DNA of 32,000 nt from Promethearchaeota archaeon. GTDB lineage: Archaea > Asgardarchaeota > Lokiarchaeia > Sigyniarchaeales > SOKP01. The translations under genes and the position numbers were made by a program. Each line of letters opens with the position of its first letter. Position 1 is the first letter of the stretch. Below the pieces are notes generated by a model. That model saw only the letters and a program-made list of their open reading frames with translations. It did no database searches and was not told the DNA's origin. Positions 1-32,000 of the stretch are shown piece by piece. Location of the stretch: assembly GCA_030606485.1 (NCBI GenBank), contig JAUWGH010000004.1, positions 90,001 through 122,000 of the forward strand, written 5' to 3'.

Positions 1-47
1 TCAGAGGCTCTAAAACCAAGTTTTTCAATAAGTGTTAAATCCTTCAT
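1..47 (-). CDS. N-terminal fragment of a gene running off the left end (MKDLTLIEKLGFRAS...), function unknown
   Basis: ATG at 47-45 on the minus strand, 65 nt downstream of the corrinoid gene stop and co-oriented with it; open to the window edge; only 15 codons visible. Confidence 0.45.
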   Translation of the reverse strand, partial: MKDLTLIEKLGFRAS

Positions 48-112
48 ATTTTAATCTCGCATTTCCTATCAAATAATTTATTAAAAATAGTAGGTCCATC
101 TGCAATTTGATA

Positions 113-775
113 TTATAATTTAATATCTACAGTTATTTTGGCTAATTGTTTTATTCTTCTTACTCCTTCAACTGCATCATCAGCGAAATCATCAGCACCC
201 AGTTTTTTGGCAAGTTCCATATTTAATGGCGCTCCTCCAACGATAATTTTAACTTTATCTCTTAAACCAGCTTTTTCAAGTGCTTCATGAACATTTTTAA
301 TTTCCTCAACTGTCATCGTCAATAAAGTACTAAGACCGATAATTTTTGCCTTAGTTTTTTTTACTGCCTCAACTACTTTCTCTGCAGGAATATCCATGCC
401 AATATCTATCACTTCGAAATCAGCACTTAAGAGTAAAGATGATAGAATATTTTTTCCTATATCATGATTGTCTCCACGAACAGTAGCCAGAATAATCTTG
501 ACTTTTTCTTTCCCCCCACCTTCGGCTTGTAATTTTGGTTTAAGGATTTTAAACGCTTCTTTCATTGTCTCACCCGCAAGAACTAATTCAGTAAGATAAT
601 ATTCCTTTTTTTCATATAATTCTCCAACTTTATCCATGCCTTTGGTTAATGCATCTAAAATACTCATTGCGGTTTTCCCCTCACTCAATGATTCTTTTAC
701 AGCGTCTGCAATGTCGTCAACCTCAAGCTCAATAATTAATTCGGTTAATTTTTCAAATTCCATTTTATTCAACAC
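113..775 (-). CDS. Corrinoid (B12-binding) methyl-carrier protein, MtbC/MttC/MtaC-like
   Basis: N-terminal four-helix cap followed by DxHxxG (GDNHDIGKN), SxL (GLSTLLT) and GGA motifs; start GTG 775 or ATG 763. Confidence 0.93.
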   Translation of the reverse strand: MLNKMEFEKLTELIIELEVDDIADAVKESLSEGKTAMSILDALTKGMDKVGELYEKKEYYLTELVLAGETMKEAFKILKPKLQAEGGGKEKVKIILATVRGDNHDIGKNILSSLLLSADFEVIDIGMDIPAEKVVEAVKKTKAKIIGLSTLLTMTVEEIKNVHEALEKAGLRDKVKIIVGGAPLNMELAKKLGADDFADDAVEGVRRIKQLAKITVDIKL

Positions 776-939
776 TTAATTCATTATTTACTACAAAAAG
801 ATATTATTTATTTATTATTTTAAATTCTAAAAAAGCTTTTCTGAAGTAGTATTAATAAAAGTTAACTGAATGATTTCGCTTGAAAATTTTAAAAAATATT
901 TAATAAATTTTTAATTCTGTTTTTCTTTTCTTAAGAAAT

Positions 940-1707
940 ATGGAAAAAAACAATAATTTCATAAATTCTGAAGTATCGATTGAAACTAAAATAAATCCAA
1001 TAATTATTTTAAAAAATGTTCTAAAGGAGTATGTAATCGGAGATTGGATTGTTAGAGCTGTAGATCATGTAAATCTATCGATTTTTGAATCAGAATTTGT
1101 CACAATTGTAGGCCCTTCAGGAGCGGGTAAAACAAGCCTATTAAATTTAATTGGGGGATTAGATTCAGTAGATGAGGGGGAAATTTATAATTCGGGGATA
1201 AAAATTACTGATATGTCTGAAGAATCCTTAGCACTTTTCAGAATTTTTAATATTGGATTTATCTTTCAGAATTATAATCTCATATCAACTCTAACTGCTG
1301 AGGAAAATGTTATTTTTCCCATGATGTTGGCTGGAATGACCTTAGAAGAAAGAAGGGACAGAGCCTCTAAATTATTGGAAGAGATGAGGCTAGAAGAGAG
1401 AAAAGAACATTTACCATTCCAGTTAAGTGCAGGGGAACAACAAAGGGTTGCAATTGCCCGGGCATTGGGTAATGATCCTCCAATAATCATTGCAGATGAA
1501 CCAACAGCTAATTTAGATATGGAGACTGCAGAATTTATTGCAAAATTATTTAAAAAACTAAAAGAAAGCAAAAAAACTTTAATAGTTGCAACTCATGACA
1601 AGGCTTTAATTAATCATGCAGATAGAATAATAACTTATAAAGACTCGAAAATAATCAAGCAAGATATTATACATGATATTTTAAAAGATAATAAAAACTT
1701 TAAATAA
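940..1707 (+). CDS. ABC transporter ATP-binding protein, LolD/MacB/SalX-like
   Basis: Walker A GPSGAGKT, Q-loop FIFQNYNL, signature LSAGEQQR, Walker B IIIADEPT, H-loop ATHD. Confidence 0.95.
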   Translation: MEKNNNFINSEVSIETKINPIIILKNVLKEYVIGDWIVRAVDHVNLSIFESEFVTIVGPSGAGKTSLLNLIGGLDSVDEGEIYNSGIKITDMSEESLALFRIFNIGFIFQNYNLISTLTAEENVIFPMMLAGMTLEERRDRASKLLEEMRLEERKEHLPFQLSAGEQQRVAIARALGNDPPIIIADEPTANLDMETAEFIAKLFKKLKESKKTLIVATHDKALINHADRIITYKDSKIIKQDIIHDILKDNKNFK

Positions 1708-1727
1708 GCAAAATAGAGGGATATTAA

Positions 1728-3620
1728 ATTTCATTAGATTTTGCGATAAAGGATTTAATAAGAAAAAAAGAAACTACTATCCCAAATTTAGTCATAGTTA
1801 TTTCAGTTTCAGCATTAGTAGTTTATTTCATATATTTTTGGAATTCTTTAGGAGTTAATATATTCTATGAAAATAGGTATTTATTCACAGCAAGCATCCG
1901 TGAAATTTACTATGAATTTAATGTTTTTATTTTAATTTTAGTGTTTATCATAGCCGGCACAGTTATAGTTATTATAATCTCGTCTTTATTTGTGTATAAA
2001 AAGAGAGATATTGCGATAATGAAATCTTTAGGAACTTTACGCGAGAAACTTTATAGCTTTTATATGAAAGAAGCATTAATTATTTATCTCGTTGGCTTTT
2101 TAATTGGATTCATTATAGGGATATCATCTTATGGATTAACTAGTTTAGTTTTAATTTTTCTTAATTTTTCAGTAAATATTTATATAGATTTTTTTTGGAC
2201 CCCTATTTTTTTCTTCTTAACTCTATTAGCCGTTTATATCATTAGTGGTTATGTATTAAGAAAAATCACTCAACAAAAGATTCAGTGGATATTTTCGAAA
2301 GATATACCACATGATTTTGATGCACAAAAGACATTAACATTAATCCCTAGATGGCTTTCTCGATTTGGATATAATCTTAAAATTGCTATTACCAATATAA
2401 TTAGAAGAAAAGGTGAATTTAAGAGATTTTTAATTTTATTTGGTGCGATAATGACTCTTATTTTTACACTTACGATTGGGGTTTTTGTGATGACCTCATC
2501 AGCAGAAAATTGGATTGCTAAATCACAAGGAAATAACATAATTGTAATCGGTCATAGAGATGTAGTATATAATTATTCTTTAATGTATCAAAAGTTTTCT
2601 GATTTAGATATTGATACCAACGAATCAACAATTAATTTTACCAAATCAAATTATTTATTTAATAGTAGTATTTTATCCTCATTTGAATCAATTGAAGGTA
2701 TTCAAAAAATAGATAAAAGATTAATTGCTTTTTCAACAATAAAAGAAATTAACAGTTCAATAATTATTGAAGGGCAGTATATCTATGTAGGAAAAGATAG
2801 ATACGCCACAATTCCTTTAATTGGAGTTGATCCAAATGAGATGAGCCAAGATTTTGAAATTGAAGGGAAATTTTTTACAGATGAAGATGGTTATGATAAT
2901 ATTACAATAGGCGATTCTCTTGCAAGATATACATTTTCTATTCCATTATATCAGAAATTAAGAGTAGGGAATGGCACTTCATATCACATAAAAGGAATTT
3001 TAATCGATAGTTTTAATAATGGATTCACAGCATATTTTAATTTAGAAACGTTAAATGAAGAAATGGGCTTACCCACAGATAATATTAATATCATTCTGAT
3101 TCAAGCTAATTCAACTGAAATTGATGCATTGGAAAATCAACTGGAAACAATAATTAAAAATGAATTAGGTCAAGAGTTTATTGCATTGAACATGAATGAT
3201 GTTTTTAATCAGAACTTATTCATGTTGAAGACATTGAATATAATTCCGATAATTCTTATTATCCTTTTCTCAGCAATTTCATGCCTTTCATTATATAATT
3301 ATCAAAAAGTATCTTTACATGAGAAGATTAAGGACTTTATTATTATGAAGGCAATTGGTGCAAAAAGCAAATTATTAAAGCGAATTTTATTCATAGAAAA
3401 CTTCTTTATTATAATTATATCATCTGCTTATTCTATAGGAGTGTCAATGATAATAAATATTATTTTTTTATTTGAAAGAGTTACTTTGCCACCAATTTAT
3501 GAACCATTATTAATATTTATTGGATATCTTTCTATCTTCTTAATATTAAATTTCCTCAGTTTAATACCCTTGAGTAAAAAGATAAAGCAATTTTCAATTA
3601 AGGATTTTGAAGTTTATTAA
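1728..3620 (+). CDS. ABC transporter permease, FtsX/MacB family
   Basis: Two FtsX-type repeats (KKRDIAIMKSLG; KIKDFIIMKAIG), multiple TM helices and an extracellular domain. The frame is open from 1728 (ATT), 71 codons upstream of the tracked GTG at 1941, and encodes a typical FAIKDLIRKK plus TM N-terminus. Start position is uncertain. Confidence 0.85.
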   Translation: MSLDFAIKDLIRKKETTIPNLVIVISVSALVVYFIYFWNSLGVNIFYENRYLFTASIREIYYEFNVFILILVFIIAGTVIVIIISSLFVYKKRDIAIMKSLGTLREKLYSFYMKEALIIYLVGFLIGFIIGISSYGLTSLVLIFLNFSVNIYIDFFWTPIFFFLTLLAVYIISGYVLRKITQQKIQWIFSKDIPHDFDAQKTLTLIPRWLSRFGYNLKIAITNIIRRKGEFKRFLILFGAIMTLIFTLTIGVFVMTSSAENWIAKSQGNNIIVIGHRDVVYNYSLMYQKFSDLDIDTNESTINFTKSNYLFNSSILSSFESIEGIQKIDKRLIAFSTIKEINSSIIIEGQYIYVGKDRYATIPLIGVDPNEMSQDFEIEGKFFTDEDGYDNITIGDSLARYTFSIPLYQKLRVGNGTSYHIKGILIDSFNNGFTAYFNLETLNEEMGLPTDNINIILIQANSTEIDALENQLETIIKNELGQEFIALNMNDVFNQNLFMLKTLNIIPIILIILFSAISCLSLYNYQKVSLHEKIKDFIIMKAIGAKSKLLKRILFIENFFIIIISSAYSIGVSMIINIIFLFERVTLPPIYEPLLIFIGYLSIFLILNFLSLIPLSKKIKQFSIKDFEVY

Positions 3621-3701
3621 GAAACTATTTTGGAAAATTTTTTATTATTGAAATTAGTTATAATTTATTAAGGTAAAAAGTGATAAAAAGAGGTTTTTTT
3701 A

Positions 3702-4892
3702 TTGGAACAACTTAAAGCTGAAGTAGAGCAATTAAAAGAAGAATTAGATTTAAAAAAAAGAGTGATTGACGAATTAAAAACTGATTTAGAAATCAGTGAA
3801 GATTCAATTTCAAGTTTTGAAGAGGAACTCAAAAATTTAAATGACCTTATTAATAGTGCAGGGATGAAACGTGCATATAGTAAAAAAATCCAATTAAAAT
3901 TAGAAGAGACAGAAAAAGAATTAAGAGAATTAAAAAATAATATGGGATTGCTTAGAAAAGAAAAAATACAACTTCAGCAACAATTACAATTGCAGAAACA
4001 GAAAGGACCTAATGCAATGGGACATATTATTGAGATTAAGGAGGAAGAAGTACCAGTTCATAATCTTGTAAAAGATTTAACAAACAAATTGAACAAACAA
4101 AGATTATTAATTACCCGTTTAAAAAACGAATTGAGCGAAAGACCAAGTAAAGAAGAGATAAAATTATTAAAACCAAGTAAAGGCGATGTTGGAAAAGAAT
4201 TTACGCAATTAAAGCTAAAATTTGAAAATAAAGAAACAGAATTAAATGATTTGAAAGAAAAATTTGAGAAAAAAGAAGAAGAAATCAAAGAATTAAAATT
4301 AACTATTAATGATACAAGAATAGAACCAAAAAAAGGAATGGAAACTGGTCCTCTAAGCATACTTGTAAAAGAACTTCAAGATAAATTAAATGAGTCTAAA
4401 ATAAAAAATAGCAAACTCCAAAAAAAGCTAGAAGAACAACTTCAATCCCCTAAAAAAGATAATAAATTTCAAAATCAAGTATCCAAATTGGAATCTGAAC
4501 TAAAACAAAAAGAAGAAGAATTAGATAAATTATTAAAACAGAATAAGAATCTAGAAGCAAAGATTAAAACCGTTGATTCTTCAAAAGTTGAAAAAGTTTT
4601 AACTGCTAAAACTAATGAAATTACCAATTTAACTAAAGAATTATATTTAAATAAAAATAAAATAGTAGAACTTCAATCTCAATTAAATGCAATAGAGCAA
4701 AAAAATTCATCTTTACAAAATGAGTACATTAAATTACAAGAACACCTTAAAGCTCCAAAAATTGATATACAAGAAGGGAATATAGATAAGGAGCAAGAGC
4801 TTAGAATCAGAGAATTACGCACTATTATAGAAACTCTTAAGAAGCAAATAAAACAGCAAAGGGTCGAGATTAACTATTTAAGAAATAAATAA
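3702..4892 (+). CDS. Long coiled-coil protein, function unknown
   Basis: 396 aa, K/E/L/Q-rich heptad-like pattern throughout, no TM segment or NTPase motif; TTG start preceded by GAGG. Confidence 0.8.
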   Translation: MEQLKAEVEQLKEELDLKKRVIDELKTDLEISEDSISSFEEELKNLNDLINSAGMKRAYSKKIQLKLEETEKELRELKNNMGLLRKEKIQLQQQLQLQKQKGPNAMGHIIEIKEEEVPVHNLVKDLTNKLNKQRLLITRLKNELSERPSKEEIKLLKPSKGDVGKEFTQLKLKFENKETELNDLKEKFEKKEEEIKELKLTINDTRIEPKKGMETGPLSILVKELQDKLNESKIKNSKLQKKLEEQLQSPKKDNKFQNQVSKLESELKQKEEELDKLLKQNKNLEAKIKTVDSSKVEKVLTAKTNEITNLTKELYLNKNKIVELQSQLNAIEQKNSSLQNEYIKLQEHLKAPKIDIQEGNIDKEQELRIRELRTIIETLKKQIKQQRVEINYLRNK

Positions 4893-4931
4893 AATTTCTT
4901 CTTTATAATAAAAAATACTTAAGTTATTCTA

Positions 4932-5924
4932 ATGAATTTAGAACTTATTATTCTTGGCTCAAGTGGAGCTATTCCTGTAAAAGATAGGAATTTACCCGGT
5001 ATTTCAATTAGATATAATTCTGAGATTATTCTATTTGATTGTGGTGAGGATATTCAGAGAAGATTTCAGCAAGCTGGATTAAAATTTAACATCCCTTTGA
5101 CAATTTTTATTTCCCATATGCACGGAGATCATGTTATTGGCTTACCGGGTTTATTATTTAATTTTTCTCTAAAGGATAGAGATGCACCTGTCAAAATTTA
5201 TGGGCCTCCATCAATATTTTTATATCTTTTCTTACATAAAAAAATTTTGGGATTATATGCTCCATACGATTTGGAAGTTAATGAAATTGATTTAAAAAAT
5301 TCAAAAATTACAAGATATAAAGGTTTACAATCGGAAATAAAAAAAGAAGAAATTAATATTATTGATAATATTCTTTTTGAAACCAGAAGATATATGATAA
5401 AATCTACAATAGTAGAGCATTCAGTTCTAACATATGCATTTTCATTTGTAGAAAAACCAAGATTTGGTAAATTTAATCCGGAGAGAGCCAAGGAACTTAA
5501 TATACCGGAAGGATATCTTTGGAAAAAATTACATAATGGGGAAGAAATAAAATTTAAAGGAAAAATAATAAATCCTGAAAAAGAAGGAATTGTTGGACCA
5601 AAAAAATCCGGGAGAAAGATAACATATTCAGCAGATACTACACCTTGTGAATCCTTAATCGAGTTAGGCAAAAATTCAGATATCTTGATTCACGAAGCTA
5701 CATATGACAAATCGCTTAATGATGTTGCTAAGGAAAAAAAGCATTCAACAACTATTGATGCTGCCGAAATGGCTAAAAAAATGAATGTAAAACAACTAAT
5801 TTTATTCCATTTCTCTTCAAGATATAATAACGATAAATCTATTGAGCTTTTAATAAATGAAGCCAAAGAAATATTCGAAAATACAATTGCAGCCTATGAT
5901 TTATTAAGAATTGAATTAAAGTGA
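4932..5924 (+). CDS. rnz: Ribonuclease Z (tRNA 3' processing)
   Basis: LGSSGAIP, LFDCGED, HxHxDH (SHMHGDHVIG), GP-type exosite arm, YSADT, HEATY, KHST, LFHFSSRY. Confidence 0.95.
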   Translation: MNLELIILGSSGAIPVKDRNLPGISIRYNSEIILFDCGEDIQRRFQQAGLKFNIPLTIFISHMHGDHVIGLPGLLFNFSLKDRDAPVKIYGPPSIFLYLFLHKKILGLYAPYDLEVNEIDLKNSKITRYKGLQSEIKKEEINIIDNILFETRRYMIKSTIVEHSVLTYAFSFVEKPRFGKFNPERAKELNIPEGYLWKKLHNGEEIKFKGKIINPEKEGIVGPKKSGRKITYSADTTPCESLIELGKNSDILIHEATYDKSLNDVAKEKKHSTTIDAAEMAKKMNVKQLILFHFSSRYNNDKSIELLINEAKEIFENTIAAYDLLRIELK

Positions 5925-6058
5925 AAAGAGTTAAAATAAAATTTGGGCACAAAATCACCCGTTAAAATAGAAAAAATATATTTTATGCTGTGATTAAAAA
6001 TTTTGCTAATATCAACTATCTATTACCTTAAAAAGAAGAAAAATTAAAGAACTTATAT

Positions 6059-6277
6059 TTAGGCGCCACCGGCGATATTTGGGAGTATAATAACTTCGTC
6101 TGTTGCTTTTATTATAGTATCTTTGTCAGCTTTCTTGCCGTTGACTAATATACCAAAAAATTTACTTTCTAGGTTTAATTCTTTTAGTAGAGCTGCGACT
6201 GTTAATTGTTTTTCAACTTTATATGAGGTATATATACCTGTTTCTATAATTTGAGGAATTTGCTCTATTTTTATCAC
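6059..6277 (-). CDS. MoaD/ThiS/SAMP-family beta-grasp (ubiquitin-like) protein
   Basis: 72 aa; LTVAALLKEL, ILVNGK and DEVIILPNIAGG pattern typical of ThiS/MoaD; ends GG-A. Confidence 0.85.
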   Translation of the reverse strand: MIKIEQIPQIIETGIYTSYKVEKQLTVAALLKELNLESKFFGILVNGKKADKDTIIKATDEVIILPNIAGGA

Positions 6278-6489
6278 TTTTTTTTTATTTACTTTTCTAT
6301 TATCTAATATAAATATTATCCTTAAAAAATCTTCGTTTCAAAATTTTAAAATTGTTAAGATAATGTAATGATAATCTTTTTTAGTCATATAAAATTTCTT
6401 TTAATTAAGATTTACAGTTTTCTTACGGGACGATTCAAATTTTTGAAAAAGATATTGAAGACACTCTAGAAGTAGAAGATCAGATTCAA

Positions 6490-8097
6490 GTGTTTATCGA
6501 TCAAATTTTAACTTCAGAAAATAAAGAAAATAAAAAATTCTTAATTTTAGAATTAATAAAATTTATCTCCACTGAAGCCAAAAAGATAGCAGAAATGGGA
6601 GACTTTTTTGAAGCTGCAGAAATTTTATCATCTACAGCAAATTTATTGGAAGAAATTGATCAAGATATTGCAAAAGAACTCTTAAAGAATGCAATGAAAT
6701 ATTGGGATAAACAAATAGAGACTTGCAAAAAACAAGCTAAATTTCTTGAAATTGCTGAATTACACATTAAACAAGCAGAAATATATCGAGACAAATTCAG
6801 GAATACAAAGAAAGAGAAAGAAAATATCCTTTATGCTATCCAATTCCTAAATCATGAAGCCGATGTTCGTCTTGAATTCAATGAGTTAGAAGCGGTTGCT
6901 CGAACATTTCAAAATATCGCGAATTTATATAACCAGATTTCAAATTTTAGAAAAGCAATTAAGTTCAACAAAATGGCAATTAAACTTGCTAAGGAGCACG
7001 GCTATTACCACATCCTTCAATACACCTATCAGCAATTATTTTCTTGTTTTTCTGAGTTAGGCGATTATAATTCGGCTAAAGAAATTGTATTAGTTGGAAT
7101 TGAATATTTCGCTTCTGAGGCATTAAAATATGAGCAAAAGGACATTCTCAACCTAAATTTGTCCGCACTTTACCAAATTATAAAAAAATTATATTTTATG
7201 TTAAACGATACGGATAACTATGTTTCTTATGCAAAAAAAGAAGCGAGTACATATATAAGCATTGCACAATCCTTAGGTAATGATCCTACTGATGCAGAAA
7301 AAAAAGGAACTCTATATCGCGGAGCAGCATTATGCTATAATGAAATTCAAAATAATCTGATTGAGTGTGCATCATGTTTTTTCCTAGCTGGAAATTTTTT
7401 TCATTCAATAGAAAAGAACAGTGATGCAGCAGAAAATTATAATAATGCAGCAATGGTATTTGGGCAAATAGGTAATTACCAAAAAGCTTTTGAATTATAC
7501 ATCAAGGCAGCATTAAATTATCAAAATATAAATAACGTTAGAAATTGTCTTGAAAATTTCTTGAATGCATATGATCTTACTCTTAAAGAGGATATTGAGT
7601 TTAATAGAACTGAACTATACAATTATCTTATTCAAGGACTAAATAAATACGCCAAAGAAAAAATAAAAACAAAAGAATTCTATTCAGCAGCAACGTCTAT
7701 TTTAGAAAGTCTTAAATTTTACTCAAGTCTCAATAGTGCGCGTTTTAGTCCAGAAATATTTGCTGAAATGGTTAGGAGGATTTCGAAAAATTACTATAAA
7801 GCAGCAAGTTTTAAAACCATTCGACCACGCAATATACGATTTAGTTATTTTTTAGCTGCGCTATCACGCCTTTTATTAAAACAAATTGATGAAGCTAAAG
7901 AAATTATGAAAGAGGTTAATACGAATGGTAGCCGAGTGGAAAAATATAAAGCAATTGTAAATCAAATCATTGAATGGATCAATGAAGATAAAGAAATTTT
8001 AATATCGGATTTTCCTCAAAACATACAAAAATTTATTTTGCGATACGACGAAGTTAAGTATATTATTTCTTTATTTGAAAATATTCATGAGTCATAA
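6490..8097 (+). CDS. TPR / alpha-SNAP-like helical repeat protein
   Basis: Repeated A-x-x-x-Y/F-x-x-A helix pairs (EAAEILSSTA, KAIKFNKMA, DAAENYNNAA, KAFELYIKAA); all-alpha; no TM; frame open from 6409, so the start may be upstream. Confidence 0.8.
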   Translation: MFIDQILTSENKENKKFLILELIKFISTEAKKIAEMGDFFEAAEILSSTANLLEEIDQDIAKELLKNAMKYWDKQIETCKKQAKFLEIAELHIKQAEIYRDKFRNTKKEKENILYAIQFLNHEADVRLEFNELEAVARTFQNIANLYNQISNFRKAIKFNKMAIKLAKEHGYYHILQYTYQQLFSCFSELGDYNSAKEIVLVGIEYFASEALKYEQKDILNLNLSALYQIIKKLYFMLNDTDNYVSYAKKEASTYISIAQSLGNDPTDAEKKGTLYRGAALCYNEIQNNLIECASCFFLAGNFFHSIEKNSDAAENYNNAAMVFGQIGNYQKAFELYIKAALNYQNINNVRNCLENFLNAYDLTLKEDIEFNRTELYNYLIQGLNKYAKEKIKTKEFYSAATSILESLKFYSSLNSARFSPEIFAEMVRRISKNYYKAASFKTIRPRNIRFSYFLAALSRLLLKQIDEAKEIMKEVNTNGSRVEKYKAIVNQIIEWINEDKEILISDFPQNIQKFILRYDEVKYIISLFENIHES

Positions 8098-8131
8098 TTC
8101 ATTTTACTCTTTTTTTTAAAAAATAAAGACC

Positions 8132-8186
8132 TTTAAATACTAATTTTAAGAATGGATAGCGTGCAAAAGTAAATTTGCACTAGCTA
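8132..8186 (+). promoter_or_regulatory. Candidate archaeal promoter (TATA box TTTAAATA 8132-8139) with palindrome GTGCAAA-N6-TTTGCAC (8161-8180)
   Basis: TATA-like octamer preceded by an A-rich BRE-like stretch; perfect 7-bp inverted repeat about 22-41 nt downstream, overlapping the expected transcription start. Confidence 0.55.
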
Positions 8187-8206
8187 ACAAAAAGGTGATT
8201 ATTTAA

Positions 8207-8317
8207 ATGAATAAGAAGAGTATTATTGCATTAGCAATCTTATTAGCGGTTGCATACGGAATTAATATGTCTATGGCAGGAGTGGCTATTCCTGGCTGTG
8301 CTGATGGAGTTCCGTAA
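8207..8317 (+). CDS. 36-aa small secreted or membrane peptide (MNKKSIIALAILLAVAYGINMSMAGVAIPGCADGVP)
   Basis: Not in the ORF track. ATG immediately after an in-frame TAA; SD AGGTGA at 8192-8197; basic N-region, hydrophobic H-region, S-M-A cleavage-like site; T-tract downstream. Confidence 0.75.
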   Translation: MNKKSIIALAILLAVAYGINMSMAGVAIPGCADGVP

Positions 8318-8339
8318 GTAATTCAAGCTAATAAGTTTA

Positions 8340-8355
8340 TTTTTTTCTTTTTTTT
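8340..8355 (+). terminator. Archaeal-type oligo-T terminator after the micro-gene
   Basis: TTTTTTTCTTTTTTTT starting 23 nt after the stop codon. Confidence 0.5.
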
Positions 8356-8603
8356 ATTTCATATCAGTTTTATTCAACATAATTACTTTTTTATATAAAA
8401 TTAAAACCTAAAATATCAAAAAAATCCTTTCAACAATTAAATATGTTTGTAGGACTCTATTATGAAACCTAATCATGAATTATATTAATTTTTAAGAAAT
8501 GGGTAGGAAATGGGAAAGCTAAGGTGGTAATATTTTTCAATTAGAAGGTTTTTATTTAATTAATCACAGAATTAATATATTAAAAAAAAAAGGTTGATGT
8601 CTT

Positions 8604-9980
8604 TTGCATGGACCAGTAGAACCGTTTAAGATTAAAGTGGTTGAGCCCGTTAAGATACCATCTGAGAAAAGAAGACAAGAAGCAATAAGAGAAGCAGGAT
8701 TTAATACTTTTCTACTTCTATCAGAAGATGTTTTTATTGATTTACTTACAGATTCGGGAACATCCGCAATGTCTGATAACCAATGGGCGGGAATGATGCT
8801 CGGAGATGAGGCTTATGCGGGAAGTAAAAATTTTTACACCCTAGAAAAAGCAGTGCAAGATGTCTTGGGTTATTATTATATGGTACCCACGCATCAAGGG
8901 AGAGGCGCCGAGCATTTGATGTCTAAAAATTTAATTAAACCAGGTCAGCTAGTTCCAAGAAATATGTATTTTACGACTTCGAAATTGCATGTAGAATTAT
9001 CTGGTGGTATTATGCCTGATGTAATCATTGATGAAGCGCATGATCCAGAAAATACAAATCCATTTAAAGGAAACATTGATCTAAAGAAATTGGAGAAATT
9101 AATTGATGAACATGGAGTTGAAAAAATCGCCTATATTAATATTGAAATGGATGTAAATATGGCTGGAGGCCAACCTGTTTCAATGCAAAATTTGAGTGAA
9201 GTATATGAATTCGCCAAAGAGCATAAATTAAAGGTTATTTTTGACGCAACGCGTTCAAGTGAAAATGCATACTTTATTAGAGAAAGAGAAAAAGGATATG
9301 AAGATACTCCTATTATTGATATTCTCAGAGAAATGATGAGTTATTCTGATGGTTGTATTTATTCTGCGAAGAAAGATTGTCTAGTGAACATTGGTGGCTT
9401 TCTTGCAACTCATGACAAGGAAATTTTTGAAAAAACCCGATCTGAAGTTGTTGTGTACGAGGGTCTTCACACATACGGTGGAATGGCGGGGCGTGATATG
9501 GAAGCTGTAGCAAGAGGTTTGCGGGAAGGGACCCAATATGAATACCTTAAATATAGAACTAACCAAACACGATATTTTGGAGAGTTACTCATAAAAGAAA
9601 ACATTCCTGTTGTGAAGCCAATAGGTGGTCATGCAGTATTTCTTAATGCTTTAAAGTTTTTACCCCATATACCACGGGATCAATGGCCTGCGCAAACTCT
9701 TTCGGCTGCAATATATGAAGACTCGGGTGTCAGATCCATGGAGCGTGGAGCAGTTTCAAAAGGAAGAGATAAAATTACAGGTGAAAATATCTTTCCCAAG
9801 TTAGAATTAGTTCGACTTACTATTCCCCGTAGAGTTTATACAAATACACATATGGAATACACCGCGGAATCAATCATAAGGCTTTATGAAAAGAAAGATA
9901 CAATTCCAGGATTAAAAATGGTTCATGAGCCAAAGTATCTTAGGTTCTTTCAGTCAAGATTTGAACAAGTTAGCCTTTAA
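8604..9980 (+). CDS. tpl: Tyrosine phenol-lyase (PLP-dependent beta-eliminating lyase)
   Basis: Co-linear with known TPL: EPFKIKVVE, DLLTDSGT, GDEAYAGS (Tyr71 equivalent), NMYFTT (Thr124 equivalent), SAKKD (PLP lysine), SMERG (Arg381 equivalent), RLTIPRRVY, LRFF; TTG start. Confidence 0.9.
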   Translation: MHGPVEPFKIKVVEPVKIPSEKRRQEAIREAGFNTFLLLSEDVFIDLLTDSGTSAMSDNQWAGMMLGDEAYAGSKNFYTLEKAVQDVLGYYYMVPTHQGRGAEHLMSKNLIKPGQLVPRNMYFTTSKLHVELSGGIMPDVIIDEAHDPENTNPFKGNIDLKKLEKLIDEHGVEKIAYINIEMDVNMAGGQPVSMQNLSEVYEFAKEHKLKVIFDATRSSENAYFIREREKGYEDTPIIDILREMMSYSDGCIYSAKKDCLVNIGGFLATHDKEIFEKTRSEVVVYEGLHTYGGMAGRDMEAVARGLREGTQYEYLKYRTNQTRYFGELLIKENIPVVKPIGGHAVFLNALKFLPHIPRDQWPAQTLSAAIYEDSGVRSMERGAVSKGRDKITGENIFPKLELVRLTIPRRVYTNTHMEYTAESIIRLYEKKDTIPGLKMVHEPKYLRFFQSRFEQVSL

Positions 9981-9993
9981 AATCTTAAAGTCC

Positions 9994-10869
9994 TTAAGAT
10001 CTTAAAGCCCCTATAGCACTAACCATATCATTATATTTCAGGAAATAAGGCTTTTTTTTATGCATTTTACACATTATTTTAATAATTCGCTTAAAAATTG
10101 AGTTATTCTTTAAAAATCCACCACTAAAGACGATATTTTTCACTTTTCTATTTTGCGAGTAAAGAATTAATTGAGAAGCTATGTTTTCTGAAATGATAGA
10201 AATGATGGAATTAATCACATCTTCCTTTTTATAGCTAATGTCATTAAAAAGAGTAACTTTTCCTAAAGAAGACGCTGTAAATTGACGAAACAATGGATCT
10301 ACCCGATCATCTTCTTCTTCATATATATCACCGACTTTTAGATCCACATTATATGGGTTTCCTTTCTTAGCAATATTTATAGCCTCATCAAAATCATCCA
10401 AATTATAAAGTAATTTTATTAACCCCATAAAGGTTCCTCCACCTAAGGCGGAACCACCAATTCTTTCAAAATTTCTTCTATCTTCTTGTGATTTTATGTG
10501 CAACATAGAGGTTCCTGTGCCCACTGAAATAAAAAGCATATCTAAGGGCATTTTCTTCTCATTTAATTCAAATAAAACTTCTACTCCACGGCATTGTGCT
10601 TCAAATTCATTGATTAATTGACAATTCTTATCCTTATTGAAATTCTTATAAATTTTAAATGCCTTTCCTCCAGTTAAATTTATTTTAAATTCTTGATTTT
10701 CGTTTAAAAATTTATAAATTTCATTATAATTTGTTAGAAAACTTTTAAATATAAGTTTATCATCCTTTACATAGCTGATTTTAGTGAGAGAAGCACCAGC
10801 ATCAATTCCCAATTTACCTTTTAATGCATTTGCTAGAGTACTAGTTAAATTAATAATTTGCTCACTCAA
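9994..10869 (-). CDS. coaW: Type II (eukaryote/Staphylococcus-like, Fumble family) pantothenate kinase
   Basis: ASKHA motifs GIDAGASLTK, NEFEAQCRG (catalytic Glu), SVGTGTS, GGSALGGGTFMGL, VDLKVGDIY, ASSLGK, FSGGFL. Confidence 0.88.
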   Translation of the reverse strand: MSEQIINLTSTLANALKGKLGIDAGASLTKISYVKDDKLIFKSFLTNYNEIYKFLNENQEFKINLTGGKAFKIYKNFNKDKNCQLINEFEAQCRGVEVLFELNEKKMPLDMLFISVGTGTSMLHIKSQEDRRNFERIGGSALGGGTFMGLIKLLYNLDDFDEAINIAKKGNPYNVDLKVGDIYEEEDDRVDPLFRQFTASSLGKVTLFNDISYKKEDVINSIISIISENIASQLILYSQNRKVKNIVFSGGFLKNNSIFKRIIKIMCKMHKKKPYFLKYNDMVSAIGALRS

Positions 10870-10968
10870 TTTAAAAAACCATTAAAAATACTTTATTGAT
10901 TGAACTATTACTATAATTACAATTAATATATTTTATTATAAAAAAAGATAAAAGAAAAGTAATAAAAA

Positions 10969-12417
10969 TTATCTTTCGGCAAATTCTTTCATATCTTTTG
11001 CTGGATCCCAACGTTTTTTCATGAAATCTAAAATTCCTGATGAATCTCTTGGTCCTACAATGCAAACACAATTAGCTTCATCTTCTACTGCTCCCGATAA
11101 TCTTGCTGCCATACCAGGAATAATTATAATACGATGCTTAACCTTATCAAAAGGTTTAAATTTTTCAATCGCTTCAGCAATAGCAGAACTCGAATATTGT
11201 CCACCCGCAACAGAACTTTCAACACCTATTCCTCCTGTATCAACATTTAATAAATAAGCGTCAATATTCCCACTTTTAATATCTTCTCTAACTGGATAGA
11301 CGGTCATACGATAATTTGTTGTACAAAAGATAGGTACATTATCATCAGGTTCTCCAATTGTTTCTAAACCCGGGTCTACAGCGGGATATATCCTCGGATC
11401 GCTAAAGACGTTCTGTCTGAAGGTCAATATTGCTAACAGCGCCCAAATATCTTCCTTTTTTTTACCCGTATGACAAATTATCAAAGATGTATCAATAGCT
11501 GCCATAATACATGCCCTAATCATTTCTTTATATTGAAATTTCCATAAATCTTTATCGTTTTTAACTTTTATATCTTTCCATAACGCTGCTGGGACACCCA
11601 TAATTGGCCATCCAGAATTTTCATCGCCACTATTAATACCAGCTAACCTCAGTTGAATAATATTATCAAAAGTATCCGACACATTACCTTCACCAAAAAA
11701 GGTTCCCGGATCCAAGACAATTTCTCTTACTCCCATCTTTTGTAGAGATGCGGAGATTGAAATCAATTCATTAATATCATTTGAGAAGCATACAACAGGC
11801 AAATCTTCATCAAATGCAAATGAACCAATTTTTTCCCAGCTTTCTTTTGTCACAGCATAAAGCAGTGGTTTTTTATTCTTTATTTCTGCAGCAGCAGCGA
11901 GAAGTATATCTGGATTAAAACAACATAATATGACGGGTATATCTGAATTTTCCACTACTGTTTTAGCAGCGGTTTTAAAAGATTCTGCGTCATTGGATAC
12001 GCATTTTAATGCAATTGCGTTTAGTTTTAAATCATCACCAAGTCTTGAAATCACTATTCCAGTCAAATATTTTACGGTATCTATGAGATCTTCAGCATTA
12101 TCATCAAGCGTGATTGCAATAGCCATTTCATTATAGAAAGTTAGAGAATGTCTATATATAACTTCTTCCCCACCAATTGTGCATAATCTTTCACCAACTC
12201 CGAATTCTACTGGCTTCTGTGGAGGTGTTGTTATTTCTATTAATTTTCTCAGATTTTTAGCTTGCTTTGGATGTTGAAGATGCGGACAATCACTTAATTT
12301 TTTTTTTCTTTCAAGTAGTTCAGTTGAAAATGCCATACACGTCTCCAGCCCACATTCTTTGCAATTACTCTTATCGAGAAATTTATAAATTTCGAGCGGA
12401 CTTGCTCTTTTTACCAT
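10969..12417 (-). CDS. cdhE: Corrinoid iron-sulfur protein large subunit (CODH/ACS complex gamma subunit)
   Basis: N-terminal 4Fe-4S motif NCKECGLETC...CPHL, TIGGEEVIYRH, TIM barrel, C-terminal TTNYRMT, DTGGIGVESSVAGG, IIPGMAARLSG, GPRDS. Confidence 0.93.
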   Translation of the reverse strand: MVKRASPLEIYKFLDKSNCKECGLETCMAFSTELLERKKKLSDCPHLQHPKQAKNLRKLIEITTPPQKPVEFGVGERLCTIGGEEVIYRHSLTFYNEMAIAITLDDNAEDLIDTVKYLTGIVISRLGDDLKLNAIALKCVSNDAESFKTAAKTVVENSDIPVILCCFNPDILLAAAAEIKNKKPLLYAVTKESWEKIGSFAFDEDLPVVCFSNDINELISISASLQKMGVREIVLDPGTFFGEGNVSDTFDNIIQLRLAGINSGDENSGWPIMGVPAALWKDIKVKNDKDLWKFQYKEMIRACIMAAIDTSLIICHTGKKKEDIWALLAILTFRQNVFSDPRIYPAVDPGLETIGEPDDNVPIFCTTNYRMTVYPVREDIKSGNIDAYLLNVDTGGIGVESSVAGGQYSSSAIAEAIEKFKPFDKVKHRIIIIPGMAARLSGAVEDEANCVCIVGPRDSSGILDFMKKRWDPAKDMKEFAER

Positions 12418-12842
12418 TTTTTCTTACTCCAATCGTTTTTTAAAGTATTTTTTTGATATGATCTAATGTTTAAAATAAAATTAGATAAAATAAATAACTT
12501 TTTAAAAAATCCATAAAAAAATTTCTGAATTAACAAAATAAATTTTCCCTTATGTTTATTATGTTTACATTTAAAACTTAGGCTAATTATTCAATTGCTA
12601 AAATGTAAATTAAATAAATTCATATGTCTATTCATTTAATATTCTTAAAAATCAAAATTGGAATTTATAAATAAAAATATCGAATTGTTATAGCAATTAG
12701 GAAATTATTTATTCCTTTTTTTTTCAAGAAGGAAAAAAAAAATATTATACGTAATTTATTCTTGAAGAATATTTTTCTATAATTTCATTAAGTTCAGGGC
12801 TTGTTGTTTTTATTAATTCTCTTATAATATTTAAGTAGACAG

Positions 12843-13286
12843 TTACATTATCAATATTAAAGCTTCACCTTCGGTTACTAAGGCATCATCTTGATTATAT
12901 ACATTTGTTTCGACTTTTAGGAATTTTAGTTTTCCTTCCTTTTTCGTGAATTTTTCTTTAACTGTGGCAACAGCAGTTAAAGTATCTCCAATATACACGG
13001 GCTTTCGGAAATCTACTTTCTGTGATATATAAAGAGCCCCTGGTCCGAATAATTTTACACCTAACGCCGCTGATATTAATGCACTACTGAAACAACCATG
13101 AACTACTCTTTTTCCGAATTGTTGTGTTTTTGCGAATTCATCATTAACGTGAAGGGGGTTAAAGTCACCCGATATACCGGCAAATATAATTACATCAGCT
13201 TCAGTAACAGTTTTTGCATGAAACGCACTATCGCCTATTTCATAATCCTCATACTTTACATTTTTTAATGTAGGTTTTACACTCAT
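12843..13286 (-). CDS. MaoC-family (R)-specific enoyl-CoA hydratase / hot-dog dehydratase
   Basis: Hydratase-2 motif FAGISGDFNPLHVN, VVHG, GPGALY, FRKPVYIGD; ATG at 13286 preferred over TTG 13295. Confidence 0.9.
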   Translation of the reverse strand: MSVKPTLKNVKYEDYEIGDSAFHAKTVTEADVIIFAGISGDFNPLHVNDEFAKTQQFGKRVVHGCFSSALISAALGVKLFGPGALYISQKVDFRKPVYIGDTLTAVATVKEKFTKKEGKLKFLKVETNVYNQDDALVTEGEALILIM

Positions 13287-13373
13287 AAAAATCAATTAAG
13301 CAACACATTATTTAAAAATTATTTATTGAAAAAAAGGAAATAAAAATTAAGATTTTAAAATTTTAAATATTTA

Positions 13374-13886
13374 TTAATCTTCCCGACTCATAAACCCACT
13401 AATGAGACCTATCAGACCTCCTAAAAGCAACAAATATGTTCCAATAGATTCAAGTCGTCCGGCAATTGCATAGTCAAATGGAATTATTCCATCAATTAGG
13501 GGTACAGAATCTCCAACTAGATTCACAACCCATTCTGTCGGAATTGCAGTAAAGCTATAAAATAGGATTACTCCACCTATAAGAAGTGGCATAATCGAGC
13601 CAATAATTGCTGAGATGCGACTCTTAACTCCAGCTAGTTGTGTGAATCCTGCAGATAAAAACCAAATTAAAAGACCCGCAATAATATAAATCGCAAAAGT
13701 TGGAACGCCTAAAGTAACTCCCAGTGCATCTGCATTTGTAAACATATTTACAATGTTTTTTATTATCCCTATACCATAGGCATAATAAATTGTACCGCCA
13801 TCATCAACTGCTACCCATGATAAAATGAAGGTAGATATTAGAGTTATAATTCCTGCAAGAATACTTAAAAACTTTCCAGCACCCAT
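13374..13886 (-). CDS. Hypothetical integral membrane protein (3-4 TM helices)
   Basis: 170 aa, ATG start, Gly-rich hydrophobic segments, no recognised motif. Confidence 0.75.
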   Translation of the reverse strand: MGAGKFLSILAGIITLISTFILSWVAVDDGGTIYYAYGIGIIKNIVNMFTNADALGVTLGVPTFAIYIIAGLLIWFLSAGFTQLAGVKSRISAIIGSIMPLLIGGVILFYSFTAIPTEWVVNLVGDSVPLIDGIIPFDYAIAGRLESIGTYLLLLGGLIGLISGFMSRED

Positions 13887-14056
13887 TATTTTTCACTATA
13901 ATTTATAATTTTTTTTATGTATTTTTTTTATTATATCCGAAAAGAGTTTTAAGTATTTAAAAAATTTCTTCATAGAAGTATAAAATATTTTTTTATGAAA
14001 TAAGGGAAAATAGAGAAAATTAGTGAAAATTTATTTTAATTTTTATATAATTATAA

Positions 14057-15121
14057 TTGAATCAATTTATGTCAAATCCATCAGAATTTTTTCCAACTGG
14101 AAAGATCAAATCAAAAATTTTATCTCAACTTCTAAATAAATATTGTTCCAGTAAAATTGATGATAGAGTGATTTTGGGCTCAGAAATAGGTGAGGATGCT
14201 GCCGTTATTGATATGGGGGATAAATATTTAGTTGCTAAAACTGATCCTATCACATTTCTTGATTATAAACCGGGTATTTATAATAATATCGGTTTTTGGG
14301 TAGTAAATGTAAATGTAAATGATGTTGCATGTTGTGGTGCAATTCCGAAATGGTTTCAAACTACGATTTTATTACCTGAGAAAGGCACAACGGAAGAGTT
14401 AATCGAGAAAACTTTTAAGGAAATTCATGAGACTTGTAAAAATCTTGGTATTTCTGTTGTAGGGGGTCATACGGAAATCACCGTTGGATTAGATAAACCA
14501 ATGGCTATTGGTTGTTTGATGGGTGAAGTGGAGAAAGATAAATTGGTAAAAACTTCAGGAGCAAAAGTAGGTGATGCAATTATTCTTACAAAAGGGATTG
14601 TAATTGAAGGCACTTCGATAATCGCAACTGAAAAGGAAAGAGAGTTACTTGAAAGGGGATTGGATAAACAATTTATAGAAAGATGCAAGCAATTTATTTA
14701 TGATCCTGGAATAAGTGTATTGAAAGAGGCAATTTTAGCAAATCAAAATTTTAAAATACACTCTATGCATGATCCAACAGAAGGAGGGATTGCGACAGCT
14801 CTGGCTGAGATTTCAATAGCGTCTGACACTGGTGTATTAATAGAGAGGGAAAAAATCAATATATTTCCCGAATCAGAAGAATTATTTAAATTATATAACT
14901 TAAATATCTTGAATACAATAACATCGGGATCATTACTGATATGCTTAGATGAAAAAGATTCAGAGGATTTAGTAAATTTACTTCAAGAAAATAATATTAA
15001 TGCAAATGTTATCGGTATAATTGTTCCAAAAGATAAGGGATTAAAAATTAAGGAGAAAAATAACGAAATCTTACTCCTAGAATACTCTGAAATCGATGAA
15101 ATTATTAAAATATTTCAATAG
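14057..15121 (+). CDS. AIR synthase-related (PurM/HypE/ThiL superfamily) protein
   Basis: GEDAAVID, KTDPIT, NVNDVACCGA, VVGGHTEIT, GDAIILTKG, MHDPTEGGI; start TTG 14057 or ATG 14069. Confidence 0.88.
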   Translation: MNQFMSNPSEFFPTGKIKSKILSQLLNKYCSSKIDDRVILGSEIGEDAAVIDMGDKYLVAKTDPITFLDYKPGIYNNIGFWVVNVNVNDVACCGAIPKWFQTTILLPEKGTTEELIEKTFKEIHETCKNLGISVVGGHTEITVGLDKPMAIGCLMGEVEKDKLVKTSGAKVGDAIILTKGIVIEGTSIIATEKERELLERGLDKQFIERCKQFIYDPGISVLKEAILANQNFKIHSMHDPTEGGIATALAEISIASDTGVLIEREKINIFPESEELFKLYNLNILNTITSGSLLICLDEKDSEDLVNLLQENNINANVIGIIVPKDKGLKIKEKNNEILLLEYSEIDEIIKIFQ

Positions 15122-15142
15122 TTAAAAATATAACTATGAATT

Positions 15143-17077
15143 TCATTGATTGTTAAAAAACAACGATCTCCAATCAATATAATCAATATTTTTTAATTTG
15201 ATACCAGTTTGAGATTCAAATTCACCAATTATATAATGATATCTGTCTTTTCGTTTTATATTGTGAGGTACAACGATTAAATAATAACCCAATGTATTAA
15301 ATTTCTTAAACATCTTAACTTTTAATTTATCGCGTTTTATTAATTCTTGCCAGTCTTTATAAGTCCCTTTAAAACGAGAAATTTTTTGAAAAGATTCCCA
15401 TCCATCTTCAGAATCCTCGTGTTGCTCGCCATTACTCTCTCCTGCTAAAAAAAACATCTTATTTCCAATTTGTAAAACACCATAAATATCAACATGGACA
15501 TTGTGATGTTTTAAATTGTTTGGTAGTTCTCCAATTGGTAAAATTTCAGTTAGTGGTACATCCACTCTAAAGGTTTCACCAGTTTTAAGATAATTGCTAA
15601 AAATATGTGTAAAATAAAGGTGTGTAATTTTTTGTTCCTTACCCATATTGCACATCGGGCAACTTGAGCCATCGCGTATGTTATAATAACTATTTAAAAA
15701 AACATGATTGCAATCTAAGCATTTCCATTTTAAAACCCCATAATCATTTCTCCCCGTTTTTTCCAATGATTCTTTTAAAGCTTCATTAAATTCGCTTTTA
15801 TTTGATAATAACTTAAGATTTCGTGATTCTGCTAATTCCTTAGAATCATTGTATTCTAGCGGCTTGTTTAAATTTTTTTGAACATTACAATCATAGCATC
15901 CTCTCCCTTCCTGTCCTATCCGGGTTATTTGCTTATAAGTTACATGATTACACTCTTTAAACTTTACTTTAACTTTTAATTGAGATACTGCAATGTTCTT
16001 TTCATTCATTTTTATAATATTAAACCAATCAGAGGGTGTTGTTAATAATTCTATTCTTGAGTTTTCACATCTTTCTTTAAGATTATGATAAGAGGTAATT
16101 GCTTGACCAAAAATCATGTCGTACACTGCTTTTACTTTTGCAGTGGATCGTTTTATTGGTGAGATTAAATCAATTAAGAGTGATTTAACCTGTTTAGAAA
16201 ACTCTTTACGCGAACCAGCATTGTATCCCGCTTCAGTTGTTGCTTCCGTTGAATTGTATTTACGCTTACCCGTTTTAGAATATTCGTGTAGTTGTTGTAA
16301 GATAATTTTTTTTATCTTTTTCAGTCGAGGCTTCAGAATCTCCTTATGAAAAGTTTTCCACTCACTATATGTCCTGAATGGGGGGTCCCTTTGAAGCCCA
16401 AGCCATCTATTAAACGCGTGTCGTATATAATCTTCATTCTTTTTTGTTGCTTCTAAATCCTGAAATTCTCCTGTTTCTCTAATTGTTGGGAGATTTGGAT
16501 TAAAAATCCCTGTTTCTATACCATCTATATTCATATCAAATAGAGAAAAGAGTTTCTTAACCCGTGGATCACGGAATGCAATTTCCTCCAAGTTTTCATC
16601 CATTTCATCATTCTTTTCTAGAATCCCATGATAATTTTTACTTTCATTTCCATTTTCCTTTCCTATTGTCGATAGTTCTTGCTCTGGCTCGTCTTTATGG
16701 ACATCAGTAAAACCCTTTCTATTATAATCCGTTTCCAGTTGGTTTTCTGTCTGGGGTTCTCCAACATGGTCTTGACCGAAAAACTCTAACTCTTCAGCTG
16801 TATTTCTTGGATTTGGCATGCTAATTTTTTTCAATACTGGTGGTTTTGAATCCGGGCTTGAATCCCCGATATTTTTGTAAATTCTGTGCATTAGTTTGGA
16901 TTCTTTTTGCTCTCCTTTTAATTCTTGATTTCCCTCATGAACTCTTTTAAAGATTCCTTTAAATAATTTATACTCTAAATCCTTTCCCTGCAATTCTGTT
17001 GTATCGGTCTTATTATGAGGCTTAGATACATCCTTTTTTCCGTTAAGACTAATTCGGTTTTTTCTTGGACCGCTCAA
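15143..17077 (-). CDS. Large protein with two Zn-ribbon repeats and a C-terminal Vsr/DUF559-like PD-(D/E)XK endonuclease domain
   Basis: Repeats KECNH...GCYDC and WKCLDCNH...SCPMC; C-terminal HVDIY...GESNGEQH...RDKLK...GYYLIVVPH; disordered acidic N-terminus. Confidence 0.7.
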   Translation of the reverse strand: MSGPRKNRISLNGKKDVSKPHNKTDTTELQGKDLEYKLFKGIFKRVHEGNQELKGEQKESKLMHRIYKNIGDSSPDSKPPVLKKISMPNPRNTAEELEFFGQDHVGEPQTENQLETDYNRKGFTDVHKDEPEQELSTIGKENGNESKNYHGILEKNDEMDENLEEIAFRDPRVKKLFSLFDMNIDGIETGIFNPNLPTIRETGEFQDLEATKKNEDYIRHAFNRWLGLQRDPPFRTYSEWKTFHKEILKPRLKKIKKIILQQLHEYSKTGKRKYNSTEATTEAGYNAGSRKEFSKQVKSLLIDLISPIKRSTAKVKAVYDMIFGQAITSYHNLKERCENSRIELLTTPSDWFNIIKMNEKNIAVSQLKVKVKFKECNHVTYKQITRIGQEGRGCYDCNVQKNLNKPLEYNDSKELAESRNLKLLSNKSEFNEALKESLEKTGRNDYGVLKWKCLDCNHVFLNSYYNIRDGSSCPMCNMGKEQKITHLYFTHIFSNYLKTGETFRVDVPLTEILPIGELPNNLKHHNVHVDIYGVLQIGNKMFFLAGESNGEQHEDSEDGWESFQKISRFKGTYKDWQELIKRDKLKVKMFKKFNTLGYYLIVVPHNIKRKDRYHYIIGEFESQTGIKLKNIDYIDWRSLFFNNQ

Positions 17078-17413
17078 TTTTTATTCACTCTATTTTTTAT
17101 TTAGTTAAAAAAATATTCTATCCAACTTATTTAAAGAGAAAAAAAAAAATATGAATTCTTAAAAAGAAAGAAAATTTTAATAAAACTTAATTTGATTTTA
17201 AAAGATTCCTGTAAATTCATTTCTTGAAAATTTATTGAATTAAATTTAATTACAAGACTAAAAGAACTAAAAATTAATAAATAAGGAGGGAGTAATGGAT
17301 TATCGTTCCCAAAACTCAAATTTTAATTCAATTTTGATATATTTATTGATGGTTTATAGTGAAAAAGATGAAATTACTAAAATTTTTTAGGTTTTACAAT
17401 ATTTTCACATGTA

Positions 17414-18289
17414 ATGAAATTATTTCAACCCGATTGCGTCAGCTGTCTTTTTGAACAATTTAAAAATGGATTAATTTCTTGTAAATCAGGTATTACCACC
17501 GAAGAAATCTTACATCATCAAAGAGAATTAATGAGAAGATTAATAGATTTACCATTTACACAGTTTAGGCATCCTTTTTTTGGTAAAATTGTTTATGGAT
17601 TAATCAATGAGATCTTAAATGATCCTGATCCCTTTAAGAAAGAAAAAATTAAATTCCAAAATACAGGAAAAAAATTATATCCGAAATTAAAAGAAATGGT
17701 AAAAGATTCAAATAATCCTCTGTTAAAAGCGTGTGTTTTTTCAATAATGGGTAATGCTATTGATCTGGGAGTTCCAGCTGTGATAGATATAGAAAATGAT
17801 ATACAACAAATTACTGAGGAAGATTTATTGATAAATGATTTTATTGAATTTGAGAAAGATCTAAATGAGACTGAAACAATTTTAATTGTTGGAGATAATA
17901 CAGGTGAAATTTTCTTTGATAAAGTCTTAGTAGAAGAGATTTTGAAAATATATCCAAATAAAAAAATTTTTTTCTCTGTTCGAACTGCACCAATAATTAA
18001 TGATGCAACATTGGAAGATGCAATTTTTACGGGACTTGATAAAATTTGTTGTGTTATAGAGAGTGCACCATACCCAGGGATGATTTTAGAAAAATCTACC
18101 CCAGAATTTATTGATAGATTTAACACAAGTGATTTGATTATTATGAAAGGGCAAGGAAATTTTGAAACAAGTGATAATCTTAAACCTAAAGGGTCATTAT
18201 ATTTTTTTCTTAAGGTAAAATGCCCAACAATACAAAAAGTTTTAAATATTCCCATTGGGGGTCTAGTTTTAAAAAAAAAAAGAAATTAG
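17414..18289 (+). CDS. DUF89/ARMT1-like damage-control metal-dependent phosphatase
   Basis: N-terminal CxxC (DCVSC), DPFKKEK, GNAIDLG, GDNTGEIFFD, PIINDAT, KGQGNFE, LKVKC. Confidence 0.9.
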   Translation: MKLFQPDCVSCLFEQFKNGLISCKSGITTEEILHHQRELMRRLIDLPFTQFRHPFFGKIVYGLINEILNDPDPFKKEKIKFQNTGKKLYPKLKEMVKDSNNPLLKACVFSIMGNAIDLGVPAVIDIENDIQQITEEDLLINDFIEFEKDLNETETILIVGDNTGEIFFDKVLVEEILKIYPNKKIFFSVRTAPIINDATLEDAIFTGLDKICCVIESAPYPGMILEKSTPEFIDRFNTSDLIIMKGQGNFETSDNLKPKGSLYFFLKVKCPTIQKVLNIPIGGLVLKKKRN

Positions 18290-18356
18290 ATTTATTTCTA
18301 TAAAAATTTAATTTATATTAAATCATAAATTATGAATAGAAAGGAGATCAGTAAAG

Positions 18357-19097
18357 ATGAGTGACAATTTTAATTTAAAACAAAAAGAGGTAAAAGATAT
18401 TAAAGTAATATTATTTGATCTTGACGGTACATTGCTGAATAATGATATAAATAAATTTTTATCACATTACTTTAAGATATTTTCAGCTTCATTAGCTCAC
18501 ATCCAGCCACCCAAAAAGATCTTTAAACATTTAATGGTGGCGGGGAATGCCATAGTAGATAACGACGGAAGTGCCTTTAATGAGGAGGTTTTCTGGTCTA
18601 CCTTTTGTCCCTTATTAGGTTATCCTCGAGAAGAATTGGAGGCCATTTTAAGGGAATTCTACAAAAACAAATTTCCGATCTTGCGTCAATATACAAGCCA
18701 AAAGCATGGTGCACGTCAAGTAGTTCAGCAGTCTTTTGACTTGGGTTATGATGTAGTTATTGCTACTACTCCTGTCTTCCCTTCTACAGCCATCGAACAA
18801 AGGTTAAAGTGGGCAGATGTAGCTGACTTTCCATATATGTTAGTTACTTGTACCGAAAATACTCGCGGATGCAAACCAAATCTGATTTATTATAAACAAA
18901 TTCTTGAGAATATTGGATATGATGCTGAAGCGTGTCTTATGGTTGGTGACGAGGATAGGGACATGGTTGCCGCTCATCTTGGCTATAGTACCTTCCTTAT
19001 AACTAGTCCTAGAACACATTTAGCCCCTATTATCCCAGAACCAACTTATAGTGGGACATTAGAGGATCTGGGAAAATTACTTCAAAGTTGGAAGTGA
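18357..19097 (+). CDS. HAD-superfamily hydrolase
   Basis: Motif I LFDLDGT, motif II IATTP, motif III CKPN, motif IV MVGDEDRDM. Confidence 0.9.
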   Translation: MSDNFNLKQKEVKDIKVILFDLDGTLLNNDINKFLSHYFKIFSASLAHIQPPKKIFKHLMVAGNAIVDNDGSAFNEEVFWSTFCPLLGYPREELEAILREFYKNKFPILRQYTSQKHGARQVVQQSFDLGYDVVIATTPVFPSTAIEQRLKWADVADFPYMLVTCTENTRGCKPNLIYYKQILENIGYDAEACLMVGDEDRDMVAAHLGYSTFLITSPRTHLAPIIPEPTYSGTLEDLGKLLQSWK

Positions 19098-19171
19098 ATT
19101 ATTTGTTAATTGTATAATATAGATTTTTTGAAATCTCAAAAAAATTAGTAGAATAAAAATTTGTAAATCTC

Positions 19172-19711
19172 TTATTTATATAAGCTATTTCCTGAGATGT
19201 CTTGTGCTACAATCAAAGGACCAAATTGCTCTACCCTTAAAAACCATACGGCTTCGCTGGAACCTAAATCAAGCCATTCAACGTGAACAACTTCTTTAAT
19301 CATCCTTGATGCAACCGCCCCACAACCGCCAGGATAACTTAAATAAATTACTTTTAGATTTTTTTCATCTAAATTTTTCATTCCGCCTTTCCCTATAAGA
19401 ATATGAATATCTAAAAATTTTATGATGTCATTTTCGACGGAATTCATACGCTCACTAGTAGTAGGACCTGCAGAGATAATTTTATACTTTTCATTGATTT
19501 TTTTTATGATTGGACCACAATGATATAATGCAGTATTTTTTATTTTATTAAATGAGTTGGGTAAAGGTTTCTTTTCATGAATATAGTTACTTATTCTTTT
19601 ATGGGCTAAATCTCTTGCCGTAATGATGGAACCATTTAAATAAACTATATCACCAATTTTTAATGACAGAAGATCCTCAACTTTAGCAGGTAAATTAATA
19701 TTATGCCTCAT
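19172..19711 (-). CDS. Class I fumarate hydratase / L-tartrate dehydratase beta subunit
   Basis: GDIVYLNGSIITARDLAH, YHCGP, AGPTTSERM, LIGKGGM, DLGSSEAVW, FGPLIV. Confidence 0.9.
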   Translation of the reverse strand: MRHNINLPAKVEDLLSLKIGDIVYLNGSIITARDLAHKRISNYIHEKKPLPNSFNKIKNTALYHCGPIIKKINEKYKIISAGPTTSERMNSVENDIIKFLDIHILIGKGGMKNLDEKNLKVIYLSYPGGCGAVASRMIKEVVHVEWLDLGSSEAVWFLRVEQFGPLIVAQDISGNSLYK

Positions 19712-20600
19712 AAATTAATTCACCCTCCTTGTTAATTTTAAAAGATGCAATTCGATGGCAATAGCACTGTACGATTACACCTACCGGAAATGATGCTGGA
19801 TGTCTCATTGAAACCTCAATATGTACATCTATACACGTGACTTTTCCACCTAATCCCATTATACCAATATTAAGCTCATTTAGAGAATTTTTAATTTTTA
19901 ATTCTAATTCTGCTACATCTTGACGCTCATGTCTTACTCCAATAGGTCGTAGTAGTGCTTTTTTTGCTAATATCATCGAATTACTAGCATCACCACCTAA
20001 TCCAACCCCTAAAATAATTGGGGGACAGGGTTTTCCTCCAGCCTTCTGAATTAACTCTTTAATCATTAAAGGAAATCTTTCTAATCCATCAATAGGATCC
20101 AACATAAATAATTTTGATACGTTTTCAGCACCTCCCCCTTTAGGTAAAATAATTATTTCTAAATCACTCGAATTATCAATGATTTCAATGGAAATCGGTG
20201 GTGAATTTAATCCAATATTTAATCCAATATTGGTCTCGGTATTTTTATTAGTTATTGGATCTACAGAATTACTCCTTAAAGGTATATCTATCGTTGCTTC
20301 TTGAACGACTTTATCAATAATATTTCTAAAACTAGAGATAATAGGAAATCTGTTTCCTAATTTAATATAAAAGTTTAAGATGCCAGTATCTTGACATAAT
20401 GGGATTTCATCTTTTTTTCCATATTGGAAATTTTCTAAAATTAATCGAAGTTGAGTTTGACTTATTTCATTATCTTCTTCTTTATATAACTTCTTAAAAA
20501 AATCAAAAATATCCTCTGGAATAGTTGTGACCGCTTTTTTTATTGATTTTTTAAGTAAATCTGTTATTTTTTTTCCCAAAATTTCAATTTTTTTATCCAT
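19701..20600 (-). CDS. Class I fumarate hydratase / L-tartrate dehydratase alpha subunit (Fe-S)
   Basis: PLCQDTG, PKGGGAEN, KPCPP, GVGLGG, GIMGLGG, RHPAS, QCYCHR; stop overlaps the beta-subunit start. Confidence 0.9.
   Translation of the reverse strand: MDKKIEILGKKITDLLKKSIKKAVTTIPEDIFDFFKKLYKEEDNEISQTQLRLILENFQYGKKDEIPLCQDTGILNFYIKLGNRFPIISSFRNIIDKVVQEATIDIPLRSNSVDPITNKNTETNIGLNIGLNSPPISIEIIDNSSDLEIIILPKGGGAENVSKLFMLDPIDGLERFPLMIKELIQKAGGKPCPPIILGVGLGGDASNSMILAKKALLRPIGVRHERQDVAELELKIKNSLNELNIGIMGLGGKVTCIDVHIEVSMRHPASFPVGVIVQCYCHRIASFKINKEGELIYEA
20208..20231. repeat. 12-nt in-frame tandem duplication in the fumarase alpha subunit
   Basis: TAATCCAATATT twice, giving NIGL-NIGL. Confidence 0.8.
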
Positions 20601-20696
20601 AGGTATACCATTAATACGAAAAAATTTAATACTAGTTAAATCAAAATTTTAATTAAGACGAACCAATATAAATTATAGAGAGATCGGGAGTTAATT

Positions 20697-22598
20697 TTGA
20701 CTGAAAACAAGGAACATATAATATTACGAGTTGGCTCACAACTTAAAGATAATCTATTTAATCAAAGAAGCATTAATAAAATTCTCCTAAATGAATTAAA
20801 AAGCGATACAACGATATATAGTGCATTTATCTCGGATATTTCAGATAAGTGGAAAGAATTTCAAAATAAAAATGAACAAAGAAAAATAAAATATCGTTAT
20901 ACAATATTTTTTCATAGAAATTTTGATTATTTTTTTAGGCAATCTATAGATAATCTCTTTGGATTTGATTCAAAAAACCTGAAATTGGTGTTAAAAGAGA
21001 ATGTAACCGATAATGATTTATATTTTGAATATAAATTTTATTTTTCGGAAGATGAGATGAATTTAATTTCCGAATTTAAAGAACGCGTTTCTCATCCATT
21101 AGATTACGACAGAATAATTCCTTTTATATTTGAGGTTCTTATTACGATTTTAGGGATGATTATTAGAAAAACGATAAATAAAAAAATTTGGATCTCTCAG
21201 AACGGTGCCCGGCTGAAAAAAAAAGGGAAAAAATCATATCTTCATCTCTTAATTACAATTAGACGTAGTCCTGATGAAATTATGGACGGATATCTTGCTT
21301 TTGTTCTATATAATTTTGCGATAAGACATTCAGAGATTCCTGATTCATATAAAAAAACACTAATGGAGAGAAAAAATCTTTTAACTAAGATTGCTCTAAA
21401 AAATTACACTATAGCCAAATATCAATTAGTAGATATAATTTTTACTTTTTTTAAGAAGTGTACATTGCTCGAAAATGTTTCACCTTTCTTAGATTTCCTA
21501 AATTTTGTTTGTTCGCGTGTTGAAGATAGCATCTTTGATACAATTGAAATAATTAAAGTGGATTTTCTTTCAAATTTAGATTATCCACCAGAGGTAAATG
21601 AATCATTAATACGGATTTTTAATTTTATTAATAAATATTCTACATTATTTAGTACTTTTCAAGCGAATAACAGACCTTCATTTCGAAATCAATATGAACT
21701 TTTCTTATTATATTTGCAATTTTATTTTGGACGAACTTTAGAATCGCTTGAGATAAGTGACCTATTATTTTTTCCAAAAAGATTTGGAGATCTTATAAAA
21801 GAGCATAATTTGTCTAAAAAAGACAAAATTTCATTTAAAACTATAAGATCTATTGGATATTTTTCCAATATTGCCTTATCTTTATCACATTTACCTGGAA
21901 TTGGAGATTTCTTTTATCAATTGTTAAATGAGAAAAAAATTCAGAATATAAATGAAATATTTTTCATGACGTTTCTTAAAAGCTTAAATGAGAAATTCCT
22001 TTCATTGATTGAGGAGGAAAATAAAAAGTTAGAAAAATCTCAAAATAAAATCAGTTTCGAGAAAGCCATTGATTTTATTTGCAGGAGTTTATATAGTTTA
22101 ATCAATAAAATTTTTTTAAGAGAAAATGTAGAGGATGCGTCTAAAAATTTTGTTGATCCAAGATCCAGATATATTCCCGAAAATGTAGCCACTAGAGTCT
22201 TAGAATTATCAATTTTCAAGGATTTAAATCTCTCAGATGATATCTGGCCCGACTATTTTTTGAGTGTAAATAAAGAAGAGGTTAAACACCTATTTAAAAA
22301 ACATTTAGAAATTCCTGAAGATGTTTTCTATTCAGACTGGAGTTTATCTATGCTTGACATGGTATACAATCAAGAATTGTTCCATAACGAAAAATATTTA
22401 GAAGAATTTCTAATAGAAGATGTAATTATTCCTTTAAATAAATTCTTCTTGCAATTCGAGAAAAAAAAAGAGAGTATTGAGAATAAAGATGATTTATTAA
22501 ACGATTTAACCAAAATTATTACTAGAGAAAAATGGAAGAAAGAAGATACAAAGAGAATTTTTTCTAATATAATTGAATTATGGGACTTATCTTTTTAA
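20697..22598 (+). CDS. Large hypothetical protein (633 aa, mostly helical, aromatic-rich)
   Basis: Long ORF with host-like codon usage, GGAG upstream of the TTG start; no recognised motif. Confidence 0.75.
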   Translation: MTENKEHIILRVGSQLKDNLFNQRSINKILLNELKSDTTIYSAFISDISDKWKEFQNKNEQRKIKYRYTIFFHRNFDYFFRQSIDNLFGFDSKNLKLVLKENVTDNDLYFEYKFYFSEDEMNLISEFKERVSHPLDYDRIIPFIFEVLITILGMIIRKTINKKIWISQNGARLKKKGKKSYLHLLITIRRSPDEIMDGYLAFVLYNFAIRHSEIPDSYKKTLMERKNLLTKIALKNYTIAKYQLVDIIFTFFKKCTLLENVSPFLDFLNFVCSRVEDSIFDTIEIIKVDFLSNLDYPPEVNESLIRIFNFINKYSTLFSTFQANNRPSFRNQYELFLLYLQFYFGRTLESLEISDLLFFPKRFGDLIKEHNLSKKDKISFKTIRSIGYFSNIALSLSHLPGIGDFFYQLLNEKKIQNINEIFFMTFLKSLNEKFLSLIEEENKKLEKSQNKISFEKAIDFICRSLYSLINKIFLRENVEDASKNFVDPRSRYIPENVATRVLELSIFKDLNLSDDIWPDYFLSVNKEEVKHLFKKHLEIPEDVFYSDWSLSMLDMVYNQELFHNEKYLEEFLIEDVIIPLNKFFLQFEKKKESIENKDDLLNDLTKIITREKWKKEDTKRIFSNIIELWDLSF

Positions 22599-23410
22599 AA
22601 GATATTTTGAATTTTTTCTAATAAAATTTGAAATTTTTTATTTAAAATTTCTTCATTATATTCAACATGTCTTCTTTTTGCAACAATCTTTAAATGGGAA
22701 TATAAACACTTGACTATTTCATTGTTTGAGATGATGAATTTTGTGTTTATCTTCATATATCTTAATAAGAAATCTAAAATTAAATTTATTTTAAATTCCA
22801 ATAATTCATCTCGAAATATATCTCCAGGACTTGTTGTAATGATCGAAACAATTACTTCAGCTATGTCATTTTCAGGGATTCCTTCATAAACATTCTCGAA
22901 ATCGATACCATATATATTTTTTTCGTGGTAAATAAAATTTTTTAATCTTAAATCTCCCTTATTTCTGACTAAGATCTGACTTTTTTTCTCAGTAGTAATA
23001 TTTATTTCATGGTATTGATATAACCATTCCGCTAATTTTTCAAATATTTCTTTTTTTACGATATAAATGCTATTTTCTGTAGAGTTATCTAGGTCATCAT
23101 TAAGGAGATCACATAAGTTAAGTCCATCAATTTTTTCCATAAGAATGTAAGGTTTTTTAAAGGCAAAAATTTTTGGAACCAAAATACCTTTCTGATAATT
23201 TGAGATTAAATTCTCATACTCTGTATTGAAACTCTTAGTAGAATTCTTTTTTATTATAATTTCTTCGGGTAGGGTTTGTGGATTTTTTAAATTTATTAAA
23301 AAAATTAAATTTTTTCGTGCCTTTAAAAATTTTATAGAAGTAATTTCTATTTCTGGTATAATTTCTTTTACATTTCTTTTACATTCTCCAATTTCTTTTA
23401 CATTCTCCAA
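22595..23410 (-). CDS. Protein-kinase-like fold phosphotransferase (APH/Kdo/RIO-like)
   Basis: IIIKK, GILVPKIF, ILMEKIDG, catalytic loop KGDLRLKNF, metal-binding GIDFE. Confidence 0.75.
   Translation of the reverse strand: MENVKEIGECKRNVKEIIPEIEITSIKFLKARKNLIFLINLKNPQTLPEEIIIKKNSTKSFNTEYENLISNYQKGILVPKIFAFKKPYILMEKIDGLNLCDLLNDDLDNSTENSIYIVKKEIFEKLAEWLYQYHEINITTEKKSQILVRNKGDLRLKNFIYHEKNIYGIDFENVYEGIPENDIAEVIVSIITTSPGDIFRDELLEFKINLILDFLLRYMKINTKFIISNNEIVKCLYSHLKIVAKRRHVEYNEEILNKKFQILLEKIQNIF
23361..23409. repeat. Tandem duplication: 11-nt partial copy plus two 19-nt copies at the kinase start
   Basis: ATTTCTTTTACATTCTCCA at 23372-23390 and 23391-23409; ATTTCTTTTAC at 23361-23371. Confidence 0.85.
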
Positions 23411-23414
23411 TTTT

Positions 23415-23942
23415 TTACAACGCCTGGAAAAATTTTGGATATAAGGTTTTTAAAATAAATTCAGGTTTTTCTAACGCATTTATTATAGGAATCCCTTTAT
23501 AATCTTTTCTGGATGGCTTAGTTGCAATTAATCCTGAAATTACTTTTATTGTATCATCAATCTGTTCTTCTACTTCTTTAAAATCCTTAGCACATAAAAT
23601 CCTATCATATTCAAAATCCCTAAATCCTTCAGCAATAATTATATCAGGCTTAATTGGTGCCTTTTCTATCCAATCAAATATTTCCTCAGTTTTTAAGACA
23701 TAATTTAAGAAAAAAGTCGTTTGATTATTAGATTTTGTAATTACGCAATTCGCTCCCGCTTCAGAAAATTGAAAAGAGTCTTTTCCTTTAAGATCAAGGG
23801 AATGGATGTGGATATTTTTTAAAACAAATATTTTATAATCAGTATTTTTGGTTAAATAGTTTATAATCGATAAAATCGAGTTGGTTTTGCCTGATTTCGA
23901 ATAACCAATAACGCAAATTAATTTAAAATCTCTTTTTAACAA
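23415..23942 (-). CDS. mobB: Molybdopterin-guanine dinucleotide biosynthesis protein MobB
   Basis: P-loop IGYSKSGKT, LKNIH...DLKGKDS..F..AGA, DIIIAEGFR. Confidence 0.85.
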   Translation of the reverse strand: MLKRDFKLICVIGYSKSGKTNSILSIINYLTKNTDYKIFVLKNIHIHSLDLKGKDSFQFSEAGANCVITKSNNQTTFFLNYVLKTEEIFDWIEKAPIKPDIIIAEGFRDFEYDRILCAKDFKEVEEQIDDTIKVISGLIATKPSRKDYKGIPIINALEKPEFILKTLYPKFFQAL

Positions 23943-24007
23943 AAATTTTTCACGATTTTTTCAATTTTCAATAAATATAATATTTTATATATTAATATTA
24001 TATTTTA

Positions 24008-25972
24008 ATGGCAAAACTAATTTTTATTTTGGATGCTAATTTTTTCATTTGCATGAATGAAATTCGGGCACATGATATACTCAACAATTTAAAAACCTCC
24101 GGAAAACTTCTTAGTTTTAATTATTACATTAGTGAGCAAGTATTTTTTGAAATAAAAGGAGTAAGTGCAAGTTTTCGAGAGAAATTTCAGAGTTTTATTA
24201 ATGTAAAACAAATATCTGATGCAAATATAAAACTAATAAAAGACGCTTTAAAGAGACGTAAAATTAGATTTCCTGCTCAAGATCCAGATTTATCGTTAAT
24301 AGCATTAGCAGATATGTTGTTAGAAATTAATAGTAAAGCGAGGATAACGATTGTAAGTGATGACTTTAAATTAGTGCGGGAGATTAATCTACTTTATAAA
24401 AGTAAAATAAATGTTCTGTCACTATCAGGGTTCTTACTACAAATTCAAAGAACAGTCTCAAATCCATCGTTAAAAATGTATTTTAAAAATATTTGGCGGA
24501 AAAGTCTTAATTATACACTATCGTATATGATTGAACGATCAAAAATATATCCGGCAGAAGAAAAAATCACGTGGCTTATAGAGAGAGCGGTTTCAGTAAC
24601 AGAAAATTCCATTATAACAAAAGACTCAATTTCAGAAGATCAAGGGATTTCTCTAACACCTATGAATGCATCAATAAAAGAGGAGTGCGAGATTAGCGAG
24701 AGATTTATTCAGGGGCATGAGTTACCTAAAAGTGAGGAAGAGAAAGTTGATGGGATAATAAATTTTCTTGAAAATTTGAGAATATCGCGTAATTATTTAA
24801 AACGAGCAAAGGAGTCGTTAATCGAAGATAATATAAAGGATTCTGTAAAAAATTTAAAAAGAGGGAGTTCATTTTTAACTTCTCTATTGCAACTTGCTCA
24901 TGGTAAAACTTCTGGGAAAGAATATAATATTGTGGAACAACTTATATGTTCAGAATTATCTAAGATGGAATTTTTACGCGGTTTTTTATTAATTAGTATT
25001 GGAAATATTAGTTCTGCATTAGAAGCACTCGACCGAACTGCTATTTTTTCAACAATTGTTCATAATTGGCGAACCGGGTTAACGATAAATTATCTTAAAG
25101 CACTTATCAGAGTATTTCATGGATTTTACTCTGCTGCAATTAAGCAATATGACTTCACAAACCAATTAGCAGAGACTTATAATGAAAGAAAATTAATGTT
25201 AAAATGTGAAATCGGAAAAGCATTAGCGCTTTTTTTAGAAAATCCTGAAAACAAAAATCAAGCAATCTCTATAATTGAGGAACTCTCAGAATTTAAAATA
25301 GAACAAAATTTGGAGGAAGGAATGATTGTTTTTTCAGAGTTGGGAGATTATTTTTTGGCTTTAGGACATTCACAAATTGCCATATCTTTATATGATCAAT
25401 CTTTAGAGATGTCAATCGATGGAAATTTTGAATATAAAATACCAACCCTCATAGATAAACTTAAGCGTGCCTATATTGCGACCATTCTAAGTGGCTATAC
25501 TACAGAAACTATCAACGTGGATGTTTTATTCAATAAAGCTTATAAATTAAAAAATGTGGAGAAATACAATGAACAAATTAAGCAATTCCATGATTTTAAT
25601 GAATTATTTTATACAAAATTTCCTTTATTAACGGGAAAAAAAATTATTTCATACTTAAACCTTGATGCTAAATTGAAGGATTATTTTGAGGTTGTTAAAA
25701 TTCAACCTATGGCCAATGGAAAAACGTTATTTGTGGCACTTCATACTGAATTAGGATTACTAGGGTTTTTAGTCTTTGGGGATTACCAACTTTCCGGAGT
25801 CGCCGAAAATTATTCACTTAAATTAAAAGACACAGCAAAAGTTCGAATTTATACTCCAAATACAGAATTAAAGGAAAAGTATTTAATACGAGCAATTATT
25901 GAAATTAAAAATAAAGAGTTCATTGATATAATTTACAACTTGCCAATATTTTTCCAGCAGATGAATATTTGA
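24008..25972 (+). CDS. PIN-domain ribonuclease fused to a long TPR-like helical region
   Basis: PIN acidic tetrad: ILDANFF, VFFEI, DPDLSLIALA, VSDDF; C-terminal about 500 aa with helix-pair repeats (ELGDYFLALGHSQIAISLYDQSL). Confidence 0.75.
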   Translation: MAKLIFILDANFFICMNEIRAHDILNNLKTSGKLLSFNYYISEQVFFEIKGVSASFREKFQSFINVKQISDANIKLIKDALKRRKIRFPAQDPDLSLIALADMLLEINSKARITIVSDDFKLVREINLLYKSKINVLSLSGFLLQIQRTVSNPSLKMYFKNIWRKSLNYTLSYMIERSKIYPAEEKITWLIERAVSVTENSIITKDSISEDQGISLTPMNASIKEECEISERFIQGHELPKSEEEKVDGIINFLENLRISRNYLKRAKESLIEDNIKDSVKNLKRGSSFLTSLLQLAHGKTSGKEYNIVEQLICSELSKMEFLRGFLLISIGNISSALEALDRTAIFSTIVHNWRTGLTINYLKALIRVFHGFYSAAIKQYDFTNQLAETYNERKLMLKCEIGKALALFLENPENKNQAISIIEELSEFKIEQNLEEGMIVFSELGDYFLALGHSQIAISLYDQSLEMSIDGNFEYKIPTLIDKLKRAYIATILSGYTTETINVDVLFNKAYKLKNVEKYNEQIKQFHDFNELFYTKFPLLTGKKIISYLNLDAKLKDYFEVVKIQPMANGKTLFVALHTELGLLGFLVFGDYQLSGVAENYSLKLKDTAKVRIYTPNTELKEKYLIRAIIEIKNKEFIDIIYNLPIFFQQMNI

Positions 25973-26148
25973 TTCCTTTTATCACTTAAATTATATTTAT
26001 TTAAAGAATGAATTTGAAATCTTTAATAAAATAAATGGTTATTGAAATTTTTTTATTAAGTGATATAAAAAATGGTCGAAATTAAGAAAGAATTTTGGAA
26101 TCAAATGTCGGAAAAAGGCACTTAAGAGGGATATTTTAAAAGAGAGTG

Positions 26149-26421
26149 CTAAGTTTTTCTAGTTGATTTGGCACGCTGTGAGATTTTATGTTTATGAATT
26201 GCACATGAAATACAATAATAAACTCTTTGCGTTGGACGTTGGATTATCGCACCTGCATCTCTAAGCTCTTTGTATATCCTTCCATCAACTAGAGAAATTC
26301 GTTTTGTGACTTGTTTCGCTTTACTTCTAGGAATAAATCTGCCACAGTTCGCACACTGCACTGTAGTGCTCTGTCCTTTGTGGGAGGCTGATTTTCCCCC
26401 GCTTTTTCGTTTTTTTGGCAA
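26149..26421 (-). CDS. rps26e: Small ribosomal subunit protein eS26
   Basis: MPKKRKSGG, QCANCGRFIPRSKA, YYCISCAIH zinc ligands; TTG start. Confidence 0.96.
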   Translation of the reverse strand: MPKKRKSGGKSASHKGQSTTVQCANCGRFIPRSKAKQVTKRISLVDGRIYKELRDAGAIIQRPTQRVYYCISCAIHKHKISQRAKSTRKT

Positions 26422-26534
26422 TTTTTTTTTCTCTTGTTCTCTTATTTCTCTTTAAATATCTCTTTTATTAAGATAAAAAATATGAATAAATATAATAATT
26501 TTATTAAATGGAAACGGAAATTTTTTACTTATTA

Positions 26535-27173
26535 TTAGGGATTTTCCATTTTTTTTAATTCTTTAAATGCAAATAAGAGTCTTTGGAATACCGTTATTGT
26601 TAATAATAGAATGAAAGTCCAGATAAAAATAAAAAAGAATAATGAATTCGTCGCATTAGTAAAGAAATAAACCCATGCTTCAATAATCATACCAAAAAAT
26701 AATAAAAGCATTCGCTCGGCTCGCTCTAAAAATCCAACTCCTTGCATTTCCACGCCCTCATTTTCAGCTCGGCTACGAATATAACTAATCATTAAACTCA
26801 GGAAAAAACAAATAAATCCCGTAAGGTAGTCAATATAACCACCGTAAATTAATCCTAAAAAAATTATTGCATCAGCTAATCTGTCTAAATTGGAATCCAA
26901 AAATGCACCGAATTGTGAAGCAGAATTAGTTTTTCGAGCAACTGCACCATCAAAGACATCAAAGGAGCCAGAGAGAAATAGTAATAAAGGAGGGATCCAC
27001 GCAAGCCATAAAGAAAGGTGTAAAAAATCAAATCCGAGAAAAATAGCACATGCTAAGGATAAACAAAAACCCAGATATGACAATTTATTCGGGGAAACAT
27101 TGTGTTTAATAAAAAAATTTACACGTTTTTCAATAAGGTTTTGAGCATTTTCTCTATATTTATTGAGAACCAT
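26535..27173 (-). CDS. CDP-alcohol phosphatidyltransferase, archaetidylinositol phosphate synthase-like
   Basis: Signature DVFDGAVARKTNSASQFGAFLDSNLDRLAD, SYIRSRAE, GFLERAER; ATG 27173 preferred because it avoids overlap with trmY. Confidence 0.9.
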   Translation of the reverse strand: MVLNKYRENAQNLIEKRVNFFIKHNVSPNKLSYLGFCLSLACAIFLGFDFLHLSLWLAWIPPLLLFLSGSFDVFDGAVARKTNSASQFGAFLDSNLDRLADAIIFLGLIYGGYIDYLTGFICFFLSLMISYIRSRAENEGVEMQGVGFLERAERMLLLFFGMIIEAWVYFFTNATNSLFFFIFIWTFILLLTITVFQRLLFAFKELKKMENP

Positions 27174-27231
27174 TATTAGATTCCAAAAATGATTTATATA
27201 TATATGGTATGGATTAGGTTTTATTTTAAGT

Positions 27232-27846
27232 TTATTTAAGATTTTTAATATTAGTAAAAGAATCAATAATTTGGAGCTTGATTAATTTTATTACCGAAGA
27301 TGCTAAATATGATTGAGGTGTCCCTAAACTCACACGTGGAATTCCAGTATCTTTTAATTCCTTTGAATCAAGGAAAGTTCCTAATTGGTTCCCGATGATA
27401 AAAAAATATTTTTTATCTTTCTCGAATTTCTCTTGGGAGAATTCTGTACCTTCTTCATGTAATATGTAACCTTGGAATTCTTTTTTTCTTATTTTTTCAA
27501 TAGCATCGAAAATATCAATACCGGAGATGATTACTTTATTTAAAGGATTTTTAATATCATTTTCATTATCTATACCTTGGATTATCTCCACAAAATAATC
27601 CATAAATCTTAATTCGCTTATTGGGAAAGTTTCTTGCTGAAATAATTCGGATTTAAAGATATAGGTATCATAATTGTCCAAAAATGCCCAAAATTCAATA
27701 TTTTGTTCAAGTTTAAAATTATTCAATAAAACAGCTAAAGCACACCGAGTAATTACATCTAACCGACCGGTAGAACCTATTGGGTCTTTAAGTGTATAAT
27801 TACTAAGATTAATAGTTTCGGATTTTATGAAAAAAACAGCTTTCAT
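27232..27846 (-). CDS. trmY: tRNA (pseudouridine54-N1)-methyltransferase (SPOUT)
   Basis: STGRLDVITRC, YILHEEG, FIIGNQLG, RVSLG...YLASSVI. Confidence 0.82.
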   Translation of the reverse strand: MKAVFFIKSETINLSNYTLKDPIGSTGRLDVITRCALAVLLNNFKLEQNIEFWAFLDNYDTYIFKSELFQQETFPISELRFMDYFVEIIQGIDNENDIKNPLNKVIISGIDIFDAIEKIRKKEFQGYILHEEGTEFSQEKFEKDKKYFFIIGNQLGTFLDSKELKDTGIPRVSLGTPQSYLASSVIKLIKLQIIDSFTNIKNLK

Positions 27847-28210
27847 TAGATGCTTTTTTATAAGAATTTAATATTAATAGATTTTTTTTCTTACATTATA
27901 TTCTTTTTTAACATTTAATTATCATTTGAGTATTCTATTTTTAACGAATTTGTGGGAAAGAAATGGGAAAAGTTAATATACTATGATTTCTTTTTTAATT
28001 AATAAGTTGGTGTTTAAGATCATGATTTCAATTATTAAACAAATTTATTATGGAAATCCGAAATCAGTATTGATTAGAACACCGCATAATTGGAAATTTG
28101 TTACACACTATTAAAATTTTCATATTAATAATAGTGTTGAAGTGATTTTATCCTTTTTTTCTTCAGCAAGATTATTTTTTTATGATAATTAATTTAAATG
28201 GTTTATATAT

Positions 28211-29251
28211 ATGATTAGAGTAGGTATTATGGGAGCAACCGGATATGTTGGGTCAGAATTAGTCAGGATTTTATTACAACACCCAAAAGTAGAATTAAAA
28301 TTATTAGCATCACAAAATCATATTAGATGTAAATATAATTCGATATTTGAGAATTTCAAAAAGATTTGTGAAATTAAATGTGTTGGAAATACTCTTGAAT
28401 CTATGGCGAAAGAAGTAGATGTAATTTTTCTGGCGCTCCCTGATGGAATTTCATCCATACTTGTAACGGAAAGTATTTTAGAAAAAGTAAAAATAATTGA
28501 TCTTAGTTCAGATTTTGATCTTAGTTCAGAAGTCTATAAAAAATGGTATAAAACTGAACATCATAATAGAGATCTTTTGAATAAGGCAGTTTATGGCCTA
28601 TGTGAATTAAAAAGAGAAAGTATTAAAAAATCAACCCTAATTGCCAATCCAGGATGTTATTCAACATGTACTATATTATGTTTATATCCTCTATTGGCAG
28701 AGGGTATTATAAAGGAAAACAGCATTATTATTGATGCAAAATCAGGTATTACAGGGGCAGGACGTACATTAAATCTAGAATTCCTTTTTGGAGAATGTAA
28801 TGAATCAATTAAAGCATATAAAACTACCTCACATCGTCATACACCGGAAATAGAGCAACAATTGAGTGAATTGAGTGGAACTGATATTATTATTACTTTT
28901 TCACCTCATTTGATCCCTGTGAATCGTGGAATTTTGACGACATGTTATGGGAAACTTAAAAATAATTTTGACTATGAAGAGATAAAGGAGATTTATGAAA
29001 ACTATTATTTTTATGAATATTTTATTCGTCTAACGAAAAAAGGAGTATTTCCAGAGACTAAATTTGTAAAGGGTTCAAATTATTGTGATATTGGATTTAC
29101 AATTGAAAATAGAACTGGCAGAATAATAATTGTTGGAGCAATTGACAACCTAATCAAAGGAGCCGCAGGACAAGCCGTGCAAAACATGAATATTATGTTC
29201 GATCTTGATGAAAATATGGGTTTAAAAACAATTCCCATATTCCCTACTTAA
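28211..29251 (+). CDS. argC: N-acetyl-gamma-glutamyl-phosphate reductase (bacterial type)
   Basis: GATGYVG, ANPGCYST (catalytic Cys), DAKSGITGAGR, HRHTPEI, PHLIPVNRGI, VKGSNYCDIG, IDNLIKGAAGQAVQNMN. Confidence 0.93.
   Translation: MIRVGIMGATGYVGSELVRILLQHPKVELKLLASQNHIRCKYNSIFENFKKICEIKCVGNTLESMAKEVDVIFLALPDGISSILVTESILEKVKIIDLSSDFDLSSEVYKKWYKTEHHNRDLLNKAVYGLCELKRESIKKSTLIANPGCYSTCTILCLYPLLAEGIIKENSIIIDAKSGITGAGRTLNLEFLFGECNESIKAYKTTSHRHTPEIEQQLSELSGTDIIITFSPHLIPVNRGILTTCYGKLKNNFDYEEIKEIYENYYFYEYFIRLTKKGVFPETKFVKGSNYCDIGFTIENRTGRIIIVGAIDNLIKGAAGQAVQNMNIMFDLDENMGLKTIPIFPT
28497..28530. repeat. 16-nt direct repeat with 18-nt period inside argC
   Basis: TTGATCTTAGTTCAGA at 28497-28512 and 28515-28530 (DLSSDF-DLSSEV). 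Confidence 0.8.
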
Positions 29252-29300
29252 TTATATTGAAAAAAAACATTGCTGGCATCAAAAAATACTAACAGAAAGT

Positions 29301-29357
29301 ATGCGTGTAATCACACATACCTATATGAAAAAGGGATATAGGAAGACCACCGCGTAA
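29301..29357 (+). CDS. Putative 18-aa leader peptide (MRVITHTYMKKGYRKTTA)
   Basis: ATG 29301 to TAA 29355-29357, spanning helix segments 1 and 2 of the downstream attenuator-like structure; SD weak. Confidence 0.35.
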   Translation: MRVITHTYMKKGYRKTTA

Positions 29358-29393
29358 GTAATAAAAACTATCTTTAAATTCTGTACCTCTGGA

Positions 29394-29428
29394 GCGGGAA
29401 GATGAGCCCTATATCCCGCCTTTTTTTT
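29394..29428 (+). terminator. Bacterial-style intrinsic terminator hairpin
   Basis: 6-bp GC-rich stem GCGGGA/TCCCGC, 14-nt loop, then C and TTTTTTTT (29421-29428). Confidence 0.65.
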
Positions 29429-29453
29429 ATATAAGAACAAATAGGTGAAAAGT

Positions 29454-29534
29454 ATGAATGTATTTTTACAGGATATGCACAATTTAAAAGATGAGGTGAA
29501 ATACATCTTGAAAAGATATACACACCTGTATTAA
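29454..29534 (+). CDS. 26-aa ORF (MNVFLQDMHNLKDEVKYILKRYTHLY), small protein or truncated gene remnant
   Basis: SD AGGTGA at 29443-29448, 5 nt before the ATG; lies immediately after the terminator. Confidence 0.35.
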   Translation: MNVFLQDMHNLKDEVKYILKRYTHLY

Positions 29535-29697
29535 AAAGAATTTTATTTTTTTTCTTAGGAGAATCTAAAAATAAAAGAATATTCTTATTTTTAAATTAAT
29601 CATTTAATAAAATCAAATAATGTAAATGATTTTTCAAGAAATTGGAAAAAAAATCATTTAAAATTAAAATTAACTATTAAAAAAAAGTTGAAATTAA

Positions 29698-30861
29698 ATG
29701 GAATGTAGAGAAAGAGTCCTTACTACTCTAAATTTGGAAGAACCAGATAGGGTTCCAACGCACATAATTGCATTAGACGCGAATAATGTAGATAAGATTC
29801 TAGGAAAACCACAAATGACTGATTTCGACTTGATTGAACAAATGAAGCGTGATAATCCCGATAATTGGATAGCAGAATTGAATAAGTTAGTTGAGAGTGT
29901 AGAGACATCAATTTTTTCTCGAATGGTTGAAGCAGCTGCTCAAATAGGTCTAGATGCAATGCAAGTGGGAATTCTTCCTTTTAAATTTATAAATGAGCAT
30001 GAAATGAGTGATATCTTTGGACGAATCTGGGAAGTGATGAACAATGAAGGTAATTTCTTTCCGTTCTATAAATATGGAACTCTGAATTCGCTCGAAAAAT
30101 GGGAAGTGCTCAAGAAAGATTTAGAAGAGACTTTAACAGATAAATATTGTAAGATGGCCAAAAAATTTTATAGGCGAATTAATAAAAAACATAAGGATAA
30201 GATTTTCGTTTTTGTAACTAACGATTTAGCCGGTATTTTTGAGTCAGTATGGCAAGGAATGGGAATTGAGCATTTTTCAAAGCAACTCCATAAGAATCCG
30301 AGTTTTATTAAAGAAGTATATGATGTTTATGCTGATTTTAACATTGCTTTAGCTAACACTTATATGGATGTAGGTATGGAGGTTTGGATTGAATCAGGAG
30401 ATTTGGCGTACAGATCCGGTCCAATGATGTCGCCAAAAAAATTTAATGATTTGCTTTTGCCTGCTTATAAGAAATTAGTGGATGTAATTCATGAACGAGG
30501 GCAAAAAATTGTACTTCATACCGATGGTCAAATTACTCCTTTATTAGATTTTACAGTAAGTTGTGGTTTCGATGGCCTTCATGCGCTCGAACCAACTGCG
30601 GGAGTTGATTTGGCATTAGTTAAGAGAAAGGTGGGGGACAAACTCTGTCTTTTGGGTAATGTTGATGTTTCACATGTGCTTACAGCTAATGGAACAAAAG
30701 AAGATGTAGAAGCTTGGGTTAAAAGTGCAATTAAAACAGCGGGACCTGGTGGAGGTTATATTTGTTCTGCTACTAATATACATCCAGGTGTTGAACCAGA
30801 AAATTTAAAATGGATGGTTGAGGCAGCACACAAGTTTGGAACATATCCGCTCAATTTATAA
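29698..30861 (+). CDS. Uroporphyrinogen decarboxylase / MtaA-CmuA methyltransferase family protein
   Basis: EEPDRVP, DIFGRIW, ESGDLAY, MMSPKKF...LLPAYK, LHTDG, LEPTAGVDL, LLGNVD, PGGGYIC, NIHPGV. Confidence 0.88.
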   Translation: MECRERVLTTLNLEEPDRVPTHIIALDANNVDKILGKPQMTDFDLIEQMKRDNPDNWIAELNKLVESVETSIFSRMVEAAAQIGLDAMQVGILPFKFINEHEMSDIFGRIWEVMNNEGNFFPFYKYGTLNSLEKWEVLKKDLEETLTDKYCKMAKKFYRRINKKHKDKIFVFVTNDLAGIFESVWQGMGIEHFSKQLHKNPSFIKEVYDVYADFNIALANTYMDVGMEVWIESGDLAYRSGPMMSPKKFNDLLLPAYKKLVDVIHERGQKIVLHTDGQITPLLDFTVSCGFDGLHALEPTAGVDLALVKRKVGDKLCLLGNVDVSHVLTANGTKEDVEAWVKSAIKTAGPGGGYICSATNIHPGVEPENLKWMVEAAHKFGTYPLNL

Positions 30862-30922
30862 TTGGGTTGTTTTTTTTTGATTTTAATTTTTTTATTTATA
30901 ATAACAAATTTTTATCCGTACA

Positions 30923-31339
30923 TTATTGTTCCCAATGCATGAACATTCCTGGCATATCTGGAGATCGTTCGATAAATCCATACTTTTCGTAAAGCTTAGC
31001 AACTCCCTCCGCTGCCATTAAACCAATAAAAGAATTGGTGTAAACATGTTCCTTAAAATAATCCATGATGGCATTCATAATGCGTTTGCCAATTCCTTTT
31101 CTTTGATACTCAGGCAATACTATTACATCTTGAATATAGAAATAAATAGCCCCATCTCCAATTATTCTCCCACATCCAATAACTTCATTATTGAGGATAA
31201 CACATATCGAAAAAAGGGAGTTATTTAAACCAATTTCCACTACTTTAGGCTCTTTTTTCCCCCATCCAACAGCTTTTCGGAGTTTTTGGTATTCTTCTAC
31301 AGTCGGTAAGCGTTCAACTAAAATATATTTATCGCTCAT
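30923..31339 (-). CDS. GNAT-family N-acetyltransferase
   Basis: VIGCGRIIGDG, DVIVLPEYQRKGIG (motif A), KLYEKYGF; ATG 31339 preferred. Confidence 0.92.
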   Translation of the reverse strand: MSDKYILVERLPTVEEYQKLRKAVGWGKKEPKVVEIGLNNSLFSICVILNNEVIGCGRIIGDGAIYFYIQDVIVLPEYQRKGIGKRIMNAIMDYFKEHVYTNSFIGLMAAEGVAKLYEKYGFIERSPDMPGMFMHWEQ

Positions 31340-31465
31340 ATTTATTATCATTTTTAAAAGAATTTGTAACTATGATTTATTATTATAGTATATTTAAATT
31401 TTAAAAGATTCTATAGTAATTAAATTACAATGACTTAGAAATTTAACAACATACAAAAGTAAAGT

Positions 31466-32000
31466 TTGATACAACATATAAATATTCTAACAACGGGTGG
31501 AATTCCTATTCTTTTCCGAAATTATGGAGAAGCAGAAGTTAGTGAGGAGTTAATTGCAGGTTTCATAAGTTCTATCTCAACTTTTTTTTCACATATTAAC
31601 CATTCAAAAATAAAATCTAGTGAAACTGAAGATAATAAATATTTCTATAAATCTACACAAGATATAATATTTGTAGTAGGTGCAGATAAAAGTGATGATG
31701 ATTATGAAGTTATTAATAAACTGCAATTAATCTCTAAGAAATTTTTACAAACATATGGAGAATTATTTCGAGATAATAAATGGCGTGGTGATAGCACAAC
31801 CTTTAAGAACTTTTTCGGAGTGCTTGATAACATTATAATGGGTTCAATAAAAATTTCGATAATTGGATTCGATGGAGTCGGAAAAACAACTCTACTTCAT
31901 TTAATTTGTGGAAAAGAAATAAATTTAGAATATAGACCAACAATTGCCACAGATATTGCTATCTATGATGGTTTGGGTGGAGATAGGGAAGTTATTTTTT
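31466..32000 (+). CDS. Longin-domain / Ras-superfamily small GTPase fusion (partial, runs off the right end)
   Basis: Not in the ORF track. TTG 31466 after an in-frame TAA; 178 open codons. N-terminal longin pattern (IQHINILTTGGIPILFRNY, EELIAGFISSI, IIFVVGADK, KFLQTY), then IKISIIGFDGVGKTT (G1, from 31865) and EYRPTIATD (switch I). Confidence 0.88.
   Translation, partial: MIQHINILTTGGIPILFRNYGEAEVSEELIAGFISSISTFFSHINHSKIKSSETEDNKYFYKSTQDIIFVVGADKSDDDYEVINKLQLISKKFLQTYGELFRDNKWRGDSTTFKNFFGVLDNIIMGSIKISIIGFDGVGKTTLLHLICGKEINLEYRPTIATDIAIYDGLGGDREVIF

Follow-up and report, generated by a model that had tools for sequence, protein, structure and literature searches.

A conserved 36-residue micro-protein with a signal-like head and a Cys-containing tail in one Loki-type order of Asgard archaea

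As shown by the comparison with its relatives described below, a 36-codon open reading frame (ORF) in the Asgard DNA analysed here is a real gene under strong purifying selection and not a chance ORF, and its product appears to represent a micro-protein family of one Loki-type Asgard order, undescribed in the libraries and the literature searched. As for the role of this micro-protein, the reading that we favour, with a probability of roughly 0.4, is export through Sec followed by cleavage by signal peptidase I, which would release a thiol peptide of 10-14 residues. The existence of the gene is a matter of observation, and we infer the export, the topology, the cleavage site and the target of the peptide. 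Throughout, the window denotes the whole stretch of 32,000 nucleotides that was analysed, and the coordinates of the gene and of its expression signals in the window are listed in Table 1.

Table 1. The peptide gene, its parts and its expression signals in the window
Feature	Coordinates	Strand	Remark
Promoter: purine-rich BRE-like AAAGACC, then exact TATA box TTTAAATA	8125..8139	+	archaeal type
5'-UTR hairpin, 7-bp stem GTGCAAA/TTTGCAC, 6-nt loop	8161..8180	+	predicted transcript 5' end
Shine-Dalgarno AGGTGA	8193..8198	+	8 nt 5' of ATG
CDS, 36-aa micro-protein	8207..8317	+	ATG 8207 to TAA 8315-8317, stop included
Residues 1-24	8207..8278	+	putative signal peptide or membrane anchor
Residues 25-36, tail G-V-[SA]-x-P-G-C-x-[ED]-x-x-P	8279..8314	+	conserved in the f1 peptides
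3'-UTR block, 17 nt (GTAATTCAAGCTAATAA)	8318..8334	+	near-identical between both paralogues
Oligo-T terminator: T7 (8340-8346), C, T8 (8348-8355)	8340..8355	+	T-runs in sequence

An in-frame TAA (8204-8206) directly abuts the ATG, so the ORF cannot extend further upstream and the frame is exactly 36 codons. Its translation is, letter for letter, the peptide quoted in an earlier note on this DNA, and the AGGTGA Shine-Dalgarno (SD) sequence, the upstream TATA box, the palindrome and the downstream T-tract that the note reported are all present at the locus. The exact TATA box (8132-8139) lies 67 nt 5' of the ATG, and from the usual spacing between a TATA box and the transcription start the latter would be expected near 8162; the palindrome at 8161-8180 folds with -11 kcal/mol (z=-2.0). 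Moreover, the ORF forms a GC island, with a GC content of 0.35-0.37 against 0.15-0.21 in the flanks. The architecture alone is unconvincing, since it is not rare: in a six-frame scan of the own genome, 19 of 5144 ATG-started frames of 30-45 aa have a K/R head together with at least 20 uncharged residues, and it is conservation that proves the status of the gene. An Rfam search over 7800-8900 at E<=1 gave just a chance snoRNA-like match and no RNA family. As for transcripts, one possible RNA run (X20) covers 8660-8835 only, inside the neighbouring lyase gene, and the runs in which the locus occurs (X25-X27) look like DNA data: their contigs are 5-26 kb long and come from a close relative, at a depth of up to ~250x. 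The contigs of these three runs, taken from the public assemblies of one 2025 study, stop exactly at the peptide gene (8205-8334), as expected of a two-copy repeat, and the ~250x depth suggests an enrichment of the close relative that is a potential source of RNA or proteome data.

In fact, the own genome holds a second copy of the gene, hereafter copy b, on another contig (C1:159575-159682), which encodes an identical peptide, and both copies, each in the same context, are also present in three sister species (G001-G003), with all eight peptides (two copies in each of four species) identical. The 21 variable columns of the CDS comprise 20 third codon positions (20/20, P~3e-10) and the first base of the start codon, which is ATG in six copies and TTG in two, from two species, with the frame kept. 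With such a third-position pattern, the element under constraint cannot be an RNA gene. Outside a block reaching from about -18 to ~+18 plus the T-runs, copy a (that of the window) and copy b have flanks that do not align; the first 18 nt after the stop are 94% identical between them, and 10 synonymous sites within the CDS differ. The 17-nt block after the stop, which lies at L014 4687-4703 in the locus of copy b, could be the outcome of gene conversion or an RNA target site. Selection is seen in the wider family as well, where about 40 further loci are intact and the dN/dS over 41 distinct CDS is 0.135, at a pS of 0.72 which is saturated; by part, the dN/dS is 0.115 for the head (residues 1-24) and 0.146 for the tail (residues 25-36). 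A few loci show other fates. For example, L041 (G012:C64:3708-3815, minus strand) is a family copy with an internal TAA, likely a pseudogene, and L095 (G009:C73) is a 166-aa frame with only a fragment of the head motif, both of them being decayed or recombined copies; at L089 (G027:C10), two copies of the f4 type described below (6172-6270 and 7131-7232, minus strand) lie ~1 kb apart as a local duplication.

The expression unit is conserved along with the peptide, in its promoter as well as in its SD and terminator. Of 43 distinct family loci, 31 have the exact TTTAAATA at 40-90 nt 5' of the start and 42 have a T-run of at least five within 55 nt after the stop, and SDs of the GGTGA, GGGTG or GTGAT type are seen in about half of the family loci. 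Hairpins in the 5' UTR with z<-1.64 occur at 30% of the 43 loci, with a sequence that differs by locus; for instance, the hairpin of copy b (L014 4520-4580) has a different sequence from that of the window, is stronger (-15.1 kcal/mol, z=-3.2) and pairs with part of the SD. Hairpins pairing with the SD are also seen at L030, L066 and L083, and they may serve translational masking or mRNA stabilisation.

The homologues are 36-40 aa long, end about five residues past an invariant PGC and occur as 1-4 stand-alone copies per genome. By a profile search of whole genomes, the gene is found in 33-35 of the 154 genomes of the window's order, with 27-32 of 134 genomes of family f1, 2 of 14 of f2 and 3-4 of 4 of f4, and in none of 246 genomes that sample the remainder of the phylum. 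Within f1 it occurs in nine small genera, and in the species-rich genera of f1 the same search gave nothing or weak matches only, with 0-4 of 54 genomes for genus g11 and 0-1 of 42 for genus g2. Across a wider range, a strict degenerate DNA pattern was scanned over 185,579 species genomes and revealed 39 loci, all labelled Promethearchaeota or Promethearchaeia except one Hermodarchaeota and some labelled 'uncultured archaeon'; six pattern matches in Bacillaceae (Bacillus, Robertmurraya and one MAG) were taken as chance. The scan confirms a Loki-type Asgard origin, an Asgard source being what the earlier note had assumed. Among 1.84 billion representative proteins, searched exhaustively with an HMM, only 27 cluster representatives matched, each of which is a small ORF ending with the motif or an upstream-extended call of such an ORF; the long proteins P0029, P0031 and P0045 in the same 90% clusters are unrelated clustering artefacts, and the 5074-aa repeat protein P0018 is an unrelated motif artefact.

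No family was assigned by Pfam or NCBIfam, where a search at E<=10 gave nothing above cut-off and the sub-threshold profile matches were only two models of signal peptides, Phr_nterm (E=0.04) and halo_sig_pep (E=0.02). The ESM Atlas holds the exact sequence and offers no usable neighbour, and a literature search on the sequence motifs found no relevant paper. The earlier note, which knew of no described peptide of this kind, is thus borne out as far as Pfam, NCBIfam and the literature searched are concerned, and the lack of conservation in close relatives that would have spoken against its reading is not what is seen, the gene being conserved there. Its word 'unannotated' holds in one sense only: the gene is uncharacterised and falls into no Pfam or NCBIfam family, but the exact 36-aa sequence is on record in the NCBI, IMG and ENA protein collections, with homologues named 'hypothetical protein', so that gene callers do find the gene and it is uncharacterised rather than never called.

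The anatomy of the peptide is best described from the 31 distinct peptides of family f1. The consensus starts with M, zero to four residues and K-K, from which a hydrophobic run follows, and continues after the run as [LI]-[SNT]-[ML]-A-x-A, G25-V26, S27, a variable residue, P29-G30-C31, x, E33, x, x, P36 and the stop. K3 is found in 27 of the 31, and so is K4. In the window peptide, the n-region is MNKK, the uncharged hydrophobic run or h-region spans S5 to I19, and the c-region is N20-A24 with the small residues S22 and A24 at -3 and -1 relative to the candidate cleavage site. Within the head, L9, L13, Y17, G18 and M21 are invariant or nearly so, as is G25 just behind it, conservation has a periodicity of ~4-4.5 residues, and G18 places a helix-breaking Gly at -7. 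Position 22 (-3) is A in 27 peptides, S in three and V in one; position 23 (-2) is free (entropy 2.1; T/A/S/E/M/K); position 24 (-1) is A in 26, M in four and S in one. Altogether, the pattern of small residues at -3 and -1, a free -2 and the G18 breaker is present in 26-27 of the 31, and the four variants with Met at -1 have an S-M-A site two residues upstream. In the tail, G25, V26, P29, G30, C31 and P36 are invariant (31/31) and E33 is found in 30, the window genome having Asp there; the C-terminus is a Pro five residues past the Cys in every f1 peptide, and an acidic residue always lies within three residues of the Cys.

Beyond these peptides the picture is more varied. In the f4 subfamily the corresponding part reads G-I-S-S-[FW]-M-G-G-V-S-D-P-G-C followed by four residues, so that the aligned -3 is Phe or Trp, with a possible candidate site one residue later. 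The most divergent members keep the head motif and have a changed tail, the Cys being missing in some, and the variant P0021 carries an insertion with R and D between the h-region and A-x-A, from which it follows that this part need not sit in the membrane. AlphaFold2 with the family alignment predicts a helix over residues 3-24 and a coil over 25-36 at a mean pLDDT of 75.5; a homodimer prediction, which scored 0.06 against a mark of 0.42, plays no part in the readings given below. The tail motif occurs nowhere else in the own genome.

According to the cleavage reading, the stand-alone and apparently strongly promoted gene would encode a Sec-type pre-peptide that is inserted post-translationally, with the Lys-Lys head in the cytoplasm and the tail outside. 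Cleavage after A-x-A, here S-M-A, would then fall to the housekeeping type I signal peptidase (S26/Sec11-like, one per genome) and yield the 12-residue G-V-A-I-P-G-C-A-D-G-V-P in the window genome and products of 10-14 residues in other lineages; the released peptide would have a free thiol, a single carboxylate side chain and a C-terminal Pro resistant to carboxypeptidases. The S26 gene is a single-copy housekeeping gene present in the own genome and in 121 of 135 family genomes. In some genera it lies next to the peptide gene, and this adjacent S26 was considered as a dedicated paralogue and rejected, as it is the same single-copy gene, also present in genera in which the peptide was not found.

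A basic N-region, a hydrophobic H-region and small residues at -3 and -1 define the substrates of Sec and signal peptidase I, and it is in these terms that the earlier note had read the peptide. That reading is partly supported. The n/h/c layout looks like a textbook one, with a hydrophobic run of 13-15 residues and a Gly at -7; A, S or V occupies -3, A occupies -1 in 26 of 31, and an invariant G-V follows at +1 and +2. The conserved-variable-conserved pattern of residues 22-24, with charge tolerated at the mid-position only, is typical of signal-peptidase I sites rather than of a helix face. Moreover, the predicted helix ends exactly at -1 (residue 24), and the C-terminal Pro is fixed; the charged insertion of P0021, the two sub-threshold matches to models of signal peptides and the presence of S26 count on the same side. 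What does not agree with it is a head constrained like the tail and with a period of about four residues, which is unexpected of an ordinary disposable signal peptide, as well as Met at -1 in four f1 peptides, Phe or Trp at the aligned -3 in f4 and the divergent members in which the tail varies. Besides, a linear and unmodified 12-mer would probably be short-lived among peptide-fermenting archaea, which argues against its release.

If released, the tail would most likely be a fixed extracellular ligand, whose partner may be a conserved protein of the surface or the membrane, or else a thiophilic metal. From genus to genus the tail hardly changes, and 1-4 identical gene copies encode it, which argues for a fixed ligand rather than a strain-specific code, and the near-invariant Cys with its nearby acid, the multi-copy genes and the patchy distribution at the level of the order would fit such a ligand. 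Of the roles that the earlier note had in mind, a strain-specific pheromone code is disfavoured because the tail does not diversify, and a classical antimicrobial is unlikely because the peptide is anionic and non-amphipathic. Against this reading stands the finding that the conserved neighbours include no gene for a receptor, for import or for processing. A further step, that this is the first ribosomally made and Sec-exported extracellular peptide ligand described in archaea, either a signal or a thiol metal-binder, specific to this order and with a conserved surface partner, is in our view unlikely.

Next comes the possibility, a tentative one, that the peptide stays uncleaved as a single-pass membrane micro-protein with its N-terminus inside and its C-terminus outside, similar to a tail anchor and with the PGC-x-E tail at the outer surface. 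Here a helix of 20-23 residues would pack through a face of small residues (G18, A22, A24/G25) against itself or against a larger membrane protein, and the role of the peptide would be that of a small subunit, regulatory or structural, in the manner of sarcolipin, KdpF, AcrZ or yeast Pmp1/2. This is nearly as likely as cleavage because the hydrophobic head is constrained as much as the tail (dN/dS 0.115 vs 0.146). The near-invariant L9, L13, Y17, G18, M21 and G25 with their period of 4-4.5 residues point the same way, as do a predicted helix 3-24 long enough for a bilayer, the f4 peptides, whose Phe/Trp and Asp are placed as at a membrane interface without a clean A-x-A, and the divergent members, which retain the head motif and not the tail. 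Most bacterial proteins of less than 50 aa with one hydrophobic segment are, moreover, membrane-resident. However, the pattern at 22-24, where position 23 admits E or K, suits a peptidase site better than a helix face, and the strongly hydrophobic run has just 13-15 residues before N, S or T follows. Furthermore, no copy shares an operon with the gene of a membrane-protein partner, and the peptide was not found in at least 90 species of two genera of the same family that keep the housekeeping membrane machinery.

It is improbable that processing is instead directed by the Cys, with P-G-C as a lipobox-like or other modification site at which the Cys would be lipidated or cross-linked and the chain cut beside it, leaving a tiny lipopeptide or a stub linked to the surface. 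P29-G30-C31 is the best conserved element common to f1 and f4, and the acidic residue never more than three residues away would also suit such a site. The surroundings do not: the lipobox [LVI]-[ASTVI]-[GAS]-C has no counterpart here, as -2 relative to the Cys is an invariant Pro, the Cys lies 11 residues past the h-region, and -3 is the most variable position (I in 19, T in three, Y, V and F in two each, G, S and Q; D in f4). The Cys itself is missing in some divergent members. A six-frame scan of the own genome found a signal-like head with PGC only in the two peptide copies, and since no other protein of the genome shares head plus PGC or the tail motif, it cannot be a sorting signal of general use. 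In addition, few lipobox proteins are reported from Asgard archaea (PMC12462473).

Still less probable is a small hydrophobic peptide similar to type I toxins, multi-copy and stand-alone, masked by the structure of its 5' UTR and controlled by RNA. In line with it, there are 1-4 stand-alone copies with a patchy distribution, hairpins in the 5' UTR at ~30% of loci, some of them pairing with the SD, and the 17-nt block of the 3' UTR conserved between the paralogues. But synonymous sites vary freely over the whole CDS and the flanks of the paralogues are otherwise unalignable, so that no co-duplicated antisense RNA gene is visible, although an RNA lying wholly within the 3' UTR is conceivable, and Rfam gives nothing. 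The tail is Pro/Gly-rich and anionic instead of the charged tail typical of toxins, and a deep amino-acid conservation across families is atypical. To our knowledge, no type I toxin system has been shown in archaea.

The genomic neighbourhood varies from copy to copy. The copy in the window lies between a TPR/SNAP-like gene upstream and a tryptophanase-type beta-eliminating lyase downstream (8604-9980, plus strand), and copy b lies near a TPP enzyme, adenylosuccinate synthetase and a Roadblock-Ras GTPase. In several other genera the order is thiolase, DUF35, S26 signal peptidase, Alba and peptide, and a further arrangement elsewhere is threonine aldolase, peptide, DUF35 and thiolase. Clustering of the neighbours of 41 loci gave only thiolase/DUF35, S26 peptidase, Alba, beta-eliminating lyases, GTPases and TPR genes, none of them universal, and no conserved maturation enzyme, transporter, receptor or importer, or kinase among them. 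Lyases flank the peptide twice, the second being of the threonine-aldolase type and upstream (L045 3124-4179), and their presence in two unrelated arrangements is probably chance. The GTPase near copy b (L014 6253-7323 on G000:C1, two genes downstream) is a 357-aa protein of the Ras family (Ras E=5e-47) whose N-terminal Roadblock/LC7 match in Pfam is below cut-off (20.9 vs 23 bits), and its relatives are found near the peptide in three other loci. In the genera in which the peptide was not found, the slot after Alba holds no peptide analogue; a conserved small ORF with two hydrophobic segments is seen there between the S26 signal peptidase and Alba genes, namely at L097 960-1178 and L099 1089-1307 (72 aa), both with the N-terminus M-[AG]-W-T-P-P-S-K-F, and at L096 1187-1354 (55 aa). 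No such two-segment ORF lies between S26 and Alba in the own genome (L100).

Among these neighbours, the TPR gene invites a comparison with the Rap-Phr pairs of the RRNPP type, in which case the exported peptide would be taken up again and recognised by the TPR protein, whose gene lies 109 nt upstream (6490-8097, plus strand). We give this very little credence. In its favour, the peptide gene is next to the TPR gene and on the same strand, both in the window and in each of the three sister species; in three other genomes (G019, G150 and G006) the distance between the TPR gene and a peptide copy is 2-4 kb, and the architecture of the precursor is Phr-like. On the other hand, the TPR gene is found in 51 of 54 and 40 of 42 species of two genera in which no peptide was found, and such a lack of co-variation does not support a pair; copy b and most copies elsewhere have other neighbours, the adjacency being confined to one genus and one of two copies, and the tail, as said, does not diversify. 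The TPR protein, of 535 aa, matches the SNAP (soluble NSF attachment protein, Pfam E=8e-8) and TPR profiles only, with no DNA-binding or phosphatase domain detected; its gene belongs to the single-copy core, with 128 of 135 family genomes having it at ~40% identity against 33 of 135 for the peptide, and judged from its profile matches the protein may be an Asgard alpha-SNAP-like protein.

Three other candidates were rejected. A class III (type IV pilin-like) signal peptide does not fit the residue after K-K, which is V in 11, A in seven, I and T in four each, L and S in two each and N in one, without a conserved G/A; a RiPP precursor finds no conserved neighbouring radical SAM, YcaO, cyclase or peptidase-transporter gene at the 41 loci; and a PGF-CTERM/archaeosortase substrate would need the reverse order, the peptide running from basic head through helix and PGC to its end with no cargo domain.

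The small proteins of Asgard archaea, the closest known prokaryotic relatives of eukaryotes, are almost unexplored, and this family illustrates the amount of conserved coding sequence that lies under the usual cut-offs of ORF length. Very strong purifying selection, apparently strong promotion, several identical copies and an occurrence found in a single order only together imply a specific and important role. A released tail would be the first Phr-like exported peptide of archaea and would open a way to study communication or metal chemistry among the syntrophic archaea of sediments; as a ligand it would point to a system of cell-cell or cell-environment communication in Asgard archaea without a described counterpart. 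If the peptide is uncleaved, it would be a lineage-specific subunit of a membrane machine.

Several known systems bear a likeness to this peptide. Lipobox prolipoproteins (in bacteria, the substrates of Lgt and Lsp; in archaea, the substrates of AliA/AliB, PMC12462473) likewise have a signal-like head followed by an invariant Gly-Cys. The Asgard peptide differs from them in a misfit of -3/-2 to [LVI][ASTVI], in a Cys that is too far from the h-region, in leaving five residues only, and in that no larger cargo shares the motif. Type I toxins such as Hok, Ldr, TisB, Fst and BsrG are also small, hydrophobic, multi-copy and stand-alone with structured 5' UTRs, but the Asgard peptide has no conserved antisense partner visible in its flanks, an anionic Pro/Gly tail and a deep sequence conservation.

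Closer in build are sarcolipin and phospholamban, KdpF, AcrZ and yeast Pmp1/Pmp2, which have 30-40 aa, one conserved hydrophobic helix and a few residues exposed outside, and the Pmp1/Pmp2 proteolipids are likewise encoded by duplicated, near-identical genes. There is no sequence similarity to sarcolipin, KdpF, AcrZ or the Pmp proteins, and those have no A-x-A with a Pro/Gly/Cys tail; the bacterial small membrane regulators, moreover, are usually in an operon with their partner, whereas the Asgard gene stands alone. As for the Phr pro-peptides of Bacillus, which are secreted inhibitors of Rap phosphatases, one homologue matches Phr_nterm (NCBIfam TIGR04429) at 14.4 bits against a 25-bit cut-off, the E=0.04 match mentioned above, and the window peptide itself gives no match. 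The Asgard peptide is unlike Phr in that this sub-cut-off score amounts to no homology, and in having no co-varying receptor, a near-invariant tail, an Asgard host and several identical gene copies. Yet the two have in common a precursor of 36-44 aa with a Lys-rich n-region and a hydrophobic core, a site of the A-x-A type followed by only 10-19 residues, and a stand-alone gene with its own expression signals.

Follow-up and report, generated by a model that had tools for sequence, protein, structure and literature searches.

A conserved structured element behind argC in a narrow Promethearchaeota clade: a candidate RNA ending at a U8 tract

What function is served by a short, GC-rich and strongly conserved block of DNA that lies directly behind a solitary argC gene in a Promethearchaeota archaeon? 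In the window, which is the whole stretch of 32,000 nucleotides analysed here and whose numbering is used throughout, the block lies in a 446-nt spacer between argC (N-acetyl-gamma-glutamyl-phosphate reductase; 28211-29251, + strand) upstream and a gene of the URO-D family (29698-30861, + strand) downstream. The assignment of argC comes from Pfam matches to Semialdhyde_dh and Semialdhyde_dhC_1 (E = 2e-60) and from the source names of its homologues. The host genome (G000) is 3.75 Mb in size with 29% GC; its ORF-free gaps average 21% GC, and the element forms a peak of 42% GC. The metagenomes in which this DNA was found are from cold seeps and marine sediment. The conserved structured element consists of about 135 nt followed by a U8 tract (29286-29428, + strand), and the covariance model matched it in 11 loci with scores of 175-194 bits. 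An earlier note had read it as an attenuator-like switch, in which a ribosome translating a leader ORF chooses between mutually exclusive helices and a terminator.

On its upstream side, the element is bordered by a variable spacer (29252-29285, + strand; 7 of 34 sites vary among the 7 homologues) that contains a stretch rich in A/T and resembling a TATA box, TTAATTATATTG (about 29250-61). Variation among the homologues reaches inside this TATA-like box, and the spacer either begins an argC 3' UTR or acts as promoter for a separately transcribed small RNA, the promoter having been read by eye. A promoter consensus derived from tRNA upstream regions gave no discrimination, the genome being too AT-rich. 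On the downstream side, a small ORF (29454-29534, + strand) follows the element, and the URO-D gene has an A/T-rich promoter region of its own, separated from the element by five T-runs of at least 4 in a T-run scan. In the same scan, a T4-A-T8 tract (29541-29553, + strand) stands between the small-ORF unit and URO-D and is likely the terminator of that unit.

Several features of the surroundings were recorded. The argC gene is solitary in this genome, flanked by a gene for a TrmY-like methyltransferase and by the URO-D-family gene. Promethearchaeota with a 68%-identical ArgC (L166, L167) have retained an operon argB-argD-argC-argG, and in more distant Promethearchaeota argC also lies within such an operon. 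The ArgC protein is 59-65% identical to ArgC of Melainabacteria and Clostridia, which suggests a bacterial-type gene. A derivation of the element from a neighbouring gene (argG, ancestral operon) was rejected on zero tblastx signal. Farther downstream, positions 31466-31999 specify a longin-like domain and then a small-GTPase P-loop region, with weak Pfam matches to Fuz_longin_1, Arf and Roc; this putative longin-GTPase fusion would be an Asgard-type eukaryotic signature protein, and fits an Asgard archaeon. At 29286-29294, TACTAAC-AG followed by GTATGC resembles the yeast branch-point and 5' splice-site consensus in reversed order, almost certainly by chance in an AT-rich genome. GC-rich islands of at least 40% GC over 100 nt occur in 158 of the 1587 ORF-free gaps of the host genome; about 38 of them are tRNAs, and the remaining ones are candidates for further non-coding RNAs.

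The individual parts of the proposed switch were all recovered where the earlier note had placed them. Hairpin 1, GTATG-CG-TGT/ACA-CATAC at 29299-29320 (+ strand), has 8 pairs and one C-A mismatch, includes the ATG of the proposed leader ORF and reaches pair probabilities of 0.95-1.0. Segment 1, CCTATAT (29320-29326, + strand), is a local rival for segment 2, with which it forms a 7-bp helix. Segment 2, GGGATATAGG (29333-29342, + strand), is invariant in 11/11 loci and is the 5' arm of a long-range, perfect 10-bp helix, of which segment 4, CCTATATCCC (29408-29417, + strand), is the 3' arm and its partner in the minimum-free-energy (MFE) state of 7/7 variants. The two arms enclose a 65-nt region (29343-29407, + strand) of weak predicted structure and very strong conservation, which varies only at 29353, 29371 and 29374 among the seven sequences; A29400G is a single strain variant, from run X16. 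Segment 3, GCGGGA (29394-29399, + strand), joins 29414-19 across a 14-nt loop as the proposed terminator hairpin, and the U8 tract (29421-29428, + strand) follows, being T8 in 10/11 loci and T6 (TTTTTTAT) in L063. The three competing helices, 1:2, 2:4 and 3:4, exist and are still pairable in all 7 distinct homologues. The 18-codon ORF (29301-29357) does span segments 1 and 2, and its stop lies 13 nt past segment 2.

A first search for homologues, by intergenic BLAST and covariance model R1, returned only two same-genus genomes and two metagenome contigs. A second search, through ArgC protein clusters and then their contigs, added two more diverged lineages, L157/L158 (ArgC 85% identical) and L160-L164 (ArgC 82% identical), in which the gene order TrmY, argC, element, small ORF, URO-D is unchanged. 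The homologue set thus comprises 11 loci with 7 distinct sequences; the element is confined to a narrow Promethearchaeota (Lokiarchaeota-type) clade and is always flanked by a solitary argC and the small ORF. In the sister lineage L159 (ArgC 80%), the spacer measures 165 nt, contains neither the element nor the small ORF, and is homologous only in its URO-D promoter-proximal part. The covariance model gave one match per genome, and among 250 other genomes, 100 from the order and 150 from the phylum, no further homologue was accepted. A scan for exact 18-mers across 185,579 species genomes found only two Promethearchaeota MAGs, probably G002 and G003, and 9 random-looking bacterial matches. Within its own genome the element is single-copy, with no paralogue found by BLAST, by Smith-Waterman comparison with 157 other GC-rich islands or by the covariance model.

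Some apparent matches and absences were set aside. Covariance-model matches that fall within protein-coding sequence, namely genes with a V4R domain and, in G146, an ORF of 368 aa, were not taken as homologues; in L033, L035, L041, L042 and L044 (genera g4 and g11), model positions 71-122 match a conserved coding stretch (…FCSFEAGLLAG…HCFAQE…, V4R-like domain), and these are false positives. An isolated 5' match in G070 (L032) shares CTAAYAGAAAGTATGCG, lacks the 85-nt core and was not taken as a homologue. G001 was rejected as a case of absence, its contig C51 ending 113 nt into argC, and contigs C45/C91 of G002 break in the variable spacer near 29520. Because these contigs break inside argC or in the variable spacer, the missing argC or element in G001 and G002 is regarded as an assembly artefact.

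The element evolves slowly for a spacer sequence. Among the 7 distinct sequences, 10 of its 135 sites vary (7.4%; binomial P(<=10 | 135, 0.2) = 4e-5), compared with 16.5% in the upstream spacer, 20.6% at 29252-85, 22.7% in the spacer 29429-697, 30.3% at argC third positions and 21.5% at URO-D third positions; the value for URO-D positions 1+2 is 5.6%. The element is clearly under purifying selection, at the constraint level of coding positions 1+2. Stems are not more conserved than loops, and two stretches, 29375-29416 (42 nt) and 29328-29352 (25 nt), are invariant; such long invariant stretches, together with loops as conserved as stems, point to a sequence-specific role.

Divergence along the locus is mosaic among strains. 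For L062, divergence is 7.9% over the 5' half of argC (28211-28575) and 0.6-1.2% over URO-D; for L158, it is 11.6% over argC and 2.7% over URO-D (29698-30700). This pattern points to recombination within the locus. The argC 3' half (28576-29251) is also slow, at 1.0-1.9% per genome, and the low divergence of the element could come in part from mosaic recombination.

The substitutions at paired positions are mostly of a kind that RNA helices absorb. In four of the six (C29312T, A29323G, C29353T, C29417T), a Watson-Crick pair becomes G-U on the + strand; A29323G is present in 3/7 distinct sequences, and C29417T gives G-U in both 2:4 and 3:4. The other two are breaks: G29303A disrupts one pair of hairpin 1, and G29418A (lineage G002, L062) disrupts the second pair of 3:4 and, uncompensated, weakens that helix from -9.1 to -4.8 kcal/mol. 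Among these 7 sequences of low divergence, 0 pairs are altered on both sides, and both alternative structures are about 98-99% pairable. Because there are no compensatory changes, covariation does not rank the alternative helices, and support for the fold comes from thermodynamics and from changes on one side of a pair. The homologue search for covariation suggested in the earlier note yielded 11 loci and, at this low divergence, no compensatory pairs.

These changes also bear on the strand. The element appears to read best on the + strand, which we favour from its sequence, although the evidence on this point is not one-sided. On the - strand, the four Watson-Crick-to-G-U changes (29312, 29323, 29353, 29417) would be A-C mismatches; the + strand is further supported by the shared orientation with argC and by the conserved T8. 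Between the argC stop and 29421, the + strand has A-runs and zero T-runs of at least 4, while a transcript of the - strand would meet T8, T6, T5 and T5; at this base composition, the absence of + strand T-runs does not by itself reach significance (P = 0.68), and the - strand T6 is broken in relatives by A29284G. Counting against the + strand, the C-A mismatch of hairpin 1 becomes G-U on the - strand, and G29303A is tolerated only there. A search of sequencing runs for RNA evidence found no RNA run containing the locus; two runs labelled RNA-Seq are probably DNA and do not cover 29279-29456.

Energy calculations place one helix above its competitors. In isolation, hairpin 1, 1:2 and 3:4 have -7.4, -5.3 and -9.1 kcal/mol, respectively. 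At equilibrium, 2:4 has a pair probability of 0.98-0.99, and 1:2 and 3:4 have about 0.01 each, with -30.6 kcal/mol for the 2:4 state versus -26.7 kcal/mol for the alternative. The fold of the whole element is non-random (z = -3.4; 0/200 shuffles equally good). When the 446-nt spacer is shuffled with its dinucleotide composition preserved, 0.45% of the shuffles contain a perfect 10-bp inverted repeat that has 4 or more G/C and arms no more than 100 nt apart; 0/4000 contain it together with an upstream 7-nt competitor. Dropping the G/C condition raises these fractions to 23% for the 10-bp repeat and to 2% for the repeat with its competitor; since the repeat is that common without the condition, it is the G/C content rather than the repeat length that carries the signal. 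In step-wise folding, the 1:2 helix forms first and is displaced by 2:4 after segment 4 is made, and in a longer transcript the U-tract is able to pair with 29322-32. The 2:4 state is the predicted ground state in 7/7 variants, and its energy gap to 1:2 + 3:4 drifts between 2.5 and 7.7 kcal/mol among the homologues, which seems unlike a tuned bistable switch.

The T8 at 29421-28 is the first T-run of at least 4 after the argC stop, and is conserved as given above. Term-seq in four archaea revealed U-rich 3' ends without hairpins, and aCPSF1, including its Lokiarchaeota orthologue, cooperates with the U-tract in termination (PMC8716108). In Sulfolobus, SmAP1 binds U-rich 3' ends of mRNAs (PMC12817955). 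The U8 is expected to be an archaeal terminator. With 8 U in two adjacent U4 tracts closing a transcription unit, the element resembles archaeal intrinsic or aCPSF1-assisted terminators; it differs from ordinary ones, which have no conserved upstream structure, in that the roughly 135 nt upstream are conserved like coding positions 1+2. The arrangement GAAAAA-GGGATATAGG ... CCTATATCCC-GCC-TTTTTTTT, with a stem and a U-run on both strands, is also reminiscent of bidirectional terminators, from which the element differs in its highly conserved 65-nt 'loop' and in the lack of a convergent gene on the - strand.

The element shows no match to an established RNA class. In agreement with the earlier statement that no recognisable riboswitch family fits, Rfam gave zero matches at gathering score in the whole window; at E <= 10 around the element there was only noise, the best match being L20_leader at 15.7 bits against a gathering score of 58.7. 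Searches for tRNAs with and without introns found nothing at the locus, and inspection by eye found no K-turn or BHB motif in the element, no TGATGA or CTGA of box C/D type in 29286-29428, and GCC, not the ACA of H/ACA RNAs, after the lower stem. The element is similar to guide RNAs, tRNAs and Rfam RNAs in its size range and as a GC-rich island in an AT-rich spacer, and unlike Rfam families, C/D and H/ACA guides and tRNAs in having no model match, boxes or K-turn. A coding reading was discarded: no ORF survives on either strand, and a 61-aa ORF on the - strand loses its start in L062. Duplex folding against the start regions of argC, URO-D and the small ORF was no better than with shuffles, and BLAST-level complementarity to potential targets gave only AT-rich chance matches.

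The small ORF encodes 26 aa here and in L063, where it is frameshifted, and 38 aa in most relatives. It is open in all 7 homologues; the common 38-aa form is MRLFLHDMYNLKDEVKDILKRYTTPVLKKNFIFFLRRI, which in the +1 frame extends to about 29570. The first 23 residues are conserved, third codon positions account for 8 of 13 substitutions, and frameshifts affect the 3' part in G000, L063 and L010; no paralogue was found in the genome. The U8 and the following ATATAA make up a TATA-like box, TTTATATA (29426-33), about 25 nt upstream of the small-ORF ATG, a spacing that suggests a leaderless mRNA. Together with this ORF, the element makes up a single insertion/deletion block of about 310 nt: 11/11 loci have both, and L159 has neither. 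There are also direct repeats, in which the 5' part of the element (29296-29333) resembles both ends of the small-ORF unit (29449-29538). The likeness is clearest in L164, where AAAGTATG ... CATACCTGTATTAAAAAG in the element corresponds to AAAGTATG ... ACACCTGTATTAAAAAAG in the small-ORF unit, with CCTGTATTAAAAA common to both; the local alignment is beaten by only 2-14 of 500 shuffles, a marginal significance. These repeats hint that the element may have arisen by tandem duplication with internal deletion.

Two explanations would make the element a control region for what lies downstream. In the ribosome-mediated attenuator of the earlier note, translation of 29301-29357 would choose between the antiterminator 2:4 and the terminator 3:4. 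The geometry does resemble that of the trpL, hisL, pheL and ilvBNC leaders, with a short ORF across segments 1 and 2, exclusive helices, a stem with a U-tract and, here by prediction, a first helix that is made during synthesis and later displaced. However, the start ATG (29301-03) is ATA (G29303A) in L160, L161 and L163, from three samples, and an internal ATG (29325-27) is ATT (G29327T) in five contigs (L160-L164), with the RNA otherwise conserved; the remaining changes in the ORF in L162/L164 are 1 synonymous and 3 non-synonymous. Sequence inspection found no Shine-Dalgarno motif upstream of 29301, and no block of repeated regulatory codons occurs in the peptide, MRVITHTYMKKGYRKTTA. With both ATGs lost, and neither a Shine-Dalgarno motif nor a regulatory codon run present, the ribosome-sensing part of the proposal falls away. 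Nor is the element the 5' leader of a biosynthetic operon: it lies 3' of argC, followed by the 26-38 aa ORF, the five T-runs and URO-D, with no downstream amino-acid operon, and the URO-D orthologues of G004 and L159 have no element. As for the terminator, the window has about as many hairpin-plus-T-run sites as chance predicts (8 found versus 7.6 expected), the 3:4 stem with its 14-nt loop is broken in the G29418A lineage, and in archaea, the domain of this host, U-tract termination without a hairpin is documented (PMC8716108). The sequence comparison appears to have largely refuted this attenuator already, and we give it hardly any credence. Without a leader peptide, the element might instead be a cis-regulatory leader of the small ORF, on a transcript from near 29285 or from argC read-through, in which folds, a protein or a ligand set the U8 stop against read-through through the accessibility of the U-tract, with 1:2 + 3:4 opposed to 2:4, whose extended form can pair the A5 run with the U-tract. 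In favour of this link is the joint presence or absence of element and small ORF as the 310-nt block. They also share a strand, with the U8 placed 25 nt before the ORF ATG and AGGTGA in between in 3/7 lineages, and the pairability of all three helices, the passage through 1:2 before 2:4 and the pairing of the U-tract with 29322-32 in a longer transcript would fit such a role. On the other hand, the small ORF is less conserved than its supposed regulator, with its three frameshifts and a varying SD-like motif, and probably has its own TATA-like box at leaderless-mRNA distance; the energy gap between the states is not constant, and G29418A weakens 3:4 without compensation. Furthermore, U8 alone is a strong archaeal terminator, for which a hairpin dependence is not known (PMC8716108). 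Taken together, these points make a cis-regulatory leader unlikely. A more specific version, an Asgard conditional terminator in which protein-, ligand- or folding-rate-controlled helices gate U8 and couple argC transcription to the small protein, is decidedly unlikely; if true, it would be attenuation-like control in a lineage with none known. We know of no description of an interplay between hairpin and U-tract for archaeal RNA polymerase or aCPSF1.

Two further explanations dispense with an RNA. The block could act as DNA, as protein sites on the small-ORF promoter (a CCTATAT-N9-ATATAGG palindrome and a third half-site at 29408), as a recombination site, or as a mobile relic bounded by TTATATTGAAAAAA and TTTTTTTTATATAA. 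Just upstream of the TATA-like box there is indeed a palindrome of 23 bp, along with the 7-mer in a third copy, and the block acts as an indel relative to L159. The earlier note had itself named a MITE-like inverted repeat as an alternative; this was checked, and the element is single-copy in the host genome and has no target-site duplication, although weak terminal inverted repeats, imperfect over 14 nt, exist (I12). Moreover, CCTATAT is not enriched in the genome (518 found versus about 886 expected), which led us to reject a transcription-factor motif, and the palindrome arrangement is unique. Conservation over 135 nt, including long non-repeated stretches, goes beyond the need of a binding site, and the one-sided changes are G-U compatible, a property relevant to RNA and not to DNA. 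A DNA-level element is thus very improbable. Alternatively, the block could have no function of its own, its conservation stemming from a recent recombination tract or sweep over the argC 3' half and the spacer. The weak divergence of that argC half and the mosaic along the locus would agree with this, but the element falls below adjacent third codon positions in both comparisons, at 3/135 versus 7.5% in the close set (P about 0.01) and 7.4% versus 30% in the wide set, stays 95-97% identical where the ArgC protein falls to 82-85%, and has a non-random structure. We consider an absence of function very improbable indeed.

Our preferred reading, which we hold with middling confidence, is that the element is a lineage-specific structured + strand RNA, serving as the argC 3' UTR and/or as a small RNA (sRNA) of about 140 nt, terminated at U8. 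Transcription leaving argC, and possibly also starting at a weak promoter just past the argC stop, would find no U-tract before 29421, so that the element would form at least a 170-nt argC 3' UTR; it may also exist as a separate transcript or processing product of about 140 nt. As modelled, the mature fold would comprise hairpin 1, the 10-bp 2:4 clamp around the 65-nt region, GCC and the U8 tail, at which archaeal RNA polymerase and aCPSF1 would terminate. The clamp beside the U-tail may stabilise the 3' end and offer a U-rich landing site for Sm-like proteins, and the invariant, mostly unpaired 65-nt region may carry a sequence-specific function, either pairing with a target or binding a protein. 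For the 1:2 and 3:4 helices, the simplest explanation is that they are folding intermediates or by-products of the repeated CCTATAT, not a ribosome-read switch.

The predicted RNA resembles, by functional analogy, the sRNAs from mRNA 3' ends of the bacterial DapZ/CpxQ/SroC type (PMC9438474), in that it lies directly after a biosynthetic gene, shares the mRNA terminator and is conserved above the surrounding spacer. Another system compared was rnTrpL, an attenuator-derived sRNA (PMC7968998). The case also cautions against inferring attenuation from a bacterial attenuator layout that the eye picks out in AT-rich archaeal spacers.

Asgard archaea are the archaeal lineage closest to eukaryotes. 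To our knowledge, their non-coding RNAs are almost uncharted, and sRNAs from mRNA 3' ends have seldom been described in archaea and never in the Asgard lineage. The element offers a clean Asgard RNA candidate, single-copy, with defined ends from the conserved block to U8, present in 11 loci and constrained at coding level. Should it prove to modulate termination or the stability of the 3' end, it would have implications for how U-tract/aCPSF1 termination can be regulated.
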